Positions 1-64,000 of a stretch of DNA of 64,000 nucleotides are shown in pieces. The DNA is from Ostreococcus lucimarinus (Eukaryota). The number at the start of each line of letters is the position of its first letter. Within the stretch, counting starts at the first letter, position 1. Made by a program: the position numbers and the translations under genes. Under the pieces are notes generated by a model that saw nothing but the letters and a program-made list of their open reading frames with translations, made no database searches and was not told where the DNA came from. The stretch lies in assembly GCA_000092065.1 (NCBI GenBank), contig CP000589.1, one strand, 5' to 3'.

Positions 1-240
1 GGCGCCATCGCGCGACGCGAGTCTTCGACGCGCGAGCGCGCGCGAGCGAGCGCGAGCGCGCGAGCGACGCGCGAGCGAACGCGCGAGCGAACGCGCGAGA
101 CGCCGCGGCGCCGACGCGACGCGCGCGCGCGAGAGGGCGACGACGCGAGAGGCGCGAAAACAAGATCGATCGCGAACGTTCGATCGACGACGCGCGCGCG
201 GCGAGGGCTCGACGCTGAACACGAGGCGAAACGCGCGAAA
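1..240. repeat. GC-rich low-complexity (GCGAGCG/CGCGAGCGAA)n tract
   Basis: Visible reiteration of cgcgagcg(a)a units upstream of the first gene. Confidence 0.6.
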
Positions 241-270
241 GCGTCGTGAAACGCGCGCGCGCGACGCGAG

Positions 271-1932
271 ATGTCGGCGATGGATCTGCAGGGCGTCGGG
301 CGAGAGACGCGGAAGGCGGCGGCGGAGGACGATCGCGCGGAGGACGCGCCGGCGACGAACGCGGAGGACGAGAGCGAGCTCGATATTTGGCGCGCGGCGG
401 CGTATGGGAACGTCGACGCGATGAAACGGATGATCGATGCGGACGAAGGGTGCGTGAACGCGCCGGATGGGTCGGGATTCCGCGCGCTGCAGTGGGCGGC
501 GCTGAATAATAGAGTCGCGGCGGCGACGTTGTTGCTCGAACGCGGGAGTTCGATAAACGCGGGGGATAACGATGGACAGACGGCGCTGCATTGGGCGTGC
601 GTGCGAGGGTCGCTGCCGTGCGCGGAGTTGCTGCTGCGGAAAGGAGCGGAGTTGAACGCGGCGGATTCGCGGGGATACGTGCCGCTGCACGTCGCGGCGC
701 AGTACGGTCACACCGGGATGATTTATCACTTTAAAATGCGATGGAACATCGATGTTGACGTCACCGATCACGACGGTCGAACGGCGCTGCACTGGGCGGC
801 GTACAAAGGGTTTCCCGATCCCGTCAAGTTGTTGGTGTGCATGGACGCGGACGTGTACCGGGCGGATAAGGAAGGCTGCACCGCGCTGCACTGGGCCGCC
901 ATCAAGGGCAAGAGCGAAGCCGCGCATTTAATAGTCCGCGCCGGCGGTTTGAACGCCATGACGGCGGTCGACGTCGACGGAAACACGGCGGAGGCGCTCG
1001 CGCTCGAGAAAGGCCATCACCTCCTGGCGAATTTCCTCGCCAAGGAGCAGCGCGCGCTTTTGAGGCGCGATAATTTTTGGACGCAAAAAGGCTTGGCTGT
1101 CGCGTGCCTCGGCCTCATCGTCGGATTGATGCTGATGTTCTCGCATTACGTCATCTTCGCCGAAGGCGTCGCCACGATGGACGTGACGTTGTCGTTTTGG
1201 TCGCTCGTCAGCCTCGCCTCGGCGAGCTGCGGATTGTACTACATGAAGCGCGTCTCGCAAGCCGACCCGGGGGTCGTCACCGCCTCTATTTTATCCTCCA
1301 TTCGCCGAGGCGCGCGACCGAGCTCGGCGGCGCATGACGTGGACGAGCGATTAAATCACGCCGAGCTTTGGGCCGGAAACTGGAACCAGCTCTGCGTGAC
1401 GTGCAAATTCGTCAAGCCGTTCGGCACGAAGCACTGCGCGGTGCGCGACAAGTGCGTGGCGCGTTTCGATCACTACTGTCCGTGGATGGGGAACACGATC
1501 GGGAAGAGAAATCACAGAGACTTCGTCATCTTTCTCATTCTCGAGTCTCTCGCCATGGCGATCGCCTTTTGCGTCGCCATCGCGCGTTTCAACGAAGAGT
1601 CTCCGACGGAGCGCTTTCGCTCCACCGGGGGCATCGCCTGCTTCGCCGTCTTCGACGCCCTCACTCTCCTCCCCGTCGCCTTGCTCACCGTCGCCCAGCT
1701 CAGTCAAGCCGCCCGGAACATCACCACCAACGAGCTCTCCAACGTCCATCGCTACGCCTACCTCAAATCCGCCGAGGGCAGGTTCGCCAATCCGTTCGAC
1801 CGCGGCTCGTTCGCGCGCAACCTTCGCGCGTTTTTCCTCGTCGGCAAGAAGGAGCCTCTGATCGACGACGTCGCCGCGCGCGGCGTCGCCGTCGGGTTCG
1901 ACGAGCGCCACCCCTTAGATCGCATCGCTTGA
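271..1932 (+). CDS. Ankyrin-repeat DHHC-type palmitoyltransferase (Akr1/ZDHHC17-like)
   Basis: N-terminal ankyrin repeats (TALHWA.. x5), TM segments, DHHC-CRD 'CVTCKFVKPFGTKHCAVRDKCVARFDHYCPWMGNTIG'; ATG at 271. Confidence 0.85.
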   Translation: MSAMDLQGVGRETRKAAAEDDRAEDAPATNAEDESELDIWRAAAYGNVDAMKRMIDADEGCVNAPDGSGFRALQWAALNNRVAAATLLLERGSSINAGDNDGQTALHWACVRGSLPCAELLLRKGAELNAADSRGYVPLHVAAQYGHTGMIYHFKMRWNIDVDVTDHDGRTALHWAAYKGFPDPVKLLVCMDADVYRADKEGCTALHWAAIKGKSEAAHLIVRAGGLNAMTAVDVDGNTAEALALEKGHHLLANFLAKEQRALLRRDNFWTQKGLAVACLGLIVGLMLMFSHYVIFAEGVATMDVTLSFWSLVSLASASCGLYYMKRVSQADPGVVTASILSSIRRGARPSSAAHDVDERLNHAELWAGNWNQLCVTCKFVKPFGTKHCAVRDKCVARFDHYCPWMGNTIGKRNHRDFVIFLILESLAMAIAFCVAIARFNEESPTERFRSTGGIACFAVFDALTLLPVALLTVAQLSQAARNITTNELSNVHRYAYLKSAEGRFANPFDRGSFARNLRAFFLVGKKEPLIDDVAARGVAVGFDERHPLDRIA

Positions 1933-2248
1933 TTCGTAATCAACGTTTCACAGTCGTCCCGCGCGTCCTCGTCGATCCGCCTCGTCGATCCGTCGTCGCC
2001 TCGCGCGCTCGCCTGGGTGCCCACGCCAACGGTCGTGGCATTTTCCACATCGATCGTCATCGCGCGACGCACCGTCGCGTCGACGCCGCGCCGATCGCGC
2101 GCCGCGCGCGACGCGAACGATCGACTCGAGCGCGACGCGCGACGCGCGCGCGCGACGCCGAACGAACGACGAACGACGAACGATCGAACGATCGAACGAT
2201 CGCTCGCGGTTTGAACAGATTTGAAACCGAAACGACTCGACGACGGCG

Positions 2249-2752
2249 ATGCCCAACGCGACGACGCGCGGGACGACGCGGACGATCGCGGGACGCGCGA
2301 TGACGCGCGCGACGACGCGGTGCGTGACGCGCGCGCCGCCGAAACCGCGGACGCGGACGGGGAGCGACCGCGCGGTGCGAAGCGCGCCGGCGCCGGTGAG
2401 CGCGGCGCAGCGAAGAAAACCGCGAGGACGGCGATCGCGCGATGCGACGGACGACGATCGCGCGGACGATGGGAACGGTGGCGATGGTGGCGATTGGTTC
2501 GGCGGCGGCGGCGGCGGCGGCGACGGGGGCGACGGCGACGACGGCGAGGACGAGGACGCGTTTCGAATGGACGCCGACGAGTTGACGGCGTTCGAGCGCG
2601 CGTTGTTCTCGGAGATTGAGGTCATGGACGCGCACGCGTTGTACGCGTGGCAGAGCGCGTGCGCGGTGACGCTCGTCGGGTGCGTGCAGCACGTGATCGA
2701 CGTCGCCGCGGCGAGAGCGCGCGGGTTCGGCGACGCCGTCGCCTTCGCGTGA
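2249..2752 (+). CDS. Possible small protein (Arg/Thr-rich N-term, (GGC)n-encoded Gly/Asp linker, ~55-aa non-repetitive C-term)
   Basis: Only ORF in the unusually long 940-bp gap between flanking genes; C-terminal part has coding-like GC3 usage; no recognisable domain. Confidence 0.2.
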   Translation: MPNATTRGTTRTIAGRAMTRATTRCVTRAPPKPRTRTGSDRAVRSAPAPVSAAQRRKPRGRRSRDATDDDRADDGNGGDGGDWFGGGGGGGDGGDGDDGEDEDAFRMDADELTAFERALFSEIEVMDAHALYAWQSACAVTLVGCVQHVIDVAAARARGFGDAVAFA

Positions 2753-2873
2753 GCGATCCGAGACGACGAACCGGTCGTCCGCGCCGACGCGCGCTGTACG
2801 CTACGAAGCCATCACGTGGAGTGTTGTGCATTATCTTTTTCCGATCCACGGTGTTGTATATCAGTTGTAAACG

Positions 2874-3767
2874 ATGCGAAGCGAACGCGTTCGTCCGCAC
2901 TTCGCCGCGCGCGCGATGGCGTCGCGCCCTCGAGTCCTCGTCCTCGCCCGCGCGTCGTCCGCGTCGTCCGCGACGACGCGCGCTCCCGAGTACCGCGCCG
3001 CGGGCTATCGCACGTTCGTCGATCCATCGCCGAGCGCGAGCGCGACGCGCGTAAAGATTGACTGCGGACCCGTGCGCGCCTACACCGGCGGACGTTACGA
3101 CGGCGACACGCTCCGCGCGCCGTGGGATTCGGCGCAGACGACGCCCAAGGGCGACGGAGCGTCGAACTCGACGACGCAGCGCACGTACGTGTTCGACACG
3201 ACGCTCGCCGGGGCGAGCGAAGTGCTGAGCGTGACGGCGGCGAGGCCGCTGGGAATAATCTTCGAAGACGACGCCGACGGACGCGCGCGCGTCGCTGATT
3301 TCGTGAAAGGGAGCGATGCGGCGCGAGCGAACGACGTCGCGGCGCTGGCGCCGTTCGGAAGGCAGTGCGCGCGACGAGGGGACGTGCTGCGGGCGTTCAC
3401 GGCGACGCAGGTGGTGTATCGGACGACGGCGGCGCTGACGGGGGATTTGAGCGGTACGAAACGCGTGCGGACGCTGTTCGGCGCGGACGAGGTGCCGTGG
3501 GGGGAGGTGAGCGCGGCGTTGGCGAACGGGAGGGTGGCCGATGGGCCGATCACGTTGGTATTGGAACGCGACGGCGATCGCGAACGCGCCGAAAATTGGC
3601 CGAGAAGAGAAGAGGAGCTCGAGTTTAGGGGGTTGGGCGACGAGAGCACGCAGGCGAAGAGGCAGCGAGAACGCTTCGAATCGGATGAAGACACCGAACG
3701 GGCGAATATCGCCTTCGCGGGCGCGATCGCGGCGTTTGTTCTGTTGATCCTCGCCGGGTTCTCGTAG
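2874..3767 (+). CDS. Hypothetical protein with PDZ-like fold region and C-terminal TM anchor (transit-peptide-like N-term)
   Basis: ORF; 'LGIIFEDDADGRARVADFVKG...GDVLRAF' PDZ-like; hydrophobic tail 'IAFAGAIAAFVLLILAGF'; ATG alternatives 2874/2916. Confidence 0.5.
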   Translation: MRSERVRPHFAARAMASRPRVLVLARASSASSATTRAPEYRAAGYRTFVDPSPSASATRVKIDCGPVRAYTGGRYDGDTLRAPWDSAQTTPKGDGASNSTTQRTYVFDTTLAGASEVLSVTAARPLGIIFEDDADGRARVADFVKGSDAARANDVAALAPFGRQCARRGDVLRAFTATQVVYRTTAALTGDLSGTKRVRTLFGADEVPWGEVSAALANGRVADGPITLVLERDGDRERAENWPRREEELEFRGLGDESTQAKRQRERFESDEDTERANIAFAGAIAAFVLLILAGFS

Positions 3768-3828
3768 AGCTGTAGAGGAGAAATCGAAATCGCGCGCGCA
3801 TTGTTTGTACATTGATTTATACATTCAT

Positions 3829-5308
3829 TTAAAGTTTCCTTCGCTCGGCTTCGACTTTTCCTTTCAGTCTTTCGTGCGTGCGGTTTCGAGACGGCGTCGG
3901 CTCCGGCGTCGTGTCGGTGTCGATGCCCACGACCGTGCCGCCGGCTATCTCCTCCGCCAGCGACGCGTCGACGCTCAGTTTGTTCGACGTGTCCAGGAAC
4001 AACATCAAGTCGCGATTTTCTTCCTCGAGTTCTTTGATTCTCGCGTCTTTTATCGCCAATTCGATCGTTTTACGCTTTTCAGCGCGCGTCGCTTCCGCCC
4101 TGAGCGTCTCGACGTTTTCAGCCAACGTATCGCTGAGCGCGTGCGCGTGCTCGAGCTCGTCGCGGAGCTGTTCAATCGACGCCACGTGCGACGCGTTCGC
4201 CTTTTGAAGCATTTTCAATTCACGTTTGGCGTCCTTCGCTTCGCTCATCGCTCGCGCCACCACGGCGGCGTTCCTACTGTCCTCGTCTTCTCGCGAGATC
4301 GTCCCCGCGCACCTCGCGTTGGCCGTCTGGAGCAAGCCTTCGAAATACTTGCGTTGCGATTCGAGCTGTGACGTCAAGAGTAAGTCGTACTCGCTCGCGA
4401 TGGCGTCGAGTTTGGACGCCACCAGCGCTTCCTCGAGTTGTGCGTCCAAATCGCCGACGTCTGGCGCGCGAATCGGCGAGCACGCCGCGCCGCTCGCGTC
4501 CGAAGACGACGCCCTTCGCGTCGACGGCGGCGGCGTCAGTTCGACGAGTCCGCTCTTGCTCTGAATCAACCGGTGCACGAAGCCATCTGAGACGTAATCC
4601 CACACGCGTTGCGTTCCGAGCTCGAGCGCGTACGTGTGATTCGTCTCCGTCCAGTGATTCACCGCGCACGCCCCCGCGTAGCGTCCGCACCGCACTTCGC
4701 CGCAAATCAAGCACACCCACAAATCGTGATCCTTACCGCACGTCGCGCACCGCGCCTTGCTCTCCGGCTCGTGCGCGTACCGACACACCGGACACGACGC
4801 GTCCGCCCACCCGCTCAGGCACTCCGCGTGAAACGCGTGTTCGCAAATCGTCGTCACTATTCCCGACGCCTCCGCGTCCAGCCTATCCAGGCACACCGGA
4901 CACGTCGGCACCTCCGTTCCCAGCGTCCCGCTCGCCTCCGCCCCCTCCTCCACGCGCACCACGCGCACCGCCACGCACGTCTCCTCCCGTCCCATCGCGT
5001 ACCTCCGCCCGTGATAATTCTCCACGAACGCGTCCGCCGCGTCGCCGTCGTCGAACTCCAGCACCGCGTCGTACGTCGACCGCGCGCCGTCGCCGCGTCC
5101 CGCCACCGCGCGCACCGACCGCGTCGTCGCCATCGCGCCCGCGACGAATCGACAGAAATCCGCGATCGCGATCGCGCTCGGCACGCCGACGACGCACGCC
5201 GCGTTCGCGTTCCGTCGCGTCGTCGTCGCGCATCCGTCGTCGCGCGTCGTCTTGAACAATCGCACGCGTCCGCGCGTCGCGCCGACCGTCGGCGCGCCGT
5301 CGGCGCGT

Positions 5309-5345
<37 letters not shown>

Positions 5346-5370
5346 GCTCGACGCGCGCGGCGTGCGCCAT
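3829..5370 (-). CDS. BRAP: BRAP2-type RING/zf-UBP E3 ubiquitin ligase (BRCA1-associated protein homolog)
   Basis: BRAP2 domain, RING 'CPVCLDRLD..CEHAFHAECLSGW..CPVCRY', zf-UBP 'CATCGKDHDLWVCLICGEVRCGRY', 'VHRLIQSK' and 'LLLTSQLESQRKYFE' colinear with human BRAP; C-terminal coiled coil. Poly-Asp N-term from (GTC)n; start may be 5370 or internal Met 5133. Confidence 0.85.
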
Positions 5371-5422
5371 CGCGACGCGCCGACGGTCGTCTTTGACGCG
5401 TCACTCTCTGACGCGCGCGTCG

Positions 5423-6514
5423 ATGGCGACGACGACGACGGCGCGCGTCGACGCGCGCGGCGCCTTCTTCGAGCGATTGCACGCGCTCGCGCCCGCGCGC
5501 CGGCGCGACGACGGCGACGACGCGCGACCGCGCGGGAGGTTCGCGCGCGCGCCGAGCGCGAGGGCGGCGGCGCGACTGCAGCGAAAGACGACGAAACGGG
5601 CGGCGCTGACGCCGCGAGGGCGCGCGCGCGCGGGCGACGCGCGCGACGCGCGCGATGACGACGACGGCGCGAGCGATTCGGAGGCGAGCGCGGAGGACGG
5701 GCGCGCGGACGCGGACGGGAGGGGAGGCGACGACGACGACGACGACGACGAAGACGACGAAGACGCGCGGGCGAGGTGGAGCTTCGAGAGACGGTCGGAG
5801 GATAAGCTGGAGGCGCTGCGAGAGCGGTTGAGGAAGAAGATTGAGAGCAGTCGCACGGCGAGGCGGGCGGTGGAGACGGCGGAGACGGCGAGGGATGCGA
5901 AGGAGTGGCGGGAGCGGAGGAACGAGGCGAAGCGAGAGAAAAAGAGAAAGGAACGCGCGAACGCGACGTTGACGGAGGCGAGGAGGGGGGAGAAGAGGGC
6001 CAAGGGCGTCGATGGCGAGGCGAAGGGTGGGATGGGCGCGGGCGGGGGAGGCGCGAGCGATATGGCGTTCGGTCGGATCACGACGGACGACGTCGCGCTC
6101 AACTCGGGGCGGAAAAAGAAGAAGGAATCCAAGGAAGCGCTTTTGCGTAAAGTGCAAGCGCGCCAGAAGGCGATCGACGACGCCGGTGGCGAGGAAGGCG
6201 GTGGTAAGGCGGTCGCGGAGAAATTTGCGTGGGAGGCGGCGCTTTCGCGCGCGTCGGGTGAAAAGGTTTTAGACGACCCAAAACTCTTGCAAAAGAGCAT
6301 CAAACGCGAGGCCAGGGCGAAGAAGAAGAGCCGCGAGAAGTGGGAAGAACGCACGGCTAAGGTTAAAGAACAAATGGACGCGGCACAAACGAAACGCAAG
6401 AGCAACATCAAGGCTCGCAAGGACGGAAAGATGGAGCGAAAGATGGACAAGGCGTCGAACAAACGCAACCGTCCGGGGTTCGAGGGTCGAAGCGACGGCT
6501 TCATCAACAAGTAG
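5423..6514 (+). CDS. SURF6: SURF6/Rrp14-like nucleolar ribosome-biogenesis protein
   Basis: Lys/Arg/Glu-rich; C-terminal SURF6-type tail ending '...NKRNRPGFEGRSDGFINK'. ORF-track start 5252 overlaps BRAP2 5' end; first plausible ATG 5423. Confidence 0.6.
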   Translation: MATTTTARVDARGAFFERLHALAPARRRDDGDDARPRGRFARAPSARAAARLQRKTTKRAALTPRGRARAGDARDARDDDDGASDSEASAEDGRADADGRGGDDDDDDDEDDEDARARWSFERRSEDKLEALRERLRKKIESSRTARRAVETAETARDAKEWRERRNEAKREKKRKERANATLTEARRGEKRAKGVDGEAKGGMGAGGGGASDMAFGRITTDDVALNSGRKKKKESKEALLRKVQARQKAIDDAGGEEGGGKAVAEKFAWEAALSRASGEKVLDDPKLLQKSIKREARAKKKSREKWEERTAKVKEQMDAAQTKRKSNIKARKDGKMERKMDKASNKRNRPGFEGRSDGFINK

Positions 6515-6571
6515 TCGAGCGATGCGCCCACGTGTCATATTATTCTCATGTTTTTACATTCGCCGTAAGCT

Positions 6572-9340
6572 CTAAATTCCATAGTAGCCGTTGAAGTCGA
6601 GTCGCGATAACAGACTCGCAACGTTGGTGTCGACGTCGCCGGCGTCGTTCAGAGCGTTTAATAAATCGCCGAGGAAGTGCCGGAACTGCGACCGCGTATC
6701 GCTCGTCACGGCTTCGATCTCTTCCTCCAATGCGACCAATCTATCCGCCGTCATAGCGTCCATGCTATTCTCCTTCAACCGTTCGATGGTGTCTGCGAAA
6801 CGCTGGCTGTCCCGGGCAAAGCGCAAGCACGCCGCTCGCGCGCGCTCCAAACGCTTCAAAATCTTGGGCCAGAACAACATCGCATCCTTCATGCAGGCCT
6901 CCAAAAACGCATCGTGTCCGGCGATCAGTTCATCCACGGACTGCGCGTCGTCCACGCGCGCGATCATCCTATCCCAATGAGGCTCGATGACCTCATTCGT
7001 GATGTAGTACAAATAGTTTTGCAAAAAGTTCAACATTCGCTGCGTGAGCGTGTGGGCCTGGGCGAACATGCGACCGAGTTGCGCGCCGCGCATGACTTGC
7101 AGACGCTGCCAACCCGCACAAAGTTCGCGTTCGGCGCACTTGAAATTGAACAGATGTCTGAAAAGAATTTGATACTTTGTCACGGCACGACGGTTGAGCA
7201 CGACGCTCGCCGGCCAAGGCGTGTCGTAATCGAGCACGAAGGCATCGAATCCAGAAAGCTCGTCCCCGTCACCGGTGGCTTTCGAAGGAGTCACAGCGGC
7301 AGAGTCGTCATCATCAATGCTGGAAAGTTGTCTCGATAGACCGTGACCGTCGATAGAGCATAACAAGTCGTCGCCGTGGTGGTCGGTCGCCGTGCTGGAC
7401 GACTTCACGGCGATATCCAAAAGCGTTTGAAGCTTGGGCAGACGAATGTCATCTGCGTCCTTTTCCAACTCAGACGCCGCGGTGTCTAGGAAATGCACGA
7501 GATAATCTCCTCGAGCGAGCAAGAAGTACATCTTCATGCTCATCAGTCGTGATTTCAACTCGCCGTCTTCCCACATGATTTGTAACAATTTGCGCGAAGC
7601 GTGCTCAAATCTATCGTCAATGCGATCCGCGTACTTCCCCGTGCCGATGATCATGTTCGGCCCGAAGTACATCTTACCGAGCCCGTCTCTCGGCTTCGCT
7701 GGGAGCTCGGCAATCGCGGACACCTTGGTCTCACGCACCGCGTTCAAATAGCGCCCCGTGGTGAGTATTTTTTGCGCAAGTTGTTTCCCTATGAATTGCG
7801 GAATCTCCTCGCGAAGGGAATAGCGTTTCGTCCAATACGCCGAGTTATAATCATCGGCCAGAGACGTTTTCTTCATCTCACGTTGCTCAACGATCAAAAA
7901 CTCGTCGTAAGGATCGTCGACTTGTCCATCGTAAACCCACAGCTCGATGGCGCGGCTGTACGGCGCCGAAGTCGCTTTGCTCAAACGCTGCACCAAAGCC
8001 GACACCGCACCATCGCCAGCGTGTTCGCAGCCTTCTCGGTGCAACAGATTGAGTATGCTCGCACCTTTCAAATGGTACGCTCTGCTCGCCACGCTCGCCA
8101 TGAGGCGCAAAGCCGGCGCGGCGGGTTGACAATAAAACCACGCCGCCTGAAGTGAAAGTGAGCCGATGTTGCGTTGGTGCTCGAGCTGCACGATCAACGT
8201 GTGCCAATCGTTCAGCAAATCGCGCATTTCCGCCGCTAACGCGTGGGATACGTAGCCATGCTTGAACTCATGCCGAGATTCGATGAAGGCACGCACGGTC
8301 GCCGCGTCCGAGCACAACGGAAGCATATTCTTAACCAACGCCGCGAGCGGCGCCTCGAGCCCCAGCTCAACCTCAAACTTTACTCGCGTCAGTCGATCGT
8401 CTTTGACCACGACACCCGAGCTCGTCTCGTCGTCTGTGCCCTTCCACGCGCTGATGTATCGCCCGTCGACGCCCATCATCGCGTATAACAAATCATCTAA
8501 AACCAGCAACTCTTGCTCGGCGGTGCCGTAATCGCTCAACGCCTTGACGTTTCTGTCTTGCTCCGCCCCACTCCCGAGATGCGCGCCCGTGAGAAACGGC
8601 CGCTTATAGTTCCAGTCGGGTAACTTTGGACCATCGGCGAGCTCGGTTGGTCGCGACACTATCGTGCGCTCTGGCTTACCGAACAATCCGCCCGAGCGTC
8701 TCTGCGAGCTTCCCACCGTCATGCGTCCGAAATCGCCAGCCAAGTTCGCGCTCACCCCCGACGCGCTCGCATCGCGCGAGCTCACGGAGCTCGTCATATT
8801 CTTTCCGAGCGCGGCGTAACGCTCTGGCGTCCCTAATCCACCCGGAGACGACACGAACGACGGCTCATCGCTCTCCGGCGTATCGCTCGCGCGTCGTCGT
8901 CCGCTCGCCGACGTCCCCATCCTCCCCGCCTCCATCTCCGCCTCCGCCGCGCGCGCCCCCGCCTCCGACACCGCAAACGCCAGCTCCTCATCGCTCGCGA
9001 TCTTCGCCATCACCGCCAAATACCGATCCAACTCCTCCACTCGCAGCGCTCGCAGCCGGTCGCACTCCGCCGCGAACGCCTCCGCGCGCGCCCCACTCCT
9101 CTCGCTCAGCACCCTCCGCGACTGCGCGATCGCCACCTTCGTCACGTCGTACTTCGATATCATCTTCCCCAGCATCGCCGTCGACGCCTGCGCGAGCGAT
9201 TCCGTGAACCGGTGCGTCGCGTCCAGCCCGAGCGCCTCGGTCAGCGCGCGCACCGCGCGTTCCAGCGTCTCCCGCGTCCGCGCGTCGTCGTCCGCGCCCT
9301 CGTCGTCGTCCGCGCCGTCGTCCATCGTCGCGCGACGCAT
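6572..9340 (-). CDS. TUBGCP2: Gamma-tubulin complex component 2 (Spc97/GCP2)
   Basis: Colinear with human GCP2 over GRIP1/GRIP2: 'DLLYAMMGVDGRYISA', 'HALAAEMRDLL', 'SLQAAWFYCQPA', 'WVYDGQVDDPYDEFLIVEQ', 'YQILFRHLFNFKCAERELC', C-term 'LSRLDFNGYY'. Confidence 0.9.
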   Translation of the reverse strand: MRRATMDDGADDDEGADDDARTRETLERAVRALTEALGLDATHRFTESLAQASTAMLGKMISKYDVTKVAIAQSRRVLSERSGARAEAFAAECDRLRALRVEELDRYLAVMAKIASDEELAFAVSEAGARAAEAEMEAGRMGTSASGRRRASDTPESDEPSFVSSPGGLGTPERYAALGKNMTSSVSSRDASASGVSANLAGDFGRMTVGSSQRRSGGLFGKPERTIVSRPTELADGPKLPDWNYKRPFLTGAHLGSGAEQDRNVKALSDYGTAEQELLVLDDLLYAMMGVDGRYISAWKGTDDETSSGVVVKDDRLTRVKFEVELGLEAPLAALVKNMLPLCSDAATVRAFIESRHEFKHGYVSHALAAEMRDLLNDWHTLIVQLEHQRNIGSLSLQAAWFYCQPAAPALRLMASVASRAYHLKGASILNLLHREGCEHAGDGAVSALVQRLSKATSAPYSRAIELWVYDGQVDDPYDEFLIVEQREMKKTSLADDYNSAYWTKRYSLREEIPQFIGKQLAQKILTTGRYLNAVRETKVSAIAELPAKPRDGLGKMYFGPNMIIGTGKYADRIDDRFEHASRKLLQIMWEDGELKSRLMSMKMYFLLARGDYLVHFLDTAASELEKDADDIRLPKLQTLLDIAVKSSSTATDHHGDDLLCSIDGHGLSRQLSSIDDDDSAAVTPSKATGDGDELSGFDAFVLDYDTPWPASVVLNRRAVTKYQILFRHLFNFKCAERELCAGWQRLQVMRGAQLGRMFAQAHTLTQRMLNFLQNYLYYITNEVIEPHWDRMIARVDDAQSVDELIAGHDAFLEACMKDAMLFWPKILKRLERARAACLRFARDSQRFADTIERLKENSMDAMTADRLVALEEEIEAVTSDTRSQFRHFLGDLLNALNDAGDVDTNVASLLSRLDFNGYYGI

Positions 9341-9638
9341 CGCTCGCCGCGCGCGTCGCCGGCGCCGTCGCCCGCGCCGCGGCGCTCGAGTGCCGCGCGC
9401 GCGTCAACGGATTTCGAATTTTCCGACGCCGCGCGCGCGCGTCGATCGATCGCGCGATCGATCGCGCGCCGATCGTCCATCGATGGACCGTCGATCGACG
9501 CCGTCGCGATCGATCGATCGAACGGCGGTCGCGCGGGGCGAGATTTCGCCAAACGGCGGCGAATGCGAACGACGCCGTCGCGCGCGCGTCGCGCGCGCGC
9601 GCCGTCTCTCTTCGACGCGTCGAACCGACGCCGCGACC
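9341..9638. promoter_or_regulatory. Divergent GCP2/RPL18 promoter region with a cluster of ATCGAT / CGATCGATCG palindromes
   Basis: 9420-9530 holds at least 8 overlapping atcgat/cgatcg motifs between two divergently oriented genes. Confidence 0.3.
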
Positions 9639-9641
9639 ATG
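9639..9641 (+). CDS. RPL18: 60S ribosomal protein L18 (eL18) exon 1 (ATG only)
   Basis: ATG immediately followed by donor GTGCGT; supplies the Met missing from exon 2, which begins GIDL.. (eL18 starts MGIDL). Confidence 0.6.
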
Positions 9642-9982
9642 GTGCGTGCGCGCGCGATCGACGACGGCGCGGTGATGCGTTCGATGCGCGGGGTCGCGAC
9701 GCGCGGGCGCGCGACGCGCGACGGGCGCGCGCGACGGGCGCGACGCGAGAAGCGCGATGCGAGACGCGTGGGGTTTCGGCGCGGCGACGCGGGGCGTCGA
9801 TGGCGACGACGGCGGGCGATGGCGCGCGCCGGGGAGGGGGGAGAGGGTGGAGATGAATACGTGGGATCGATCGCGCGACGCGCGGGGACGCGGGCGGCGG
9901 GGGGGGCGACGGGGGGGGCGAGGGATGGGCGATCGAGCGATCGGCGCGACTGACGGGACGACGCGATGTTTCGACGACGTAG

Positions 9983-10072
9983 GGTATCGATCTTAAGGCT
10001 GGTGGCCGTAACAAGAAGACCAATCGCACGGCGCCGAAGTCTGACAATGTGTACTTGAAGCTCTTGGTGAAG
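9983..10072 (+). CDS. RPL18: eL18 exon 2
   Basis: After TAG acceptor (branch ACTGACG 9949-9955) encodes '[30 protein letters not shown]', the canonical eL18 N-terminus; ends AAG|GTGCGC. Confidence 0.8.
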
Positions 10073-10232
10073 GTGCGCGAACGACGCGACGGAGGGACGG
10101 GGGAAGGATGGGGACGACGGCGAGGAAAGCCCTAGCCGGGAGGTCGCGCGCGACGACGCGCGAAACGCGAAGGCGAGGCGATGATGATGCGATTGGAGAG
10201 ACTGACGAATGATGATGCGCTCGCGATGACAG

Positions 10233-10700
10233 CTTTACCGATTTTTGGCTCGCCGTACGGATTCCAAGTTCAACGACACCGTGCTCAAGCGCTTGTTCAT
10301 GTCGAAGACGAACCGCCCGCCGTTGTCCTTGTCCAAGGTGGCCAAGTTCATGAAGGGTAAGGAGGGCAAGGTTGCGGCGATCGTGGGGACGGTGACCGAT
10401 GACGTGCGTCTCCACGACGTGCCGGCGTTGAAGGTGTGCGCGCTTCGTTTCACCGAAACCGCGCGCGCGCGTATCATCAAGGCGGGCGGACAGTGCATGA
10501 CGTTCGACCAGCTCGCGCTCTCCGCGCCGACGGGTGAAGGCGTCGTGCTCTTGCGAGGTCCGAAGAACTCGCGCGAGGCAGTCAAGCACTTCGGCGCGCC
10601 GGGTGTTCCGGGCTCCCACGCCAAGCCGTACGTCCGCGCCAAGGGCCGCAAGTTCGAGAAGGCTCGCGGTCGACGCGCCAGCCGCGGTTACAAGGCATAA
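10233..10700 (+). CDS. RPL18: eL18 exon 3
   Basis: After acceptor 'gatgacAG' (branch ACTGACG 10201-10207) continues '[36 protein letters not shown]...', full eL18 body to stop. The ORF-track 'M' at 10245 is TTG, not a real start. Confidence 0.85.
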
Positions 10701-10840
10701 ACTTAAACGCTTCGGGGCGTTTTTTTACTGTGTTTGTGATCAGATTAGCGACGCGCTTGGATGGTATAGCGAATTCTTTGAAATGTGAGACATCGAGCGT
10801 AAACTTAAAACATCTACACGACTTCCTACTCTTGCGGCGT

Positions 10841-11041
10841 AGCGTACAACTGGTGCTCATCTGGACGTGATCTCGACCGACTGCGACGAGTCGTCCTCCT
10901 CGGCGACTCGTCGCAGTCGGTGTACGTGATCTCGACCGACTGCGACGAGTCGTCCTCCTCGGCGACTCGTCGCAGTAGCGTACAACTGGTGCTCATCTGG
11001 ACGTGATCTCGACCGACTGCGACGAGTCGTCCTCCTCGGCG
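10841..11041. repeat. Tandem ~68-bp repeat (3 copies) carrying a 17-bp perfect-stem hairpin
   Basis: 'gtgatctcgaccgactgcgacgagtcgtcctcctcggcgactcgtcgcagt' at 10867-10917, 10926-10976 and truncated at 11003-11041; flank 'agcgtacaactggtgctcatctggac' repeated at 10841 and 10977; arms ccgactgcgacgagtcg / cgactcgtcgcagtcgg are reverse complements. Confidence 0.9.
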
Positions 11042-12255
11042 TCGGTGTAGAATTGAGTCTTCAGCTGTCCACCGATGACCACGACGGTATACGCCGCCAA
11101 CAGCGCGGTGATGGTGGAAAACTCCATCTCTGATAAGTAGCGCTCGCCCGTGAGCGGGTTGTGCGCCATGAAAAGGGTCAGTAAAACGCCCCAACCACCT
11201 ACGAAGGTGGCCCAAAACGATCCGGCGATCCACACGGCGTCTCGAGTGAAGAGCGCGCGTGAAAGCATCAAGGCGTTACCGCTCGTGATGAACACGCTCG
11301 TGAGCACGGACAACCCCTGTAACAACTCTGGAGTGCTCAAATTGCTCGCGATTTGCGCCACGGGCATGGACATGAAGAGCGCGGTGGCGGTCCAACCGCT
11401 ACATTCGCTCCATTTGCTCGGCAGCGCGTCGGCTCGCGAGGCGAAGACGAGCGCTAAAATGGCGAGCTCAGACGGAAGCCACCCCAGCGCCGGGGTCAAC
11501 GCGTTCGATATGATCTGCGGCGTCGCGATGATGCCGATGATTCCCAAAGCGGCTTGGTACAGCTCCCACATTTTCTGCCCTCGCTCGCCGTGGGCGTAGT
11601 CGAAGTATCGCGCCACGCTGAGCGACGTCCCGGCGATGATGAACGCGCTCGACGCAAACATCACCGCCGGCGCGACGTTGTGAATGTTCCCCGTCCACGC
11701 GATTTGCGTGAGGAGCATGAACGACGTCGTCACCCCGATCGCCTGCGCCGCCGTCGCCGCGGGTTCGCGCTTATCGGCGAAGTAACTCAGCAGCAACAAG
11801 TTCCCGAGCATCCCGGCGCCGTACCCCTGCCACGAAACCGCGCCCAACGCCATCAAATCCCCCGCCATCACGTTCACGTAATTCTTCCAAATCTGCGGAA
11901 ACGTCAGCAGCGTCAACGGCGCCATCGCGAAGAAGGACAAAGTCTCCGTCGTCGCGTCCAACTTTTCCAGCGCCGTCGCCTCGCCGCGCCGTCCCTCGAT
12001 CGCGTCCCTCTCCCCTCCTCGTCGCGTCTCCCTCGCGCGCGTCGCGCGCGCCGTCCCTCCCGCGCCATCCTCTCGACCCTCCCGCGCGGCTTTCGCGGCC
12101 GTCGCGCGTCGCGCGTCGTCGTCGCGCCCCCGACTTCTGAGATTCGCCGTCGCGCGTCCAACGAACTCGCGTCCGCGCCGTCGCCCGCGTCGTCGTCCCG
12201 TCGCCTCGCCGCGCGCGTCGCGCGCGACGACGCGCGCGCGCGGCGTCACCGCCAT
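10993..12255 (-). CDS. MEX1: Maltose excess protein 1-like chloroplast maltose exporter (MEX1)
   Basis: ~9 TM; 'LLLLSYFADKRE', 'CSGWTATALFMSMPVAQIASNLSTPELLQGLS', 'GNALMLSRALFTRDAVWIAGSFWAT' match Arabidopsis MEX1. Arg/Ala-rich transit-peptide-like N-term; ATG at 12255, alternative 12285. The upstream part of the 756-aa ORF is Arg-rich read-through. Confidence 0.8.
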   Translation of the reverse strand: MAVTPRARVVARDARGEATGRRRGRRRGREFVGRATANLRSRGRDDDARRATAAKAAREGREDGAGGTARATRARETRRGGERDAIEGRRGEATALEKLDATTETLSFFAMAPLTLLTFPQIWKNYVNVMAGDLMALGAVSWQGYGAGMLGNLLLLSYFADKREPAATAAQAIGVTTSFMLLTQIAWTGNIHNVAPAVMFASSAFIIAGTSLSVARYFDYAHGERGQKMWELYQAALGIIGIIATPQIISNALTPALGWLPSELAILALVFASRADALPSKWSECSGWTATALFMSMPVAQIASNLSTPELLQGLSVLTSVFITSGNALMLSRALFTRDAVWIAGSFWATFVGGWGVLLTLFMAHNPLTGERYLSEMEFSTITALLAAYTVVVIGGQLKTQFYTDAEEDDSSQSVEITSR

Positions 12256-12759
12256 CGCCGTCGCCCGCGCGACGGTCGTCGGCATCGCCGCCGTCGCGCT
12301 CTCCCGCGCCGTCGTCGTCGTCGTCGTCGATCGCGCGTCGAAAGATCCAATCGTCGATCGTCGCGTCGGTCGCTTTTTCGACCGTCGACGACGATCGCGC
12401 GCCGATGGGCGTTCGTATCGCGTCTGTACGAGACGCGCGACGCGCGCGCGCGACGCGCCGGCGCGCGCGATCGGTCGGTCGCCGCGATCGGCGCGCGGCG
12501 ACCGACCGACCGCGCGCGCGCGTCGCGTGACTGTTTGCGCACACGGCGCGTCGACCGCGCGTCGCGCCGCGCGCGAAAATCTCGTCGCGCGGCGCCAGAC
12601 CCTGACGTTGGATGTGTTTACCTCGACGTCGCGGCGCGTCTCGCGGTGCGTATTTCGGACGACGTTTGCGGTATCGATCGATCGCGGGCGATCGACGTCG
12701 CGCTGTCGGGCGATCGCGCGCGCGCGTCGCGAGACGGCGACGCGACGACGTCGCGCGCG

Positions 12760-14355
12760 ATGGCGACGATGATGAACGCGATGGCGCGCGCGACGGCGCG
12801 CGCGTCGACGCGACGCGGCGCGCGCGAGGGACGCGCGAGGGACGGGGAGGGAAACCTCGCGCGCGAAGATTATCGGCGTCGTCGGGGGCGCGGACGTCGG
12901 CGTCGCGCGGGAACGATCGGCGGCGCGGCGTCGACGGAGGAGACGACGTCGACGCGCGGGCGCGCGGAGAGCGCGCGATACGACGACGCGGAGATACCGC
13001 GAGGCGTGGGGAGCGCGACGAAGGCGGAGCTCGCGCGGTGGCTGGAGGGGCGACGCCTGCCGGGGCAAAAGATGGCGCTGGAGGTGAACCTGGCGGAGGG
13101 ACGAGGGTTGGTGGCGACGGAGGAGATCAAGCGGGGAGAGGCGTTGCTCGGGGTGCCCAGGACGACGCTGATCACGGTGGAGCGAGCGATCGCGGAGGCG
13201 AAGTTGGGGCCGAAGCACGCCGAGCTGCAGGAGTGGAGCGTGCTGGCGACGTTTTTGGCGCAACAGGCGCTGGCGTTGGAGAGCGGGACCGCGGGGACGT
13301 TCGGGGAGTACATCAGGGCGCTGCCTCGACGCACGGGGAGCGTGTTAGATTGGCCGGAAGATGAGGTGGATAAGCTTTTGAAGGGGTCGCCGTCGCGCTT
13401 GGCGGCGGCGGAGCGACAGGATAGCGTCAACGCGGCGATTGATGAGATTCGCTCGTACTTTCCCGAAATCACGGTCGGAGCGCTTCGATGGGCGTTCGAT
13501 ATTCTTTTCAGTCGTTTGATTCGTTTGGACGCCATGGGGGGCGAGCTCGCGCTCGTGCCGTGGGCGGATATGTTGAACCACAAGCCGGGGTGCGCGGCGT
13601 TCATCGACTTGAACGGCGACGCCGTCAACCTCACCACCGATCGATCGTACGTCAAGGGCGAGCAAGTGTGGGCGTCCTACGGTCAACGACCATCGAGTGA
13701 GCTTTTGATCTCGTACGGTTTCGCCCCAGAGGTTGGTGAAAACCCAGACGACGAATACGCCCTCACGCTCGGCGTCGACGTCAACGACCCGCTCGCCGAC
13801 GCCAAGGCGCAAGTGCTCAGAGATATGGGCCTGAGTCCGGTGGAAACGTTCCCGCTTCGCTTGAACGGGTACCCGCGTCAGTTGTTGCAGTACGCGTCCT
13901 TCATTCTTTGTAACCCGGAGAAGCCGAGCGAGCTTAAGGGTTTGGCGCAGTCGGCGTTCACGGGGAGCGCGAACATCGGGCAGTCGATTTTCGATTCGGT
14001 GCGCGGCTTGACTAATGGCAAGGCGCGCGGGAAGCAAGGGGTGATTTTGGGTGGCGTCGCGGGTGAGATAGCGGTTCGAGAAATGCTCGCGGACTTGTGC
14101 GCCGAGGCGTTGAGCGCGTACCCGAACACGCTCGAAAAAGACAAGGGTCTGGCTCAAGGGCGCATGCCCGATTTCCCCGGCGCCGACGCGTGGACGGGCG
14201 TGGCGCCGGACGCGATCCGGGCGACGCAGCGTTCGGTCTCCGCGGCGCGTGTGCGCGTGTCTGAGCGACGCATCTTGGCCAAGACCGATAGTGAAGTGCG
14301 TTTGCAGTTGCGCAAATTGAAACAAAAGTCGTTGATGGACGACTTCAAGCAGTAG
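12760..14355 (+). CDS. SET-domain protein-lysine methyltransferase, Rubisco LSMT-like (SETD3/LSMT family)
   Basis: Transit-peptide-like N-term; SET core 'LALVPWADMLNHKPGCAAF...VWASYGQRPSSELLISYGF'; C-terminal Rubisco-LSMT substrate-binding-like region. The upstream part of the 933-aa ORF is antisense to MEX1. Confidence 0.7.
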   Translation: MATMMNAMARATARASTRRGAREGRARDGEGNLAREDYRRRRGRGRRRRAGTIGGAASTEETTSTRGRAESARYDDAEIPRGVGSATKAELARWLEGRRLPGQKMALEVNLAEGRGLVATEEIKRGEALLGVPRTTLITVERAIAEAKLGPKHAELQEWSVLATFLAQQALALESGTAGTFGEYIRALPRRTGSVLDWPEDEVDKLLKGSPSRLAAAERQDSVNAAIDEIRSYFPEITVGALRWAFDILFSRLIRLDAMGGELALVPWADMLNHKPGCAAFIDLNGDAVNLTTDRSYVKGEQVWASYGQRPSSELLISYGFAPEVGENPDDEYALTLGVDVNDPLADAKAQVLRDMGLSPVETFPLRLNGYPRQLLQYASFILCNPEKPSELKGLAQSAFTGSANIGQSIFDSVRGLTNGKARGKQGVILGGVAGEIAVREMLADLCAEALSAYPNTLEKDKGLAQGRMPDFPGADAWTGVAPDAIRATQRSVSAARVRVSERRILAKTDSEVRLQLRKLKQKSLMDDFKQ

Positions 14356-14578
14356 AAATCGCAGTCATCGCTTACCTTTTAATTAATTCCCAGCGGCTTT
14401 CACCTCGGCCGTGGATCGCGCTTCGTTCGCCGAGTCGCGCGCGCGCGCACGCGTAATGTTAAATTCGATTTTCTCTCAAATCTGTATTACACCCAAGCAC
14501 CACTAATCGTCTAGAGCGATCTAATCGCTCGCGACGCGCGTTCCAATCCCTCGCCAATTCGCGAAACGACTTCACGCC

Positions 14579-15073
14579 TTAAGCTTCCGGGAACTGGAAC
14601 GAGCATTCCTTCCCGGTGAGCTTCTTGTACACACCCGCGAACGTGTCGAGCTTGTACTCGGTCGTGCTGCGGTCCTTCGGGTCCAAGTACACCTTGAGGA
14701 GGCGAGAGCCGTCCAATCGGTAGCGCTGGCGCTTGCCGACAATCTCCGTCGGGTAAACCAAATCTTCCAACAACGCCGCGTGGACCGCGGTGAGAGTGCG
14801 AGATCTAGGGCGCGAGCGCGCCATGTTGTTCGACGGAACCGGCATAATGCGACGGTTCGCGACGATCACCACATCCTTACCGCTGAACTTCTTCTCGAGC
14901 TCGCGCACCAAGCGTTGTTGAATCTTGTGGTACGACTTCAACGCGCGGTACGGCACGTGAATCACGATCGCGGTACGACCGCCCGCAACCTCAACCTCAG
15001 CCGCGGAGTTGATGTAAAGATCCTTAAGATCCGCCTTGAGCTCGGCGTTCGACGCCTCGAGTTCGATCATGGC
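14579..15073 (-). CDS. RPS7: 40S ribosomal protein S7 (eS7) exon 3
   Basis: '[22 protein letters not shown]...[14 protein letters not shown]...[28 protein letters not shown]' is canonical eS7. Acceptor 'cttttcttgagCAG' with branch ACTGACG just upstream. Confidence 0.9.
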
Positions 15074-15341
15074 CTGCTCAAGAAAAGCGTTTCGCGCGCG
15101 TCAGTCGTCAAGCCCCGCGCGCGTCGTCCTCACCCATCGCACCATCGCGCCGTCTCGCGCCTATGCCCGCGCCCGTCCATCGCCGCGCACTCTCCCGAGC
15201 GACGCGCCGAAATACAATTCCCGCATTCATCGCCCTCGTCGCGCCGCCGCGCGCGCGCGCGCGCCCCGCCGCGCGCGCGATCGTCCCGACAAACCCTAAA
15301 GCCGCGCAACGCGCATCGCATCGCGTCGTCTCTCATCGTAC

Positions 15342-15395
15342 CTGCGCCACGGTCTCCTCAAACGGGGTCAACGCCGCGCCGTTCGCCTTGACAAT
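15342..15395 (-). CDS. RPS7: eS7 exon 2
   Basis: Encodes 'IVKANGAALTPFEETVAQ' (cf. human 'KIVKPNGEKPDEFESGISQ'); flanked by TAG acceptor and CAG|GTACGA donor; in-frame stop just upstream proves it is an internal exon. Confidence 0.8.
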
Positions 15396-15597
15396 CTATT
15401 CGTTCGTAATCGTCTCTCCGTCAGTCGCGGTTCGAGGCGCGTCGCGTCGGGCGCGGCGCGGCGTCGTCGCGACGTCGCGATCGTCGAAAGCCCCAGCGCG
15501 CGCGCCGCGGTCGGCGCGGGCGCGGACGCGCGGTGCGCGGGACGGCGCGCGGTGAGGCGCGCGCGATGGTCGGCGCGTCGTTCTTCTCGCGGCGCAC

Positions 15598-15612
15598 CTT
15601 CGTGGACGACAT
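15598..15612 (-). CDS. RPS7: eS7 exon 1 (5 codons MSSTK)
   Basis: ATG TCG TCC ACG AAG | GTGCGC consensus donor; joined product 'MSSTKIVKANG..' matches eS7 'MFSSSAKIVKPNG..'. Confidence 0.7.
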
Positions 15613-15803
15613 GTTCGCGTGAGTCGCTGCGCGCGTCGGAAAGACGGATGCCGCGACGCGCGCGGCGGACTCGAGGCGGTTCTAAACCCTCGTCCTTTTG
15701 GAGCGCGAGACGACGAACGCGAGACCAGGGCGAACGAGAGTGAACAAAAATAGTGTGTGTGTGCATTCAATAGAAGCCGCGAAAAAGACAGTTGAGCTTT
15801 GCT

Positions 15804-17768
15804 TTAGACGGGCATCGGACGGAATTTCAGGGGCTTGGGCTCTTCGCCACCCATGCGCTCGAGGCGGTGGGCCTCGTACTCGTCGTACGAGCCTTCGAAA
15901 AAGACGACGTTGGAGTCGCCCTCGTAGGCCAAGATGTGGGTGGCGATCTTGTTCAGGAACCAGCGATCGTGAGAGATGCAGATTGTGGTGCCGTTCCAGC
16001 TTTGGATGGCGTCCTCGAGGCATCGAAGGGTGGCGACGTCCAAGTCGTTGGTGGGCTCGTCAAGGAGGAGGCAGTTGCCGCCGCTCGTGAGCGTGCGAGC
16101 GAGCTGTAAGCGGTTGCGCTCACCGCCGGACAAAGTGCCGACCTTCTTTTGTTGATCAGCACTTTTGAAGTTGTACCAGCTGCAATACGCACGCGCGTTC
16201 ACTTGGCGAGTGCCGAGACTGATTTCTTCGGCGCCGCCGCTCAAGGTGTCGAACACCGTCTTCTCCGGGTCGAGGCTATCGCGACTTTGATCGACATACA
16301 TGAGCTTCACGGTCTCGCCCACCGTGAGTTCACCGCCGTCGGGCTTCTCTTCGCCCGTGACCATTCTGAAAAGCGTCGTCTTACCGGCGCCGTTGCCGCC
16401 GACGATGCCGACCACGGACCCGGGCGGGATGATACAGTTCAAGTCATCGATCAGCAGACCGCGACCGTCGTAGCCCTTGCGCACGCCGTTAGCGGTAATG
16501 ACGACGTCACCAAGTCGCGGCGCGGCGGGGATGGTGATGGAGTCCAGATCTTGACGCGCTTGGAACTGCGCGGCGGCTTGGCAGAGCTCTTCGTATTGTC
16601 GAAGTCTCGCCTTACCTTTTTTAACCTGACCCTTTGCGTTCGAACGCACCCACTCGAGCTCTTGCTCGATTTGACGATCGAGTGAGCTCTTCTTCTTGTT
16701 CTCAGCCTCTAGACGCTTGCTCTTACTCTCCAGCCACGTGGAATAGTTGCCTTCGAACGGGATACCCTCCCCGCGATCGAGCTCTAAAATCCAACCGGCG
16801 ACGTTGTCCAAGAAATAGCGGTCGTGCGTGATGGCGACGACGGTGCCCTTGAACGTCGCCAAGAACTGTTCGAGCCACGCGACGGATTGCGCGTCCAAGT
16901 GGTTCGTGGGTTCGTCCAGAAGCAAGATGTCGGGTTGCGAAAGTAACAACCGGCAAATGGCAACGCGTCTGCGCTCCCCTCCGGAAAGGTTTTTCACCAA
17001 AGCATCGCCTGGTGGGCAGCGAAGGGCGTCCATGGCGCGCGACACCGTGCGCTCGAGCTCCCACGCGTTGGACGCGTCGAGCTTATTCTGTAACTGGTCC
17101 ATGCGCTTCATGAGCGCGTCCACGTCGGCGTCCGGCGCCGTCATATCCACCGCGATTTGATTGTACTCATCCAAATCCGCCTGCACCGCCTTCACCCCGA
17201 CGGCGATGTTCTCAGCCACCGTTTCGCCGTCGTCCAAATCCGGCTCCTGCGCCAAGTACCCAATCTTTATCCCGGGCTCGAGATACACGTCGCCGTCGAA
17301 CGCCGTATCCGCCCCCGCCAAAATTTTCATGAGCGTTGATTTCCCCGCCCCGTTCGCCCCCAAGATCCCGATCTTCGCCCCGAGGTACATTCCAAGGTTT
17401 ATATTTTTTATCAGCTCCTTTCCGTTCGGCGTCACCTTGCGCACTTTGGACATGCTCAGGATTATCTTTCGCGTCTCCGTCTGGTACGCGCTCCCCTCCT
17501 TCACCTCCCCCGGGCTCTTGTACTTCCCCCCCGCCGGCTTCGCGCCCGCGCCGCCGCCTCCCGGCGCCGGTTTCGCGCTCGCGCCGCCCTTTCGCGCGCT
17601 CTTCTTCCCCGCCCGCGTCACCGTCGACGCCGCGCGCGCGCTCGCGCGCGCGCGGTGTCGACAACCCTCGAGCGCGCCGCCGCCCGTCGCGAACGCCGCG
17701 CGTCGCGACGCGCACCGCGCGCCTCGCGCCGTCGCGCGCGGCATCGTCGTCGTCGTCGTCGTCGCCAT
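15804..17768 (-). CDS. ABCF: ABC-F family ATPase (two ABC cassettes, GCN20/plastid ABCF5-like) with transit peptide
   Basis: Two Walker A (GANGAGKST / GGNGAGKTT), two ABC signatures (LSGGERRR / LSGGERNR), no TM domain. ORF-track start 17828 is GTG; first ATG 17768 (MATTTTTT..). Confidence 0.85.
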   Translation of the reverse strand: MATTTTTTMPRATARGARCASRRAAFATGGGALEGCRHRARASARAASTVTRAGKKSARKGGASAKPAPGGGGAGAKPAGGKYKSPGEVKEGSAYQTETRKIILSMSKVRKVTPNGKELIKNINLGMYLGAKIGILGANGAGKSTLMKILAGADTAFDGDVYLEPGIKIGYLAQEPDLDDGETVAENIAVGVKAVQADLDEYNQIAVDMTAPDADVDALMKRMDQLQNKLDASNAWELERTVSRAMDALRCPPGDALVKNLSGGERRRVAICRLLLSQPDILLLDEPTNHLDAQSVAWLEQFLATFKGTVVAITHDRYFLDNVAGWILELDRGEGIPFEGNYSTWLESKSKRLEAENKKKSSLDRQIEQELEWVRSNAKGQVKKGKARLRQYEELCQAAAQFQARQDLDSITIPAAPRLGDVVITANGVRKGYDGRGLLIDDLNCIIPPGSVVGIVGGNGAGKTTLFRMVTGEEKPDGGELTVGETVKLMYVDQSRDSLDPEKTVFDTLSGGAEEISLGTRQVNARAYCSWYNFKSADQQKKVGTLSGGERNRLQLARTLTSGGNCLLLDEPTNDLDVATLRCLEDAIQSWNGTTICISHDRWFLNKIATHILAYEGDSNVVFFEGSYDEYEAHRLERMGGEEPKPLKFRPMPV

Positions 17769-17896
17769 CGCTCGCGCGCGCGTCGGTCGCGCGCGGTCGA
17801 CGCGCGTCGCGACGATCAGTGTCGTCACTGCGACGCGACGCGTCGACGCGCGTCGTCGCGCGCGCGGCGCGATCGCGACGCGCGAGTCGCGCGCGC

Positions 17897-19549
17897 ATGT
17901 CGATCGCGCGTCATCGCGCGAGCGACGACGACGACGACGACGACGCGGAGGACGCGCGCGCGACGCGCGAGGACGCCGCGGCGGATGACGATGGGCGCGA
18001 GACGGCGACGGCGATCGCGCGGCGCGACGACGCGACGACGCGATGGTCCGCGGTGACGATCGCGTGCGCGTGCGCGGCGATCGGAACGGTGCTCGCGGTG
18101 GCGAGCGCGACGACGGGGGGGGTGGAGAGCGTGATGAGGGAGGGGTACGCGCGCGCGCGGGTGGCGAATTTGGCGAGCGAAGCGCCGAGACGGTACGGAC
18201 GCGTCGATGGCGCGTTGGAGCGCGAGTCGGGAGCGATGGGAGCGCGAGCGATGGATGTTAAATCGGCGATGAAGTCGGTGTCGGCGTCGCCGCCGACGTG
18301 GTCGCCGCCGAAGCCGAAGCCGAAGCCGAAGCCGAAGCCGAAGCCGAAGCCGAAGCCGAAGCCGAAGCCGCCGTCGCCGTCGCCGCCGTCGCCGTCGCCG
18401 CCGCCACCGCCGAAGCCGACGACGGCGATCGAGCCGATCATCGATCCGAAGTGCGACGAATGGACGGCAAAGCTCGCGGCCGCGGCGTCGGCTCCAGAGT
18501 TTGAGTATGATTTTCCCGCGTACACGTGCTCGAACGAGCACGAGGCGCCGTGCATTCAGGATTTTCAATTCATGAAGCTGCAGCCGGACGCGTGCGATGT
18601 GTTGAAGAGGGACGAGGACTGGCCGGGGAGGTTCATGCAGCGAGCGCCGGGCGTCAAAAATGGAGGCGATCTCGTGCGCGCGCTGGGCGCTGATAATACG
18701 ATCGTTGTCATCGGGGCTTCGATGACCAAACAAATAGAAATCGCTATGGACTGCAGCATTCGGCGCGCGGGCGTCGACAAGTCTCAATCTGCGAAAATCA
18801 TGAAGCGATGGGGGTGGGCGAGATGGTCGTTCGATAGTCAAACGTGTGAACTGGATCACATGGTGGCGGCTCGGACGGGGGGTGACATTAACTATTGGTT
18901 CTCGGCGAAGGAGTACGTCGACGGATGTTGGAAGGATACGAAGGCGTTCGACATCAATGTGCTCGGTTGCGAAGGCGCCATTGACGACTGTGACGCGTCC
19001 TCACGCGTCGTCGTACTGATGTACAACATCGAGCATTACGGGGGACTCGGTAACGTGGAATTTTTCGAAAAAGAGACCGAGTTTCTCGTGAAGCGAGCCG
19101 TATCGTTGGGCGCCAAGGTGGTTCTCGCCACGAGCCCGCCTAAGCACTTCAGCGCCGATGGCGCGTATAGTAAAGAGGCATACATAACGAAAATCAAGAG
19201 TGAAACAGTGTGCACGTGTACACCAACGGTCGAGTCGATAGACAAAAACCCGGCGTGGCGCGGCTATTTCGAAGCCATCGAACGTCTGTCGCGAATACCG
19301 GGCGTTCTCGGCGTCATCGATATTTTACGGTCGTCCATGAAAGAATTCTACCGTAGTCACAAAGGCGGTCACTGCGGGTATTATGTGGACGAAGTTCCGG
19401 GCGAGAATTCGCAAAAGCCCAAGCGCGAGGTGAAGTATAAAGCGTGCTGCGATTGCACGCACTACTGCTTCGATCCAGCGCTCTGGGACCAATACTTCCT
19501 CGATCCTCTCGTCGACATTTTAGACCGCGGGACATCGCCCGCGAGTTAG
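17897..19549 (+). CDS. Type-II membrane protein with PC-esterase (TBL/DUF231-like) domain; putative O-acetyltransferase/esterase
   Basis: Acidic N-term, signal anchor 'VTIACACAAIGTVLAVASA', (PK)12 + PS/P stem, C-terminal Cys-rich domain with 'IVVIGASMTKQIE' (GDS-like, D>A) and terminal 'CCDCTHYCFDPALWDQYFL' (cf. DCxHWCLPGxPDxWN). The first 560 nt of the 737-aa ORF is antisense to ABCF. Confidence 0.6.
   Translation: MSIARHRASDDDDDDDAEDARATREDAAADDDGRETATAIARRDDATTRWSAVTIACACAAIGTVLAVASATTGGVESVMREGYARARVANLASEAPRRYGRVDGALERESGAMGARAMDVKSAMKSVSASPPTWSPPKPKPKPKPKPKPKPKPKPKPPSPSPPSPSPPPPPKPTTAIEPIIDPKCDEWTAKLAAAASAPEFEYDFPAYTCSNEHEAPCIQDFQFMKLQPDACDVLKRDEDWPGRFMQRAPGVKNGGDLVRALGADNTIVVIGASMTKQIEIAMDCSIRRAGVDKSQSAKIMKRWGWARWSFDSQTCELDHMVAARTGGDINYWFSAKEYVDGCWKDTKAFDINVLGCEGAIDDCDASSRVVVLMYNIEHYGGLGNVEFFEKETEFLVKRAVSLGAKVVLATSPPKHFSADGAYSKEAYITKIKSETVCTCTPTVESIDKNPAWRGYFEAIERLSRIPGVLGVIDILRSSMKEFYRSHKGGHCGYYVDEVPGENSQKPKREVKYKACCDCTHYCFDPALWDQYFLDPLVDILDRGTSPAS
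18306..18371 (+). repeat. (GCCGAA)11 hexanucleotide microsatellite in CDS encoding (PK)n
   Basis: Perfect gccgaa reiteration read directly from the sequence. Confidence 0.9.
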
Positions 19550-19679
19550 ATTCACGCAGCTATTTCCCTCGCGCGCGCGCGCGCGCGCGTTGTAACGCAT
19601 CCAATCCGCGCCCGCTCGCCGCCGCCTCGCTCGCCCAACCGCTCGCCCAACCGCTCGACGCCGCACACGTCGGCGCGCC

Positions 19680-21647
19680 ATGGCGCCCGCGCGTCGTCGC
19701 CCCGCGGTGCGCGCGCCGTCCAAGCGCGCGTCCTCTGCCTCGCGCGCGGGCGCGCGAGACGCCTCGCGCGCGTCGCCATCGCCGTCGACGACCGCGTGGA
19801 CCGTCCTGTCGAGACTCTTCGCAACGACGTTTTCACGCCGCGCCGCGCGCCGCGAGGACGTCGAGCGACGACGAACTCGCGCGCGCGCGCTCGCCGTCGC
19901 GTGTGTCGCGTGCGCAGCGACGTACCTGCGAGAGGTGTACGTCCCGGCGGCGGTGCGGGACACGTTCGTGGACTCGCTGCCGGATTGGGTGAACGACACG
20001 GTGCTCGCGCGATTGCCGGCGTTGGAGTTGCAGCCCGAAACGAGGTCTCGCGAGCGTGGACCGGGCGTCGAACTCCGCGAACGAGGTCTGACGCCGAAAC
20101 ACCCGGTCGTCATCGTGCCGGGATTCGTGAGCACGGGATTGGAACTGTGGCGAGGAAAGGCGTGCGGCGCACATTTTTTTCGACGGCGAATGTGGGGAAC
20201 GCCCGCGATGGCGCGCGCGTTCTTCAGTAATCAAAAGTGTTGGATGGAACACATGCGACTCGATGGACGCACAGGATCTGATCCGGAATCCGTTCGGCTG
20301 CGCGCCGTCCGAGGGCTCGAAGGCGTTGATTGGTTTCTGCCTGGTTATTTCGTATGGGGTAAGGTGATAGAAGAGCTCTCGGAGTTGGGATACGATTCAA
20401 ACACACTTCACAGCGCGGCGTACGATTGGCGTCTGAGTCCCACGATGTTAGAGCGTCGGGATGGGTATTTCACTCGGCTCAAGAGCGTTATAGAGACGCT
20501 ATACTCGGTGCACGGAGAGCGCGTTGCCTTGCTCGCGCACTCGTACGGCGATACGATTTCTAGATACTTCTTTGAATGGGTCGAGACACCTGTGGCGAAA
20601 GGCGGTGGCGGTGGAGGGAAGCGGTGGGTGGACAAACACGTCCACGCGTACGTAGACATAGCGGGCCCCATGTTGGGTATTCCGAAGACGATTCCGAGCT
20701 TGTTGAGTGGAGAAATGCGAGACACGGCTATTCTCGGGGAGCTCGAGGGAATGCTCGGCGGACTTCTAGAGACTGCTGTCGGGCGCTTGATTGGCACACA
20801 GATTAAAGAGGTTTGTGACACCTTTCGCACGTGGGGTGCGCTGTGGGCCATGCTCCCTCGCGGCGGCGCGGCGGTGTGGGGGGACGATGACGCCGGCGCG
20901 CCCGAGAGCGGCGCGCTGAATTTCTTCCTGCAAATGCGCGCCGCAGGCACGTCGCGCGAAACCAGCTTCAATCACACCGTGGATAGCGCTCTTGGATTCC
21001 TCTTCGAGCAACTCGCCGATTCGGTGCCGCACAACGTGGCCGAGTTTAGCTCGACCATCGATCGAGCGTCGCGAGAGCGACTGAAGACGCGCGTGCCGGA
21101 CTTGGAGGCGAAAACGGCGCCGAACTTCGGCGACCCTTTGCGAAGTGCTCTGCCGAGGGCGCCGAACATGAAGATTTTCTGCCTGTATGGTGCGGGAAAG
21201 CCGACGGAACGCGCGTACGTATACGAGCGATTCGACGCCGACGCGCTTCGCCCCTACCAGCTCGACGTCCAGTCGCGAGATGCCGCTCTCACGCACGGCG
21301 TCTGGCAGGTCGACGGCGACGGCTCCATCCCCCTTGCCTCCCTCGGCTACGTCTGCCGCGAATGGCGCGTCAATCGCGCCCTCAATCCCGCCAACGTCTC
21401 CGTCGTCACTCGCGAGTACGCCCACCGCCCGCTCCCGCTCTCCGTCGGCGGCTTCCAGGGCAAATCCGAGGGCGATCACGTCAACATCATGGGCAACGAG
21501 GACATGATTCGCGACCTCCTCACCATCGTCGCCGGTCGCGCGCACGCCGTCCCCCCCCGCGTCGTCAGCGACGTCGACGCGCTCGCCGCGACGATTCGCG
21601 CCCGCCTCGCCGCCGCCGCCCCCCTCCCGTCTCCCCAATCCTTCTGA
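19680..21647 (+). CDS. PDAT: Phospholipid:diacylglycerol acyltransferase (LCAT family, PDAT)
   Basis: 'KHPVVIVPGFVSTGLELWRGKACG', 'AAYDWRLSP', 'LLAHSYGD' (lipase GxSxG-like), 'IPLASLGYVCREW', 'HVNIMGNEDMIRDLL' colinear with Arabidopsis PDAT1; N-terminal TM. Confidence 0.85.
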   Translation: MAPARRRPAVRAPSKRASSASRAGARDASRASPSPSTTAWTVLSRLFATTFSRRAARREDVERRRTRARALAVACVACAATYLREVYVPAAVRDTFVDSLPDWVNDTVLARLPALELQPETRSRERGPGVELRERGLTPKHPVVIVPGFVSTGLELWRGKACGAHFFRRRMWGTPAMARAFFSNQKCWMEHMRLDGRTGSDPESVRLRAVRGLEGVDWFLPGYFVWGKVIEELSELGYDSNTLHSAAYDWRLSPTMLERRDGYFTRLKSVIETLYSVHGERVALLAHSYGDTISRYFFEWVETPVAKGGGGGGKRWVDKHVHAYVDIAGPMLGIPKTIPSLLSGEMRDTAILGELEGMLGGLLETAVGRLIGTQIKEVCDTFRTWGALWAMLPRGGAAVWGDDDAGAPESGALNFFLQMRAAGTSRETSFNHTVDSALGFLFEQLADSVPHNVAEFSSTIDRASRERLKTRVPDLEAKTAPNFGDPLRSALPRAPNMKIFCLYGAGKPTERAYVYERFDADALRPYQLDVQSRDAALTHGVWQVDGDGSIPLASLGYVCREWRVNRALNPANVSVVTREYAHRPLPLSVGGFQGKSEGDHVNIMGNEDMIRDLLTIVAGRAHAVPPRVVSDVDALAATIRARLAAAAPLPSPQSF

Positions 21648-22117
21648 CCGCGCCTTCGCTTCGTTTCCGACGCTTTAGCCACGCGCAGAATATATTTTCG
21701 CCGCGCGCCCGCGCCTCGTTCGCGCTTTCGGTCGTCGTCGTCGCTTCGCGCGTTCGCCTTCGCGTCGCGCTCGCCTTCGCGTCGCCGCGCCTCTATGCGC
21801 AAACAGTCACGACCGAACGACTTTCGCGCGCGCGACCGCGATCCATCGCCCGATCGCGTTCGATCGCGGTCGCCACTCGCGCGCGCGAGATTCGTCGCGC
21901 ACGAACGCCGCGAACGCTCGCCTCGCGAGGGCGCGCGGCGGTAAAAGTCGCGCGCGCCGATCGCGACGCGCGCGCTCGACGGCGACCGCGCGACGGAGTC
22001 GACGACGCGCGCGACGCATCGTTCGAACGGTCGAAGGATTCGAAGGAATCGCGGCGGCGCGCGAAACCGAAGCGCGAGGGCGCGAGGCGGCGAGGAGACG
22101 ACGCGAGCGCGCTGGGA

Positions 22118-23200
22118 ATGACCTCGCGGGGATTGCCGATGGACGTGAGCCTGCGATTCCTGTCGGACGAGGACGATGGACAGCGCGGGGGGGGCGGGAA
22201 GCCGTACGCGCGGCGAGGCGGGAAGAAGGCGAGCGGAAGCGCGAACGGGAAAGGGAGCGGTGGATCGAGGGGAACGACGTCGGAGGCGAATGTGAAGCGG
22301 AGCGAGAAGTACGGGGCACCGAAACCGCGGAAACCGCGCACGTTACGGCTGGATGTGGACGAAGATCGAGTGGAGGAGTATTGCGTCGCGTTGCGCGAGC
22401 ACCAGGAGTTGACGCGCGTGTACGACTATCACGCGAAGATTGTGGATAAATGCGACGAGTCGCAACTTCTGGCGTTCATGGCGCGCGTGTTGAAGTCTGT
22501 CATCGATAACATTGTCGAGGAGAACACCGCGCACGGACAGTACTTGGCGAAGGCGACGTTGAGATGCGACGTCGGCGCGTTGCACATTCTCGACGCGTTT
22601 TGCGTGACTCTCTACAAAAAGGCGGAGGAGTATAACAAGTATTCCCCGGATTTGCTCTTGCTCGAATCCGTGATGAGTGATTCGCGTCAAGACCCAGACG
22701 CTGCCGTCGATATGAACCTTCTCGCCATAGAATTCGGCTTCAACGCCAGATTGTGCGATTGCTTGAACAAAGTCATCGAAGAGACGGCGGAGAAGAAGGG
22801 GCTGACGGAGGCGGACAAGAAGCGCTTGCAACGACGATGGCGACTTTGGTTGAAGAACAAAAGCTTTGACGACTGCCGACCCAATCCATTCAATCATGCG
22901 CAGTTATCCACGTACGTCGAGCCGCCGTACACGATCAACTACCAGCTGCATACCAACGAGAGCGCGGTGTTCGCGGTTCTGACGTCGGACCAGATCAACC
23001 CCTTCGCGATGCAGTGCAAAACGCTCGGCGAGGCGCCGAAGAACGCTCCCGAAGAGATCGAAATCTACGACAGTAAAACCAAGAAGGGAAAAACGTTTCA
23101 GGAAATTGTCGACATATTGCAGAAGATCGTCAAGAGCCCTCGAGCGACGCAAGGCGCCCAAAAGGCCAAGGACGAAAACATCTTTCGCTACCAACGCTAA
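22118..23200 (+). CDS. Hypothetical conserved-looking protein (no domain recognised)
   Basis: ORF with good GC3 coding usage, Gly/Lys-rich N-term then a globular region; ATG 22118 is the first after the PDAT stop. The upstream 250 codons of the ORF overlap PDAT. Confidence 0.5.
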   Translation: MTSRGLPMDVSLRFLSDEDDGQRGGGGKPYARRGGKKASGSANGKGSGGSRGTTSEANVKRSEKYGAPKPRKPRTLRLDVDEDRVEEYCVALREHQELTRVYDYHAKIVDKCDESQLLAFMARVLKSVIDNIVEENTAHGQYLAKATLRCDVGALHILDAFCVTLYKKAEEYNKYSPDLLLLESVMSDSRQDPDAAVDMNLLAIEFGFNARLCDCLNKVIEETAEKKGLTEADKKRLQRRWRLWLKNKSFDDCRPNPFNHAQLSTYVEPPYTINYQLHTNESAVFAVLTSDQINPFAMQCKTLGEAPKNAPEEIEIYDSKTKKGKTFQEIVDILQKIVKSPRATQGAQKAKDENIFRYQR

Positions 23201-23226
23201 ACGTTGAACTATATTTTTTGAACTAT

Positions 23227-23250
23227 AATTTCGAAGAGGCTTCTTCGAAA
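23227..23250 (+). other. Perfect 10-bp-stem hairpin (atttcgaaga-ggct-tcttcgaaat) ~30 bp downstream of a stop codon
   Basis: Inverted repeat in an AT-richer 3' flank; possible 3'-end/processing element. Confidence 0.4.
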
Positions 23251-23481
23251 TCGTCGTCCGACACTTCGCCTTTCGTTTCCGCGGTAGACTGTTGACACAC
23301 TCATTAGTGACGTACCATCGTCCAGTATAATAATTACCGACCACTGTTGTGCCTTTCTTCGCTTCGCCGCGTCTTCGCGCCTCGCGTCTCCTCGTCGCCG
23401 ACGCCATCCACCGCCGACTCGCCTCTCGCCTCAGTTCACCGCGCGCTCGCGAGCGCCGCGCCTCGAGCGAGTGCGGTCACC

Positions 23482-24495
23482 ATGCTCACCGCGCGCTGCG
23501 TCATCGCGCTCCCCGCGCGCCGCGCGTCGCGCGCTGCGTCCCGTCGAGCGCGCGCGCCGTCGACGTCGACGTCAGCCATATCTCCCGGTCGCGCTCTATC
23601 CGCGTCCTACGACGCCGCGGACGCGATCGACCCGATGTCGAGCTACGATGGCGCGTCCTGCGTCGTCACCGACTCCATCGACGCCGACGAGATCGACCGC
23701 ACGCGCGTGGGGGAGACGCTGAGGGAACAAATCGCAAACATGGGAGGGGAGCAGCTGATGGACCCGCGAGACTTCGTGTCCACGGACGCGCAGCGACGAC
23801 AGTGCGCGGTGTTGTTCGCGTCGTGCGCGGCGTTAGTCGGGAAGGGGATGTATGAGTTCGGATGCGATGGATTCACGGCGATGGAGGCGATGATGGCTGT
23901 CGGAACGATCGGGTTGGCGTACTGGACGAGCGACCTGGGCACGGGGATATTTCACTGGAGCGTGGATAACTACGGGAGTAAGGCGACACCGTTGCTCGGT
24001 GGGGTGATTGATGCGTTTCAAGGGCACCACAAATACCCGTGGACGATCACGAAGCGGCAGTGGGCGAATAATGTGCACACCACGTGCGTGGCGCCGCTCG
24101 TGTTCACCACGCCGACGCTGTTGCTCAACGATCGGGCGACGGATTTGATATTCGTCGGCGTTTTCACGTCTTTGATCGTACTTAGTCAACAGTTCCACGC
24201 CTGGAGTCACATGAAAAAGAGCGAGTTGCCGCCGCTGGTGCTCAAGGCGCAAGATATGGGGCTTTTGGTCGGACGTCGCGACCATGGGCAGCACCACAAG
24301 TCGCCGTTTGAGGGTCACTATTGCATAGTCAGTGGGTACTGGAATCCGATTCTGGACGGCAGCGGGTTTTTTCGCGCGCTCGAACAAGCCGTGTTCAAGG
24401 CCACGGGCACGGCTCCGCGCTGCTGGTCGGATGACGTCGAGTTCATCGTGCAGGAAAGCGCCCCCGAAGGCTGGGGGCGAGGCGTGCTCAAGTGA
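23482..24495 (+). CDS. FAD4: FAD4-like fatty-acid desaturase (TMEM189/Kua-domain, plasmanylethanolamine-desaturase family)
   Basis: His boxes 'FHWSVD', 'QGHHKYP', 'HAWSH', 'HGQHHKSPF' with TM segments; transit-peptide-like N-term (MLTARCVIALPARRASRAASRR). Confidence 0.75.
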   Translation: MLTARCVIALPARRASRAASRRARAPSTSTSAISPGRALSASYDAADAIDPMSSYDGASCVVTDSIDADEIDRTRVGETLREQIANMGGEQLMDPRDFVSTDAQRRQCAVLFASCAALVGKGMYEFGCDGFTAMEAMMAVGTIGLAYWTSDLGTGIFHWSVDNYGSKATPLLGGVIDAFQGHHKYPWTITKRQWANNVHTTCVAPLVFTTPTLLLNDRATDLIFVGVFTSLIVLSQQFHAWSHMKKSELPPLVLKAQDMGLLVGRRDHGQHHKSPFEGHYCIVSGYWNPILDGSGFFRALEQAVFKATGTAPRCWSDDVEFIVQESAPEGWGRGVLK

Positions 24496-24639
24496 GCTCG
24501 TGAGTTGTATGAATTAAATTGCATTTTTCTATCGCGTACAGCTGCCCCTATTGGGCTGTTTGCGGTTGTAGTCGTTGATACATTTTCGCTTGTAAAAAGC
24601 ACTCTCTGATGATACATGTCGTCCTCGGCGTCGGCGAAA

Positions 24640-25464
24640 TCACGCTCGTCGCAACGCCAACATCTCGTCGACGACGTCGACGCAATCAATGTGACGATTC
24701 ACCAACGCGATGTCGCGCGGCGAGACAGGCGCATTATTCGCACCGAGCGAGTGATCCGTGTGCAAACGATCGGCCTCCCACTGCCCCACTTCGACGCTCG
24801 CGCCGAGTCGAAGCAGCGTTCGAGCCGCGGCGGCTTCCCCCCACTCGCACGCAGAAAACAATGCCGTCTTTCCGTTGTAATACCTCGCATCGATATCCGC
24901 CCCACCGCGCACGAGTAATTCCACCGAAGCGCAATCTCCGCGCTTCGCCACGGCGTGCAACGGCTTCCATCCTTGATGATGGTTTCGACAGTTGGCGTCC
25001 GCGCCCCCTCGCAACAACAAGCCCACGCACGACGCCCGCGCGTCGTCCTCGACGCCATCCGCGCACGACGCCGACAACAACACGTCGTCCACGTCCATAT
25101 CGTGCGCCATGAGCACCCGCACGCACTCGCACTCCGCCCTCGCCGCCGCCGCGCGTCCCGCTCGCCCGAGCGTCTCCGCCCAGTCGCCCGCGCTCGCCCC
25201 TCCCTCGCGCTTCTCTAGCATTTTCTCCAGCTCGCGATGCCGTCCGCGGCTCGCGCACAACGCGAGCGCGGCGCCGACGTCGGCGTGCGGGAACGACACG
25301 AGGACTTCCAGGGCGTCCCAGTTCTCGTGCAGGGCTACCTGTTGCAAGTCGGCAAACCAACGCTTCAAACGAGGGTCGTTGCGCCGCGCGAACGAGGACG
25401 CGACGCTCAGCGCGGTGGCGGGAACTTGCTGCGCGTGCGCGGCGCGCGCGACGGGGTGAGCCAT
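24640..25464 (-). CDS. Ankyrin-repeat protein
   Basis: Repeated 'G.TPLH.A...G....V..LL..GA' units (e.g. 'GWKPLHAVAKRGDCASVELLVRGGADIDA'). ORF-track start 25626 would overlap the upstream gene's 3' end; internal ATG 25464. Confidence 0.6.
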   Translation of the reverse strand: MAHPVARAAHAQQVPATALSVASSFARRNDPRLKRWFADLQQVALHENWDALEVLVSFPHADVGAALALCASRGRHRELEKMLEKREGGASAGDWAETLGRAGRAAAARAECECVRVLMAHDMDVDDVLLSASCADGVEDDARASCVGLLLRGGADANCRNHHQGWKPLHAVAKRGDCASVELLVRGGADIDARYYNGKTALFSACEWGEAAAARTLLRLGASVEVGQWEADRLHTDHSLGANNAPVSPRDIALVNRHIDCVDVVDEMLALRRA

Positions 25465-25550
25465 CGCGTCGCGCGCCGCTCGACGACGCCGCGCAGTGGG
25501 GGGGACGGCGGTTTCGGCGGAGACTTGCTTATTAAAAGCCGAGTAGAGTA

Positions 25551-26741
25551 TTAGGACGACTTCGTCTTGGCTTCCGCGGCGTCGCGCTCGGCCTGGGCCT
25601 CTTCTAATCCTTCGCAGTAATTCCACGTCACGCCGACTTCTTTCGCCAGAGCGGCGCGAATGAAGGTGGCGCCGAGGACGCCCGGGACGATGTACAACAG
25701 CGCCGGTTGGGCGGCGTCAAAGACGTTCATGACGACGATGGTGGTGACGATCCCGACGAGATAGCCGAACGCGACGGCGGGGAAATACGTTGTCACAGTC
25801 TTTCCGTCGTCGCGGACCGTTCGAGAGGCGGTCGCAGCTTTTTTGGACGCCGATCTCGTGAGCGACTTTCTCGGCTCGAGCGCCGCCGCGCGTCTCGCGT
25901 TGTCCATCCTCAAAATCATCGCCACGTAAAGCCCTGGAACGACGATATCCCCCAGACCTAGCATGCTAAACGGTCTATTAGCGCCCTCGATCGCACTGGC
26001 GGCGACTCGCGGGAAAAGTAGCTTGATCGGCGCGTCGAACGACCGCGCCACGCTCACCATCACCGGCGTGCAAAACACCCAAAACACGTCGTACACGAAC
26101 AACCCCGCGAGCAAGATTGACCCGATCTGCACGCTATCAATCGTCAAATACTCGATTCCTTGCAGCGCAAACGACATTCCCAGCGCATTATTCGCCAACC
26201 AATGACGCGAACGAACGTACGCCGCCGTTCCCGCCAACGCCGCGACGCCCGCCGCCGCCTCCGCCAGCGTGCACTCCGCCGTCCACCGCTCGCCGTTCAC
26301 CCACTTCATCTCCGGCACCGAAAACAGTTCGTAGCTCACGAGCTCGCGTCCCCCGAACGCAAATTTGTGCACGACCGGGGTCAGGATCGCGCTCATCGCC
26401 ACGACGCCGAGCATCCCAAAGTACGCCGTCGCGCACACGTCGAGCACGTTTTTGGGCAAAAACTTGAACGCCAGAAACGCCCCGAACAGCACGCACGACC
26501 CGAGCAGAGGGAACTTTTGCGCGTCTTCCTTGGTCATGACCTCTCCCGAGCCCTCGCTCGCCGGTCGCACGCTTCGGTACGCGCCGGCGACGACGCTCAG
26601 CGTGCTCACGGCGACGATCTGGGCGTTGGGATCGACGACCGCGACGGTCGGCGCGAGCGCGCAGAGCAGCAGGGCGACGTGCGCGAGCGGCGCGGCGATC
26701 GGGTCGGCGCCGACCATCGTCGGACGCGCGCTCGAGGGCAT
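25551..26741 (-). CDS. SPP: Signal peptide peptidase (presenilin-type intramembrane aspartyl protease)
   Basis: Catalytic 'YDVFWVF' and 'LGLGDIVVPG' plus 'QPALLYIVP' (PAL) motifs, 9 TM. Confidence 0.85.
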   Translation of the reverse strand: MPSSARPTMVGADPIAAPLAHVALLLCALAPTVAVVDPNAQIVAVSTLSVVAGAYRSVRPASEGSGEVMTKEDAQKFPLLGSCVLFGAFLAFKFLPKNVLDVCATAYFGMLGVVAMSAILTPVVHKFAFGGRELVSYELFSVPEMKWVNGERWTAECTLAEAAAGVAALAGTAAYVRSRHWLANNALGMSFALQGIEYLTIDSVQIGSILLAGLFVYDVFWVFCTPVMVSVARSFDAPIKLLFPRVAASAIEGANRPFSMLGLGDIVVPGLYVAMILRMDNARRAAALEPRKSLTRSASKKAATASRTVRDDGKTVTTYFPAVAFGYLVGIVTTIVVMNVFDAAQPALLYIVPGVLGATFIRAALAKEVGVTWNYCEGLEEAQAERDAAEAKTKSS

Positions 26742-26841
26742 GGCGACGTCGCGCGGGTGAGTGACGAGACGACGAGCGCGCGCGAGGGGAAGACGAGACG
26801 ACAGACGACGCTCCGATACAAACTTACGACGATGACGTCGT

Positions 26842-27153
26842 CTACGAGCGCACCTCCCTCGCGGTGCGCGCGGTGACTACTCTATCAGCGCGTCCGCTCG
26901 CCGCGGGCGCGTCGGCTTGCTGCTGTAACTGCGCCTCGGTCGCCTTGGCGAGCGCGTCGTTCGCGTACCGTCGCGCGAACCGCCGCGCGGCGGCGAGCGC
27001 CGCGCCCCCGTGCGTCCCGACGCGCTCGAACGTCGTCGCCAGCGCGTGATCGACGCGCGACTCGTTCGCGACCAAGATCGGCGCTAAGAACCTATCGTAC
27101 ACGTACAGCGCGCCCTGAAACCTCGGATGCCAGAGATAGACGCTAAACGCCAC
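26842..27153 (-). CDS. HVA22: HVA22/TB2/DP1 (REEP-family) protein exon 2
   Basis: 'VAFSVYLWHPRFQGALYVYDRFLAPIL' aligns to HVA22 'LVFVAWLVLPQFRGAAFIY'; follows CAG acceptor with ACTGACG branch 12 nt upstream. Confidence 0.7.
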   Translation of the reverse strand: MAFSVYLWHPRFQGALYVYDRFLAPILVANESRVDHALATTFERVGTHGGAALAAARRFARRYANDALAKATEAQLQQQADAPAASGRADRVVTARTAREVRS

Positions 27154-27248
27154 CTGCGCCGCGCGCGTCAGTCCTTCGATGTTCGAATCCTCCGCGCGCG
27201 TCCGCGCGTCGCGCGCGTCCCGTCCCGTTCCGGCGGTCACCGGCGCAC

Positions 27249-27464
27249 CTTACACTCCCAATACATCACCGCTCGTCCCCCGAACGCGCGATCCAGCGCC
27301 GGCTGCGCCGCCATCCACGCGCTCGCGACGACCCAGTACACGCACCACCCGCGCGCGTTGTCCGCGCGCTTGCGGTCGTGCTCGAGCGTCTTGTACGTCA
27401 GGTACCCCGGGTAGAGCAGGACGACGACGCGGAGCACCGCGTCGGCGATCGCCGCGCTCGGCAT
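27249..27464 (-). CDS. HVA22: HVA22-like exon 1
   Basis: 'MPSAAIADAVLRVVVLLYPGYLTYKTLEH...WCVYWVV...RAVMYWECK' then AAG|GTGCGC donor; joining the two frames restores the full TB2/DP1 domain. 95-nt intron 27154-27248. Confidence 0.7.
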
Positions 27465-27645
27465 CGCGCGCGCGCGTCGGCGACTCGCGCGTCGGCGACT
27501 CGCGCGTCGTCGACCGCACCTCGGTCGGTCGCCGCGGTCGCGTCGTGATTTTCGGAGCGTTTTTTTAGTAACGGTCGCCGCGACGAGGGCTGCGAGCGCG
27601 TCGAAGGCGCGACGGCGCGCGACGACGCGCGGGAGACGGCGACGC

Positions 27646-29097
27646 ATGGCGAAGACGTGGACGCCGTTCGAGCGCGCGCGCGTCATGCGCGCGGGACGCG
27701 CGAAACACGTCGCGGGGAGCGAGGCGTACGGAAGGGGGGATTACGGCGAAGCGATTGCGTGCTTCACGCGCGCGCTGGAGATCGACGCGCGGAATCAGTT
27801 TGCGCTGTGTAATCGAGCGCTGGCGCGGTTGCGACGGGGTGAGGACGGCGACGCGGCGCGAGCGCTGGAAGACGCGAGGGCGTGCGTGAGGAACGCGCCG
27901 ACGTGGCATAAGGCGTGGTTTCGGTTGGGGCAAGCGCGCGCGGCGAGCGGGGCGGAGGTGGAGGCGCTGAGCGCGTACGCCGAGGCGATTCGATGCGACG
28001 AGTGCGGACAAGATCGGGATGAGTGCGAAGCCGTGATGAAGAAATTGCGCGCGCGCGTGGAACTGGACGAGCGGAAGGCTGCGGAAGCGGCTGAGGCTGA
28101 GGCGCGGCGCGCGGTCGAGGTCGCGGAGGAAGACGACGAGATTGAACGCCGCCGCGCGAGACGCGAGGCGAAATTGGAAGCGAAACGCGCGAGACACAAA
28201 GTCGCGGAAGAAAGGCTGAGCAAACAACTGGGATATCCCGAAGGTATGAACGCGGTGGATGTGAACGCGTACGCGGATGAGTCTGATGATAGCGACGATA
28301 GCGCGCTGGAGACGTATGACGCGTGCGGGCGGGCGATGTTCATCGAGCGGAAAATTACAGACTTTGTCAGCATCGCGAGGCGCCTTCGAACGAGCGTGGG
28401 CGCGACGAAAACGATGGACATGATGTGCGAGTTGCGTCGGTACGGATGCTGCCAGATTTCGCTCGGGGCCGCGGTCGGGGCGACGGCGAAATTTAAAGTC
28501 GCCGCCGACGCGGCGGATCGATGCGCGCTGCCGTACGTCGTCATCCCGGCGTGGCGGGAAGCGTCGACGCCGTGGCCGATGTCGCTCGCGCAGTCGCACC
28601 AAGACGTTCAGGATGTGATGTGGCTCATGGAAACAGTCGCTCGCGTGACCACGGGAGCGATATATGAAGACGCAGGAAAATCTGAAGCCGAGCTCGACCG
28701 CGCGCTCGATTCGCCTCTCAGCGCGGGCGTTCTCGAAAGCGCGCCGTCCATCGACGAAGTTTCTCTTTCGGCGCTCGTCTTCGCGAATGACGAATCATTT
28801 CTTCGCGCTTACGCTGAGAAGAACTCGGCGCTCGTGCGCTTGGATTGGCTCGAGGCGTACGAAGAGGAAGACGCCGAGGCGGATGGAGATTCGACGCTCG
28901 TGGAGCTCTTCGTGGGCGCCGAGTTGACGCGCCGACTCGATGACGAATTTATCACCGTGGACGAGCTCGACCCACGCGATCGCGACGGGCACGGACCCGA
29001 TGGCACGAGTTTCGCGTGTCCTAGGGCAAAGCGTCCCGCCGATCGCACGCGCGTTTCATTTTTTCTTTGCCCGAAGAATTCGAATAGCCATTTTTAG
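27646..29097 (+). CDS. TPR-repeat protein with Glu/Arg/Ala-rich coiled region (function unknown)
   Basis: Three N-terminal TPR-like units ('AYGRGDYGEAIACFTRALEIDARN..', '..AWFRLGQARAASG..'), coiled-coil stretch, acidic C-term; ATG 27646. Confidence 0.55.
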   Translation: MAKTWTPFERARVMRAGRAKHVAGSEAYGRGDYGEAIACFTRALEIDARNQFALCNRALARLRRGEDGDAARALEDARACVRNAPTWHKAWFRLGQARAASGAEVEALSAYAEAIRCDECGQDRDECEAVMKKLRARVELDERKAAEAAEAEARRAVEVAEEDDEIERRRARREAKLEAKRARHKVAEERLSKQLGYPEGMNAVDVNAYADESDDSDDSALETYDACGRAMFIERKITDFVSIARRLRTSVGATKTMDMMCELRRYGCCQISLGAAVGATAKFKVAADAADRCALPYVVIPAWREASTPWPMSLAQSHQDVQDVMWLMETVARVTTGAIYEDAGKSEAELDRALDSPLSAGVLESAPSIDEVSLSALVFANDESFLRAYAEKNSALVRLDWLEAYEEEDAEADGDSTLVELFVGAELTRRLDDEFITVDELDPRDRDGHGPDGTSFACPRAKRPADRTRVSFFLCPKNSNSHF

Positions 29098-29138
29098 CGC
29101 CAGTCGCCTCATTCTTTGACTCTTCCCCACAACACCGC

Positions 29139-29711
29139 ATGGATCGCGAACTCGCGCTCGTCGACGACAAAGCATCGAATGTACTCGATGTAATCACCCG
29201 ACTTCGCTCGGACTTGCGCTCGATCGGCGCGTGTCGCCGTGACGCGTCTCGCGCAGACGCCTGCGCGTCGTTTCGACGACGCGAGCTCAAGGCGCAAACC
29301 GCGGCGTGGATGCTCAAACGGCGCAAACTCATGAAAAAGACGCTCGGCGAACGTAAACGTGCGCAACTTCGTGAACTTTTCGATGCGCTCGACGCCGACG
29401 GTGGCGGTGAGGTTGAATTCTCAGAGTTCGTCACGACGTGGCAGATGATTGGCGGTCGAGACGCGGCGTCGATGCGAGTCGCCCGCGAGCTCTTCGCCGC
29501 GATAGACGTTGATGGCTCGCAATCCATGGACTTTGACGAATTCGCGCTGCTGATGAGCGATCTCGACAGTCGGCACGTTCTCGGCGGCGGCGCGAACGAC
29601 GACCGAGGAGCGTTGTTTCGGCAGGCGGCGGCGGCGCTGCAGACGCGCCGAGCGATATCAGACTTCATCTCGTTTTGGGGCACCGCATCGGGCGGCGCGC
29701 ACCGGTGCTGA
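29139..29711 (+). CDS. EF-hand calcium-binding protein
   Basis: Two EF loops 'DADGGGEVEFSEF' and 'DVDGSQSMDFDEF'. Only 41 bp after the upstream stop; a later ATG (29310) is an alternative. Confidence 0.5.
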   Translation: MDRELALVDDKASNVLDVITRLRSDLRSIGACRRDASRADACASFRRRELKAQTAAWMLKRRKLMKKTLGERKRAQLRELFDALDADGGGEVEFSEFVTTWQMIGGRDAASMRVARELFAAIDVDGSQSMDFDEFALLMSDLDSRHVLGGGANDDRGALFRQAAAALQTRRAISDFISFWGTASGGAHRC

Positions 29712-29838
29712 ACCGATGCGATCGAACTGTCTTTCGTCGCCGCGTTCGCGGCTCTGTCGATCGCTGCGTTTCATCGTCGCGTTCGCCGCGGAGCGTTCGC
29801 CGACGACGTCACTGCGCGACTCTCGAGTCGTCGCTCGG

Positions 29839-30840
29839 ATGCCCACCGACGCCGCCCCGCGCTGCGTCGCGTACGACGACACTCGCACGGCGTGCGTTGT
29901 CGGCACCGCCGCGGGAGAGATCGTCTTCCGCGAGCGCGCATCGTCCGCGAGCGCGCTCGACGCCGCGGCGGTTGAAGATCATTCAAAACCGTCGGCGTCG
30001 CCCTGGACGCGTCAGGCCTCCGCGCGCGCCGCGGACGATACGTCCGCGATCGTTGACATCGCGCTGAGCGATGCCGCGCACGGGCGCGTGATCGCGGCTG
30101 CCACGGCGAGCGGAGAGGTGTCGTTTTGGCGCGCGAGCGCGAGCGGCGACTCGAACGGGACGCCGCGCGTCGAACGCGTCGGTCTCGTGCGCGTCGAGGG
30201 TGGCGCCAAAGCGCGGTGCGTCGCGTTCGCGCCCTCGCACGATGCGCTAACGCTCGCGGCGGCGTGCGATGATGGCGTGGTGCGGTTCTACGAACCTCGA
30301 GAAAAATTGACGGCGACGGCTTGGGAGTCGACGCTGGAATTCGAGGGGAAAAAGCCGGGCGGCGACGCCACGGCGTTGGCGTGGCGACGCTCGAGCGAGC
30401 GAACGAGTGCGGTGAACGTTCCCATTTTAGCTGTCGGTACGACGTGGACGAGCGAGGCGCGGCACGGTGTGAGTGTCTTGGCGTACGACGAGAAGTTCCG
30501 ACGATGGAACGTCGTCACGGAGATGGAGGATGGATTGACGACGAGCGCGAGACATTTGGCGTGGAGCGCGACGACGACGGCGCGCGGGGCGTTGAACTTA
30601 GTCGTCGCGAGTGGTTCGAAGTGCCTGGTGTACGAGTTCACGGGCGTCGTCATGAGAGGTGTGGAGGACGCGAAGCAAATAGGTCGATTGGATCATCCGT
30701 GCGAGGTGAACAGCGCGGAATGGAACGCGAGCGGAAGCGTCATCGCCACCGCCGCCGCGGACGGCGTCGTTCGTTTGTGGAGCGCGAACTTGAAAGATGG
30801 AACTTGGCGCGAACAGACGATGGGACAGACGATGCAATAA
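29839..30840 (+). CDS. WD40-repeat protein, Sec13/Seh1-like
   Basis: WD units ending '..SGEVSFWRAS', '..DGVVRFYEP', '..ADGVVRLWSANLKDGTWREQTMGQ' (cf. Sec13 C-term '..DNKVTLWKE..DGKW'). ORF-track start 29716 is not ATG-supported; ATG 29839. Confidence 0.6.
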   Translation: MPTDAAPRCVAYDDTRTACVVGTAAGEIVFRERASSASALDAAAVEDHSKPSASPWTRQASARAADDTSAIVDIALSDAAHGRVIAAATASGEVSFWRASASGDSNGTPRVERVGLVRVEGGAKARCVAFAPSHDALTLAAACDDGVVRFYEPREKLTATAWESTLEFEGKKPGGDATALAWRRSSERTSAVNVPILAVGTTWTSEARHGVSVLAYDEKFRRWNVVTEMEDGLTTSARHLAWSATTTARGALNLVVASGSKCLVYEFTGVVMRGVEDAKQIGRLDHPCEVNSAEWNASGSVIATAAADGVVRLWSANLKDGTWREQTMGQTMQ

Positions 30841-30854
30841 CATAACTACACGAA

Positions 30855-31675
30855 TTAGTCGACGCGTAACGAGACGCTCGCGCCCGTCTCGTCGAATCGC
30901 GCAAACGCGTTTTCGGTTTCGTCGTCGCCGATTCCGGCGTCTCGCACGCACTCGAACATCTTTTTGCCCGCCTCTCGCGCGGTTCGCACGTGTACCTTGA
31001 GATCGTCGACGTCTTGCGGGGGGTACGCTCCCGCTCCGATTTCTTCGACACAATTTTGAAACTCCAAGCACGCGTCGACGATTGGCTCGAGCGCTTCCAG
31101 CCGCGCCGTCTTCTCTTTCACCGTCGGTAAAATCAAAGCCTTCAACAGCGCGACGCACTCCTTGACGAACACGCGCAGAGCCTTCGCGTTCGCCATCTCC
31201 GTCTCGCTGAAATCGTCGTCGCAAAATCTCAAATCATCCTCGTCCGTTCGCGTCGAAGCCGCCGCGCCTTCCTCGTCCTCGCCGAGCGCGCGCATCTCGT
31301 CGTCCACGTCCTTGACGAACCTCGCGCACGTCATCAAACGCGCCGCCACCGCGCGCACCGCATCTTTCGGCGCCTTTGCGAACGCTTTCGACGCCTCCCA
31401 AACGGCGCCCACGCCTCGTCGCACGTTCGCCGCGCGCCCTTCCCTCGCCCTCGCGCACGCCGCTCGAATCGTCGCCTTCGTCGCCTCGCAGCTCGCCCGC
31501 GCGAGATTCGATATCTCCTCTCGAAAGCACCGCCCCGCGTTTCCGCGCGCCTCGAGCGTCTTCGCCGTCTCCAGCGTCAGCGCCGCGTGCGCGTCGCGCA
31601 GCGCCGCGAGCACCGACCGCGCCGCGTCGTCGTCCTCGTCGAACGCGTCGTCGTCGTCGTTAAAGTACACCCCGA
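30855..31675 (-). CDS. Hypothetical protein exon 2 (acidic, helical; GCIP-like?)
   Basis: Non-repetitive ORF 'GVYFNDDDD...LRVFVKECVALLKALILPTVKEKTARLEALEPIVDACLEFQNCVEE...'. Begins right after a CAG acceptor with ACTGACG branch (31703-31709) 24 nt upstream. Confidence 0.5.
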
Positions 31676-31760
31676 CTGCGTCGCCGTCGCGCGCGCGTCC
31701 GTCGTCAGTCCGAATCCGTCGTCGTCGCTCGCGCGACGCGTCGTCTCGCGCGCGTCGCAC

Positions 31761-32010
31761 CTTTCGCCGCCTCGGCGTCGAGTCGCGCGCACGCCGCGAC
31801 GCACGCGCGCGTCGTCGCCGCGCCTTCGTCGTCGCCGCGCTCGCGCGCGCGCGCGTCGCGCGCGCGCGTCGTCGCCGCGTCCGCCGCCGGGACGCCCTTC
31901 GTCGCGCCTTCGTCGTCGCCGCGCGCGCGCGCGCGCGCGGTGGACGCGCCCGCGTCGCACGCGCGCGCGAGCTCTTCGCCGTGCGCCTCGAGATCGCGCG
32001 CGCGCGGCAT
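31761..32010 (-). CDS. Same hypothetical gene, exon 1
   Basis: Different frame from exon 2; 'MPRARDLEAHGEELARACDAGAS...LDAEAAK' ends 'AAAG|GTGCGA' (phase 1), which combines with exon 2 'TC' to give Val, in frame with exon 2. Start Met uncertain (32010/32094). Confidence 0.4.
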
Positions 32011-32710
32011 GGCGACGCGCGCGCGAGTCGACGTCCGCGGCGTCGCGCGTCGAATCGTTCGCATCGCATCGCATCGCATCGTCTCGCGTCGCACCGCGCG
32101 TTCCGTCGCGTCTTCGCTCGCCGCTCCATCATTCCAAATCGTCTCCGTCTACGTCTCGCTTCGATTCGCGTCGCGCGCGGCGCGTCGTCGCGCGCTTCGA
32201 TTCGTCCGCGTCGCCGTCGCGCGCGCGTCGTCGTCCTCGCGCGCGTCGACCGCCTCGCGCGTCTCCATCGCCGCGCGCTGGCTCGGCGTCATCCGCGTCG
32301 TTTTGACTCTATTTTTTCTCGCGAGTTTTCCCTCGTTCGCCGCCGTCACGCGTCGTCGTCGCGCGTCGTCCTCGCGCGCGTCGGCTTCCTCGCGTCGGTC
32401 GAGCGCCTCGCGCGCGGCGATGTACGCCATCCCGCCCGTGATGACGACGAGCAGCGCCGCGGCGACGCCGAACGCGAGGCCGACGAGCGTCTCGCTCGAC
32501 GTCGCGGCGTTCGCGGCGTCGAGCGCGGCGTCGTTCGCGCCGCGGCGCGCGACGTCGCGGATTCGCGCGGACGCGGATTCGCGCGACGCGACGCCGCGCG
32601 CTTCGACGGACGCGCGCGCGATCCGCGGCGTCGCGCGACGCGACGCGCGAATCCGCGTCCGCGGACGCCGCGTCGCGACGTCGCGGGACGTCGCGACGGC
32701 GACGCGCGCG

Positions 32711-33943
32711 ATGGATGCGCGCGGCATGGCGTCGAGTGACGACGACGCGGTATCCGCGCATCGCGACGCGCGCGCGCGCGACGCGTCGGCGCCGCGCGGC
32801 GACGGCGCGATGCCGCGCGCGCGCGCGGACGCGACGCGGGACGCGCGTCGGCGCGCGCGCGACGCGGGACGCGCGACGACGACGCCGACGGCGCGAAATC
32901 CGCGACGGCGCGCGCGACGGCGCGCGAGCGCGCCGAAGCGACGCGCGAGCGCCGAGCGCGTCGCGGAGACGGGCGCGAAGAACGCGTACTTCGCGCGCGT
33001 CGACGCGACGGCGCTGGCGGAGGAGGAGGCGCGCGACGACGACGACGCGAAGACGACGCGACGAAGACGCGACGAAGACGACGGGACGGGCGACGCGGCG
33101 ACGCTCCCGCCGGTGTTCGCGGCGGTGACGCGCGCGACGGTGACGGCGATGACGACGGCGAAGGCGCGGCGACGGGCGAGCGATCCCGCGGGCGCGGTGC
33201 GGAGGATCTTTGACGAACGACGCGCGAGACGGGCGGCGGCGACGATTCGGACGACGACGACGACGAACGCGGGACGAAGGACGAGCGAGCCGACGCCGGC
33301 GCGCGCGCGATTCGCACGCGCGTTGGATGGCGCTTTGGACGACGCTTTGGACGACGCGGAGGCGAGCGGAGGGGCGAGCGCGCGGGATGGGGACGACGAC
33401 GCGAGCGACGGGGCGTACGGGTTGTTGCTTCGCGCGGCGCGAGACGAACGCGCGGCGAGAGACGCGTCGTTGCCCGAGGAGTACTCGTTGCAGGAGGTGC
33501 GAGACGGCGGCGCGGCGTGCGAAGATTTGGTCGCGCTGTCCGTCGCGTTCGAGCGCGAGGACGCGCGCGTCGGGTCGCTCGCCGGCGGTTTGGGGGGCGC
33601 GGTGGCGCACGTCTTGCGAACCGCCTCGGGCGAAGCCGTCGGGTACACGTTGACGTACGAAAACCGCGCCCCGGAGTGGGACCGCGCGCGCGCCGTCGTT
33701 CTTCCTCCGCGACTCGCGCACGTGTTCATTCGTCGAGATCACCGCATGCGAGGACTCGGAACGGGTTTGGTGAATTGGTGGCGACGTCGATTCGCGCTGC
33801 GATGCGCTTTTTTCGCCGTCGATTCGCCCAACGACTCGATGACGCGAACGTTGCTTCGCGTCGAATGCGCGCCGGCCACGACGCGTTCGGGTCACGGCGC
33901 GTCTAGTGTACATTACATAGCTCCAGTCGCGGCGTCTTCGTGA
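32711..33943 (+). CDS. Hypothetical protein with C-terminal GNAT-like acetyltransferase motif; N-terminal half extreme low complexity
   Basis: C-terminal 'VVLPPRLAHVFIRRDHRMRGLGTGLVNWW' resembles GNAT motif A (R-G-x-G). ATG 32711 is the first plausible start; the N-terminal half sits in >75% GC sequence open in all six frames. Confidence 0.35.
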   Translation: MDARGMASSDDDAVSAHRDARARDASAPRGDGAMPRARADATRDARRRARDAGRATTTPTARNPRRRARRRASAPKRRASAERVAETGAKNAYFARVDATALAEEEARDDDDAKTTRRRRDEDDGTGDAATLPPVFAAVTRATVTAMTTAKARRRASDPAGAVRRIFDERRARRAAATIRTTTTTNAGRRTSEPTPARARFARALDGALDDALDDAEASGGASARDGDDDASDGAYGLLLRAARDERAARDASLPEEYSLQEVRDGGAACEDLVALSVAFEREDARVGSLAGGLGGAVAHVLRTASGEAVGYTLTYENRAPEWDRARAVVLPPRLAHVFIRRDHRMRGLGTGLVNWWRRRFALRCAFFAVDSPNDSMTRTLLRVECAPATTRSGHGASSVHYIAPVAASS

Positions 33944-33984
33944 GCCGAGAGGTTTCACGAGCGCGCGGCGCGCGTTGTAAATTT

Positions 33985-35238
33985 CTATTCCAGCCGGGCG
34001 GGACCTCGGTCCGCCGTCGCGGCGATGTACTTACCAGTCTTTCTGCAGCGGTCGACGTCGTACCCACCGACGAGTTTCGCGCGAATACGATCGGGTAGCT
34101 TGAGCGACGCCTCGACGTCAGCCTTCGTCGCCCCGCGGCCGAGCAAGCGTTCCATGTGCTCGCGGCGCACGCCGTTTTCGAGCACGTCGCGCGTCTCCAC
34201 GCCGCTCTCGTGACTGTCCCATCGAACGCGCTCTTGAAGTTCTTCGTGCATCGCGCGCAAGACGGCCTGCGCCAAGGCGAGCTGACCTTGCGTCTCGGTT
34301 ATCTTGGATTTGAGGTCTTCGGCGTCGCAATCTTCCAAGTCGTCAAAGTACACGCCGCATTCGCGTACGTTGTACGATTCCCCGGTGACTTGGCTCGTGA
34401 GCGTCAAACCTTCGTGCAAGCGATCGATGAGATCGGCATCGACGACGCGACGCGTGAAACAGTCTTCGGGAATGACGCCGCACGATCCAACCTCGAGACC
34501 GCGACGTATTTCTTCTAGATGCGCGATTCGCAAGTGTAGCGCGGCGACGCGACGATCGCGTTCGGCGATCTTTCGCACCAAAGGTTCCGCCTCGCTTTGG
34601 AGCCCTCTGTATCGGCCGAACTCTTCCGCGAACTTCCCCTCCCCGCTCCACGCGAATTCGTACTTGGTCTTTCCCTTCTCGTACCCCTCGTCGCCCTCTT
34701 CTAATTTCCGCGGCGTCCACACCTCGGGATTCTTCCCGACGCTCGCCGCGCGCGTCCCGAGCGACCGCGCGCCTTCGGCCACGACTTCACACATCGCACT
34801 CGCGCACGCTTCCATCGCTGGATGTAACGGGTCGATCGTCAACGCTCCGTCCAACACTTCGCACGTCCCTCGACCGTCGTCATCTCTCGCGTTACCGAAT
34901 CGCAGCTGCACCGCCGCGCCGCGTTCCGCCAACGTCCCGAGCTGTCGCTGCGCCACCTCTCGCGCGTCTACGATCTTCGTCAGCCTCGGTTCGATCGATC
35001 GCGTGAACCTCACGCCGTGAATTTCGATCAAGCACGTATCGCACGCGCGCGACACGCGCCCGTCGCCGTCCTCAACGCGCGTCAAGCGCGTCATGTGCCC
35101 GGTCGTCCCAGTCGTCGTCGCGCGCACGAGTTTCGAGCGTTTCGTGCGGTCGAAGCGGAACGCGATCGTCTTCGCTCGAACGGTGGCGTCGGCGGACGAG
35201 GTAAACATGACGCGCACGTCGTGCGCGACGTCGGTCAT
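33985..35238 (-). CDS. Hypothetical protein (N-terminal beta-rich domain, central coiled coil, C-terminal 'LKLPDRIRAKLVGGYD' tail)
   Basis: Clean 417-codon ORF from ATG 35238 with coding-like composition; no family recognised. Confidence 0.5.
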   Translation of the reverse strand: MTDVAHDVRVMFTSSADATVRAKTIAFRFDRTKRSKLVRATTTGTTGHMTRLTRVEDGDGRVSRACDTCLIEIHGVRFTRSIEPRLTKIVDAREVAQRQLGTLAERGAAVQLRFGNARDDDGRGTCEVLDGALTIDPLHPAMEACASAMCEVVAEGARSLGTRAASVGKNPEVWTPRKLEEGDEGYEKGKTKYEFAWSGEGKFAEEFGRYRGLQSEAEPLVRKIAERDRRVAALHLRIAHLEEIRRGLEVGSCGVIPEDCFTRRVVDADLIDRLHEGLTLTSQVTGESYNVRECGVYFDDLEDCDAEDLKSKITETQGQLALAQAVLRAMHEELQERVRWDSHESGVETRDVLENGVRREHMERLLGRGATKADVEASLKLPDRIRAKLVGGYDVDRCRKTGKYIAATADRGPARLE

Positions 35239-35470
35239 CGCGCGATGGCGCGCGCGCGAGTGCGGACGGCGTCAGCGTTCGCGTTTCGTTTTTTTCGAGC
35301 GTTTCTCGAGCGTTTCGACGCGCGACCGCGCGTCTCCGAAATGCGCGAAACACCCCCCCGCGTCTCCGCGTAGTTCGCGTCGCGCCCGACCGCACGCAGA
35401 CGCGCGCGGTGGCGATGCGAGGCGGTACGCGTTACGTTGACTCCGTGCGCACGATCGCGCGTCTCGCGCG

Positions 35471-37447
35471 ATGACGGCGCGCCATGACGCGCGCGCGCGA
35501 GCCGGTCGACGCCGCGTCGTCATCGTCGCGGTGTTGGCGGCCTGGGCGTGGGCGACCGCGGCGAGTGCGGCGCCGTTCGAGAACGCCGCGGCGCTCAAAG
35601 CAGCGGTGAACAATTGCCTCGCGGCGAGTCACACGGGTGATTGCGATTGCTCGAGCGCGTCTGTGGACTGTGGGGCGGCGGGGAGCGACGCGATGTCGCA
35701 GTGGGACACGAGTCTGGTTCCGGACATGAGCTACTTGTTCCACGACGCCCGTTCCTTCAATCAGTCCATCGGGAACTGGAATACGAGTCAAGTAACGAAC
35801 ATGGTTGGGATGTTCTTGTACGCCGCTGCTTTCAATCAGCCCATCGGGAACTGGGACACGAGTCAAGTGACTAACATGACTGACATGTTTGCGATCGCCC
35901 GTTCCTTTAACCAACCCATTGGTGACTGGAACACGAGCCAAGTCATGGACATGCGTTTTATGTTCGCTACTGCTTATGCTTTCGATAGTCCTATCCGCAA
36001 CTGGGACATCAGCCAAGTGACGAACACGAGTTACATGTTCTATTCTATTGCTGCATCTTTCAATGTTTTCAACCAATCCGTCGAGAACTGGAACACGAGC
36101 CAAGTTATGGACATGCGTGGGATGTTCGGGAACGCACGTTACTTCAACAAGCCTATCGGCGGCTGGAACACGAGCCAGGTTACGGACATGCGTAACATGT
36201 TCGTTACCGCCTCTTCCTTCAACCAGCCCATCGGTGACTGGGACACGAGCCAGGTTACGGACATGCGTTACATGTTCGCTACCGCCTCTTCCTTCAACCA
36301 GCCCATCGGTGACTGGGACACGAGCCAGGTTACAGACATGCGTGGAATGTTGGGGTCTGTGTCCTTCAATCAGCCCATCGGGAACTGGAACACGAGCCAG
36401 GTTACAGACATGCGTACGATGTTCGCTACCGCCTCTTCCTTCAACGCGCCTATCGGTGACTGGAACACGAGCCAAGTTACAGACATGGGTAGAATGTTTT
36501 ACGCAGCCTCTTCTTTTAACCGGTCTATTGGCGACTGGAACACGAGCCAAGTCACGGACATGCAGTCGATGTTTTACGCCTCTTCATTCGATCAACCCAT
36601 CGGGAACTGGGACACAAGCCTAGTCACATACATGAATTCGATGTTCAACAGCGCAGTTTCCTTCAACCAGTCTATCGGTGGCTGGAACACGAGCCGAGTG
36701 GTGAGCATGCAGTCGATGTTCGCGAACGCATTTTCCTTCAACCAGCCCATCGGGAACTGGAACACGGGCCGAGTGGTGAGCATGCATTCCATGTTTGACA
36801 GCGCAGTTTATTTCAACCAGCCCATCGGGAACTGGAACACGGGCCGAGTGGTGAGCATGAATTCCATGTTTGACAGCGCAGGCTTTTTCAACCAGCCCAT
36901 CGGGAACTGGGACACGAGCCAGGTTACAGACATGAATTCCATGTTTGATAGCGCAGGCTCTTTCAACCAGCCCATCGGGAACTGGAACACGAGCCAGGTT
37001 ACAGACATGAATTCCATGTTTGATAGCGCAGGCTCTTTCAACCAGCCCATCGGTGACTGGGACACGAGCCAGGTTACAGACATGCATTGGATGTTCCAGG
37101 GTGCCTCTTCCTTCAACCAGCCTATTGGAGACTGGGATACGAGCCAAGTGGTGACCTCGTACTCATTTAGCGAAATGTTCAAGGACGCAACGGCGTGGCT
37201 ATGCTCACACACACACAATACGTCGGATCCGATGCATTTTCAAAGATACTACGATGGTCCACCGTCTTTTTGGTTCGAGTCAGCGGCTGGAATCGGTGCA
37301 GTGTGCTTGTCTCCACCACCGCCAACCACACTACCGTGTGTATATGTCGCCGCCCCTCCGTTGACCGCAAGGTCGACTGGAACCGCGAGGTCGAGTGTCG
37401 CACTCTCGCTATATACGACAGTCATTATCATATACTTCCACGCCTGA
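35471..37447 (+). CDS. Secreted/surface tandem-repeat protein, 20 x 25-aa 'FNQPIGNW[ND]TSQVTDMxxMFxxAxS' repeats (Mycoplasma DUF285-type motif)
   Basis: Signal peptide '[20 protein letters not shown]', a ~60-aa head, then 20 near-regular 25-residue repeats, a Cys-containing tail and a hydrophobic C-terminus (GPI/TM-like). Confidence 0.75.
35700..37200 (+). repeat. 75-bp tandem repeat array x20 (coding; DUF285-like protein)
   Basis: Periodicity evident at DNA and protein level; units 17 and 18 identical at protein level ('NW[DN][22 protein letters not shown]'). Confidence 0.9.
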
Positions 37448-37642
37448 AACTGAGACAGAAACTGAGACATCGCACATTCACAAATCCTACAAGGATATGA
37501 TACCGTAGTCATAGTGGATATATACAGTGCTGCTCTCGCATTTCCAGTTCCTACCTGATGAATACTGGATTATGGGGTGATTTTCAAACAAGTGTAGAGT
37601 ACTAGCCTCCATTTCTCGCTTGTTCTTGAAATACAACTTGAA

Positions 37643-39808
37643 TTACAACTCGAGGCAAACTGAGGGCGTCGAGACATAATCGCCATCACCTGTCGCAGCG
37701 CGCGCGAAAATCTCTATCACGACGTCGGCGGCGGTGGCGGGCGTGAGTCCGCACGCCACGACGGGAACGACGATGATAGAAACGTCGTACACGCGCCGAA
37801 TCGCCGACGCGAGAGTCTCACTGAGCGCCGAATCGACGCTTAAATTATGATACAGTCGGCATGTGGACACATGCGACGCGGTCAGCTCGGCTTCGCCTAA
37901 ATACAGTGCGATTCGTGCCAAGATGTGCCCGTTGGTGAGCTCATCACTTTTCAAGACGGCTTGTTTGACGCTGATTGAACACTGGAGGAATCGCCCTGGG
38001 CGGCGAACGCTCGTCGATTCCATCACGTCGCAAGCCGAGTCGCCTCGCACAGACTCGCGCACGAGCGTTTCCTCGCCATCGAACGATTCTTCGTCGCCGA
38101 GAGGTCCTGTGCCGACGAGCAACGTGGGAGCGATCTCACCGATGGCGTTCTTTGGAAGATCGGTGACGGTGAGGTACGTCGTCGTCGGGCGCCATAGAAA
38201 TCTTCGTCCACTCTGCGCGACGACGCGTTCGAAGGACGCCGACATCACGTTCGCTGGATGCACGCCCTCTGCTTCGTAGTCTGCGTTGTACTTCGCACTA
38301 GTGTAGAACGTCACCGCCAGCGCTCGTTCACCAAGTGGCGCACCCGTGATGTCTGCGACAGCGACGGCGCTCGCCATCGCGCGGTCGAGTTGGGCAACTA
38401 TTCCGGGCACCAAGTCTAACGTTGTCGGCTCCATACCGATTTGCCCGGCCACGTACGCCAGGCCGTTCACACGAATCGACTGACCGTACGGCCCGATGCA
38501 CGCGGGAGCCCACGACGACAGTGACTGCACGTGTAGTGATTTTCGTTCGTTACCGCCGTCGAGGATGAACAAGCAATCAATCTGAACCTTGGCGTCGCCG
38601 GGCAAGCACGTGGCGACGCACGCGCGGGCGCTGGGCGCGACGGGCGGCATGTATCTAGAATACACGCCATTAACCGTTGCGAACTGGCTCATATCATCTA
38701 GATAAACGTGCGTCATGGCGACATTACGCCACGCCTCAGTCGCCCCGTCCTCGCCGAGTTTTTCGGCGACGAGAGCGCGCATCGTCTGAAAAATAGCCTC
38801 CGCACACGTTTCGTGCGTCTCGCTCGCTGGATCTGCGGCGCGCAAAGACACCGAAAGTATCGAACCCACTAAGCCTATCGTGTGATGCACACGGCAGGTC
38901 GTACCTGTGACTGCAACGCAACCTTCGGTTTCGGCCGTGAACTCCAACGTCGCGGACGCCGTCGCCGACGCTCTCACGCGAGGCGCGTCGTCTTCGACCC
39001 AAATCACCCTCCCGGGCGCGATTTCATCCCCCTTCTCTTTGAGCACGACGTCAAACGCGTCGATGACCAAGTGACCGCTCGGCGCGAATCGATCTTCGCT
39101 CGTCTTCACCGTCCTCGTCTCCGTAATCGCCAAACTCGCGCGAGCGAACATCGGACAATCCACCACGAGCGTCTCAAACTCCCCGCCTTCGCCCGCGCAG
39201 TGCGACCCGTACTCATCTTCAACCCTAATCAGCGTCTCCCTCGCGTCCGCGATGGACATCCCCAAGTGTTTCCCCGGATCCAATCCCATCGCCGCCACCT
39301 TGACCAGACGCGCGTCGACGCCCTCCGCCTCCACCCGCCGTAAAACCTCTCGCTGTTCCACGCGCCACAGCGGCGCCAACGACGTCAGCCCCAGGCTCGC
39401 GCACACCGCTTCCACCCGCAACCGCTGATAATCGCTCAGTATCGCCCCCGAGCACACGCTATTCACATCCGGTCGCTCGCGTTTCGCCGCCGCCAACGCC
39501 GCGCGCAAATCCTCCACCTCGTCCCCCTCCTCTCCGTCCCCGTACTCCAGCCCCAGCGCCTTCGACCGCCCCGTGATCCGTCGGCGGTACACGTCCAACC
39601 CCGCGCACGCCGCGAACGCCCCCACGCACTCGTGCGCGACCGTCTGAAAGCAGTGCGAGTCCACCTCGCGCGTCGCCGCGTCCCTCGGGCACAGGTTGAC
39701 GAGGCACGCCACCGTCGCGTCCGCGCGCCTCGACGTCTCGATCGCCGCCAAAACGCCGTCCTTGCCGCCGGACACGAGCGCCGCGCACGCGTACCGCCGC
39801 TCGGGCAT
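37643..39808 (-). CDS. DPH6: Diphthine-ammonia ligase (DPH6/ATPBD4): PP-loop ATPase + two RidA/YjgF domains
   Basis: 'AALVSGGKDG' PP-loop, 'SVCSGAILSDYQRLRVEAVCASLGLTSLAPLW', then two RidA-like modules ('..AGQIGMEP..'). Same architecture as yeast Dph6. ATG 39808. Confidence 0.85.
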   Translation of the reverse strand: MPERRYACAALVSGGKDGVLAAIETSRRADATVACLVNLCPRDAATREVDSHCFQTVAHECVGAFAACAGLDVYRRRITGRSKALGLEYGDGEEGDEVEDLRAALAAAKRERPDVNSVCSGAILSDYQRLRVEAVCASLGLTSLAPLWRVEQREVLRRVEAEGVDARLVKVAAMGLDPGKHLGMSIADARETLIRVEDEYGSHCAGEGGEFETLVVDCPMFARASLAITETRTVKTSEDRFAPSGHLVIDAFDVVLKEKGDEIAPGRVIWVEDDAPRVRASATASATLEFTAETEGCVAVTGTTCRVHHTIGLVGSILSVSLRAADPASETHETCAEAIFQTMRALVAEKLGEDGATEAWRNVAMTHVYLDDMSQFATVNGVYSRYMPPVAPSARACVATCLPGDAKVQIDCLFILDGGNERKSLHVQSLSSWAPACIGPYGQSIRVNGLAYVAGQIGMEPTTLDLVPGIVAQLDRAMASAVAVADITGAPLGERALAVTFYTSAKYNADYEAEGVHPANVMSASFERVVAQSGRRFLWRPTTTYLTVTDLPKNAIGEIAPTLLVGTGPLGDEESFDGEETLVRESVRGDSACDVMESTSVRRPGRFLQCSISVKQAVLKSDELTNGHILARIALYLGEAELTASHVSTCRLYHNLSVDSALSETLASAIRRVYDVSIIVVPVVACGLTPATAADVVIEIFARAATGDGDYVSTPSVCLEL

Positions 39809-40104
39809 CGCGACTCGCGACGCCGCGCGTCGACGCCGAGTGGCGTCGACGCCGCGCGACGTCGACGCCGCCTTATCCGCGCCGCACACGTCGACGCCGC
39901 GCGCGAGCGACGCGAACGCAGAGCGCGCGTGCGACGCGCGCGCTTCCGATGGCGATGACGACCGCGCGAGGGGCGACGGCGACGCGCGCGCGCGCGAGGG
40001 CGACGACGATCGGCGGAAAGAAGAGGGATGGCGAGACGACGCGCGCGCGAGGACGCGCGCGGACGCGCGCGCGCGCGGACGCGCGCGAGGCGCGCGAAAA
40101 AACG

Positions 40105-42024
40105 ATGGGACGACGCGCGGCGATCGGCGTCGCGGCGATCGCGCTGCACGGAGGAAAACGGAACGCGGCGCGGGCGGAGGAGGAGGCGGCGGCGACGGGG
40201 ACGGCGACGGCGACGCCGCGGGGGACGGCGAACGCGCTGGACGCGTACGAGATGGCGACCAGGAGCGGTGGGAACTCGAACACGGCGAAAGCGATCGTGA
40301 ATAAGGGCGAGAAGAAGAGCAAGGTGAAGATTGAGGCGAAGGAGGCGTCGAGCGGGCCGCCGGGGGCGCTGCTCGGAGCGATTCCCGTCGTGCTCGGTCT
40401 CGGCGGATTCGCCGCGTTCAAATCGTTGAGCGGCGGGTCGTCGGCGGATGACGACGATGACGACGAGCCGATTCGTGCGCCGCCGAAGAAGCCGTCGTTG
40501 CCGAAATTTGAGGCGCCGAAGGTTGTGCCGCCGAAGTTTGACGCGCCCGAGATTGACGCGCCCAAATTTGAAGTTCCCAAGTTTGAGATGCCGAAGATTC
40601 CGGGCGTCGGCGGCAGTGGTTTGCCACCGGATGCGCCTCGCGCGGGCTTCCCATCGCGCGCGGATTCTTTCGCTGAGGAGGAGGAAGAACAAGAGGAAGA
40701 AGAGGAAGCCGTCGAAGACGAAGACAGAGAGGCGCGCAAAGCGCGCCGCGCAGCTGAACGAGCCGAGCGCGAAGCCGAGCGCGCCGCGCGGGATGCTGAG
40801 CGTGAAGCAGCTAAGGCGCAACGCGCCGCTGAGCGTGAAGCCGTCGAAGACGAAGACAGAGAGGCGCGCAAAGCGCGCCGCGCAGCTGAACGAGCCGAGC
40901 GCGAAGCCGAGCGCGCCGCGCGGGATGCTGAGCGTGAAGCAGCTGAGGCGCAACGCGCCGCTGAGCGTGAAGCCGCAGAAGCTGAACGAGCTCAGGCGAA
41001 GGAAGCCAAGGCGCGGGAGGCGGAACGCATCGAGCGCGATCGCAGCGCCGAAGAGAGAGACGCGGCTGAACGTAAGAAACGCGAAAAGCAGCTCATCGAA
41101 CAGGAGCGCGAGCGTATCAAGGCCGAAAAGCGAGTCCGTGCGGAACAACAGCGCGCGGCCCGCGATGCGGAAAAGGCTGAGCGCCAAGCGGAAAGGGATG
41201 CGCGCGAAGCGGAGCGACAGGCTGAAAAGGAAGCTCGAGCCGCCGAGCGAGCGGATCGCAAGGCCGCAAACGCTCTCCTCAAGTCCAAGCCAAAGTCAGC
41301 GCCGGAACCCAAGGAAGCCAAGGAAGAGAAATCGTTCACGCAACTCTTTGCGAAAAAGAACGTCGAAGACAGCGAACCACCGGCCAAAACGCAAGTCATG
41401 AAAAAGGCGAAGCCCGAGCCGATTGCGCGAACTCAAGTCATGTCCAAGAGTGGGAAATCGTCTGGCGTGGCCGAATTGCCATCCAAATTCCCGAGCGTTG
41501 AGGATTTGGAAGGTTTAAGCAAGGAAGAAAAGCTTGCGATCGCCGATGAGGCCGACGCCTTCGCCGAACGCTTGGTTCGTAAGGCTGAAGCTGCGGAGAA
41601 ATTCGCCAACGGTCCGGTCGTCGGCGTCCTCTTCTTCTTGAAGTCTGGCGCCATCAAGTCCGCTGAGCGTGCCGCCGAGGTCGCAGAGCTCGCCGAAGCG
41701 ACCGCCGCGCAAGTTCGATCGGCGGCGGAGCGCGGCGATGGCATCTCTGGCGCCGTTATCGGCGCCATCGCCGCGACCGTTCTCGTCGGCGGTGGCGCCG
41801 CGTTGTTGGGCGGCTCGTTGTTGGGCGGCGATAACGCACCCTCCTCCGGACCCAAGGCTGTGGCCATCAAGAAAGCTGCGGCTCCCAAGGCATCGGCACC
41901 TATGTTCGCCGCGCCGCCTCAAGAGGCGCCCAAGCTTCGCGATTTGGAAGCTCTCGAAGCCATCGAGAAACTGAACAACGGCGAAGGCGACGCGTTGGAC
42001 CTGTACGAACAGATGCGCCGCTAA
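40105..42024 (+). CDS. Membrane-anchored Ala/Glu/Arg/Lys-rich coiled-coil protein (unknown function)
   Basis: Hydrophobic segment 'GALLGAIPVVLGLGGFAAF', long ERA-rich coiled coil with an exact 44-aa duplication, C-terminal TM 'AVIGAIAATVLVGGGAALLGGSLLGG'. Start 40105 (ATG) or 39949. Confidence 0.5.
   Translation: MGRRAAIGVAAIALHGGKRNAARAEEEAAATGTATATPRGTANALDAYEMATRSGGNSNTAKAIVNKGEKKSKVKIEAKEASSGPPGALLGAIPVVLGLGGFAAFKSLSGGSSADDDDDDEPIRAPPKKPSLPKFEAPKVVPPKFDAPEIDAPKFEVPKFEMPKIPGVGGSGLPPDAPRAGFPSRADSFAEEEEEQEEEEEAVEDEDREARKARRAAERAEREAERAARDAEREAAKAQRAAEREAVEDEDREARKARRAAERAEREAERAARDAEREAAEAQRAAEREAAEAERAQAKEAKAREAERIERDRSAEERDAAERKKREKQLIEQERERIKAEKRVRAEQQRAARDAEKAERQAERDAREAERQAEKEARAAERADRKAANALLKSKPKSAPEPKEAKEEKSFTQLFAKKNVEDSEPPAKTQVMKKAKPEPIARTQVMSKSGKSSGVAELPSKFPSVEDLEGLSKEEKLAIADEADAFAERLVRKAEAAEKFANGPVVGVLFFLKSGAIKSAERAAEVAELAEATAAQVRSAAERGDGISGAVIGAIAATVLVGGGAALLGGSLLGGDNAPSSGPKAVAIKKAAAPKASAPMFAAPPQEAPKLRDLEALEAIEKLNNGEGDALDLYEQMRR
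40708..40971 (+). repeat. Near-perfect 132-bp tandem duplication inside coiled-coil gene
   Basis: 'gccgtcgaagacgaagacagagaggcgcgcaaagcgcgccgcgcagctgaacgagccgagcgcgaagccgagcgcgccgcgcgggatgctgagcgtgaagcagct[a/g]aggcgcaacgcgccgctgagcgtgaa' repeated at 40708 and 40840; one mismatch. Confidence 0.9.
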
Positions 42025-42100
42025 TACACATTATCTGTCGACCGCGACTGCGAGCAAAGGCGTACATATTCGTTCGATTTTGATACAAGACTATAACATT

Positions 42101-43144
42101 TCATTTTTTTTGCGGCCGTTTCGGTGAACGCGACGCTTTCGCGTCCTCCTTTTGCGCCAACTCCGCTCTTTTATCCACCGCGAAAGCCGCCATGATGGAA
42201 TCTCCTAGGCCGTCCTCGAGTAAGAACTCGGTCAAATCAATACCACCGCTATCATCTAAATCGAACACACACCAGATACTTTCGACCATGCTGCGAACGT
42301 CTTGGATGTGCGCGACGTCGTCCTTGATGCCGAATGTTTTTATGAGCGCTCGCACGACTTCATCCTTCTCCAAAGTCCCCGAATCGTCCTCGTCCCAAAA
42401 TTTAAACCACGCCCGTTTATCTGTGACGTGTGGTACATGTTTATACTCTCGCAACCTGGGCGGGTATTTCTTGGACACGAACTCCAACAAACCGTCGGCG
42501 CCGACTAACTGCGCCTTGCCCAGCGCGCCCGAACTCTCGGGGTCCCACCGCGCCCACAAGCTCCCTAAATCCTTGTCGATCTTCCTCCAATCCACCGGAA
42601 TCTGTGCTCTTATCACCGTCAACACCTGTTCTTTGTCCAATTTCCCGTTCCCATCGACGTCGCAAAGCCTAAACCACTCGTTCGCGTCCTCCGTCGGAAA
42701 GGGCACGCCCCGCGCGCTCGCGAACGCCGTCCGACATATCGGACACACCGATCCGATGTGTTCGCACACCGCTCGCGCGCACCGCTCGTGTAAAAAATGT
42801 TTACACGTGCGCGCGCCGCTTTCGTCCACGAACACCGCCGTGCGTTCCTTGCACAGCGGTTCGAAGCACGCGCCGCACTCTTGATGATCCTCGCTCACGT
42901 GCAGTCCCCCCCGCGCGCTCCCTTCGTCGTCGCTCGTCCCGCACCACACGTCATCCGTCGACCGTCGCGATCGACGCCGTTCGTTCTCGCGCTCCAACAC
43001 CGCCGTCGTCGCGTCGGCGTTCTTGCGATGCAAGTAATCGTTCGGAGGTTCGTACACCCCCGGGATCGCCGGCGCGAAGTGCTGCGCGATCTGCCGCTTG
43101 TTGCTGTTCGCCGTGTGCGTGGGCAGGCGCAGCGCGGCGCCCAT
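42101..43144 (-). CDS. RING-finger + EF-hand protein (putative Ca2+-regulated E3 ligase)
   Basis: RING 'CGACFEPL..CKHFLHERCARAVCEHIGSVCPICR'; EF loops 'DVDGNGKLDKEQ', 'DEDDSGTLEKDEV', 'DLDDSGGIDLTEF'. ATG 43144; upstream ORF portion is (GCGTC)n read-through. Confidence 0.65.
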   Translation of the reverse strand: MGAALRLPTHTANSNKRQIAQHFAPAIPGVYEPPNDYLHRKNADATTAVLERENERRRSRRSTDDVWCGTSDDEGSARGGLHVSEDHQECGACFEPLCKERTAVFVDESGARTCKHFLHERCARAVCEHIGSVCPICRTAFASARGVPFPTEDANEWFRLCDVDGNGKLDKEQVLTVIRAQIPVDWRKIDKDLGSLWARWDPESSGALGKAQLVGADGLLEFVSKKYPPRLREYKHVPHVTDKRAWFKFWDEDDSGTLEKDEVVRALIKTFGIKDDVAHIQDVRSMVESIWCVFDLDDSGGIDLTEFLLEDGLGDSIMAAFAVDKRAELAQKEDAKASRSPKRPQKK

Positions 43145-43145
<1 letters not shown>

Positions 43146-43176
<31 letters not shown>

Positions 43177-43192
43177 TCGCGTCGCGTCGCGG
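43146..43192. repeat. (GCGTC)9 pentanucleotide microsatellite
   Basis: Direct reiteration between the RING-EF gene start and the importin-alpha gene. Confidence 0.9.
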
Positions 43193-43390
43193 TGTGGCGC
43201 CGTCGATCCTCCGTCCCATCCATTCCACCATCCGACGCGCGTCGCGTCGCGTCGTCGCCGCACTTCGCGACGCCGCACTTCGCGCCGCGTCGCCCGCGAT
43301 CGCCGCGTCGACGATCGATCGCGCGCGAAGCGCCCGAGCGAGCGAGGCGGCACCGCGCGCCGAGGCGACGCCGCGCGCGCGCGCGGGACG

Positions 43391-43481
43391 ATGAGTCTTC
43401 GCCCGGGGTCCAAGGCGAGCGAACGGAAGAAGGGCTTCAAGAAAGCCATCGACGCCGATGAGGCGCGACGGAAGCGCGAAG
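43391..43481 (+). CDS. KPNA: Importin-alpha exon 1 (IBB domain start)
   Basis: 'MSLRPGSKASERKKGFKKAIDADEARRKRE' (cf. 'MSLRPSERVEVRRNRYKVAVDAEEGRRRRED'), ends GAAG|GTGCGC. Confidence 0.85.
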
Positions 43482-43696
43482 GTGCGCGGGGTGACGCGCG
43501 CGAGCGATGACGCGCGCGGACGGGCGCGGAGACGGCGCGCGGGCGCGAAGCGAGGGAGATTAAGTCGCGGTGGGATGATCTGGCGGCACGAAAACGGTGG
43601 ACGCGCGCGCGCGCAGCGCGCGCGCGAGGCGACGGCGACGCGGAGACGACGAAGGACTGACGATGCACGCGCGCGCGCGGTGGTCGGCGAACGCAG

Positions 43697-43754
43697 ATAA
43701 CATGATTCAGATTCGTAAGGATAAGCGCGAGGAGGCGATGATGAAGAAGCGAAG
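43697..43754 (+). CDS. KPNA: Importin-alpha exon 2
   Basis: 'DNMIQIRKDKREEAMMKKRR' (IBB 'DNMVEIRKSKREESLLKKRR'); CAG acceptor with ACTGACG 24 nt upstream; ends AG|GTGCGC. Confidence 0.85.
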
Positions 43755-43849
43755 GTGCGCGCGAGACGACGACGCGCGCGAGGCGGAAAACGCGAACGCG
43801 CGGTGATTCATCGGACGGTGACTGACGAAGTGGGTTTATGATGACGCAG

Positions 43850-45296
43850 GGACGGTGCGACTGGAAGCGTGGCGTCGGATTCGACGGCGATGACGGGTTC
43901 GCCGGGCGGGGGATCGGTGCAGAGCAAGCTCGCGCAGTTGCCGCAAATGCTTGAAGCGCTGAAGAACCCGGATCCGAACGTGCAACTCGAGGCAACGATT
44001 GCGTTTCGTAAACTTCTTTCCATCGAGCGATCGCCGCCGATCGATCAGGTGATTGAGACCGGCGCGACGCCGTTTTTCGTCGAGTTTTTAAAGCGTACCG
44101 ATGTTCCAAAGTTGCAGTTTGAAGCCGCGTGGGCGCTGACGAACATCGCCTCTGGTACGAGCGAGCACACGGCGATCGTGATCGATCATGGGGCTGTGCC
44201 CATCTTTATCGCGCTGTTGGGTTCAGACAACCCCGACGTGCGCGAGCAAGCGGTTTGGGCGCTCGGGAACATCGCGGGCGACAGTCCGCGGTGCCGCGAC
44301 TTGGTGTTGCACGCCAACGCGTTGCATCCGCTCCTCGCGCAACTCAACGCCGAAGCGAAGATCCAGATGCTTCGTAACGCGACGTGGACTTTGTCGAACT
44401 TTTGCCGCGGTAAACCTCAGCCTGACTTTAGCGCGTTGCGAGCGGCGCTTCCGGCGCTCGCTCGCTTGGTGCACTCGAACGACGAGGAGGTGCTCACTGA
44501 TGCGTGCTGGGCGCTCTCGTACCTTAGCGACGGTACGAACGACAAGATCCAGGCCGTTATCGAGGCTGGAGTGTGCCGACGTCTCGTGGAGCTCTTGGCG
44601 AGCAACCATCCGAGCGTGTTGATTCCGGCGCTTCGAACGGTTGGTAACATCGTGACCGGCGACGACTATCAGACTCAAATCATCATCAACTGCCACGCTC
44701 TGAAGGCGTTGCTCGGATTATTGGCGGGAGACTACAAGAAGAGCATTAAAAAGGAAGCGTGCTGGACGATCTCGAACATCACCGCCGGTAACAAGGACCA
44801 AATCCAAAGCATCATTGACGAGCAAATGGTGCCGCCGTTGGTCGAGTTGCTCGCCAACGCCGAATTCGATATTAAGAAGGAGGCGGCCTGGGCGATTTCT
44901 AACGCCACGAGCGGTGGTACGCATCAACAGATCAAGTATCTCGTCAGCCAAGGGTGCATCAAGCCGCTGTGTGATCTCATCAACTGCAGCGACGCGCGCA
45001 TCGTCACCGTCGCGCTCGAGGGGTTGGAGAACATTTTAAAAGTCGGCGAGGCTGATCGCGGCGACAACATGGAAGCCCCGAACGTTTTCGCGCAATACAT
45101 CGACGAAGCCGAGGGGTTGGAGAAGATCGAATCGTTACAGAATCACACCAACGACGACATTTACCAAAAGGCGATGCGTCTTTTGGAGACGTATTTCGGT
45201 TTAGAGGACGACGACGCGCAAAACCTCATGCCCGAGGTCCAGGGCGACCAGTTCGCCTTCGGCGCCGGCGCGCCCACGGGCGGGTTCAACTTTTAG
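43850..45296 (+). CDS. KPNA: Importin-alpha exon 3 (ARM repeats to stop)
   Basis: Ten ARM repeats ('[30 protein letters not shown]..', 'WALTNIASG', 'WALGNIAGD', 'WTISNITAG', 'WAISNATSG'). The ORF-track 'M' is GTG. Total 532 aa. Confidence 0.9.
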
Positions 45297-45345
45297 ACTT
45301 TTTTCGCGCGATGGATGAAACGACTTTTTTCGCGCGATGGATGAA

Positions 45346-45382
<37 letters not shown>

Positions 45383-45385
45383 TCA
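45297..45385. repeat. 25-bp direct duplication 'ttttttcgcgcgatggatgaaacgac' x2 followed by (GAC)12
   Basis: Read directly; lies between the importin-alpha stop and the ADAM-like start. Confidence 0.85.
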
Positions 45386-45490
45386 CTAGCTCTTGAAATC
45401 AACGCAAATATTCACCCGCGTCGCCGCGCCACCTGGAGTTTCATAACGTCACCCAACAGCCGCGCTCGCGTCGCCACACGCGCGCGCGCC

Positions 45491-48040
45491 ATGCGCCCGA
45501 TCGCGCGATCGCGCGCCCGCGCGCGCGAAACACTTCGCGGCGCGTGGTTCCGGCTCGCGATCTGCGCCGCCTGCGCCCTCGCGCGCGCGAAATCCGCGCG
45601 AGGGCACGACGATGACGCATCGGGACGCGGCGCGCCCGCGTGGGTGTTGACGACGCTCACCGACGTTCGAGCGCGCGCGAGCGTCGACGGTGGCTACGCG
45701 CCCGAGGTGACGTTCACGCTCGATGCGTTCGGGACGTCGCACGACGTGCGCGTGGCGGTGAACGAGGAATTGACGTCGGGAGGGTGCGCGGCGAAACGGC
45801 GACTGGGCGCGAGCGACGCCGACTCGAGACGCCGACGCGAGGAGGGTCGGAGAAAACGCGAGGGAGGGCGGCGCGCGCGCGAGCTTTCGTCGGAGACGTC
45901 GAGCGCGCGCGCGCACGTGGAGACGATCGGGGAGAGCGATTTCGAGGTGATACCGATGGGGGCGTTCGGCGCGCGCGGCGCGGCGCGATGCCAGTATTTG
46001 GGCGCGACGACGAACGCGACGGTGAGAACCGCGGCGGCGTGCGCGCTGTGCGATGGGTTCGTCAAAGGGCAGATACGCTCGCGAAATGTGACGATCGCGT
46101 TCGAACAGGCGAGCGAGGCGGCGGCGGCGGCGTACTTGGCTTCGCGGACGATGCCGAGCGGGCGACACGCGCTCGAATACGTCGTGCTCAACGTGAGCAC
46201 CGTGCACGCGCACGAGGGGGGTAAGATTGACGAACCACGCATTATGGGGCCGGAAAGGCTCACGTACTTGGACGTTAATGGAAACGCGATGAGCATCGAG
46301 GAGGTTGAGCGGCAGGCGAAGGAGGCAAAGGAACCGGAAGACGCTGACCGCCGCCGAAAGCTTTTGCAAAGCTCGCAGCGATACATCGAACTCGTCGTCG
46401 TCAACGACTACGCGCGGTGTCAAATGTTTAACGGTGACGCGGATGCGTTAGAGGCGGACACGCTCTACGTCGTGAATGTCGTAAATTCGCTGTACGAAAA
46501 CGCATTCTCGCCGCCGATCAAAATAATCCTGAAGGACGTCGTATCGTTCACGGGTGGAGATCCGTACGAGCTCACGTGGCTTTCTGGCTCCGAGGAGGCC
46601 GCGGAAGAAATAATTGACGACATTAACGCGTGGCGGCGGGCGAATATAGGCTCCATCGCGGCGCACGACATGATGCACTTGTTCTCAGGGCTCGATTTCT
46701 ATGGCGTCGGCGACGAACCTGGTGAGAGTTCGCCTCACGTTATTGGCTTAGCGTCGCAGTACGCCGACTTCGGGTACAGCGGCGCTTGCGTGCAGTCAAA
46801 ATACTGCTCACAACTGCCCCCGGGAGTGTCGTCGGGTAGCGCTATGCTCACCGAGGGGGGCTGTTACGTTATATCTGGGCTGAAGTACTGCTGCTTCACC
46901 GCTGTGCAAGTCGCGGCGATCTCGATGGTTTGGAAAGCCAGCTCGCAACGAGACGCCATCACCGTCGCGCACGAAATCGGTCACCAACTCGGCTTCTCGC
47001 ACGATCACGTTGATTACGACTCGTGTCCGCAGTACGGCCAGATCATGGCAGTATACGCTAACTGGGAACTCGAGGTCGATTGGAGCACGTGCTCGAAGAC
47101 GGAATACGCTGCAAAAATCGGCGATATTTATCACGAATGTTTACTCGAGACGGAAACCGCGAGCACGTCGGTGTGCGGAAACGGGATCGTCGAGCCTGGG
47201 GAGCAGTGCGATTGTCCGGACAAAAACTGCACGTGTTACGATCACTGCTGCAATGCAGAGACGTGTCAGCTTTTGACGAACGCCACGTGTTCCGCGGTTG
47301 ATGGTTGCTGCGACGCTTCGACGTGCACGGTTGCCGCGTCGGGCACGGTTTGTCGCGCGTCGCTCGGCTCGTGCGACACCGCGGAAACGTGTGATGGAAC
47401 ATCGAAATCGTGTCCTGTGGACACGATCACGGCTTATGGAACCGCCTGCACGGACGCGAACGGTGATGTAGGCGCTTGTTGGGCAAACGAGTGCCGCAAT
47501 CGAGATTGGAAGTGTCAGGATTTAAGTGCGAACACGTACGGCGGCGTGCGAACGTCCACCGCGCGATGTCCGGCAACGGCGTACGCGCCCGCGCAAATCG
47601 CGGGCTCGTCGACCGCGTGCTCGAGTGGCGAAGGAGCTCAACCGTGGTATTGCTTCTCGGACGCCACGTCATGCTACGCTGGCTTGTACGCTGGCTTTAC
47701 TACGATAAACGCGTCGCTCGGCTTTCCCTGCGGCGCCGCGACTGCGGGAGTGCACTCGAACGTGTGCGATGGTTTGGGTTCGTGTGTGGCGCTGTCGTCG
47801 GTGATGCCGACGTACACTTCACCTTTGCCGACGTTGTCGCAACAACGCGAGCGAGACTGCGCCGCCTATCCAACGCCGACGGGGTACGTGCATCCCGTCG
47901 TCACGCCGCCTTCCTCGACGCCTGTTCCGTCGTCGACGCCGCCGACGACGCCGCCGTCGACGCCGTCGAGCGCGCCGATTCGAACTATTTCAACGCTGCT
48001 GTATATGTTGACGCTGACGCTCTGCCTGTCGCTCTCTTAG
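45491..48040 (+). CDS. ADAM/reprolysin-like zinc metalloprotease with disintegrin and Cys-rich domains, S/T/P stalk, hydrophobic C-terminus
   Basis: Signal peptide, pro-domain, M12B site 'HEIGHQLGFSHDH', disintegrin-like 'CGNGIVEPGEQCDC..' and many Cys, then 'PPSSTPVPSSTPPTTPPSTPSSAP', tail 'ISTLLYMLTLTLCLSLS'. Confidence 0.75.
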   Translation: MRPIARSRARARETLRGAWFRLAICAACALARAKSARGHDDDASGRGAPAWVLTTLTDVRARASVDGGYAPEVTFTLDAFGTSHDVRVAVNEELTSGGCAAKRRLGASDADSRRRREEGRRKREGGRRARELSSETSSARAHVETIGESDFEVIPMGAFGARGAARCQYLGATTNATVRTAAACALCDGFVKGQIRSRNVTIAFEQASEAAAAAYLASRTMPSGRHALEYVVLNVSTVHAHEGGKIDEPRIMGPERLTYLDVNGNAMSIEEVERQAKEAKEPEDADRRRKLLQSSQRYIELVVVNDYARCQMFNGDADALEADTLYVVNVVNSLYENAFSPPIKIILKDVVSFTGGDPYELTWLSGSEEAAEEIIDDINAWRRANIGSIAAHDMMHLFSGLDFYGVGDEPGESSPHVIGLASQYADFGYSGACVQSKYCSQLPPGVSSGSAMLTEGGCYVISGLKYCCFTAVQVAAISMVWKASSQRDAITVAHEIGHQLGFSHDHVDYDSCPQYGQIMAVYANWELEVDWSTCSKTEYAAKIGDIYHECLLETETASTSVCGNGIVEPGEQCDCPDKNCTCYDHCCNAETCQLLTNATCSAVDGCCDASTCTVAASGTVCRASLGSCDTAETCDGTSKSCPVDTITAYGTACTDANGDVGACWANECRNRDWKCQDLSANTYGGVRTSTARCPATAYAPAQIAGSSTACSSGEGAQPWYCFSDATSCYAGLYAGFTTINASLGFPCGAATAGVHSNVCDGLGSCVALSSVMPTYTSPLPTLSQQRERDCAAYPTPTGYVHPVVTPPSSTPVPSSTPPTTPPSTPSSAPIRTISTLLYMLTLTLCLSLS

Positions 48041-48058
48041 AATGCTCTAGAATCGTAA

Positions 48059-48063
48059 TGTAA
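48059..48063 (+). promoter_or_regulatory. Putative TGTAA polyadenylation signal (green-algal type) 19 nt after the ADAM-like stop
   Basis: TGTAA in an AT-richer 3' flank; the same pentamer occurs at 51598-51602 after the PTST-like stop and near other 3' ends (24590; minus strand near 37560). Confidence 0.3.
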
Positions 48064-48090
48064 TTTACAAACTTTCGCGCGAACGAGACG

Positions 48091-48978
48091 CTACGCCCTC
48101 TTGACGCTCACGCTGAGCGCGTCCTTTTTCGGCCCGCCCTCTTCGCCCTTCCACACCTGCTCATACTCAAACATCGCCTCCAATAAATGCGTGTCGTACC
48201 GACCCGCGCTCGAATCGACGTACTCTAAATACCCCGGCGCGCCCGGATACACGACGTTATCCGCGACGACGATCGTCCCCCGACGAACCACGCCCGCGTC
48301 TTCGTACAACTTCAAATCCGGCAAATACCGCTCCTTCGCGTGATCGAGAAACAACACATCCGCGCCCTCCGTCGTCCCGACCCCCTTCACGCTCTCCACG
48401 AACGCGCGCGCGTCCCCCACCGCCTCCGATCCCGCCGCCGTCAGCACTCGCACCCGATCGTCCAGCCCCGCGTACGCGAGCGCCCATCGCGCCACCTCCG
48501 CGTGTCGCGCCTCGTACTCGACGCACAGCATCCTCGCCCTCGCGCTCTTAAACCGCATCGCCGTCGCGATCGCGCTGTACCCCAAAAACGTCCCGATCTC
48601 CACGCAGCACTCCAGCTTCGGCGCGCGATCGAGCTCGCGTCCCAGCAGCGCCGCCTTCGCCCGTCCCAGCGCGTACGTCGGGTACCGCGCGAAGAACGCG
48701 TCGTACGCCTCGAGGATCGACGCCCCGTCGCCGCGCGTCGCGCGCCGCTCCAGGTACGGAATCACGTCCCGAGGTTCGCGATACGGCCACCGCGCGTAAA
48801 ACGTCGCCGCGTCGTCGTCGTCGTCGTCGTCGCGCGCGTCCGCGTCGCGTCGCGTCGTGGACGTGAGCGCGAGCGTCAGCGTCGTCATCATCGCCGCGCG
48901 TCGATTCGTCGTCGCCGGCGTTCGAGTCGTCGCGCGCGGGACGCGCGCGGACGCGCGCACCGCCGGCGTCGCGCGCAT
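48091..48978 (-). CDS. Class-I SAM-dependent O-methyltransferase (catechol/CCoA-OMT-like, Methyltransf_3)
   Basis: 'ECCVEIGTFLGYSAIATA', 'VLFLDHAKERY', 'RRGTIVVADNVVYPGAP' colinear with COMT-type OMTs; poly-Asp from (GTC)n. ATG 48978 (or 48891). The upstream 200 codons of the 500-aa ORF are Arg-rich read-through. Confidence 0.65.
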   Translation of the reverse strand: MRATPAVRASARVPRATTRTPATTNRRAAMMTTLTLALTSTTRRDADARDDDDDDDAATFYARWPYREPRDVIPYLERRATRGDGASILEAYDAFFARYPTYALGRAKAALLGRELDRAPKLECCVEIGTFLGYSAIATAMRFKSARARMLCVEYEARHAEVARWALAYAGLDDRVRVLTAAGSEAVGDARAFVESVKGVGTTEGADVLFLDHAKERYLPDLKLYEDAGVVRRGTIVVADNVVYPGAPGYLEYVDSSAGRYDTHLLEAMFEYEQVWKGEEGGPKKDALSVSVKRA

Positions 48979-49251
48979 CGCGGGCGGCGCGCGTCGCGAT
49001 GCGTCGCGACGCGTCGTCGCGTCGTCGTCGGCGGCGGTGTCGCCCGCACGCCCGGGTGTTTCGGTCACGCCCGGGTGTTTCGACCGGTCGGTCGCCGCGT
49101 TCCAGCGTGGCGACGGCCGATCGCGCGAGACCGCGACGCGCGCGCGCGACGCGCCGAGGCGCGCGCGACGCGAGCGACGGGCACCGCGATCGAGAGCGCG
49201 CGGACGGCGTCTCGACCGCGTCGCGCGACGCGACGACGTCGAGCGACGACG

Positions 49252-51579
49252 ATGATGAAGACGATCGAGACGACGAAGACGCATCGGCGATCGGCGCGCG
49301 GCGTCGAACGACGGCGCGGGACGACGACGCGCGCGGAAGGACGCGCGGGACGACGACGGCGCGACGATGCGTCGAACGAACGTCGTCGTCGCGGGCTCGG
49401 GGCGATGCGCGCGCGGGACGAAGGACGGAGGGACGAAGCGCGCGGGGACCGGGACGGCGAGCGGCTTCGGGAGAGCGGCGCGGTCGCGTTGGCGATCGCG
49501 TTCGGGTTGGGATTCGCGAGCCCGAGCGCGAGGGCGGTGTGGCCGTTTCGGACGGTGCGAGCGACGACGTCGGAGGTGTCGGAGAGCGAACATCGGTCGG
49601 TGGTGGAGATGTTCGCCGAGGCGTTCGAGGAAGCCGAAGCGGCGGTCGAAGCCGAAGTCGTCGAAGTCGTCGAAGACGTCGTCGCGAAGCGAGACGGCGC
49701 GGCGGTCGGGGCGGTTCTGGTTCCGGCCGCGTGCGTCGTCGCCGTCGCGGCGCTCGCGTGCGTGACGTATGCACAGCGGTACGCGTTAATGTTGTGGGCG
49801 ACGAAGGCGTTGGATCAGTGGGAGGCGAACGATCCAAACTTTCCGAGCAAGCAGCTGCGATGGCAACAACTCTTGGACGAGGAGGTGAGCAAGAGGGAGG
49901 CTTTGAACGAGGAATGGCTCGAGCGATTACAGGCGGAAAAGGCGAAAACCAAAGCGAACGCGGATGAGATGCAACAGCGCATCGAAGAAGAACGCGCGCT
50001 CGCGCTGGACATGCGCGCGAACGCGACGGCTCTGGAAACCGAGTTCAGAGCGCTCATCGACGAACAACGCGCCGCCTCTGGGGCGCGCGAAGAAGAGTTA
50101 CACGGACGCATCGTCGAGGAACAGGCCAAGTTCGCGAGTCTTTCCGCGGAGGCTGGATCTCTCCGCGAGCAAATCAGTTCGCTCGAGGCGCAGTTGACGA
50201 GGAAGTCGGATTCATCAAACGACTTGAAAGAAGAGCTACTCTCGGCGCGACGGGCTGAAGAAGTCGTCAAATCCGAACTCGCCGGCGTGTGTGCGGCGAA
50301 GGATGCGCTCGCGCGACAGCTCGACGAAGTGCGTACGAATCTCACGTGGGAAACTTCGAAGGCGAGCGAGCTCGAGGAACAGCTCAGCGCGCTCAAGTCT
50401 GAGCTCGCCAGCGCTCGCGACGCGAGGGCCGAACTTGAGCGAGAGCTCGAAGGCGCCCGCGCTAACCTCGCCGTTGAGTCGTCGAACGAGCACGAGCTCG
50501 AAGAACAGCTCAGTGCGCTCAAGTCTGAGCTCGCCAGCGCTCGCGACGCGAGGGTCGAACTTGAGCGAGAGCTCGAAGGCGCCCGCGCTAACCTCGCCGT
50601 TGAGTCGTCGAACGAGCACGAGCTCGAAGAACAGCTCAGTGCGCTCAAGTCTGAGCTCGCCAGCGCTCGCGACGCGAGGGTCGAACTTGAGCGAGAGCTC
50701 GACGCCATGCGCGACGGATTTGAAGCACAACTCGAGGCGCAGAAAGGCGCTGGCGCCGATATGAAACTCGAATCAGAGCGTCTCGAGGAACTGGTCGCGA
50801 AATTGAAGAACGAAATCGAGGCGAACAGTGTGCTTCGCGAGCGAATGCAAACCGAAAAGCAAGCGGAAGACTCCTACGTGACGGCCCTCAACGAGGAGAT
50901 TGAGGCTTTGCGCTTGGAGTTGCACGCGGCGCAAGCGCACGCGGCGCAAGCGCTCGGGCAGTACGCTGAACTTGATTCTGCGCTACCAAAGATCATCGAC
51001 GCAGTCGACCGCTTGCGCAGTCTTACGAGCATGGTAAACGAAGATAGCCCGATCGTAGAGCACACGTTCAGCGTCGCCGACGTACCACCACCGCAGCCGA
51101 ACGAGTTCCTCGTCATCGTCGGTTCATGGAATGACTGGGATCTCGCCACGGGCGTCGCGATGTCGTACGACCCCGATGGCAGCTGGAAAGCGCTTGTTGA
51201 GCTTCAGTCTGACATCGTGTACGAGTATAAGGTTTGTGTTTGTTCGGGGTCCGATGAAGAGCGCGTGCCCCAGGCCTGGCAATCCGGCGCAAACTCGGCG
51301 TTTGCGATCGCCTCCTCGTTGATCAACGAACAAGGTTTAGCGCCTAAGGCGACGGTGATGAGTCACTGGGTCGCAGATCCTGCGAACGCGCCAATTATGA
51401 TGTTCGGTCCCGACGGCGAAAAGTTCACGTTGAGCTCCACTCAACTCATGACCGATCTTCCTGCTAACTTAATCACGGACACGCTCGAGGATCTGTCGCA
51501 CGTCATCTCCGAGGTGACGAGGGGAATCGACAACGACATCCTCAATACCAAGCAGCACGCGGCGACGGCTTCGCGTTAA
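49252..51579 (+). CDS. Coiled-coil protein with C-terminal CBM20/CBM48-like starch-binding module (PTST-like)
   Basis: TM 'AVGAVLVPAACVVAVAALACV', ~450 aa coiled coil incl. 3x42-aa repeats, C-terminal 'FLVIVGSWNDWDLATGVAMSYDPDGSWKALVELQSDIVYEYKVCV' CBM-like. The first 300 codons of the 1079-aa ORF are antisense to the OMT gene; start 49252 or 49405. Confidence 0.5.
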   Translation: MMKTIETTKTHRRSARGVERRRGTTTRAEGRAGRRRRDDASNERRRRGLGAMRARDEGRRDEARGDRDGERLRESGAVALAIAFGLGFASPSARAVWPFRTVRATTSEVSESEHRSVVEMFAEAFEEAEAAVEAEVVEVVEDVVAKRDGAAVGAVLVPAACVVAVAALACVTYAQRYALMLWATKALDQWEANDPNFPSKQLRWQQLLDEEVSKREALNEEWLERLQAEKAKTKANADEMQQRIEEERALALDMRANATALETEFRALIDEQRAASGAREEELHGRIVEEQAKFASLSAEAGSLREQISSLEAQLTRKSDSSNDLKEELLSARRAEEVVKSELAGVCAAKDALARQLDEVRTNLTWETSKASELEEQLSALKSELASARDARAELERELEGARANLAVESSNEHELEEQLSALKSELASARDARVELERELEGARANLAVESSNEHELEEQLSALKSELASARDARVELERELDAMRDGFEAQLEAQKGAGADMKLESERLEELVAKLKNEIEANSVLRERMQTEKQAEDSYVTALNEEIEALRLELHAAQAHAAQALGQYAELDSALPKIIDAVDRLRSLTSMVNEDSPIVEHTFSVADVPPPQPNEFLVIVGSWNDWDLATGVAMSYDPDGSWKALVELQSDIVYEYKVCVCSGSDEERVPQAWQSGANSAFAIASSLINEQGLAPKATVMSHWVADPANAPIMMFGPDGEKFTLSSTQLMTDLPANLITDTLEDLSHVISEVTRGIDNDILNTKQHAATASR
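50362..50706 (+). repeat. 126-bp tandem repeat x~2.7 inside PTST-like CDS (42-aa units)
   Basis: 'gagcacgagctcgaagaacagctcagtgcgctcaagtctgagctcgccagcgctcgcgacgcgagggtcgaacttgagcgagagctcgaaggcgcccgcgctaacctcgccgttgagtcgtcgaac' copies at 50362, 50488, 50614; copies 2 and 3 identical. Confidence 0.9.
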
Positions 51580-51631
51580 ACGAGTACTACTATCACATGT
51601 AATCATACTTCAAGCATGCTATGAATATTGT

Positions 51632-53599
51632 CTATAGGCCGATCCAGTACGATCGCCCATTCGGGTTGTGTATGTGCCCTTGAACCGGTTTCGCAATCGT
51701 CCATTCGTACCACATTTTGTGCGCGTCGACGCGGCGCCAAATATAAAATTCAATCTTCGTCGGCGAAGCGCCGCGTCTATCGATGTACACTGGCGTTTGA
51801 ATGGGAAAGAACATTGGAAACCACGAAAACATGAGCTCGCCCGTCGGACCTAAAGTGTGGTTATGAGGATGGATGCTACAGCGCACGCATCCGGCAGGTC
51901 CGTCGTACAGCGTCGCGTCAAAGTACGCGGCGAAACCGTGAAGCGTGCTCGAGGCTGATCCAAGTTCTTCACTCGACCACTCGACGCGCGCGTAACGCTC
52001 GTTGTCGATTCGCGCGGCGTTGTTCGGGTGCTCGAACTCCCACACGCTCTTCGGTTCCGCGATGTGATGCACTCTGTGAAACTTGACCACGTACGGTGTT
52101 TCGATGGATTTCAAATCCTTGTACGAGACGACGGCGTCGTGCAATTTTGCCGCAGCGATGGGCGCGACGAAAGATTCGTACGACTGCGGCACGCTCACGC
52201 CCGTTGGTTTGAGAAATCGCTGCGCGCCGTCCAAACACTCTGGGCTCAACTCGTTGTCTCCGAAACTCCCGAGCAATTCGCTCACCAAAACGTCGACTCG
52301 AACATCCGCGGCGCACGTGCGCATATCTCCCGGGAAAATTTGTACTCTATCACCCCAACCCTCTTTCGCGACGAGGTGCTGCAGCGTGACGACCGCGTTT
52401 GGATTCTTCTCCACGGCGCACACTTTGATGTTCCTATTGGCGCGTTCGGACGCACGCAATGACGCGCGAACCAGCGGTCCGCGACCTGCGCCGACGACCA
52501 TCACAGAGCCCTCGTCGCCCTCTGGCACGAGATCAAGAAGCGCGCACCGCACGGCTTCTTCGTATTGAATATACTTGCTCGCATCCTTTTCGAACGTTTC
52601 GTACGTCACGCTCTCCAGATTATCCATCAACGGCTGCAAGGGCGCTTGTAAATAATCCCTGTAAGGCGCTTCCGCCAACGCCTGTTCGCTCGCGGGCTCG
52701 ACGCCGCGAAAGAGGTAGACGAGATACTCCCAATACAGCCGCATTGGATGCGCAGAGTCGACGCCCACGCGCCCTTCGTCCCCGGCCACATCTCCGGGCG
52801 CGATGGTCTCGCGCGCGCACCCATCGGGCGCGCCGTTCCAGTCCGTCAACATGATTTGAATATTCCTGCGAAACATGTCGCGAACCATCGCTTGCGCCTC
52901 CTTCGGCAGCACCGGAAACCCCCGCGCGTTCTTCACGAACGCTCGAACGCTCAGCGCACACGCGCCCACGCGCTCACCGATCCATCTTTCCCACCATTCG
53001 CGTCCGATCGGCGCCGCCACGACGTGAAGCAACGCGTACACATTCGACCTTCTTCCGCACGCCTCGTCCGTCGTTCGCCATCGCGCGTGCGCGTCCTCGT
53101 CCGTCGCCGCGTCCCCGCTCGCCCCGAGCACCCTCACCCACACCTTCGTGTGCGTCAGCGCATCAATATTCATCAAAATCACCCGCGCCACGCGCACGTC
53201 CCCCCCTTCGCCCTCGTTCGACGTCGCATCGACGATCGCCGCGTGCGCGCCGACGTGTCCCGCCCACCGAAGCTCGCGCGCGAGCGCCCTCTCGTTCCCA
53301 TTCATTCGCAACTCCCGAAGCGCCGCCGCGGACGTTCGCATCACGACGCGCGTGGACCACTCCTGCGAGTTCAACTCTTCGTCCGAGCGCGCGAACGGCG
53401 TTCGAGGGTACATCTCCGACGCGCACTCGTCGTCGATCGTCGCGAATTCATCGCGCGCGGTGACTGGAATCGACACGAAATCGAACCCTCCGCGCGTCGC
53501 CGCGTCCACGCTCGTCCCGACGCGCGCGCGCGCGTCCGCGGTGCGCTCGCATCCGACGAATCGCGCGTCGCCGAGGTCGTCGCGCGCGCCGAGCGTCAT
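51632..53599 (-). CDS. PRMT5: Protein arginine N-methyltransferase 5 (PRMT5/Skb1)
   Basis: 'VMVVGAGRGPLV', 'SELLGSFGDNELSPECLDG', TIM-barrel N-term 'GGFDFVSIPV'; N-terminus 'MTLGARDD' aligns with plant PRMT5 'MPLGERGG' (ATG 53599). Confidence 0.85.
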   Translation of the reverse strand: MTLGARDDLGDARFVGCERTADARARVGTSVDAATRGGFDFVSIPVTARDEFATIDDECASEMYPRTPFARSDEELNSQEWSTRVVMRTSAAALRELRMNGNERALARELRWAGHVGAHAAIVDATSNEGEGGDVRVARVILMNIDALTHTKVWVRVLGASGDAATDEDAHARWRTTDEACGRRSNVYALLHVVAAPIGREWWERWIGERVGACALSVRAFVKNARGFPVLPKEAQAMVRDMFRRNIQIMLTDWNGAPDGCARETIAPGDVAGDEGRVGVDSAHPMRLYWEYLVYLFRGVEPASEQALAEAPYRDYLQAPLQPLMDNLESVTYETFEKDASKYIQYEEAVRCALLDLVPEGDEGSVMVVGAGRGPLVRASLRASERANRNIKVCAVEKNPNAVVTLQHLVAKEGWGDRVQIFPGDMRTCAADVRVDVLVSELLGSFGDNELSPECLDGAQRFLKPTGVSVPQSYESFVAPIAAAKLHDAVVSYKDLKSIETPYVVKFHRVHHIAEPKSVWEFEHPNNAARIDNERYARVEWSSEELGSASSTLHGFAAYFDATLYDGPAGCVRCSIHPHNHTLGPTGELMFSWFPMFFPIQTPVYIDRRGASPTKIEFYIWRRVDAHKMWYEWTIAKPVQGHIHNPNGRSYWIGL

Positions 53600-53651
53600 C
53601 GACGCGTCGTTTTGTGTCGACCGAGCGGTGCGGTCGTTACTCCGCGACGCC

Positions 53652-54818
53652 ATGTCGACGCGCCGCGCCGCGATCGCCGCGCCCGCGCGCGCGCCGCGCG
53701 CCTCGGGACGACGCGGGCGATCCGCGCGCGTCGCCGCGGCGCCCGCGGAGGACGCCGCGGCGATGGTGCGATTGACGACGGCGCTGCGAAGGATCGACGA
53801 CGCGAAGTCGCGCGACGGTGGCGGCGCGTGGCGCGTCTGCGAAGCCACGGGCGCGCGCGTGCGCGCGCCGAGGGCGAAGACGCCGTGGGGATGCGTGCAC
53901 TTCGTCGGCGGCGCGGTGCTGGGAAGCTTTCCGGACGTCGCGTACGACGCGTGGCTCTCGGCGTGCGCGGACGACGTCGGGCTCGTCGTCGTGGCGACGC
54001 CGTACGAGTTGGATTTGGATCACGAAAAGTGCGCGATGGCGGTGAAGAAGACGTACGATGAGGCGAGAAGGCTGGCGTGCGCGAAGGAAGGGATGGACGC
54101 GTCGCGCGCGCCGACGTTTCGAGTGGGGCACTCGTTGGGATGTAAGCTGTTGTGTCTCGTCGCGAGCGCGGAGGACGCGAACGAACGCGAAGGGAACGGA
54201 GAGGCGGGGGATGGGACGATCGATATGGACGTCGACGCGACGAGTGGAACGGCGGTAGCGGTGAGCGGGACGACGAGGGGGGGAGTTGGGAACGTGGCGG
54301 GTCATTTTCTCGTCGCGTTTAATAACGCCGACGCGACTGATTCGGTTAAGCTCGTGGAAAAGTTTGCGCGAGAGTTGCTGAAGAAACGCGCCGGTGCCGC
54401 GAGCGGAGCGTCGGAGGAGTTTTTCAAGACGCTTCCGAATCTCGCGGCGTTCGCCGAGCGCGCGGCCAAGGCGGCGGGGTTGGAATTTAAGCCGACGCCC
54501 GCGCAGACGCTCGAGCGATGTCGAACGCGCTTCGCGTCGAAACGCGTTCGGTTGATCAAATTTAAGGATGATGATTTAGACCAAAACGACGAGCTTTTGG
54601 AAGTTTTGCGAGAACGCATGAAAGTCTATCCCGGGCGCGTGGACGCGCGTGAGCTGGACTTCGGTAATCATCTGACGCCCGTGTACTTTAGCACGGACGG
54701 GTTGAAGCTCACCCCAGCGCTGGAGAAGCTCGTCGGTCAATTCGCGCTCGGCGATGCGGAGGGTGTGCGTAAGCTCTCCGCAGAGTTCGCCGCGTTCATC
54801 CGCGACGCGTCATCGTGA
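53652..54818 (+). CDS. DUF1350-family alpha/beta-hydrolase-like protein (plastid-type)
   Basis: 'PWGCVHFVGGAVLGSFP', GxSxG 'VGHSLGCKLL'; transit-peptide-like N-term. ATG 53652, 52 bp from the PRMT5 start on the other strand. Confidence 0.6.
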   Translation: MSTRRAAIAAPARAPRASGRRGRSARVAAAPAEDAAAMVRLTTALRRIDDAKSRDGGGAWRVCEATGARVRAPRAKTPWGCVHFVGGAVLGSFPDVAYDAWLSACADDVGLVVVATPYELDLDHEKCAMAVKKTYDEARRLACAKEGMDASRAPTFRVGHSLGCKLLCLVASAEDANEREGNGEAGDGTIDMDVDATSGTAVAVSGTTRGGVGNVAGHFLVAFNNADATDSVKLVEKFARELLKKRAGAASGASEEFFKTLPNLAAFAERAAKAAGLEFKPTPAQTLERCRTRFASKRVRLIKFKDDDLDQNDELLEVLRERMKVYPGRVDARELDFGNHLTPVYFSTDGLKLTPALEKLVGQFALGDAEGVRKLSAEFAAFIRDASS

Positions 54819-54903
54819 AAGAATATACATGAATGTCGAATCAAATGAATTTAGCTAGGCATCGCCGCTCGCGATGGCGTGTACAATATCATACATTTCC
54901 AAT

Positions 54904-57369
54904 TTATTCGTCGTCGGCGTCGTCGTTGGCGTCGTGAATTTGCGCATCTATCGTCGTTCCGTTCGACGGAAGCTCACTCACGAACGATATGAGATCGCTC
55001 CTCATGGCGTTGATGAGTAAGGGATCGGTCGTGGTCGTCGATGCATCCACGCGCCAGTGGTCGGGCGTCTCGCCCGTCATGGCGGCGATCCGGTCGGCGG
55101 TGTCACACCGCGTGTCCTTGACGTACGAAAACAGGTCTCGCAGTTCGGCTTGCGTGAACGTGCTGGAGCTCGATCCGGCGGAGTTGTTGTTACCAGAAGT
55201 TGATTTGAATCCGAGCGTTCGCGCGAGCGCGCCTTTGAGCTCTTGGCGCTGAAACATGCGCTCCTCGATCGTTCCCGTGCTCAGCAAGCGATAGATGGAA
55301 CACGGTTTCGTTTGACCTTCTCGCCACACGCGCGCCTGGGCTTGCAAATCGTGTGCGGGATTCCACGACGAGTCGACTAGTACCAATCTGTTCGCTCCGA
55401 CCAGATTAAGCCCGACACCTCCAGCTTTCGTGGAGAGCAACAAAATCTTGCCAGAATTATTGAACGTGCGAACAATGGACGTGCGCTCTTTCGGCGGCGT
55501 GGAACCTTGTAATCTATCATACTTCAGGTGCTCGCTCTCGCAAAGCTTGGCGATGAGGTCTAACGTCGTGGTGAAGCCAGAGACGACGACGATGCGTTCA
55601 TCGTTGGCGAGCGCCCGGAACATGGCGCGCAACACGGCGAGTTTGCTCGACGAAGCCACCGGATCGCTCACCTCAGTCGCGAGCGCCGCCGCGTTGCAGA
55701 GCTTTTGCAGCGTCTGAATCGCCTGAAGCGGCGAGATGGATTCCGCATCTTGCGTCTTGCCGATTCGCCCGAGCATCGAAAGCATCGACTTTTGCTTGAG
55801 TTGGTCGACGTACAAGCCTTTCTGCACTTCAGAAAGTCGAACGAAGACGACGTACTCGGTCTTTGGCGGCAGCAGCGACGCGTTGATCTCATCCGCTTTT
55901 CTCGAGTGAATGAAAGGGCCGATCAAACGACCGACCTCTTCGCGACGTGCGTTACCGATTCGCACAACTTCTTCCTTGGCCCCACGCTCGCTCGCTTTCT
56001 CGATCGGCCCGGAATAAATTTTGCGAAACGAATCGAGGTCTCCCAGCAAGCCGGGCGCCGCGAAGTCCATCACACCCCACAACTCGTCCAAGTTATTCTG
56101 AATCGGCGTGCCCGTCAGAAGCACCCTGCGATGACACTTGAGCGACGCGAGCGCTTGCGCGCCTTTCGTGGACTGCGTCGCGTTCTTCAGGCGATGCGCC
56201 TCGTCGCACACGAGCAAGTCGACGTTCGCCCTCGCGACGACGTCCGCCTGCGCTCTCAAGGTTTCGTACGATGTAATCAACACGTTGTATCTGCGCTGCG
56301 ATGGAAGCGCGAATTCCTCGAAACTCTTTCTCGCCTCCTTATCACCGCCTTCCACGACTTTTGGATCGCAGCGTTCCTCGCCGAGCCACTTGCGAAACTC
56401 CAAGGCCCAGTTCCCCGTGAGCGACGCCGGCACGCACACGACGACGCGTCGACACGTCGGTTGGCCGCGCTTGAACGGTGACTGCTTGAGTAAAGTCCAC
56501 ACGAGCGCGATGACTTGCAACGTTTTACCAAGACCCATTTCGTGCGCCAACAAGCACCCGGTGTGCGCCCTGTTCGTGTGCACGCTCGTTCGCAGTCCCA
56601 TGACGGCTTCGTACATGAACTGCACGCCGTCGCGTTGATGCGGGCGGAGAAACCTCGATATGAACGGATCGCACACCACCGCACACGCCGTGCGATAATC
56701 TCTGCGATGGAAATCAGTGTCGAGCGTCGACAACACGAGCGCCCCGTCCGCGACGTCGCTGTGCAACGGCGCCTCCGGCGCGAACGTCTTCTTCGCCTCC
56801 GACGTCGTCGCCGATCCGACGGCGCCGCCGATCCCGCGCACCGGCGCCACGAACGATTTCACTTTCTGCTCGTTCGCGACGACCACCTTCTCCGGCGCCA
56901 CCGCCGCGCCGCCGCGCGAGAACGCCGCGCCCGAGTCCACGTCCTCCGCGCGCACCGCCTCGCCGATTTCCACCTCGTACTGTCCGATTTCGCACGTCGT
57001 CCCCTCCACGATCGTCCCCGCGCACCCTCTCGCCACCCGTTTCCCTCGCATATCGCACAGCTCCGCCCGCTCGCGCGCGCCTCGCGCGATCACCACGCCG
57101 TCCACGAACGTCTTCGCCGACCTTTGCTTCCCGCCGCCGCCCGCCTTGCGCTTCGCGTACAGCGCCGAGAAGCATCGCCGCGCCGCATCGTCCCGGGCGG
57201 TCGCCCGCCCGCGCCCGGCGACTTTCACCGAGCGCCGCGCGTACGGAGGCGCGCGCGTCGCGCCGTTCGCGCCGTTCGCGCCCACGTACGGCGACACGAA
57301 CGCGCGATTCGCGTTCGCCATTCGAGGCACCGACCCGTGGGCATCGTCGTTCGCGCCTCGCGTCGTCAT
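54904..57369 (-). CDS. RAD54: RAD54-like SNF2-family DNA-dependent ATPase
   Basis: 'LRPHQRDGVQFMYEAV', 'GCLLAHEMGLGKTLQVIALVWTLL', 'LLVCDEAHRLKN', 'LLTGTPIQNNLDELW', 'RLVLVDSSWNPAHDLQAQARVWREGQTKPCSIYRLLSTGTIEE'. ATG 57369 (alt 57321); upstream ORF part is Arg-rich. Confidence 0.85.
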   Translation of the reverse strand: MTTRGANDDAHGSVPRMANANRAFVSPYVGANGANGATRAPPYARRSVKVAGRGRATARDDAARRCFSALYAKRKAGGGGKQRSAKTFVDGVVIARGARERAELCDMRGKRVARGCAGTIVEGTTCEIGQYEVEIGEAVRAEDVDSGAAFSRGGAAVAPEKVVVANEQKVKSFVAPVRGIGGAVGSATTSEAKKTFAPEAPLHSDVADGALVLSTLDTDFHRRDYRTACAVVCDPFISRFLRPHQRDGVQFMYEAVMGLRTSVHTNRAHTGCLLAHEMGLGKTLQVIALVWTLLKQSPFKRGQPTCRRVVVCVPASLTGNWALEFRKWLGEERCDPKVVEGGDKEARKSFEEFALPSQRRYNVLITSYETLRAQADVVARANVDLLVCDEAHRLKNATQSTKGAQALASLKCHRRVLLTGTPIQNNLDELWGVMDFAAPGLLGDLDSFRKIYSGPIEKASERGAKEEVVRIGNARREEVGRLIGPFIHSRKADEINASLLPPKTEYVVFVRLSEVQKGLYVDQLKQKSMLSMLGRIGKTQDAESISPLQAIQTLQKLCNAAALATEVSDPVASSSKLAVLRAMFRALANDERIVVVSGFTTTLDLIAKLCESEHLKYDRLQGSTPPKERTSIVRTFNNSGKILLLSTKAGGVGLNLVGANRLVLVDSSWNPAHDLQAQARVWREGQTKPCSIYRLLSTGTIEERMFQRQELKGALARTLGFKSTSGNNNSAGSSSSTFTQAELRDLFSYVKDTRCDTADRIAAMTGETPDHWRVDASTTTTDPLLINAMRSDLISFVSELPSNGTTIDAQIHDANDDADDE

Positions 57370-57827
57370 CGTCGTCGTCGCGCGTCGTCGTCGCGGGCGT
57401 CGCGTCGCGTCGCGTCGCGATTCGTCGTCGTCGTCGACGACCGTCGCCCGTCGCGCGTCGCGCGCGTCGCGACGTGCGACGCGCGATCGCGTCGTCCGAG
57501 ACGTCCGAGACGCCGAGACGCCGCGCCGGCGATTTGAATCGATCGTCCGCGGTCGCGGTCGCGGGTCGGTATGGGTTTTTTTGTGGGCGAAACACCCGGG
57601 TGTGCGAATATCGATGAGCGCCGCGCGCGAGTGTGATTTCGACTCAACACTAATGCGGCGAACGTCGCAAGACGGCGCGCACACGACGGCGCGGGACGCG
57701 GGACGCGCGGCGACGCGGGACGCGACGCGCGCGGAAGGCGCGGTCGACGCGACGCGCGCGGTCGACGCTCGGACGCGGGACGCGCGGGACGACGGACGGC
57801 GCGACGGCGGACGCGAGGGCGAACACC

Positions 57828-60722
57828 ATGGCGCCACACGACGACCGGGACGTGGAGCGCGCGGAGACGGCGGCGCTGCTCGGGGACGACGGCGACGCGC
57901 GCGGTGACGGGCGAGGACGCGCGCGGGGGGGGACGACGCGCGGGACGACGCGGACGGCGATGGTGGTGGGCGGCGCGTGCGCGCTCGCGGCGTGCGCGTC
58001 GATCGGGGTGTGGACGCACCGGAGCGAGACGCTGCAGGAGGCGTGGCGACCGGTGCCGGGGGAGGAGTTAGCGATGCGAGCGAGGGGAGCGCGCGCGGGC
58101 GGGGCGTCGATCGCGCGGTGGGGGACGACGTCGACGGAGAGGGCGCGGTTGGGGGCGGATGCGGCGACGGGGGTGACGCCGACGCCGACGCAGATGACGG
58201 CGCTCAGAGGGTTGCGGTTACAGATTCGTAACGCGATGTTCAATCCGGGAACGGTCACGTCGCAGACGCTGAGCACGATGACGAACCAGTTTTTCAACAT
58301 CGTGCCGCAGGCGCGCGCGCTGTTCCCGACGGGCGCGCCGGCGAATATCGACGACTTGGACGCGACGATCAAATCTTTGATGGCGAACGGAGCGATGGCG
58401 GCACCGGCCGCACCGGCGGCGGAGAGTGAGTTTAGAGACATGCTCGCATCCAGTCACCCGACCGGGGTCTCGATGCCCATCGATGTTTCCACAGAGCCCA
58501 CGGCGCAGCAACAGCTACGTCCGCGCAAGCCGTTGACGTCGTACGAGTCTGCGCTGTACGAAACCAGGCAAGCGGCGTCGCAGGTTAGCGAGCGTAGCGA
58601 CGTCGCGTCCACGGGATCGCCTCACCACCATTCGCACCGGGTATCGAGCGAAACGCAGACGGTGATCGAGAACGACAACTTGGAACGCATGATTAATTCG
58701 CTGGACGCCTCGGGAGCCGAGGAAGTCGACAAAGTCGAACCGTATCGAGCGCCTTCGGGCGACTTCATTGAATACTCGAATGGCGATTCCACGAGGCATC
58801 ATAGACGACATCGTCATTCGTCGAACGGCGAAGAAGTTGAAGCCCCGCAGGACGCCGTCTCGACGGGTCCCGCTTTGCCGCCTTGGGCGGCGCAGCCGAC
58901 CGCCGCCGCACAAGTGCAGCAACCGATCCAACAGTGGACTGGTACTGGCTCAGTGGTTCAGAGCGGGCAAGCGATGCCGTTGGCGACGCCAGTGCCGGTG
59001 ACGACGACGGCGCCCGCGCAACAAGAGGACGCATCGTGGACGGATTTCCAGAATCTGATGTCGGCGGCGCCGACGCCGGATGCGCCGACGCCGACACCCG
59101 TTCCGACGCCGACACCCGTTCCGACGCCGACACCCGTTCCGACGCCGACACCCGTTCCGACGCCGACACCCGTTCCGACGCCGACACCCGTTCCGACGCC
59201 GACACCCGTTCCGACGCCGACACCGATGCCGGCGGATGAGCCTTCGGACATCAAGGACCTGCTCGATTTTGGCGCGCCGACGACGTCTCCGCAAGTCGAA
59301 GTGACAGCGAGCGCGACTCCTACCCCGACTCCGAGTGCTTCGGACGACGAAAGTGATATTGTAGATTTATTCACGAACGGTGGCGGCGAAGAAAAAGATA
59401 CTGGAGGATTGGGTGAGGACGTAGCGAGCGCGACGGACGATTCGACTGCGCCGGCATCCATGTTGAGACGGCCCGTCTTCCCGACCGCCGACGCGGAAGC
59501 GATTGCTTCGCACATCGTGGACATGATCATGCATCGTAAATCGAGCGATCAAGGCGAAGACGATGCCGCAGATATCGGGTTAGATCAGAGCGGCAGTGCT
59601 GAGAAAAAGTCGCAAGATGCGCCCAACCTTTCCAAGGAGGAAATCGCGGCAATGTTGGCGTCAAGCTTGACGGCGGTGACGACGGAGGCTGTGCAGGCGA
59701 ACGCTTTGGAGAACGCGCGCGTGTCTGACGCATCGAACGGTAGTGCCAACGCAAAAATAATGGCCGACGCATTAGTGGCGCACGATAAAATGATGGCAAA
59801 GCGCATAGCTGAAATTCTGACGAGCGAGAACGCAGAGGACAAGCTTGCCAATCCGAATGCCGCCGCCAGCATCGGCTCGGCGACGGGGTACGACGTTTCG
59901 GGTCGCTCGGGCGAAGCGGCGCAGTTGATCATGTACGAGGAACAGCGTCACCAGCGTGAGGAAGTTGAAGCCATGCGGCGAGATTTAGCGGCTCTGATGG
60001 CCAACATTCAGGCCAACTACGCCATGGGCGCGACGGAGGATCGAATTGATAAAACAGCTTCGGCGGCGGCGAGTCACATCATCGACACCCTTCGACCGGT
60101 GATCAAAACAGACGTCGCTCGCGAGGGTTCGTCCGAGTCGTCAACTCTGTTCGATTATCCAGTCATGCCGAGCTCGTCACTGAGTAGTGAAACTTTGCGT
60201 TTGGATTCGATCGACGACGATAGTTACGACGACGTCGGCTCGGCCGAGGCCAAGGCCAAGGCCAAGGCGACTTCCAAGGATGACGATGGCGCCGCTTCAG
60301 GAGACTGGTTAGCCCTCTTGGAAGAAGACGCCGGGGGTGCGTCAGCCGCTGCCACTCCATCGGCACCGGCGCCGGCGCCGGCTAAAAAGTCATCTGACGG
60401 CGTCGACGCGTCGTCTTCGAATTCCGAAGAAGACGTCTCCGTTCCCGGCGACAACGGCGCGACGGGCGATCAACCCGCTTGGCTCGCGCACGCGCTCACC
60501 GACGAGCAGCTCACCGCACAGTTCCTCGCAGACGAAGTCGAGGACGACGGCGAGGCGACGCGCAAGCGTTCCCGCAAGCACAGGGCGTCGAGATTGGGCG
60601 CGTCTCAACGCTTCACCGCGCCGACGCCCGTCGTCCGGGACGAACCGACGCGCGAAACCAAACAGGGCGCGTACGTTCGCGCCCTGAACGAGCGCGCCGC
60701 TCGCGCCCTGCGCCACGATTAG
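57828..60722 (+). CDS. Large low-complexity membrane-anchored protein with (PTPTPV)8 mucin-like repeat and acidic C-terminal region
   Basis: Signal anchor 'MVVGGACALAACASIGVW', Pro/Thr/Ala-rich, 18-bp x8 repeat, no recognisable domain. Long uninterrupted ORF with coding GC3, but low-complexity ORFs are easily spurious here. Confidence 0.4.
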   Translation: MAPHDDRDVERAETAALLGDDGDARGDGRGRARGGTTRGTTRTAMVVGGACALAACASIGVWTHRSETLQEAWRPVPGEELAMRARGARAGGASIARWGTTSTERARLGADAATGVTPTPTQMTALRGLRLQIRNAMFNPGTVTSQTLSTMTNQFFNIVPQARALFPTGAPANIDDLDATIKSLMANGAMAAPAAPAAESEFRDMLASSHPTGVSMPIDVSTEPTAQQQLRPRKPLTSYESALYETRQAASQVSERSDVASTGSPHHHSHRVSSETQTVIENDNLERMINSLDASGAEEVDKVEPYRAPSGDFIEYSNGDSTRHHRRHRHSSNGEEVEAPQDAVSTGPALPPWAAQPTAAAQVQQPIQQWTGTGSVVQSGQAMPLATPVPVTTTAPAQQEDASWTDFQNLMSAAPTPDAPTPTPVPTPTPVPTPTPVPTPTPVPTPTPVPTPTPVPTPTPVPTPTPMPADEPSDIKDLLDFGAPTTSPQVEVTASATPTPTPSASDDESDIVDLFTNGGGEEKDTGGLGEDVASATDDSTAPASMLRRPVFPTADAEAIASHIVDMIMHRKSSDQGEDDAADIGLDQSGSAEKKSQDAPNLSKEEIAAMLASSLTAVTTEAVQANALENARVSDASNGSANAKIMADALVAHDKMMAKRIAEILTSENAEDKLANPNAAASIGSATGYDVSGRSGEAAQLIMYEEQRHQREEVEAMRRDLAALMANIQANYAMGATEDRIDKTASAAASHIIDTLRPVIKTDVAREGSSESSTLFDYPVMPSSSLSSETLRLDSIDDDSYDDVGSAEAKAKAKATSKDDDGAASGDWLALLEEDAGGASAAATPSAPAPAPAKKSSDGVDASSSNSEEDVSVPGDNGATGDQPAWLAHALTDEQLTAQFLADEVEDDGEATRKRSRKHRASRLGASQRFTAPTPVVRDEPTRETKQGAYVRALNERAARALRHD
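59089..59226 (+). repeat. 18-bp repeat (gccgacacccgttccgac) x~7.5 encoding (PTPTPV)n
   Basis: Perfect tandem copies. Confidence 0.9.
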
Positions 60723-60794
60723 CGTCAAATGTCAAATGTCAAATGTCTCATAGCGACCACGCGCTCCCCCGACGCGTCACTTCGCGGCCGCCGC

Positions 60795-61754
60795 ATGCCC
60801 GACGTCGCGCGCGCGCGCGTCCCGCGCCTCGCGACCGCGCGCGCGCCGAATCGCGTCGCGCGTCGCGCGATGTCGCGGCGTCGCGCCGCGCCCTGGACGA
60901 CCGCGGACGTCCTCGAGACGCTCGGCGACGCCATGACGCGCGGACGCGTGACGTCGCTCGCCGGCGACGCCGACGCGCGCAACGCGATTCAGCGCGCGGC
61001 GATCGCGACCATCGTCGACGCGGATCGCGTGCGCGTGCCGCCGGACGCGATCGACGCGCTCGCCGCGGGCGCGCGAGCGCACGACGGGGCGACGACGACG
61101 GACGCGCGCTGGGCGGCGCTTCGCGAGTGCTACGACGTCGCGCTGCGACGATTGATGGAGAGCGAAGGAACGGTCGATTTCGCGCTCGCGGACGCGGTGT
61201 ACGCGAGCGAAAGCGAGGATAGCGCGTGCAGGGTCGCGGAGGCGCGAATGACGTTCGTCGGGGACTCGAAGGATTTGACGCGATGGCGGTCGCTGAACGA
61301 CGGCGTCATGGGCGGGATGAGCGACGGTTTCATGGCGAGACGAGGCGACGAGGGCGCGAGTTTCATGGGGAACGTCAGTCTCGAGCGTAACGGTGGGTTC
61401 GCGAGCGTGCGCGCGATGGTGGAGGAGGACGCGAGCGATTTCGACGGCGTGTACGTCGACGCGAAGTCGCCCTCCGGCGCGACGAAAAAGTTTCTCTTCA
61501 TCCTGAAGGACGACGAGTGCTTGCGCGAGCAAATCAACTTCAAGGTGGCGTTCGAGGCGGGCGAGGAGTACGGAAGGGTGAAGATTCCGTTCGCGGCGTT
61601 CGCGCGTCCCGAGCGCATGGGACGCGCGTGCTTGCGCGAACCGCTCCGATTGGCCAAACTGCGCGAGTTCGGGTTGATGATTCTCAAAGGCGACGCCGCG
61701 CAAGTGGGGCCGTTTGAGCTCGTCGTGCGCGAGATCGGTTTCTATCGCGGCTAG
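60795..61754 (+). CDS. CIA30/NDUFAF1-domain protein (complex I assembly factor-like), organelle-targeted
   Basis: 'WRSLNDGVMGGMSDG', 'GFASVRAMV', 'KKFLFILKDDEC', 'VKIPFAAFARPERMG' CIA30 features; presequence 'MPDVARARVPRLATARAP'. Alternative ATG 60729 inside the (TGTCAAA)3 repeat. Confidence 0.65.
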   Translation: MPDVARARVPRLATARAPNRVARRAMSRRRAAPWTTADVLETLGDAMTRGRVTSLAGDADARNAIQRAAIATIVDADRVRVPPDAIDALAAGARAHDGATTTDARWAALRECYDVALRRLMESEGTVDFALADAVYASESEDSACRVAEARMTFVGDSKDLTRWRSLNDGVMGGMSDGFMARRGDEGASFMGNVSLERNGGFASVRAMVEEDASDFDGVYVDAKSPSGATKKFLFILKDDECLREQINFKVAFEAGEEYGRVKIPFAAFARPERMGRACLREPLRLAKLREFGLMILKGDAAQVGPFELVVREIGFYRG

Positions 61755-61783
61755 CATCATTTTTACAACAACATCGATCGTAT

Positions 61784-62839
61784 TCATTTCCCAATAGTGG
61801 AGTGAACGTTTGCCTCCGACGCGCGCACGTCCTTTGCGTCAGATTTCCCCGAAACACGAATCCCAGACGCGTCGACGCGGTACTCGAAAGACGTCAACGG
61901 CGCGAGCGGGCTCTTTACGATTTTCAACGCTCGTCTGTCTTCCAACACCTCGAGCGCGATGCGCGTGTTCACGCAGTGCGCCCACTTCGTGCCGAGCGCG
62001 GCGGTGATTCCACTCGATTCATCCGCGACATCATCACCGCCATCGCTCGCGTGCCGAGCGAACGTTCCAATTTTCGTCGTCACCTGATTCACCGCGAGCA
62101 CCGCGAGCGCGTGCTTCTCCGCGTGCCGCTTGAGCGTCGACGCCACCGCGCCCAACGCGCTCTGCCGCTGCACCACCTTCTCTCGTCCGAACTCCGCGCG
62201 CGCGAGATGCGCGATGGAGTCTATGATCACCAACCGCACCTTGTGATCGATGATCGCCTCCTCCAACGCGTCCAATCGTTTATTCAAATCCGTCAGACTC
62301 GTCGGCGTCACCACGTGCACTCTGCGCGCGAGCGCGTGCACGCTTTCCTCATCCTCAAACGCCCCGGGGAATTTCTCGCGCGCGATCTCCGCCAGACGCG
62401 CCCCACTGAATTTCCGTTCGGCGTCGACGTAAATCACCCCCCCATCGCGTCCACCGACGCGCGCCGGCGCCGCCGCGCTCGCGCACGCCGCGAGACACAG
62501 CTGCGTCTTTCCCGCGCCCGCCGCGCCGACCACCTCCGTCACCGCGCCGACGCGCAGCCCACCGCCGAGCGCTTTGTCCACGTCCTCGATGACGAGTGGG
62601 ACGTATTGCGACCTTCGCAGCGCGTCGAGCGCCGTCGTGGGCGTCGGCGCGACGGCTTTCGCGACGCTGATTATGAACTGTCGCGCGCGGTGCATCGAAA
62701 CGTCGGCGAGCTCGACGACGTCCAACGGGGCGCGATAGAGCGCGTCTTCGGCGGTGCGACATCCTCGGGACTCGAGCTTGGCGGCGAGGGTTTGGTCGAC
62801 CGCGGGTAAGCGGTCGAGGGTGCGACGGGACGCGGACAT
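61784..62839 (-). CDS. RAD51 paralog (RecA-fold; RAD51C/RAD51D/XRCC3-like)
   Basis: N-terminal HhH-like region, Walker A 'VTEVVGAAGAGKTQLCL', Walker B 'RLVIIDSIAHLAR', 'LAVLAVNQVTTK'. Confidence 0.7.
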   Translation of the reverse strand: MSASRRTLDRLPAVDQTLAAKLESRGCRTAEDALYRAPLDVVELADVSMHRARQFIISVAKAVAPTPTTALDALRRSQYVPLVIEDVDKALGGGLRVGAVTEVVGAAGAGKTQLCLAACASAAAPARVGGRDGGVIYVDAERKFSGARLAEIAREKFPGAFEDEESVHALARRVHVVTPTSLTDLNKRLDALEEAIIDHKVRLVIIDSIAHLARAEFGREKVVQRQSALGAVASTLKRHAEKHALAVLAVNQVTTKIGTFARHASDGGDDVADESSGITAALGTKWAHCVNTRIALEVLEDRRALKIVKSPLAPLTSFEYRVDASGIRVSGKSDAKDVRASEANVHSTIGK

Positions 62840-62941
62840 GGCGCGCGAGGCGCGGTGTGGCGACGACGGATGACGAACGCGAATGTGTATGCTTTGTTTT
62901 ACAGGAAGAAATAGGGTAGTTGCGGTGGTGCGGGGATGTCA

Positions 62942-64000
62942 TCACGCCGACGCCGAAGTCGCCGCGCGGCGGGTGCCGCGACGTCGAACTGTGCGGCGGA
63001 AGAAGGTGCGCCGGATGCCTCGGACAAAGTCGAAAAACGGCTGCGCGAGGCGGCCGAAGACGATGGAGAGCAAGACGCAGCCGAGAGAGAAGGACTCCTT
63101 GACGTGTTCGGCGATGGACACCGAACGAAGACCAGTGAAGAGCTCTCGTCGAAGGGTCTTGTCCGTGGCGAGCATTTGCGCGGCGTCCTTGGCGAGGGCG
63201 AAGATGGGGACGTTGACGCCGCCCTTGGCGCCGATGCCAGCCATGTCCATCAAATTGCGCAGGCGTTCCCATTCGAATCGCTCCTTGACGACGACGACTT
63301 TGAGCAAACGAAGTCGAAGCGCGGGGTCGGGGTCGGTGAGCAGCCGACGTGCGACGTACGGAAACGCGGCGTCGAGTAAGTTGAAGTCTGGGTTGAGCGT
63401 CAAGCAAATGTTCTCCTGCGTGAGCAGCGAGCGAATGACGAGGGAGAAACGCTCGGGAACGCGGATGGGGTAATCGTACAAGAGCTTGTTGAACTCTCGA
63501 GTGAGACCTCGGAACGAAAACTTTTCCGTGCTCGCCAGCGATTGCAGCGCTTCGTCTCCCCACACGTCGGCCAAGCCTTCGGCGACGGGGCCGATGTCCG
63601 CGCCGGCTTGCAAAAAGCCCAAATCCGCCAACGTTTCGGCCAACGCCTCGTAATCACGGTTCATCGTGTGCACGACAGCGTCAATCAAGCTTTCTTGGTT
63701 CGCCCGCGAAATTTCCGCGACGTTACCAAAGTCCACGTACGCGATGTCGCCGTCACGCAACGCCAAAACATTTCCGGGATGCGGATCTCCATGAAACAAG
63801 CCAAACTCTAGCAATTGCTTCAAGCCAGCCTCGACACCGTTGACCAGGAATCGTGCGCGCGCGGCGTCGTCGGCGAAGGCGTCTTCGCGCGTGCATCGCA
63901 CGCCGGGTTGCCAGTGCATCACGAGCACTCGCGGACCGCTCAATTCGGCGACGACGGGCGGAATGTGCACGCTCTCGTCGTTTCGAAAGTTGAACGCGAA
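62942..64000 (-). CDS. ABC1/ADCK (UbiB-family) atypical kinase, 5'-truncated by window edge
   Basis: 'FHGDPHPGNVLALRDGDIAYVDFG' ABC1 catalytic motif; ORF continues past 64000 (N-terminus outside window). Confidence 0.8.
   Translation of the reverse strand, partial: FAFNFRNDESVHIPPVVAELSGPRVLVMHWQPGVRCTREDAFADDAARARFLVNGVEAGLKQLLEFGLFHGDPHPGNVLALRDGDIAYVDFGNVAEISRANQESLIDAVVHTMNRDYEALAETLADLGFLQAGADIGPVAEGLADVWGDEALQSLASTEKFSFRGLTREFNKLLYDYPIRVPERFSLVIRSLLTQENICLTLNPDFNLLDAAFPYVARRLLTDPDPALRLRLLKVVVVKERFEWERLRNLMDMAGIGAKGGVNVPIFALAKDAAQMLATDKTLRRELFTGLRSVSIAEHVKESFSLGCVLLSIVFGRLAQPFFDFVRGIRRTFFRRTVRRRGTRRAATSASA

Follow-up and report, generated by a model that had tools for sequence, protein, structure and literature searches.

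Short introns with a shared splice signature in a 64-kb window of Ostreococcus lucimarinus, and their probable standing as canonical spliceosomal introns

Background

The RPL18 gene of Ostreococcus lucimarinus starts with an exon that consists of the start codon alone, followed by an intron whose splice signals recur in other genes of the same region. An earlier note on this DNA had read these recurrences as the uniform signature of seven introns, had likened their branch sites to the constrained ones of intron-poor yeasts, had attributed their position near the 5' ends of genes to intron loss mediated by reverse transcriptase (RT), and had wondered whether they share an origin with the introner elements of Micromonas. 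The question is what kind of introns these are, and what may have kept them where they stand. The window, meaning here the whole stretch of DNA that was analysed, is 64 kb long and has a GC content of 63.6%. Our analysis indicates that its introns almost certainly belong to the ordinary U2-type (major-spliceosome) introns, that is, to the 'canonical' class that occurs all through the normal-GC portion of Mamiellophyceae genomes, in this case in O. lucimarinus.

Introns of the window and the genes that carry them

A signal scan (GT[AG]CG...ACTGAC...YAG) combined with manual splicing yields eight introns in five of about 39 genes: two each in RPL18, RPS7 and importin-alpha, and one each in an HVA22-like and a GCIP-like gene, the latter having been listed as 'hypothetical'. 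The previous count of seven is thus one short: importin-alpha has two introns, the second of which is probably the one that was left uncounted. Individual introns measure 85 to 341 nt and sum to 1,461 nt; from the range of 84-341 nt given before, the maximum stands and the minimum becomes 85 nt. Nearly all the genes of the window are single-exon genes with complete domains, according to Pfam scans of all the long ORFs, which were used instead of a ranking by codon usage or GC3, unreliable in such GC-rich DNA. A relaxed scan of the window, with a [N]CTRAY branch site and a GT[AG][CA]G donor, gave nine matches and no credible further intron; the nine were rejected as lying antisense to genes or inside continuous Pfam domains. 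Introns in untranslated regions, or with non-consensus signals, could escape such a scan, and the word 'uniform' may to that extent overstate the case.

Each of the five genes, once spliced, keeps its coding continuity across the junctions, and all the junctions outside RPS7 are crossed collinearly by Pfam domains and plant homologues. Direct RNA support covers the two RPS7 introns (2 of 8); the other six are supported by annotation (exact RefSeq models), collinear homology and orthologue comparison. The first gene is RPL18:

9639-10700, plus strand: RPL18 (eL18) gene, exons 9639-9641 (ATG alone), 9983-10072 and 10233-10700
9642-9982, plus strand: RPL18 intron 1, 341 nt, phase 0, donor ATG/GTGCGTGC; branch site GACTGACG, heptamer at 9949-9955, predicted branch A 29 nt from the TAG acceptor
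10073-10232, plus strand: RPL18 intron 2, 160 nt, phase 0, donor AAG/GTGCGCGA; heptamer at 10201-10207, predicted branch A 27 nt from the CAG acceptor

Read from the ATG at 9639 to the stop codon at 10700, the spliced RPL18 translation is identical, residue for residue, to XP_001419602.1 (Ostreococcus lucimarinus CCE9901), and its Pfam Ribosomal_L18 match (residues 2-185 against profile positions 1-187 of 188) spans the junctions. An exact look-up found no contigs encoding the exact spliced RPL18 or HVA22-like protein. Just 3' of the RPL18 stop codon, and overlapping the 3' end of a convergent MEX1-like (maltose-exporter-like) gene, positions 10839-11041 hold a 67-nt unit three times over in direct orientation, with two identical copies, one at 67% identity, and perfect 18-nt inverted repeats inside them. 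These copies could act as a bidirectional terminator, or they could stem from a local duplication of recent date.

The second ribosomal-protein (RP) gene lies on the opposite strand:

14579-15612, minus strand: RPS7 (eS7) gene, exons 15612-15598, 15395-15342 and 15073-14579
15396-15597, minus strand: RPS7 intron 1, 202 nt, phase 0, donor AAG/GTGCGCCG; heptamer at 15419-15425, predicted branch A 25 nt from the TAG acceptor
15074-15341, minus strand: RPS7 intron 2, 268 nt, phase 0, donor CAG/GTACGATG; heptamer at 15099-15105, predicted branch A 27 nt from the CAG acceptor

An uninterrupted 187-aa RPS7 coding sequence is found in four RNA-derived contigs (L001-L004; three from JGI records, one from a Logan run). 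Aligned to the window, these contigs fall into three blocks, the gaps between which are exactly the two introns. The product has a full-length Pfam Ribosomal_S7e match. In two of these contigs, L001 and L004, both from metatranscriptomes, RPS7 is joined on one contig to an ABC-F gene and to a SET/LSMT-like gene whose end is in antisense, which points to overlapping or read-through transcripts over very short intergenic spacers.

The remaining three genes carry four introns:

43391-45296, plus strand: importin-alpha gene, exons 43391-43481, 43697-43754 and 43850-45296
43482-43696, plus strand: importin-alpha intron 1, 215 nt, phase 1, donor AAG/GTGCGCGG; heptamer at 43656-43662, predicted branch A 36 nt from the CAG acceptor
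43755-43849, plus strand: importin-alpha intron 2, 95 nt, phase 2, donor AAG/GTGCGCGC; heptamer at 43821-43827, predicted branch A 24 nt from the CAG acceptor
27154-27248, minus strand: intron of the HVA22-like gene (exons 27464-27249 and 27153-26842), 95 nt, phase 0, donor AAG/GTGCGCCG; heptamer at 27166-27172, predicted branch A just 14 nt from the CAG acceptor
30855-32010, minus strand: GCIP-like gene with Pfam GCIP_N and GCIP_C, exons 32010-31761 and 31675-30855
31676-31760, minus strand: GCIP-like intron, 85 nt, phase 1, donor AAG/GTGCGACG; heptamer at 31703-31709, predicted branch A 29 nt from the CAG acceptor

Once spliced, the N-terminus of importin-alpha (MSLRPG...) aligns with plant importin-alpha from residue 1, with both junctions free of gaps, and includes a complete Pfam IBB domain (residues 12-99 against profile positions 1-88 of 89). 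The HVA22-like gene, when spliced, encodes exactly XP_001419818.1 (O. lucimarinus), and the Pfam TB2_DP1_HVA22 match of its product covers the exon junction; this protein and XP_001419602.1 are both encoded on a record of 670,853 bp. The public record of these genes is patchier. The RefSeq entry of the GCIP-like gene (P0047) is a 252-aa 'predicted protein, partial' which has neither exon 1 nor the intron. For RPS7 and importin-alpha, no NCBI accession in the protein collection searched matches the spliced product exactly, and exact look-ups with alternative N-termini of both proteins did not find RefSeq models for them. The public models of the intron-containing genes of this region may have incomplete 5' ends.

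Splice signals and the published signature

The eight introns all have GT...AG boundaries, and none matches the U12-type signals (a /RTATCCTT donor and a TCCTTAAC branch site). Seven donors read GTGCG[C/T/A], one more than had been counted, and the eighth is the GTACGA of RPS7 intron 2, as previously described. The exon ends in AAG before six of the donors, in CAG before one and in ATG, the start codon itself, before another. The heptamer ACTGACG had been claimed for every intron and is indeed found in all eight, as is the whole octamer GACTGACG; the CAG or TAG acceptors were also correctly described (8 of 8), and the acceptor is in each case the first YAG past the octamer. The distance between heptamer and YAG is more variable than the 20-30 nt formerly proposed, with measured values of 9-31 nt; counted from the predicted branch A, the acceptor is 14-36 nt away. 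Pyrimidines make up only 25-55% of the sequence between branch site and acceptor; a polypyrimidine tract is therefore absent.

These signals suggest how the introns would be spliced. The 5' splice site, AAG/GTGCG[C/T/A], would be recognised by U1 and later by U6. SF1 and the GUAGUA box of the U2 snRNA would then engage ACUGAC, the branch site GACUGACG pairing with this box through a G-U wobble and the penultimate (second) A being bulged out to act as nucleophile. As 3' splice site, the first YAG located 14-36 nt 3' of the branch A would be used, by a presumed scanning rule that would take the place of the pyrimidine tract. ACTGACG is the predicted branch site, on the strength of its position and its complementarity to U2. 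Neither snRNA genes nor any other RNA genes were detected in the window by Rfam and tRNA scans. A Roy-lab preprint names the Mamiellales as one of the lineages whose donors are atypical, and finds the usual pairing region preserved in their U1 snRNA.

The signature itself is not new, since it was published for O. lucimarinus in 2008. Among EST-confirmed introns of this species from outside chromosome 2, which contains a low-GC outlier region, Irimia & Roy (2008; PLoS Genet 4:e1000148, PMC2483917) found ACTGAC in 87.2% and GACTGACG in 66.5%, together with a 5' splice site of 'atypical consensus GTGCGTG' (4.8 bits), and they read this combination as an intron-poor, strong-signal state like that of yeasts. 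The introns of the window come from the same species and share the 5' consensus, the ACTGAC/GACTGACG branch site and the reading as a convergence with yeasts. Nothing substantive differs from the published canonical introns, the octamer being present in 8 of 8 introns here versus 66.5% genome-wide. The signature was later extended to the Mamiellophyceae (Verhelst 2013, PMC3879977). The canonical introns of Micromonas RCC299 and CCMP1545 described there are likewise few per gene, with an AG/GTGCGT donor and an NCTGAC branch motif; this motif lies 43-52 nt from the acceptor in Micromonas, in contrast to the 14-36 nt of the window.

The earlier comparison with intron-poor yeasts, based on the invariance of the branch site, holds. 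With the 5' splice site, which is also unusually invariant, it coincides with what Irimia & Roy (2008, PMC2483917) concluded for O. lucimarinus. Saccharomyces and other hemiascomycetes resemble the window in their paucity of introns, in their near-invariant 5' splice and branch sites, in the 5' bias and RP-gene enrichment of their introns, and in the use of the first YAG after the branch site as acceptor. The signals themselves differ: GTATGT...TACTAAC...YAG in hemiascomycetes, as opposed to GTGCGY and an ACTGAC with a G-U wobble to U2 in the window, and the two lineages are independent. The genome of O. lucimarinus is intron-poor and its surviving introns have near-consensus signals. What was noticed in the window is an accurate one-window rediscovery of a known property of O. 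lucimarinus and the Mamiellophyceae.

Conservation of the introns in related lineages

A scan of metagenome contigs recovered 80 RPL18 loci (L017-L096) with protein identities of 77-100%, which appear to span several genera, to judge by the GC content of their introns and by protein identity. In all 80, RPL18 intron 1 follows right after the ATG. Intron 2 is found in the Ostreococcus-like loci (L017-L034), where it measures 132-172 nt, and in one distant lineage (L086), where it is 373 nt long with a GTGAGT donor and a pyrimidine tract. It is precisely absent from the remaining lineages, the Micromonas- and Bathycoccus-like orthologues included, all of which keep intron 1.

Within the Ostreococcus-like loci, the interiors of the RPL18 introns cannot be aligned. 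Their donors are GT[GA]CG (GTATG in one lineage), their acceptors YAG and their branch motif (A/T/G)CTGAC, with a variable seventh base. In the more distant lineages, such as the Micromonas-like orthologues, the distance between branch motif and acceptor is greater, and a long pyrimidine tract comes after the motif; none of the introns of the window has such a tract. A MAFFT alignment of orthologous introns detected no conserved core besides the splice signals and a short AAASCCY motif, to which we return below.

The other genes compared follow a similar pattern. In three further lineages (L097, L101 and L105), the RPS7 orthologues retain GT[GA]CG, ACTGAC and YAG in intron 1, and the orthologues of intron 2 all have GTACGT, ACTGAC and CAG. 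For the GCIP-like gene, two orthologous contigs preserve the coding capacity of exon 1, the position of the intron and the signals GT[GA]CG...GACTGACGA...CAG: L005 reads AAG/GTACGG...GTGACTGACGA...CAG, with an intron of 84 nt, and L006 reads GAG/GTGCGA...GGACTGACGA...CAG. A protein of the former lineage (P0051) reads straight across this 84-nt intron. Shared positions, unalignable interiors and preserved signals together indicate that the introns compared are old and positionally stable, and that their short signals are under constraint.

Position bias and a motif of the ribosomal-protein introns

What the comparison adds to the published picture bears on the persistence of the introns: the conservation of RPL18 intron 1, the absence of intron 2 outside the Ostreococcus-like loci (L086 excepted), and the motif found in RP introns. 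All the introns had been placed in the first 10% of their genes, which applies to four of the eight. Their relative positions in the coding sequence are 0.005 and 0.166 in RPL18, 0.027 and 0.122 in RPS7, 0.057 and 0.093 in importin-alpha, 0.409 in the HVA22-like gene and 0.233 in the GCIP-like gene, a range of 0.5-41%. A 5' bias does exist (mean relative position 0.14, all introns within the first 41%), and it is weaker than was asserted. That RPL18 intron 2 was lost and intron 1 retained is compatible with the pattern expected of RT-mediated, 3'-biased loss, and the process invoked before is to this extent a possible cause of the clean absence. The 5' bias would most likely result from the preferential loss of 3' introns, from the retention of 5' introns bearing regulatory DNA, or from both.

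The second of these routes has some material behind it in the RP genes. A telo-box-like motif, AAASCCY, searched on either strand, occurs exactly once in each of the four RP-gene introns:

9770-9776, either strand: AAASCCY in RPL18 intron 1
10126-10132, either strand: AAASCCY in RPL18 intron 2
15487-15493, either strand: AAASCCY in RPS7 intron 1
15291-15297, either strand: AAASCCY in RPS7 intron 2

A fifth copy lies in the 5' flank of RPS7 (15684-15690). The four non-RP introns have none. Four copies in 971 nt of RP intron compare with 0.22 expected, for a motif that was defined after seeing the data. The motif is also found in 13 of 14 orthologous RP introns, otherwise unalignable, of other Ostreococcus-like lineages (loci L023, L028, L029, L034, L097, L101 and L105, for the same two RP genes), where shuffles predict 0.45. 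In RPL18 the motif points one way in some lineages and the opposite way in others, which suggests an element acting at the DNA level. It resembles the plant telo-box AAACCCT(A), a known cis element of RP genes located around and downstream of the transcription start site (PMC2576244, PMC3212954). A limited literature search found no report of AAASCCY in Ostreococcus.

One may accordingly propose that the 5' introns were kept by selection rather than spared by RT-mediated loss, those of RP genes carrying transcriptional or expression-enhancing elements. The distribution of the motif between RP and non-RP introns, its recurrence in the orthologues and its change of orientation all favor this proposal, as does the excess of introns reported in highly expressed O. 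lucimarinus genes (Lanier 2008). Yet the motif was defined post hoc, from just two RP genes, and the non-RP introns are left unexplained. We regard selection as a possible cause of the bias that has somewhat less in its favor than against it; it would moreover complement the canonical-intron reading without excluding it. The narrower idea that the RP 5' introns of Ostreococcus were kept for a putative orientation-independent DNA element of the telo-box/site-II type, represented by AAASCCY, is drawn from sequence patterns and seems to us rather doubtful. If true, it would imply plant-type cis-regulation of RP genes inside prasinophyte introns, and it would provide a functional reason, beyond RT-mediated loss alone, why the surviving introns are biased both towards 5' ends and towards RP genes.

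Relation to introner elements

A different origin would make the introns of the window copies or derivatives of a mobile family like the introners of Micromonas, their common signature having been inherited from one ancestral element. Some observations lend themselves to this explanation: the eight introns share their donor and branch motifs, their pairwise local alignment scores exceed those of mononucleotide shuffles, and the IE-C elements of Micromonas commoda bear the same GACTGACG (PMC3879977). Nevertheless, the additional similarity consists of low-complexity, CG-rich sequence and is equal or stronger against GC-rich intergenic or N-terminal coding DNA, on both strands; RPL18 intron 1, for instance, matches positions 49118-49246 more closely than it does any other intron. 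When the eight introns were aligned pairwise and compared by BLAST with the window in search of multiple copies, short CG-rich low-complexity matches were all that was found. The lengths of the introns vary fourfold (85-341 nt) with no common core.

The shared octamer is explained in the literature. It was equated there with the extended branch motif that canonical Ostreococcus introns use, and its presence in the IE-C elements of RCC299 was attributed to the branch-point sequence preferred by the spliceosome of the lineage (PMC3879977). The introners of Micromonas (IE-A to IE-D) and the introns of the window are alike in being functional GT-AG introns with this lineage-typical motif, but the former are multi-copy, mutually similar and inserted at lineage-specific positions, while the latter have unique sequences and conserved positions where these were compared. 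No recent lineage-specific insertion is seen among the RPL18, RPS7 and GCIP-like introns: RPL18 intron 1 must be old, given its presence at the same site in every RPL18 locus, and so must RPL18 intron 2, both RPS7 introns and the GCIP-like intron, which are common to several Ostreococcus-like lineages. Furthermore, the host is Ostreococcus lucimarinus, as the two exact protein matches show, not Micromonas. The shared origin with Micromonas introners that had been raised as a question finds no family-type similarity among the eight introns to sustain it, and we consider it very improbable. The canonical-intron reading accounts for the common motifs as spliceosomal signals.

Use of the signature in gene finding

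ACTGACG is unenriched over the whole window (12 occurrences versus 10.7 expected); eight of the 12 fall within the 1,461 nt of intron and the other four within or antisense to coding sequence. The composite AG/GT[AG]CG...ACTGAC...YAG has eight matches in the window, compared to 0.31 +/- 0.57 (maximum 3) in 200 dinucleotide-preserving shuffles of it. Seven of these matches are true introns, the remaining true intron being preceded by ATG instead of AG, and one is false:

38174-38521, plus strand: false positive of the composite, GAG/GTACGT...ACTGACC...YAG, antisense to a diphthamide-synthase gene

Without the exon-end AG, the looser composite has ten matches versus 6.8 expected. That the signature is an artefact of chance and selection, with matches picked by the reader from GTGCG and ACTGACG motifs common at 64% GC, could draw on the unremarkable counts of the heptamer and of the looser composite but is hardly conceivable in view of the excess of the full composite, the concentration of heptamers in intron DNA at a fixed distance from acceptors, and the fact that splicing each candidate restores a conserved protein, two of the introns being gone from RNA contigs.

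The signature had also been recommended as a practical rule for finding hidden first exons, and in this respect it works: it leads to the 3-nt exon 1 of RPL18, the 15-nt exon 1 of RPS7 and exon 1 of the GCIP-like gene. Worded as (A/C)AG/GT[GA]CG...GACTGACG...first YAG, the rule is credited with all the introns found in the 64 kb at the cost of one false positive, RPL18 intron 1 standing apart by its ATG exon end. Its value is real and modest: micro-exons of 3 nt and 15 nt come to light with it, as do first exons overlooked by public models or by prokaryote-style gene calls.

Two other regions of the window stand out by their composition. Positions 32000-34000 form a 2-kb tract whose GC content is 72.8%; long ORFs occupy several of its frames, on both strands, and the two longest have no Pfam match. 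Positions 35471-37447 correspond to a 658-aa gene that consists of little else than DUF285 repeats ('Mycoplasma protein of unknown function', Pfam E = 1e-193) and lies where the GC content of the window is lowest (about 52% versus 64%). This gene is compositionally atypical, and its horizontal acquisition is possible.

Follow-up and report, generated by a model that had tools for sequence, protein, structure and literature searches.

The locus analyzed here can be assigned with very high confidence to RPS7, the single nuclear gene with which Ostreococcus lucimarinus encodes the cytosolic small-subunit ribosomal protein eS7; it consists of three exons and two introns. The gene is located on the minus strand of the window (the whole analyzed stretch of DNA, 64 kb) and is flanked by an ABC-F ATPase gene and by a SET/Rubisco-substrate-binding gene. 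Six ORFs of the window occur in public collections as exact sequences, and two of these are identical to XP_001419608.1 and XP_001419820.1 of O. lucimarinus CCE9901. The joined coding sequence comprises 564 nt and encodes a protein of 187 aa. An earlier interpretation, made without database searches (here termed the sequence-only reading), had proposed a coding start of five codons, two introns, and a short second exon at 15395-15342, and each of these coordinates was confirmed on the minus strand. RPS7 is an ordinary gene whose structure was thereby correctly rederived; its protein was already known and does not constitute a discovery. The features of the locus are compiled in Table 1.

TABLE 1 Features of the O. 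lucimarinus RPS7 locus (positions refer to the window)
Feature	Position	Strand	Description
Exon 1, minimal 5′ UTR	15692-15613	-	Spliced contig L005 begins at 15692; 80 nt, no ATG
Telomere-repeat-like fragment	15690-15682	-	AGGGTTTAG
Exon 1, coding part	15612-15598	-	ATG TCG TCC ACG AAG (MSSTK), followed by GTGCGC
Read-through ORF	15612-15421	-	MSSTKVRREKNDAP...; 63 aa, begins at the true ATG and continues into intron 1
Intron 1	15597-15396	-	202 nt, phase 0, GTGCGC...AATAG, 76% GC
Conserved block in intron 1	15495-15486	-	TGGGGCTTTC; invariant in O. lucimarinus, O. tauri, and L001/L023
Branch-point-like CTGAC, intron 1	15424-15420	-	The TGA within it terminates the 63-aa read-through ORF
Exon 2	15395-15342	-	54 nt, 18 codons, IVKANGAALTPFEETVAQ
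Intron 2	15341-15074	-	268 nt, phase 0, GTACGA...GAGCAG
Putative telo box in intron 2	15299-15291	-	TTAGGGTTT; identical to the plant telomere-repeat motif
Branch-point-like CTGAC, intron 2	15104-15100	-	Motif position checked in the sequence
Exon 3, coding part	15073-14579	-	AMIELE...FPEA; starts GCC ATG ATC, TAA stop at 14581-14579; 164 codons
Minimal 3′ UTR	14578-14466	-	Contig L007 ends at 14466

Exon-intron structure of RPS7

Both introns displayed GT-AG borders as found in U2-type introns (GTGCGC...ATAG and GTACGA...GCAG). A CTGAC branch-point motif was located 24 nt (intron 1) and 26 nt (intron 2) upstream of the acceptor, i.e., within the 20 to 40 nt applied as the range for CTRAC motifs. 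The region around the intron 1 branch point (CGACTGACG) was invariant in an alignment of intron 1 sequences from three Ostreococcus lineages. Exon 2 had been described as bounded by an in-frame stop and a TAG acceptor, which agrees with the sequence: the terminal TAG of intron 1 lies in frame immediately 5′ of the exon (ATT GTC AAG...), GTACGA follows directly at its 3′ end, and an in-frame TGA occurs three codons on.

Inclusion of the 5′ UTR extends exon 1 to at least 95 nt, as judged from the start of the spliced contig L005. Therefore, exon 1 is not a micro-exon for the spliceosome, and the designation "five-codon first exon" was correct for the coding part but not for the exon as a whole. 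As the 80-nt leader defined by L005 is free of ATG, the transcript has its first AUG at 15612, and together with the homology of the encoded N terminus, this position suggests that eS7 translation starts there. Candidate transcription starts lie near 15692 or 15634. At the 3′ end, a TGTAA sequence was found at 14491-14487 inside the minimal 3′ UTR, with a candidate poly(A) site roughly 20 nt beyond it; no poly(A) tail was seen. According to the gene model, the RPS7 pre-mRNA extends at least from approximately 15692 to approximately 14466, and its two phase-0 introns are of the U2-type GT-AG class, each with a CTGAC branch point. By splicing, the exon carrying the 5′ UTR and MSSTK, the 18-codon exon 2, and the 164-codon exon 3 are united into the mRNA for the 187-aa eS7.

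Intron-free contigs support precise removal of both introns

Four contigs, each from a different sample, encoded the 187-aa protein as one open reading frame (ORF): L004 (JGI 3300016791), L005 (Logan SRR28369019), L006 (JGI 3300016766), and L007 (JGI 3300023696). These contigs matched the window collinearly at 98.4 to 100% identity, and they lacked exactly positions 15597-15396 and 15341-15074. The junctions 15598^15395 and 15342^15073 predicted by the sequence-only reading were present without deviation, with exact junction strings (58 nt for junction 1 and 48 nt for junction 2) in all four contigs, including the AAG|ATT boundary between exon 1 and exon 2. L006 was fused upstream to an internal fragment of a eukaryotic large-subunit (LSU) rRNA (RF02543, 379 bits); due to this chimeric structure, we consider the contig to be RNA derived. 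A scan of JGI metagenome contigs for the exon 1-exon 2 junction returned only L004.

The intron-bearing form was recovered from metagenomic DNA. Eight contigs of O. lucimarinus (L008 to L015; 97.2 to 99.7% identity) could be aligned in a single piece of matching, ungapped length across the whole locus and thus kept both introns. An individual check of the introns, from which the most divergent contig (L015) was left out as it could not be anchored, showed that in seven of the eight, intron 1 was identical to that of the window and intron 2 differed by one single-nucleotide polymorphism. The rRNA chimera and the intron-bearing DNA contigs together strongly argue that L004 to L007 are of the cDNA type, the kind of evidence that the sequence-only reading had named as a check. 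These observations support a precise removal of both introns from RPS7 transcripts.

If L004 to L007 instead represented the genomes of naturally occurring O. lucimarinus variants without the two introns, which these variants had lost, splicing would not have been observed directly. L004 covers both neighboring genes, as a genomic contig would, and a relative represented by L002, in which MSATMKIVKPGG...VAQALFDLE is uninterrupted, might possess an intron-free genome. We initially regarded L002 as proof of such a genome but withdrew this interpretation: the RNA-like contigs L004 and L007 likewise include the upstream gene, and L002 may be DNA or RNA. Intron loss is also difficult to reconcile with the rRNA chimera of L006, with the presence of both introns in eight of the eight DNA contigs examined, and with the abundance of the two forms (680 contigs for the intron-bearing form versus 3 to 4 for the intron-free form). 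Furthermore, a contig of a sister species (L001) was 99.3% identical to the genomic contig L023 and lacked intron 2 only, while intron 1 was retained, which gives it the appearance of a splicing intermediate. We therefore regard intron-free variants as very unlikely; even if they existed, a precise loss of both introns would define identical exon boundaries.

The spliced product is a full-length eS7 protein

The 187-aa product was compared to the Pfam family Ribosomal_S7e (PF01251) and scored 263.6 bits (E = 1.1e-78; cutoff, 33.5), with residues 5 to 184 matching positions 1 to 182 of the 182-position profile. The unspliced 163-aa ORF reached 242.6 bits and matched profile positions 21 to 182 only, so that positions 1 to 20 were missing. 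The addition of exons 1 and 2 hence accounts for both the gain in score and the complete coverage, with exon 2 providing profile positions 1 to 20. This gain and the exact junctions in four independent contigs place the exon structure well beyond what chance would produce.

A search of solved ribosome structures, which corresponds to the alignment with eS7 orthologues that the sequence-only reading had proposed as a check, yielded matches to 51 eS7 chains. The best match was a plant eS7, to which residues 4 to 185 of the query aligned without gaps (chain residues 6 to 187; E = 3.6e-71). A mammalian-type eS7 chain of 194 aa was aligned over query residues 2 to 186 (chain residues 4 to 191; E = 8.6e-66) with a net length difference of 3 residues. 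The assumed residue-for-residue correspondence to eS7 proteins thus held for the plant protein but not for the mammalian-type chain. These sequence matches place the protein in the eS7 family, and its membership in the 40S subunit is predicted.

The spliced product contains the N-terminal block K-I-x-K...F-E-E-x-V-A-Q-A, and the block K-I-V-K...F-E-E-x-V-A-Q was found in 56 of 56 full-length chlorophyte homologues examined. A position-specific scoring matrix (PSSM) was built from the N termini of 56 full-length chlorophyte eS7 proteins (consensus, KIVKEKGAEPDEFEESVAQ). The spliced N terminus (KIVKANGAALTPFEETVAQ) scored 37.7 bits on this matrix, compared to -29.0 bits for the read-through peptide. 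When the 23-aa spliced N terminus alone was searched against the PDB, no match was obtained, as the query was too short for phmmer.

The conserved N terminus also bears on the simplest alternative gene model, a single-exon gene in which the ATG at 15070, corresponding to Met25 of the spliced product, serves as the start of an eS7 of 163 aa. The corresponding ORF (15070-14579) is intact and alone attains the family score given above, and the exact 163-aa sequence is present in NCBI, JGI, ENA, Tara, and MMETSP on 680 contigs. However, these numerous database copies simply reflect ORF calling on unspliced DNA. The 163-aa form lacks PF01251 positions 1 to 20, including the block present in all 56 chlorophyte homologues, while the intron-free contigs hold the upstream exons joined in frame, and both short exons are conserved in five lineages. 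A start at Met25 is thus extremely unlikely, and we retain the three-exon model.

N-terminally incorrect eS7 entries in databases

The exact 187-aa protein was already public but was found in JGI/IMG and Logan only. In NCBI, the gene is represented only by the truncated 163-aa form, in which the 24 conserved residues of the N terminus are missing, and this form also prevails in most metagenome and transcriptome resources. N termini derived from introns occur in several eS7 entries of Mamiellales: P0002 (O. tauri, "partial"), P0004, P0009, P0010, P0012, and P0029. In the public O. tauri protein, the "partial" model translates part of intron 2. The short exons 1 and 2 are invisible to ORF scanning, and ORF callers therefore report either a protein of 163 aa that begins at Met25 or an eS7 whose N terminus stems from an intron.

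The practical value of the gene model consequently lies in annotation, as it corrects N-terminally wrong eS7 database entries. Nothing new on ribosome biology follows, since the 187-aa protein is already contained in JGI/IMG and Logan. At the same time, the well-documented locus illustrates clearly how ORF-based gene calling fails in picoeukaryote genomes when tiny 5′ coding exons adjoin introns that are GC rich and poor in stop codons. An excess of introns has been reported for highly expressed O. lucimarinus genes, and intron annotation in this species was described as unreliable without expressed sequence tags or other transcript support (Lanier et al., PMC2367439). Short first exons are the rule in intron-containing genes of yeast (PMC5393171). 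Like ribosomal protein (RP) genes and other highly expressed genes with 5′-proximal introns, RPS7 has a start codon that is cut off by an intron a few codons downstream. In contrast to such RP genes, O. lucimarinus RPS7 possesses two 5′ introns instead of one; these have a GC content of 70 to 76% and are poor in stop codons in the frame continuing from the start codon.

Resemblance of the read-through ORF to the eS7 N terminus

The frame opened by the true ATG continues into intron 1 and yields an ORF of 63 aa. An open stretch of 63 codons is unremarkable in this sequence, because a GC content of 76% arithmetically gives approximately one stop per 80 codons. No Pfam match was found for the 63-aa peptide, and a search against the PDB gave nothing beyond a weak match to eS10 (E = 0.37) in which arginine is abundant. 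The sequence-only reading had put forward this ORF as an imitation of the eS7 N terminus and as a case in which read-through results in a plausible but wrong protein. The segment KVRREKNDAP resembles the chlorophyte consensus KIVKEKGAEP, and this likeness is measurable: over 10 residues of the PSSM, the true exon scored 16.8 bits and KVRREKNDAP scored 1.5 bits, and when KVR was kept constant, the fraction of random peptides with the composition of intron 1 that scored as well was only 2.3e-4. On the other hand, the likeness was absent in four relatives (O. tauri, L001, L016, and L019), whose read-through peptides scored -20 to -27 bits on the PSSM.

The resemblance is unexpected for pure chance, since KVRREKNDAP beats more than 99.98% of the random peptides, although the comparison was made post hoc. 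We conclude that the likeness is real as a pattern and is best read as a coincidence that was noticed post hoc. The 63-aa ORF itself would be a functionless by-product of the very GC-rich, stop-poor intron 1.

The chance that the likeness instead has a biological origin, either as the remnant of an exon 2 duplication or as part of a translated intron-retention isoform, appears to be negligible, even though the low frequency of equally scoring random peptides (with KVR fixed) and the existence of an intron-1-retaining transcript in a sister species (L001) would fit such an origin. The V of KVRREKNDAP follows necessarily from the donor GTG, and the peptides of the four relatives do not share the pattern. 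A degenerate duplicate of exon 2 at the start of intron 1 was rejected by local nucleotide alignment, in which the similarity between the two sequences was not significant (score of 16 versus 13.4 ± 2.2; P = 0.16). With respect to a translated isoform, the ORF terminates within the branch-point motif, and the intron length of 202 nt, which is not divisible by 3, places it out of frame with exon 2. The RNA structure of intron 1 is neither unusual nor supported by covariation (see below). The read-through peptide is thus best regarded as a coincidental product of intron 1.

Conservation of the gene structure in Mamiellales and other green algae

The gene order around RPS7, with the ABC-F ATPase gene upstream and the convergent SET/Rubis-subs-bind gene downstream, was common to Ostreococcus and Micromonas-like genomes. 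Two phase-0 introns were found at the same sites of RPS7 in five Mamiellales lineages, one after the K that precedes I-x-K and the other after VAQ, and exon 2 comprised 18 codons in all five. O. tauri (KZ155772, L003) shares both introns with O. lucimarinus: the coding part of exon 1 (ATG TCC GCC GCT TTG AAG, MSAALK) is followed by GTGCGT and an intron 1 of 195 nt, and IHKPNGAPLTSFEETVAQ is followed by GTACGA, intron 2, and exon 3. The genomic contig of a sister Ostreococcus (L023) displayed the same layout with an even shorter start (ATG ACC CTG AAG|GTGCGT, MTLK). The Micromonas-like contigs L016 and L019 begin with MAFGARKK|GTGCGC and MSAIRKK|GTGAGC, respectively, and continue with the 18-codon exon 2 and GTGCGT donors.

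The coding length of exon 1 thus ranged from 4 to 8 codons across Mamiellales, compared to 5 in O. lucimarinus. Intron lengths were 192 to 227 nt for intron 1 and 268 to 336 nt for intron 2. CTRAC branch points were present throughout, as in O. lucimarinus, whereas the intron sequences could not be aligned beyond short motifs. The sequence-only reading had called the GTGCGC donor of intron 1 a consensus; at the 10 introns of the five lineages, the donors were GTGCGY (6/10), GTACG (3/10), and GTGAGC (1/10).

Outside Mamiellales, the RPS7 genes of Volvox reticuliferus (L020) and Cymbomonas tetramitiformis (L021), whose proteins were 70 to 74% identical to that of O. lucimarinus, contained a phase-0 intron at VAQ|A, corresponding to O. 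lucimarinus intron 2. This shared position indicates that intron 2 is old within green algae. Neither gene possesses an intron after the N-terminal K, so that the first coding exon comprises 25 to 26 codons, and both contain 3 to 4 additional downstream introns that are absent from the Mamiellales gene. Judging from these sequences, intron 1 appears to be confined to Mamiellales among the taxa sampled.

Elements within the introns

Introns of RP genes can host small nucleolar RNAs (snoRNAs). For RPS7, neither a box C/D nor an H/ACA snoRNA was found, and a search of positions 14300 to 15900 on both strands returned no match to this or any other known RNA in Rfam at E ≤ 1. An autoregulatory structured intron 1 was likewise rejected. 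The minimum free energy of the intron was -90.6 kcal/mol, compared to a mean of -97.5 for shuffled sequences (z = +1.77), and no covariation was detected over three Ostreococcus species (covariation term of 0.02). O. lucimarinus RPS7 thus shows no sign of an autoregulatory RNA structure with regard to folding and covariation of intron 1. The block TGGGGCTTTC, which is invariant in three Ostreococcus lineages, is located in them at +119 to +134 from the ATG; it was absent from the Micromonas-like loci (L016 and L019).

Intron 2 contains the motif TTAGGGTTT, of which the 64-kb window holds one copy, compared to 0.05 expected. In O. tauri, L016, and L019, a copy with the same orientation was located +304 to +320 from the ATG, and intron 2 of L023 likewise contained the motif. 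It was conserved in all five lineages, 36 to 63 nt into intron 2, and was present as a single copy at each locus that was scanned in full. A MAFFT alignment of intron 2 across genera left the copies of TTAGGGTTT out of register, and the copy positions were therefore compared directly.

The motif corresponds to the plant telo box (AAACCCTAA/TTAGGGTTT) in sequence, in gene class (ribosomal protein and translation genes), and in location. Arabidopsis genes show an enrichment of telo boxes in their 5′ UTRs and first two introns, and in rice, a telo box is present in 83% of RP genes (PMC3022908). The placement of TTAGGGTTT in intron 2 of RPS7 is in agreement with this definition, i.e., a motif in the 5′ region or the first introns of a translation-related gene. 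The telo box has been described for angiosperms, and our literature search found no paper that reports a telo box for Ostreococcus RP genes.

A tentative explanation for the presence of intron 2 in this extremely compact genome would be that it has been kept as housing for a transcriptional element, the putative telo box; we consider this possible but rather doubtful. If the motif were functional, telo-box control of RP genes would be older than the divergence of prasinophytes and land plants, and there would be a concrete reason why introns have been retained in Ostreococcus genes with high expression. At this locus, the only lead that merits further work is the putative telo box conserved in intron 2. 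A further telomere-repeat-like fragment (AGGGTTTAG) was observed at the 5′ margin of transcript contig L005.

Possible splicing order and transcript ends of RPS7

Contig L001 (Logan SRR28326271) lacks exactly intron 2 of RPS7 while retaining intron 1, and it is 99.3% identical to the genomic locus of a sister Ostreococcus on a TARA metagenome contig (L023). Judged from its sequence, L001 is probably a partially spliced transcript of that sister Ostreococcus. This points to a splicing order in which intron 1 leaves the transcript after intron 2, or with lower efficiency.

The JGI contig Ga0182091_1007935 (L006) is chimeric, consisting of an internal fragment of eukaryotic LSU rRNA and spliced RPS7 mRNA (L006 192-660). 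In window coordinates the two parts join at 15634, possibly close to a real 5′ end of the RPS7 mRNA. Downstream of the stop codon, we found a TGTAA motif, which we take to be a candidate green-algal polyadenylation signal. It is present at the equivalent place in L001, and the intron-free contig L007 extends 21 nt past it.

Positions of sequence motifs in and around RPS7 (L003, O. tauri locus; L016 and L019, Micromonas-like loci)
Motif	Window position	Strand	Location	Positions in relatives
TGTAA (candidate polyadenylation signal)	14487-14491	minus	88 nt past RPS7 stop codon	
TTAGGGTTT (plant telo-box/telomere-repeat motif)	15291-15299	minus	RPS7 intron 2	L003 3132; L016 1381; L019 1377; L023 994
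TGGGGCTTTC block, ATCGCGCG flanking	15486-15495	minus	RPS7 intron 1	L003 2953; L001 285; L023 798
AGGGTTTAG (second telomere-repeat fragment)	15682-15690	minus	71-79 nt upstream of RPS7 ATG	

Conservation and variation of the introns

Volvox reticuliferus and Cymbomonas tetramitiformis each carry 4 to 5 RPS7 introns, phase 0 nearly throughout, and only VAQ|A, the position of intron 2, is common to them and the Mamiellales. With no other intron shared, the picoalgal RPS7 has shed its 3′ introns and kept or gained those at the 5′ end.

Within intron 1, the TGGGGCTTTC block is invariant across three Ostreococcus lineages. It was not found in the Micromonas-like loci, and neither an RNA structure nor an Rfam family accounts for its conservation. 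Across its whole length, intron 1 is identical between the window and seven conspecific environmental contigs (L008-L014). The sole difference in intron 2 is at position 15269, with G in the window versus T in 7/7 contigs.

Telomere-like motifs

The 64-kb window contains a single copy of TTAGGGTTT, where 0.05 copies would be expected, and two of the window's five AAACCCT heptamers lie inside RPS7. In five Mamiellales lineages, TTAGGGTTT is located early in RPS7 intron 2 on the same strand; these introns are otherwise unalignable. AGGGTTTAG lies at the extreme 5′ end of transcript contig L005.

Public eS7 entries and gene order

Wrong N-termini, originating from translated intron 2 or intron 1, are common among public Ostreococcus and Micromonas eS7 entries (P0002, P0004, P0009, P0010, P0012, P0029, and P0121). 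One is included in the O. tauri "partial" eS7 model (VRSETRWRRRMRRPRH...); another belongs to the NCBI-held eS7, a 163-aa truncated form.

At about 11554-17828 in the window, an ABC-F ATPase gene is followed by RPS7 and a convergent SET/Rubis-subs-bind methyltransferase-like gene, an order kept from Ostreococcus to Micromonas-like genomes (L003, L016-L019, and L022-L024). RPS7 and its convergent neighbour end close together, with only about 220 nt between their stop codons.

Follow-up and report, generated by a model that had tools for sequence, protein, structure and literature searches.

A DUF285/PARCEL repeat gene carried by a polymorphic derived insertion beside DPH6 in Ostreococcus lucimarinus

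The window analysed here, a stretch of 64,000 nucleotides from the genome of Ostreococcus lucimarinus CCE9901, contains an inserted segment whose sole gene is a DUF285 reading frame; it lies between the gene for diphthine-ammonia ligase (DPH6) and a gene coding for a protein of 417 residues (Table 1). The product, 658 residues long, opens with a putative signal peptide and an N-terminal cap, continues with 19 regular units, each about 25 residues long, followed by a degenerate twentieth, and ends in a low-complexity tail. An earlier note on this DNA had assigned it to the DUF285 family, and two profiles confirm this well above their cut-offs: PF03382 of Pfam matches in six stretches with 641.7 bits (cut-off 25, E=1.4e-196) and TIGR02167, the PARCEL repeat of NCBIfam, in 11 stretches with 256 bits (cut-off 30). 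The Pfam search returned no other family at E<=0.01, be it an LRR-type, BspA-like LRR_5 or FNIP model, and a PDB sequence search gave no solved structure matching the protein at the same threshold. By itself this family call adds nothing new, since the DUF285/PARCEL genes of O. lucimarinus were catalogued in 2010, with ten PARCEL ORFs for strain CCE9901 (Roske et al., 2010; PMC2996958). Such genes have been described since then in Ostreococcus, Micromonas, diatoms, mycoplasmas and giant viruses, and their function was still called 'enigmatic' in 2025 (PMC11992049). The present gene is probably XP_001419612.1 of that catalogue (17 domains, chromosome 9), an identification argued from an accession number close to that of the neighbour, XP_001419608.1, and not from a comparison of sequences. 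An exact look-up found no database record identical to the 658-residue product, so that the RefSeq model must differ from the ORF, and the unit peptides of this array have no match in the accessible part of the supplement to PMC2996958. Finally, the three antisense frames that the earlier note had dismissed as artefacts are indeed present, and a Pfam search of them gave sub-threshold noise only, nothing passing the cut-off of any family.

Table 1. Features of the inserted segment and of its gene, in positions of the window
Feature	Position	Strand	Basis or remark
Derived inserted segment, 2,376 bp, with the whole gene on board	35316..37691		Empty-site contigs and outgroups
Part of the insert upstream of the ORF, GC 0.73	35316..35470	+	Presumed own promoter and 5' UTR, from position
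Coding sequence, DUF285/PARCEL protein	35471..37447, including stop codon	+	ATG-to-stop ORF, 658 aa, O. lucimarinus CCE9901
Putative signal peptide, residues 1-33	35471..35569	+	Arg-rich n-region, hydrophobic core, A-S-A before predicted cleavage site
N-terminal cap, residues 34-77, four cysteines	35570..35701	+	Homologous caps in relatives
Regular repeat units, n=19	35702..37132	+	Sixteen of 25 codons, one of 29, two of 24
Degenerate 20th unit	37133-37207	+	36-44% DNA identity to other units; acts as C-terminal cap
Degenerate 20th unit and C-terminal cap, residues 555-604	37133..37282	+	WDTSQVV...ATAWL... motif
Pro/Thr/Ser-rich tail, residues 605-658	37283..37444	+	pLDDT < 50
AT-rich 3' end of the insert, GC 0.42	37448..37691		Composition
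New DPH6 C-terminal tail and stop codon, last 49 bp of the insert	37643-37691	-	Comparison with ancestral form
Antisense ORF, 372 aa	35432..36550	-	By-product of periodic array
Antisense ORF, 175 aa	36620..37147	-	By-product of periodic array
Antisense ORF, 136 aa	36808..37218	-	By-product of periodic array

Anchoring on the pattern W[DN][TI][SG] divides the array into 20 in-frame units, the number given earlier: 19 are regular (16 of exactly 25 codons, with 29 codons in unit 5 and 24 in units 9 and 12), and the last is degenerate. Tandem Repeats Finder reports the 75-bp period over 35745-37149 as 14.5-17.6 copies, with 73-79% matches and a score of up to 933. The unit is that of the PARCEL/DUF285 proteins, W-D/N-T-S-x-V-T-x-M-x-x-M-F-x-x-A-x-x-F-N-Q-P-I-G-x (Roske et al., 2010; PMC2996958); it has the same amphipathic pattern, in which a conserved, hydrophobic framework is interspersed with hydrophilic positions that vary, and shows no difference at the level of the family. 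A possible further likeness to the PARCELs would be the short ACATG...CATGT palindromes, which stem here from the codons of D-M-x-x-M-F. Inverted repeats of the type (G)(A)ACAT(G)...(C)ATGT(T)(C) occur, as a raw count, in 13 of the 19 regular units, with arms of only 4-6 bp, whereas the palindromes tabulated for PARCELs are much longer, at 19-58 nt (PMC2996958). Units 17 and 18 had been described as identical at the protein level; they share 23 of 25 residues and 72 of 75 nucleotides, including an exact repeat of 67 bp, and two other pairs, 7 and 8 (96% at the DNA level) and 15 and 16 (95%), are just as close. Most remaining pairs reach only 60-80% identity, so that most of the array is old and the three close pairs stand for young duplications or conversions.

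Selection on these units is strikingly uneven. Eight positions (W1, T3, V6, M9, F13, A16, F19 and I23) are invariant in 16 of 16 units despite synonymous variation at the same codons, while positions 10, 11, 14, 15 and 17 each exceed 2.5 bits of entropy. Between units, pN/pS is 0.023 for the framework (pS 0.61) as against 1.19 for the five hypervariable positions. Purifying selection on the framework is strong; the value near 1 at the variable positions reflects relaxation or diversification and is not proof of positive selection. AlphaFold2 models the units with confidence (pLDDT > 90) as a right-handed solenoid with one short beta-strand per unit, like that of solved leucine-rich-repeat (LRR) proteins, and every structural neighbour is an LRR protein. 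Global superposition is nevertheless poor (Foldseek TM 0.13-0.25), which implies that curvature and packing differ from those of BspA-like and classical LRR ectodomains; no specific structural template for the solenoid was retained, the scores being too low. These ectodomains (plant LRR receptor kinases, internalins, Leptospira LIC, Bacteroides BACOVA_04585 4fs7) also differ in sequence, as their LxxLxLxxN signature is missing here and the comparison with BspA-like models advocated by the earlier note yielded no LRR match in Pfam at E<=0.01. The FNIP/FGxxFN LRR proteins of Cafeteria roenbergensis virus (CroV539 7zal, CroV588 6nyr) are built of 22-residue units against 25 here, are cytoplasmic and have no signal peptide (PMC9525666), and the FNIP model of Pfam finds nothing in the present protein at E<=0.01.

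In the arrangement that we propose, the cysteine-containing N-cap, the 19 units and the C-cap would stack into one continuous solenoid, the eight invariant hydrophobic or small residues of each unit (W, T, V, M, F, A, F, I) forming its core. Positions 10, 11, 14, 15 and 17 would then line one face which, by analogy with LRR receptors and adhesins, may be a ligand-binding surface. We know of no ligand for any eukaryotic DUF285 protein. The same solenoid might instead have a structural or physicochemical role at the surface, ice-binding, antifreeze-like or as a cell coat, and no role in binding or recognition. High latitudes show an enrichment of DUF285 transcripts from diatoms and other phytoplankton, and the solenoid of the family has been compared to antifreeze proteins (PMC11992049). 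By analogy, the regular T/S/N ladders of the units (W-N-T-S, F-N-Q) may also recall ice-binding beta-solenoids. Yet strain CCE9901 comes from temperate coastal waters, and a diversified binding surface accounts more readily for the five hypervariable positions of each unit than would a flat and regular ice-binding face. The structural neighbours are all ligand-binding LRRs and the gene, as seen below, is dispensable in most wild genomes. We regard such a role as improbable.

As for the location of the protein, the claim of an N-terminal signal peptide finds support: the leader reaches a Kyte-Doolittle mean of 2.0 over 19 residues, it carries the ASA motif, and in the relatives P0316-P0319 unrelated hydrophobic leaders end in ASAA directly before the shared type of N-cap. 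The call is heuristic, combining hydropathy with the pattern of n-, h- and c-regions and A-x-A. A cleavable signal peptide of this kind would route the protein into the secretory pathway. Its predicted extracytoplasmic location, together with the repeat, recalls the DUF285 surface lipoproteins of Mycoplasma (LppQ/LppC, Mbov_0838 NF045896) and the secreted MbovP0145 (PMC8707762). By contrast with these lipoproteins there is no lipobox cysteine, the leader ending ASA/AP and the first cysteine being residue 49, the signal peptide and caps are of another kind, and the NF045896 model gives 355 bits where its cut-off is 500. The N-cap is 62-78% identical to P0316-P0319, which are short fragments of secreted proteins from marine metagenomes, and 55-59% identical to the one found at the start of every DUF285 module in a huge, eukaryotic-looking multi-module membrane protein of 2,847 residues (L022/L023/L026); the ATAWL...DGPPS.W motif of the C-cap likewise closes every module of the L022/L023 protein. 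The N-cap occurs throughout the family and is not specific to eukaryotes, for a Bacteroidetes-type T9SS protein (L025) carries one too. The closest N-caps as a whole (55-78% identity) belong to marine metagenome genes. At the other end, the C-terminus is hydrophobic, as the earlier note had it, over the last 16 residues (37397-37444), with a best 19-residue Kyte-Doolittle mean of 1.28 against the usual threshold of 1.6 for a transmembrane helix. The sixteen N-x-S/T sequons of the protein and its Pro/Thr/Ser-rich stalk with a short hydrophobic end would fit a glycosylated, surface-tethered molecule. Among the loci examined, the tail matches only alleles of the same gene; because the hydrophobic end is short and not conserved elsewhere, it is uncertain whether the protein is held at the surface, by a GPI-like or other anchor, or simply set free.

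The gene is not a fixed component of the species. Six independent metagenome contigs (L001, L093, L094, L098, L099 and L100), 98.7-99.5% identical to the window on both sides, jump from 35315 to 37692 at identical breakpoints and have 31 bp in place of the 2,376-bp insert, this being the ancestral allele. At three syntenic outgroup loci (L089, L090 and L091) the insert is absent as well, and DPH6 directly adjoins the homologue of the 417-aa gene. Absence from both sets shows that the insertion is derived and still polymorphic in the ocean. The filled allele was independently assembled in L017, L018, L034, L004 and L097, and appears to be the minority form in metagenomes. This presence/absence polymorphism had escaped the earlier note. 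A transposable element or mobile cassette was considered and rejected: 31 bp were replaced and no target site was duplicated, searches of the insert ends for terminal inverted repeats and tRNAs were negative, Rfam gave a single chance match below its threshold, and the two ends share no direct or inverted repeat of at least 9 bp. The region upstream of the ORF presumably represents the gene's own promoter and 5' UTR, and the whole cassette, from promoter to 3' end (35316-37691), would have been inserted between DPH6 and the 417-aa gene, entering through illegitimate recombination or break repair and not as a transposon. Taking structure and population data together, we consider it likely that the locus holds a functional nuclear gene for a secreted DUF285/PARCEL solenoid of LRR-type fold, probably exposed at the cell surface, carried by this polymorphic insertion. 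Its presence in some wild genomes and absence from others would make it an accessory, strain-specific surface determinant.

The filled alleles are themselves variable. That of L017 has one unit fewer, through a 75-bp deletion, a patch of gene conversion and an in-frame insertion of 9 bp that falls in 37133..37282 (20th unit and C-cap), and its ORF, 636 residues long, remains intact throughout. It also has, at 35323/35324, an extra AT-rich piece of 77 bp with the direct repeat CGCGCGTCTCCGAA on either side. This allele comes from a short-read metagenome assembly, and its differences within the repeat array could be partly chimeric. Since the independent contig spans the whole locus with 18+1 units, copy number is no assembly artefact, and the collapse of the array that might have been feared did not occur. 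The concerted evolution proposed from the window, by gain and loss of units and gene conversion, is seen here directly between alleles, and unequal crossing-over together with conversion among units may well be the way in which the array evolves. Preservation of the frame despite indels in a second allele shows that this is a real coding gene. It might still be a decaying passenger, no longer expressed or useful and on its way out of the population, a view that we find very unlikely. The apparent rarity of the filled allele speaks for it, as do the absence of any transcript-derived homologue among the matches of the protein homology searches and the nature of the tail beyond the C-cap, of low complexity, with a low GC3 (0.57) and without homologues other than alleles of the same gene. 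Against this, the 1,974-bp ORF is intact in two alleles whose indels are all multiples of three, and the framework has remained invariant. To be sure, the selection signal of the framework mostly predates the insertion, and is compatible with a very recent loss of function.

Where the insert came from may be asked of its composition. The earlier note had placed relatives of the gene in Mamiellophyceae, Mycoplasma and giant viruses, and this stands (PMC2996958; PMC5917014), contigs of giant-virus metagenome-assembled genomes encoding DUF285 homologues with 51-54% identity. It had further seen a possible trace of transfer between kingdoms. A recent and direct import from a bacterium or a giant virus, of which the 2.4-kb insert would be the footprint, would agree with a family that is patchily distributed and has thousands of members among bacteria and archaea in the homology search, with the lineage-specific character of the insert, and with its unusually AT-rich 3' end, where 200-bp windows covering 37381-37710 rank in the bottom 0.5% or so of the 64-kb window for GC; horizontal transfer of PARCELs has moreover been argued before (PMC2996958). 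The codons of this copy tell otherwise. GC3 is 0.715 in the array and 0.82 in the N-terminal part, like the 0.72-0.81 of host genes, and this host-like codon usage makes a recent bacterial import unlikely. Low GC as a mark of foreign origin was rejected, the drop lying in GC1 (0.40) and GC2 (0.44) and being explained by amino-acid composition. Upstream of the ORF the insert is rich in GC, its putative signal peptide is of the eukaryote type and lacks a lipobox, the nearest N-caps are those of the secreted marine fragments and the eukaryotic-looking membrane protein, and no bacterial or viral match exceeds about 63% identity, values inflated by the consensus repeats. The best full-length identities (59-63%) are those of kinase-DUF285 fusions, bacterial-looking by sequence composition and not by taxonomic assignment; with the search saturated by consensus repeats, they are uninformative on origin. 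This copy does not have the look of a transfer between kingdoms, and recent import seems to us quite unlikely. The functional nuclear gene that we favour would have been supplied by a donor resembling the host in codon usage, most probably a different locus of Mamiellophyceae; among the loci examined and within the 64-kb window, the C-terminal tail and the insert's 5' and 3' portions outside the repeats match only alleles of the same locus.

What the locus offers is a clean natural experiment: the gene is present in some genomes of a species, most others keep an intact ancestral empty site, the polarity of the insertion is clear and its breakpoints are exact. The PARCEL ORFs of O. lucimarinus and O. 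tauri are non-syntenic (PMC2996958), a distribution suggestive of mobilisation that the present copy shares. The mobilisation of such ORFs within eukaryotic genomes, a speculation in 2010, is thus directly observed at one site, as an insertion still segregating within the species, and this is new, as are the allelic loss of a unit, the conversion and the rewritten 3' end of DPH6. Gene conversion and copy-number change at the level of units are seen between alleles of a eukaryotic DUF285 array, and in a pair of haplotypes otherwise 99% identical, phenotypes such as virus adsorption, bacterial attachment, aggregation or cold tolerance could be compared. A wider conjecture, doubtful but not far-fetched, is that the DUF285/PARCEL genes of picoeukaryotes are self-contained cassettes, from promoter to terminator, inserted at arbitrary sites by break repair, in the present case with the end of a housekeeping gene rewritten, and kept as low-frequency presence/absence alleles that make up a strain-specific repertoire of hypervariable surface receptors. 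If so, this repertoire would shape which prasinoviruses, bacteria or mating partners attach to the cell, and the locus would be the first DUF285/PARCEL cassette caught segregating.

The insertion also left its mark on the neighbouring gene, as it replaced the last codons of DPH6. The protein ends in ...IFARAATGDGDYVSTPSVCLEL in the window as against ...IFARR(D/H)DRHT in the ancestral form, and the window's tail is found in none of the empty allele, L091 or the 12 sampled members of the DPH6 cluster. The ancestral ending is common to the empty allele, L091 and 11 of the 12 sampled members with a C-terminus, the twelfth, P0181, ending in IFARRDETYVD.

The DUF285/PARCEL locus is a genuine, selected gene for an LRR-type protein predicted to be secreted. 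The tandem-array reading frame at 35471..37447 (+) singled out in the earlier note is real and encodes 658 residues, and its assignment to DUF285 stands, PF03382 being the sole Pfam family returned (641.7 bits versus a cut-off of 25, E=1.4e-196). Among NCBIfam models, the PARCEL repeat TIGR02167 scored 256 bits (cut-off 30) and the Mycoplasma Mbov_0838 lipoprotein 355, under its cut-off of 500. Scoring covered more than 7,700 homologues, with source names 'BspA family leucine-rich repeat surface protein' or 'surface protein'. DUF285 proteins, abundant in bacteria, phytoplankton and giant viruses, have been described as solenoids related to LRRs and of unknown function (PMC11992049), and Aureococcus virus AaV carries DUF285 genes (PMC5917014). 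PARCELs were defined, and equated with DUF285 and TIGR02167, by Roske et al. (2010; PMC2996958), who located O. lucimarinus PARCEL ORFs on chromosomes 1, 2, 4, 9, 14, 18, 19 and 20, non-syntenic with those of O. tauri, and proposed horizontal gene transfer and intragenomic mobilisation. The supplement of that paper tabulates XP_001419612.1 with 17 domains; judged by accession proximity, this is probably the present gene, two proteins encoded beside it being identical to XP_001419820.1 and XP_001419608.1 (O. lucimarinus CCE9901). The family assignment was therefore already known. What is added here is that the copy at this locus was inserted recently and remains polymorphic in wild O. lucimarinus, that the insertion changed the 3' end of DPH6 (the diphthine-ammonia ligase gene on its right), and that unit loss and conversion distinguish the arrays of its alleles.

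Features of the insertion locus, the encoded protein and a multi-module relative
Feature	Position	Strand	Remarks
Derived insertion	35316-37691		2,376 bp; replaced 31 bp
Regular units, n=19	35702-37132	+	16 of 25 codons; unit 5, 29; units 9 and 12, 24
Last (20th) unit	37133-37207	+	degenerate
DPH6-like gene	37643-39805	-	intact 720-aa ORF from MPERRY
Signal-peptide-like leader	residues 1-33		Arg-rich start, 18-residue hydrophobic core, A-S-A before predicted cut
N-cap	residues 34-77		4 cysteines
19 regular units	residues 78-554
C-cap	residues 555-604		ATAWL...DGPPSFW
Pro/Thr/Ser-rich tail	residues 605-658		final 16 residues hydrophobic
2,847-aa multi-module protein	L023 211-8754	+	also L022, L026

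The left neighbour (XP_001419820.1; 417 aa, 33985-35238, minus strand) has no Pfam domain; in every Ostreococcus-like locus examined it keeps its place beside DPH6, with 47-96% identity. The window was compared with metagenome contigs bearing an identical copy of this protein. In six independent contigs (L001/L092, L093, L094, L098, L099, L100) the site is empty: identity is 98.7-99.5% on both sides, the alignment jumps from 35315 to 37692, and 31 unrelated bases fill the junction. L002 and L003 stop exactly at the left breakpoint. The filled allele, which appears to be the minority among sampled contigs, was assembled independently in several: L017 reads through both junctions, L018 and L034 include the right one, L097 matches the window at 100% identity, and L004 covers the left junction within a chimeric contig. 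There, positions 1-988 follow the empty-site haplotype (37847->37692, 31 bp, 35315->34520) and 989-4960 the filled one, beginning inside the array at 36828, which suggests that a single sample contained both alleles and that assemblies tend to break here. Three syntenic outgroup loci have the 417-aa homologue next after DPH6, 89-109 bp away, with no DUF285 sequence between them in any of the three; their DPH6 is 94% (L091) or 58% (L089, L090) identical, with gene order conserved. Because of the empty contigs, the outgroup synteny and the ancestral end of DPH6, the polarity is clear: the insert is derived and the empty site ancestral.

The DPH6 of the empty allele and that of L091 share a C-terminus in ...IFARR(D/H)DRHT. 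The window DPH6 ends in ...IFARAATGDGDYVSTPSVCLEL, its last 16 codons and stop (37643-37691) coming from the DUF285 insert. Of 12 DPH6 cluster members sampled, not at random, with their C-terminus present, 11 have the IFARRDDRHT end, one (P0181) ends in IFARRDETYVD, and none has the window tail. The RefSeq model at this locus is apparently only a 215-aa partial protein (XP_001419822.1).

The ends of the insert have no common direct or inverted repeat of at least 9 bp, no transposase, tRNA or RNA family was found within it, and the target was partly deleted, not duplicated. Transposition was rejected on these grounds; the lack of repeats and transposase, together with the target deletion, favours illegitimate recombination or break repair. 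As for the donor, the array has a GC of 0.52 versus about 0.63, a drop due to amino-acid composition (GC1 0.40, GC2 0.44); its GC3 is 0.715 versus 0.72-0.81 in host genes, and 0.82 in the N-terminal part. Given this host-like GC3, the insert is unlikely to have come recently from a bacterium or virus; most likely the donor's codon usage resembled that of Ostreococcus. Apart from alleles of this locus, no match to the non-repeat 5' and 3' parts of the insert or to the C-terminal tail was found among the loci compared or elsewhere in the window. The 3' end is the only compositionally odd part of the insert, 200-bp windows over 37381-37710 falling in the lowest ~0.5% for GC across the 64 kb, beside a 77-bp AT-rich segment that L017 carries in addition (215-291) at the left edge, between 35323 and 35324. 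Copies of the direct repeat CGCGCGTCTCCGAA flank this segment, and the window allele resembles a product of its microhomology-mediated deletion. A 12-bp motif, GAAACTGAGACA, stands twice in tandem at 37446-37470, overlapping the DUF285 stop codon where the AT-rich 3' region begins. The sole other 200-bp GC equally low (about 0.46) in the 64 kb is at 23031-23370, between ORFs 21362..23200 and 23347..24495.

Tandem Repeats Finder gave a 75-bp period across 35745-37149 (73-79% matches, scores up to 933), and anchoring on the tryptophan motif 20 in-frame units. DNA identity between units is mostly 60-80%, with three near-identical adjacent pairs (7/8, 96%; 15/16, 95%; 17/18, 96%), the last containing a 67-bp exact repeat. 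The earlier note had taken units 17 and 18 as identical in protein, but they differ at 2 of 25 residues; its unequal crossing-over, together with gene conversion, is directly supported by L017 versus the window, with the proviso that repeats assembled from short reads may be chimeric. L017 lacks exactly one unit (36205-36279), units 7 and 8 being fused; in unit 10 the variable core has been swapped for unit 13 sequence, several single changes bring neighbouring units 15 to 18 closer together, the C-cap has an in-frame 9-bp insertion, and the protein remains intact at 636 aa. The antisense ORFs described previously are present on the minus strand (372, 175 and 136 aa), with no Pfam family above threshold. 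A 13-bp-period repeat, CGCGCCATGACGCG (2.4 copies, 35465-35496), overlaps the DUF285 start codon and creates a second in-frame ATG 5 codons downstream (MTARHDA...), so that the exact initiation codon is ambiguous.

Across the sixteen 25-residue units, W1, T3, V6, M9, F13, A16, F19 and I23 are invariant, while positions 10, 11, 14, 15 and 17 each exceed 2.5 bits of entropy. Between units (Nei-Gojobori), pN/pS is 0.023 at 11 framework positions, with pS 0.61, and 1.19 at the five variable ones; hence the units are mostly old, with a framework under strong purifying selection. From these ratios the five positions per unit are taken to be free or diversifying, a pattern that reads as the signature of a binding scaffold. 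The variable residues may line up on one face of the solenoid, and by analogy we infer a candidate binding or recognition function.

The leader reaches a 19-aa Kyte-Doolittle mean of 2.0. Four metagenome fragments (P0316-P0319) have hydrophobic leaders unlike that of the window protein, ending in ASAA exactly where the same N-cap starts, which supports the predicted cleavage. At the C-terminus the hydrophobic run is short, its 19-aa Kyte-Doolittle maximum being 1.28, and may be a GPI-like signal. On GC-rich contigs, a 2,847-aa membrane protein, read as eukaryotic from size, composition and architecture, contains at least three DUF285 modules, each enclosed by N- and C-caps like those of the window protein; beyond the modules lie a Cys-rich region, several hydrophobic segments and a long tail of charged residues. 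The cap type recurs in a Bacteroidetes-style T9SS protein (L025) and is thus family-wide, and giant-virus MAG contigs hold relatives at 51-54% identity. DUF285 arrays are also fused to Ser/Thr protein kinase domains, N-terminal in P0109, P0026 and P0064, which look bacterial by composition, and C-terminal in P0101, where the array comes first and the kinase last, as in receptor kinases.

What the first reader, a model, noticed from the sequence alone, without database searches (positions are those of the whole stretch)
49252..51579. Membrane-anchored coiled-coil protein ending in a CBM20/48-like module: candidate starch-granule targeting/scaffold protein (PTST-like)
The architecture TM + ~450-residue coiled coil + C-terminal 'GSWNDWD...YEYKV' carbohydrate-binding-like module recalls plant PROTEIN TARGETING TO STARCH proteins and other glucan-binding scaffolds. 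The coiled coil contains three 42-aa units, two identical at DNA level, so the stalk length is evolving rapidly. The same window also encodes the MEX1 maltose exporter. In a Mamiellophyceae cell, where the starch granule is positioned within the plastid, such a scaffold is a good candidate for granule initiation or positioning.
Basis: inference. Interest (0 to 1): 0.5.

Follow-up and report, generated by a model that had tools for sequence, protein, structure and literature searches.

The report
Membrane-anchored coiled-coil starch-binding protein
This gene of a marine green picoalga encodes a protein with a membrane anchor, a long rod-like stalk whose length varies between natural populations, and a true starch-binding (CBM20) head, which makes it a good untested candidate for holding starch at a fixed distance from a chloroplast membrane in algae that lack the plant machinery for this.

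Summary
Window 49252-51579 (+) is a real 775-aa gene. It encodes a basic N-terminus, a weak hydrophobic segment, an acidic stretch and one strong TM helix (res 150-172). These are followed by a ~390-aa proline-free heptad-periodic stalk holding a 126-bp x2.7 tandem repeat, and a C-terminal glucan-binding module.

The module is a genuine CBM20, not CBM48:
- Pfam PF00686 passes threshold.
- The family profile hits the A. niger glucoamylase starch-binding domain at E=6.6e-9.
- All starch-binding-site-1 residues are invariant.

It belongs to an undescribed small family. Every full-length member has a membrane anchor, a stalk of 127-4109 aa, and a CBM20 with a conserved 30-aa extension. The anchors differ: bitopic, LysM+TM, or an NCS1-permease-like domain.

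Near-identical alleles in marine metagenomes carry independent in-frame stalk duplications of 126, 138 and 210 bp.

Best reading (inferred): a plastid-membrane tether or spacer for starch. It is functionally analogous to MFP1+PTST2 or STBD1 but not homologous beyond the CBM. Localisation and glucan binding are untested. 'PTST-like' is right only as an analogy.

The parts
49252..51579 (+). Complete intron-less ORF, 775 aa plus stop
   Evidence: Translation. Full-length orthologues P0007 (44% identity) and P0008 (37%). Conserved synteny Methyltransf_3(-)/gene(+)/PRMT5(-)/DUF1350(+) in L001 and L002.
49252..49476 (+). Basic, poorly conserved N-terminal extension (res 1-75; 32% Arg, net charge +12): a possible plastid transit peptide, but its translation is not proven
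   Evidence: Composition. All three orthologues have 75-125 aa of R/A/T/S-rich sequence before the first hydrophobic segment. 0/310 bp differ from L002 here versus 5/351 bp upstream. Codon-position GC is not decisive.
49477..49557 (+). Weak Gly/Ala-rich hydrophobic segment h1 (res 76-95) ending in Ala-x-Ala, followed by the conserved motif W-P-[FW]-[KR]
   Evidence: Alignment A3. Kyte-Doolittle stays below 1.5 over 19 residues, so it is signal-peptide-like or a weak TM. Pro at +1 in P0007 and P0008 argues against cleavage there.
49558..49698 (+). Acidic Val/Glu/Ala-rich segment between h1 and the TM helix. It should lie on the side of the membrane opposite the stalk. One allele carries a +3 aa (VVE) length variant here.
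   Evidence: Composition. P0201 variant.
49699..49767 (+). Transmembrane helix (res 150-172)
   Evidence: Kyte-Doolittle 19-residue mean up to 2.55. A TM in the equivalent position is present in every full-length family member.
49768..49848 (+). Conserved juxtamembrane segment Y..RY...L...WEANDPNFPS (res 173-199)
   Evidence: Invariant columns Y173, R176, Y177, L187, D194, P195, F197, S199 in A3.
49849..51021 (+). Coiled-coil stalk (res 200-590). The two ends are conserved and the middle is variable.
   Evidence: 1 Pro in 391 aa; E/A/L/R/S-rich; heptad periodicity z=4.2. Heptad score profile. Sub-threshold hits to coiled-coil Pfam families only. Conserved 'SK.EAL.EEW.ERL' near the membrane and 'LDS..P.II..VDRLRSL' before the CBM.
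50367..50702 (+). Tandem repeat inside the stalk: 126 bp (42 aa = 6 heptads) x 2.7
   Evidence: TRF score 651, 98% match. Unit comparison. 733-aa alleles lack exactly one unit. Two scaffolds have assembly gaps at the repeats.
51052..51372 (+). CBM20 starch-binding domain (res ~601-707) with intact binding site 1: W629, K660, W676 (plus E658, N681)
51373..51471 (+). Family-specific conserved extension after the CBM20 (res 708-740: 'ADPANAPI..FGPDGE...LSSTQLMTDLP')
   Evidence: Conserved across all family groups (P112, P116, G124, T132, L134 in A2 numbering). Modelled as two short strands plus a helix at pLDDT about 86-94. It scores on its own in some relatives.
51472..51576 (+). C-terminal helical tail ending in a conserved terminal Arg
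   Evidence: Low-confidence helix. The final residue is Arg in all group A and B members whose C-terminus I saw.

Best explanation
The gene encodes a membrane-anchored tether, or 'spacer', for alpha-glucan.

Shown by computation:
- One strong TM helix holds the protein in a membrane.
- A roughly 390-residue, proline-free, heptad-periodic stalk follows. It would span about 55-60 nm if it forms a continuous coiled coil.
- The stalk projects a C-terminal CBM20 whose canonical starch-binding site 1 (two Trp and one Lys) is intact and invariant across the family.
- The CBM20 is followed by a conserved 30-residue extension that is a likely partner-binding surface.

Inferred, not shown:
- The membrane is a chloroplast membrane (inner envelope or thylakoid), and the stalk and CBM20 lie in the stroma.
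- There the head binds the starch granule, the pyrenoid starch sheath or malto-oligosaccharide primers.
- This would fix where starch sits, or is started, relative to the membrane. One polypeptide would do what thylakoid-anchored MFP1 plus CBM48-bearing PTST2 do in Arabidopsis, and what TM-anchored STBD1 does for glycogen in animals.
- Stalk length would set the membrane-to-starch distance. It is free to vary, as the repeated in-frame duplications show.
For: Architecture.

CBM20 identity:
- Pfam PF00686 passes its cut-off for the isolated domain (24.4 vs 23.3 bits). It scores up to 40.9 bits in relatives.
- The family profile hits the A. niger glucoamylase SBD 1ac0 at E=6.6e-9 and the STBD1 CBM20 at 2.5e-4.
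- AF2 model: pLDDT 84.4, pTM 0.76.

Binding site: W629, K660 and W676 align to Trp543, Lys578 and Trp590 (site 1) and are invariant in 21 family sequences. W645 aligns to site-2 Trp563 and is >=90% conserved (site definitions from PMC9920598).

Family plan: every full-length relative has a TM anchor, then a Pro-poor stalk of 127-854 aa (4109 aa in P0036), then the CBM20 plus extension.

Indirect support for a plastid-envelope, stroma-facing topology:
- One paralogue group is anchored by an NCS1-permease-like domain (PF02133, 35.5 bits vs cut-off 23.5). The sole Arabidopsis NCS1 member, PLUTO, sits in the inner plastid membrane (PMC3951388). From established knowledge of Mhp1, NCS1 termini face the cytoplasm-equivalent side, which here is the stroma.
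- Another group has a LysM-like domain on the far side of the TM.
- All three orthologues have long basic N-terminal extensions.

Biological need: green algae lack SS4, PTST2/3, MFP1 and PII1, so another mechanism must exist (bioRxiv 10.1101/2024.10.03.616402). The Micromonas pyrenoid is wrapped in polysaccharide (PMC10473226).

Stalk plasticity.
Against: - No localisation predictor or experiment was available. The N-terminal 50-75 residues cannot be proven to be translated.
- In orthologue P0008 a Met lies just before h1, which would give an ER-type signal peptide.
- The organism was not identified with these tools, so 'Micromonas/Mamiellophyceae' is inferred.
- The NCS1 and LysM arguments come from paralogues, not from this protein. 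The LysM evidence is weak (E 0.003-0.03).
- Only one of the three site-2 residues is conserved.
- The Pfam score of this particular protein is only 1 bit above the cut-off.
- Glucan binding is untested.
- Oligomeric state and stalk continuity are unknown, so the nm figures are upper estimates.
Confidence: 0.5

Rival explanations
1. It is an STBD1-like receptor that faces the cytosol. The protein enters the ER or another endomembrane through h1 acting as a signal peptide. The stalk and CBM20 then face the cytosol, where they bind cytosolic glucans (heteroglycan, or released starch and plastid fragments), for example for autophagic turnover.
For: - The best Foldseek hit is the STBD1 CBM20.
- STBD1 has the same order of parts: an N-terminal TM and a C-terminal CBM20 (PMC5358331, PMC11406230).
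- h1 plus Ala-x-Ala looks like a signal peptide, and P0008 has a Met 8 residues before it.
- Some paralogues end in acidic-plus-hydrophobic tails that resemble Atg8-interaction motifs ('DEDFIVIDI').
Against: - Green-algal starch is plastidial (established knowledge).
- In this allele and in P0007 the nearest usable Met lies 24 to 60 residues or more before h1, which is atypical for ER signal peptides.
- This protein's own tail has no aromatic LIR-like motif.
- The paralogue with the NCS1-like anchor points to the plastid envelope.
Confidence: 0.15
2. It is a generic membrane-bound structural coiled coil, for example a thylakoid, nucleoid or division-site organiser. The CBM20-like head would serve protein-protein contacts or regulation rather than starch tethering.
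For: - CBM20/48 folds are also used as interaction modules: the STBD1 CBM20 is needed for its protein-protein interactions (PMC4076837 abstract), and the AMPK-beta CBM is a structural neighbour.
- The conserved extension and the conserved stalk ends suggest protein partners.
- This protein's Pfam score is marginal.
Against: - Invariance of exactly the three residues that define starch-binding site 1, across paralogue groups only 25-40% identical, is hard to explain without glucan binding.
- All top fold matches are glucan-binding CBM20s.
Confidence: 0.15
3. It is a SAGA1/SAGA2-type pyrenoid protein that glues the starch sheath to the Rubisco matrix.
For: - SAGA1/2 combine a CBM20 with long helical regions. 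Their authors predict non-homologous functional equivalents in other algae (PMC13167743).
- Micromonas has a polysaccharide-encased pyrenoid (PMC10473226).
Against: - There are no matches to the Chlamydomonas Rubisco-binding motif [DN]W[RK]xx[LIVA], although that motif is lineage-specific.
- The protein is membrane-anchored, and Micromonas pyrenoids are described as lacking traversing thylakoids. The anchor end therefore cannot be in the matrix.
- Relatives of this family with short stalks look Ostreococcus/Bathycoccus-like, which would mean the family also occurs in algae without pyrenoids. Their taxonomy is unverified.
Confidence: 0.08
4. It is not a real gene, only a chance ORF in GC-rich DNA.
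For: Long spurious ORFs are common here, including overlapping ORFs of 297-500 aa on the other strand and a 304-codon open extension upstream.
Against: - Full-length conserved orthologues in conserved synteny.
- A significant CBM20 match.
- A coding-type GC2/GC3 pattern.
- More than 100 near-identical gene calls in independent metagenomes.
Confidence: 0.01

Closest known systems
STBD1 / genethonin-1 (animal glycogen receptor)
   Same: The parts come in the same order, with an N-terminal membrane anchor and a C-terminal CBM20. STBD1's CBM20 is the best Foldseek match (8x8k, TM 0.81) and is hit by the family profile (E=2.5e-4). The concept is the same: tethering an alpha-glucan particle to a membrane.
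   Different: STBD1 is ER-resident, binds cytosolic glycogen and is an autophagy receptor (PMC5358331, PMC11406230). No comparable long heptad stalk is described for it. There is no detectable homology outside the CBM20, and the 30-aa post-CBM extension is specific to this family.
MFP1 + PTST2 starch-initiation module of Arabidopsis
   Same: MFP1 is a thylakoid-bound coiled-coil protein. PTST2 is a coiled coil with a C-terminal CBM that binds malto-oligosaccharides (as summarised in PMC13167743 and bioRxiv 10.1101/2024.10.03.616402). This protein has anchor, coiled coil and C-terminal CBM in one chain.
   Different: PTSTs carry CBM48, whereas this protein carries CBM20. PTSTs are soluble. MFP1, PTST2/3, PII1 and SS4 are reported absent from Chlorophyta. 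The resemblance is an analogy, not membership.
SAGA1 / SAGA2 and BSG1 of Chlamydomonas
   Same: All are green-algal, non-enzymatic CBM20 + coiled-coil proteins implicated in starch sheath or granule morphology (PMC13167743, PMC6374437).
   Different: In BSG1 the CBM20 is N-terminal (res 72-150) with a short coiled coil, and no TM is reported. SAGA1/2 have Rubisco-binding motifs, which are absent here, and are stated to be restricted to Volvocales. None appeared among the 48 profile hits, though organisms could not be checked.
CBM20 starch-binding domains of amylolytic enzymes (A. niger glucoamylase SBD, B. cereus beta-amylase, CGTases)
   Same: The fold and binding-site-1 residues are conserved.
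   Different: Those domains are attached to catalytic domains. This one has no enzyme domain, site 2 is only partly conserved, and it carries an extra conserved C-terminal extension.

Membership tests
CBM20 (CAZy family 20 / Pfam PF00686 starch-binding domain) | Significant sequence match to the family profile across the whole domain | tested here: met
   Isolated C-terminus: 24.4 bits vs cut-off 23.3, profile positions 5-90 of 97. Relatives score up to 40.9 bits. The family profile hits the archetype 1ac0 at E=6.6e-9 over residues 6-107 of 108. The full-length protein alone does not reach the cut-off because of coiled-coil bias.
CBM20 (CAZy family 20 / Pfam PF00686 starch-binding domain) | Beta-sandwich fold superposable on solved CBM20 structures | tested here: met
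CBM20 (CAZy family 20 / Pfam PF00686 starch-binding domain) | Starch-binding site 1: Trp543, Lys578, Trp590 (A. niger numbering) | tested here: met
   These align to W629, K660 and W676, which are invariant in the 21-sequence family alignment. Site definition from PMC9920598.
CBM20 (CAZy family 20 / Pfam PF00686 starch-binding domain) | Starch-binding site 2: Tyr527, Tyr556, Trp563 | tested here: inconclusive
   Only the Trp563 equivalent (W645) is conserved (>=90%). The Tyr527 and Tyr556 equivalents are not. Site 2 is known to vary among functional CBM20s.
CBM20 (CAZy family 20 / Pfam PF00686 starch-binding domain) | Demonstrated binding to starch, cyclodextrin or malto-oligosaccharide | not testable with these tools
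   Needs recombinant protein.
PTST (PROTEIN TARGETING TO STARCH 1-3) | C-terminal CBM48 | tested here: not met
PTST (PROTEIN TARGETING TO STARCH 1-3) | Coiled coil N-terminal to the CBM | tested here: met
   Stalk at res 200-590, heptad periodicity z=4.2.
PTST (PROTEIN TARGETING TO STARCH 1-3) | Soluble stromal protein (no membrane anchor) that interacts with GBSS or SS4 | tested here: not met
   A strong TM is present. SS4 is reported absent from Chlorophyta. The interactions themselves are not testable here.
MFP1 | N-terminal membrane anchor plus a long coiled coil, bound to thylakoids | tested here: inconclusive
   Anchor and coiled coil are present, but the membrane identity is unknown. 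MFP1 homologues are reported only in seed plants, and I had no MFP1 sequence to compare.
SAGA1/SAGA2 | Copies of the Rubisco-binding motif [D/N]W[R/K]xx[L/I/V/A] | tested here: not met
   0 matches. The single relaxed match (SWKALV) lies inside the CBM20.
SAGA1/SAGA2 | CBM20 plus long helical or coiled-coil region | tested here: met
STBD1 | N-terminal TM anchor plus C-terminal CBM20 | tested here: met
   This is an architectural match only.
STBD1 | ER residence, Atg8-family interaction motif, glycogen cargo | not testable with these tools
   Localisation and interactions need experiments. No obvious acidic-aromatic LIR is present in this protein's tail.

The most novel reading that the evidence does not exclude
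This is the founding member of a prasinophyte/green-picoalgal family of plastid-membrane 'molecular rulers' that replaces the missing MFP1-PTST2-SS4 system. A membrane anchor (bitopic, a LysM domain reaching the envelope peptidoglycan, or a co-opted NCS1 permease) would fix one end. A coiled coil of 20 to 600 nm would set the distance. A CBM20 plus a conserved partner-binding extension would nucleate or hold starch at that distance. Together these would determine where the single granule or the pyrenoid sheath forms and how it is partitioned at division. The stalk-length alleles that segregate in natural ocean populations would tune that geometry.
Probability: 0.2. Interest if true: 0.8.

Novelty: new variant of a known kind. 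Interest (0 to 1): 0.55.

Why it matters
How starch is started and positioned in green algae is an open question. The Arabidopsis initiation complex (SS4, PTST2/3, MFP1, PII1) is reported to be absent from all Chlorophyta. The Chlamydomonas SAGA proteins are reported to be confined to Volvocales.

In Ostreococcus a single granule must be positioned and split at each division. In Micromonas the starch forms the CO2-barrier sheath of the pyrenoid.

A conserved family of membrane-anchored CBM20 proteins gives concrete, genetically tractable candidates for that job. Ostreococcus supports homologous recombination. The naturally varying stalk length offers a built-in test of a 'spacer' mechanism: does starch-to-membrane distance scale with stalk length?

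It also supplies a compact, single-chain design for tethering starch to membranes in pyrenoid and CCM engineering.

Tried and rejected
- Pfam on the full-length protein gave only sub-threshold coiled-coil noise and a weak CBM53 hit. The domain had to be isolated first.
- AF2 on a 3-sequence alignment was too poor to use (pLDDT 52). I repeated it with 21 sequences.
- A single-sequence PDB search was uninformative (E about 0.6).
- The afdb50 fold library was unavailable.
- Organism identification failed. The collections give no taxonomy for eukaryotic contigs, and a literature search for WGS prefix MDSY found nothing. 'Micromonas' is therefore inferred from GC content (about 62-64%), compact intron-poor genes and abundance in Tara and other marine metagenomes.
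- MEX1 has no Pfam model and no PDB relative, so the candidate ORF stays unverified. Two other ORFs I checked as candidates are not MEX1.
- Codon-position GC could not settle whether residues 1-50 are translated.
- 733-aa versus 775-aa alleles as proof of copy-number polymorphism: I rejected this as decisive. The exact repeat (147-161 bp) exceeds typical assembly k-mers, so a collapse artefact is possible. Two scaffolds break inside their stalk repeat arrays. The 138-bp and 210-bp duplications create novel junctions and are the reliable evidence.
- h1 as a cleaved lumen-type signal is weakened by Pro at +1 in two orthologues.
- The group A N-terminal anchor has no detectable similarity to the other groups' anchors.
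- A long-read contig carrying a group B paralogue has 69% GC and many frameshifts, so it did not show whether the same species has both paralogues.
- Literature searches for a described TM + coiled-coil + CBM20 algal protein found none.
Full report
**1. What is there**

Window 49252-51579 (+) is an uninterrupted 775-codon ORF. The window is GC-rich (58-68% around the gene). Long chance ORFs abound, including an open frame 304 codons upstream and shadow ORFs of 297-500 aa on the other strand. So I checked that the gene is real.

- Full-length orthologues exist at 44% (P0007, 699 aa) and 37% identity (P0008, 723 aa).
- The P0007-type gene sits in the same neighbourhood in scaffold L001: O-methyltransferase on the minus strand, this gene, PRMT5 on the minus strand, DUF1350, SNF2 helicase. 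The same holds for the 99.3%-identical Tara scaffold L002.
- From about 49580 onward the frame shows low GC2 and high GC3.
- More than 100 near-identical gene calls occur in independent marine metagenomes.

49252 is the first in-frame ATG of this allele. An upstream ATG used by some gene callers is ACG here. The first 310 bp of the ORF show no differences from L002, against 5 in the 351 bp upstream. Whether the first ~50 residues are translated is still not proven.

**2. Anatomy**

- Residues 1-75 are very basic (32% Arg) and poorly conserved.
- Residues 76-95 form a weak Gly/Ala-rich hydrophobic segment ending in Ala-x-Ala. A conserved W-P-[FW]-[KR] motif follows.
- Residues 96-147 are acidic.
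- Residues 150-172 are a strong TM helix (Kyte-Doolittle up to 2.55).
- A conserved juxtamembrane motif (Y..RY...WEANDPNFPS) leads into a stalk, residues ~200-590.
- The stalk has one proline, is E/A/L/R/S-rich, and shows hydrophobic periodicity at 3.5 residues. z=4.2 against 1000 shuffles, none reaching the observed value. The C-terminal domain as control gives z=0.1.
- Both stalk ends are conserved among orthologues. The middle is not.

**3. The repeat and stalk plasticity**

TRF finds a 126-bp unit (42 aa, six heptads) in 2.7 copies at 50367-50702, with 98% match. The two full units differ at 3 nt (one residue). The 84-bp partial third copy is identical to the second.

The other two orthologous lineages have unrelated internal repeats. 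P0007/L001 has a 105-bp period. P0008 has an 'EHSDAS..VAEL' duplication.

Within the window's own species-level population the protein occurs in several length classes:
- 733 aa: one 42-aa unit fewer, by far the commonest.
- 775 aa: the window's form.
- 779 aa: a separate 46-aa duplication.
- 803 aa: a separate 70-aa duplication, ten heptads.
- 736 aa: +VVE in the acidic segment.

At DNA level these are 138 bp x2.1 (three loci shown, L010-L012, out of nine contigs carrying this protein) and 210 bp x2.0 (L009). All are in frame and free of Ns.

Caveat on 733 versus 775. The exact repeat in 775-type alleles is 147-161 bp, longer than common assembly k-mers. A collapse to the 733 form cannot be excluded. 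Scaffolds L001 and L002 both break inside their stalk repeat arrays. The 138- and 210-bp duplications create new junction sequences seen in several samples and assemblers, so they are the reliable evidence. The stalk is a hotspot for in-frame length change.

**4. The C-terminal module**

- Taken alone, residues ~599-775 pass the Pfam gathering threshold for CBM_20 (24.4 vs 23.3 bits). CBM53 and CBM48 fall below threshold.
- An exhaustive profile search of 1.84 billion representatives with the C-terminal alignment found only 48 proteins at E<=1e-3. Many of them pass CBM_20 more clearly, up to 40.9 bits.
- A 21-sequence family profile hits the archetypal A. niger glucoamylase starch-binding domain (1ac0) at E=6.6e-9 over its whole length. 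It hits the STBD1 CBM20 at 2.5e-4.
- With that alignment AlphaFold2 gives pLDDT 84.4 and pTM 0.76.
- The listed Foldseek hits with E<=1e-3 are CBM20 domains or CBM20-bearing amylolytic enzymes, led by the STBD1 CBM20 with maltotetraose (TM 0.81).

Through the 1ac0 alignment, the three residues that define starch-binding site 1 (Trp543, Lys578, Trp590; PMC9920598) correspond to W629, K660 and W676. These are invariant across the family, as are the equivalents of Glu576 and Asn595. Of site 2, only the Trp563 equivalent (W645) is conserved, which is also common among working CBM20s.

After the last CBM20 strand comes a 30-residue extension ('W.[AP]DP...PI.....G.....[GS][ST]..L'). It is conserved across all groups and confidently modelled, and I found no counterpart among solved CBM20s.

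**5. The family**

Every full-length relative has the same plan: a membrane anchor, a Pro-poor stalk, then the CBM20 plus extension. Stalks range from 127 aa to 854 aa, and to about 4100 aa in one giant protein. If continuous coiled coils, that is roughly 19 to 127 nm, and about 600 nm for the giant.

The anchors differ:
- Group A (this gene, three lineages): h1 plus one TM.
- Group B (likely other Mamiellophyceae; taxonomy unverified): a similar h1, a Gly/Ala segment and a TM.
- Group D: a LysM-like domain, then a TM. Support is weak but consistent: Pfam LysM E=0.003; a profile search of PDB returns the intimin LysM domain at 0.014 and the chitinase-A LysM domain at 0.03.
- Group C (P0036, 4842 aa): an NCS1-permease-like polytopic domain, PF02133 at 35.5 bits against cut-off 23.5.

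The group A anchor has no detectable similarity to the others. What is conserved is the design, plus the CBM20 head.

**6. How it most likely works**

Shown computationally: a membrane anchor, a long heptad stalk and a CBM20 head with an intact site 1.

Inferred: the head binds starch or malto-oligosaccharides in the chloroplast stroma, and the anchor sits in a plastid membrane. The protein would then hold starch, or its primers, at a set distance from that membrane. Reasons for the plastid reading:
- Green-algal starch is plastidial (established knowledge).
- The sole Arabidopsis NCS1 member, PLUTO, is in the inner plastid membrane (PMC3951388). NCS1 termini face the cytoplasm-equivalent side (my knowledge of Mhp1). 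This would put the group C stalk in the stroma.
- In group D the LysM domain is on the opposite side of the single TM from the CBM20. That fits an inner-envelope protein reaching intermembrane peptidoglycan. This is a lead, not a result.
- All three group A orthologues have long basic N-terminal extensions.

Against: no predictor or experiment was available, the arguments from paralogues are indirect, and P0008 could start at a Met that would make h1 an ER-type signal. Pro at +1 after Ala-x-Ala in two orthologues argues that h1 is not cleaved there. A hairpin with both termini on the stromal side is equally possible.

**7. Comparison with what is known**

- By architecture the nearest known protein is animal STBD1: a TM anchor plus a C-terminal CBM20 that tethers glycogen to ER membranes (PMC5358331, PMC11406230).
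- By proposed role the nearest is the Arabidopsis pair MFP1 (thylakoid-bound coiled coil) plus PTST2 (coiled coil plus a C-terminal CBM48 that binds malto-oligosaccharides), as summarised in PMC13167743.
- It is not a PTST. The module is CBM20 rather than CBM48, the protein is membrane-anchored, and PTST2/3, MFP1, PII1 and SS4 are reported absent from Chlorophyta (bioRxiv 10.1101/2024.10.03.616402).
- It is not a SAGA or BSG1 type. BSG1 has an N-terminal CBM20 and no TM. SAGA1/2 carry Rubisco-binding motifs, absent here, and are said to be confined to Volvocales.
- Literature searches found no description of a TM + coiled-coil + CBM20 algal family. Database names are only 'hypothetical protein'.

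**8. Verdict**

It is wrong as a family assignment and is unproven on localisation and role.

I rate it a new variant of a known kind: non-enzymatic coiled-coil glucan-binding scaffolds. Interest is moderate to good, for three reasons:
- It offers concrete candidates for an acknowledged gap, starch initiation and positioning in green algae.
- The family's swapped anchors and naturally varying stalks make a spacer mechanism directly testable.
- Against this, everything beyond the domain assignments is inference.

Noticed in passing
P0036 (relative found; not in the window): A 4842-aa paralogue fuses an NCS1 (cytosine/purine permease-like, PF02133) polytopic domain to a roughly 4100-residue Pro-poor stalk and the same CBM20 plus extension. 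It ends in an acidic tail. If continuous, the rod would be about 0.6 um, roughly the size of a picoalgal chloroplast.
   Followed up: partly
P0011, P0012, P0015: A family branch has a LysM-like domain on the other side of the TM helix from the coiled coil and CBM20. This hints at a protein bridging a peptidoglycan-type layer and starch. The LysM evidence is weak (E 0.003-0.03) and the organisms are unknown.
   Followed up: partly
window 51574-51576 and the C-termini of relatives: All group A and B family members whose C-terminus I saw end in ...[G/N/S/T/H][P/A/S/T]-Arg-COOH (TASR, ATTR, GSPR, AGPR, INAR, NGTR and others), although the preceding tails are unrelated. A conserved terminal Arg suggests a sorting, processing or docking signal. 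I have no explanation for it.
   Followed up: no
L001 about 3470-3570 and L002 5842-5941: Two independent metagenome scaffolds carry runs of N inside the stalk repeat arrays of their copies of this gene. Short-read assemblies break or may collapse here, so published gene models of this family may have wrong stalk lengths.
   Followed up: yes
window 39949-42024 (+): A 691-aa ORF with no Pfam hit. It has a TM segment, an Asp/Glu run, and a near-perfect tandem duplication of a roughly 45-aa charged unit ('AVEDEDREARKARRAAERAEREAERAARDAEREAA...'), followed by C-terminal hydrophobic segments. It is a second repeat-bearing, membrane-associated helical protein in the same window.
   Followed up: no
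window 35471-37447 (+): A 658-aa protein made of six DUF285 repeats (PF03382, E=1.4e-196), a family named after Mycoplasma proteins. It lies in the lowest-GC stretch of the window (0.52 at 36001-38000 against about 0.64 elsewhere). It could be a foreign or fast-evolving island.
   Followed up: no
window 45311-48040 (+): The gene immediately upstream encodes a 909-aa protein with a signal-like N-terminus, a HExxH metalloprotease motif and a Cys-rich region. Its counterpart in L002 is annotated with Reprolysin and Disintegrin domains. This is an ADAM-like protease, unusual for a green alga.
   Followed up: no
window about 10996-12290 (-): A multi-TM ORF (about 8 hydrophobic segments) is preceded by a ~110-aa Arg/Ala/Thr/Gly-rich extension that resembles the N-terminus of the studied protein.
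   Followed up: partly
P0026, P0047, P0089: A lower-GC branch of the family ends in acidic runs followed by F/I-x-x-I ('DEDFIVIDI', 'DDIVTINI'). This resembles Atg8-interaction motifs, as in the glycophagy receptor STBD1. It is not present in the window protein.
   Followed up: no
window 49815-50708 (-): A 297-aa Ser-rich ORF on the opposite strand repeats with the same 126-bp period. It is a shadow of the stalk repeat, not a gene.
   Followed up: yes
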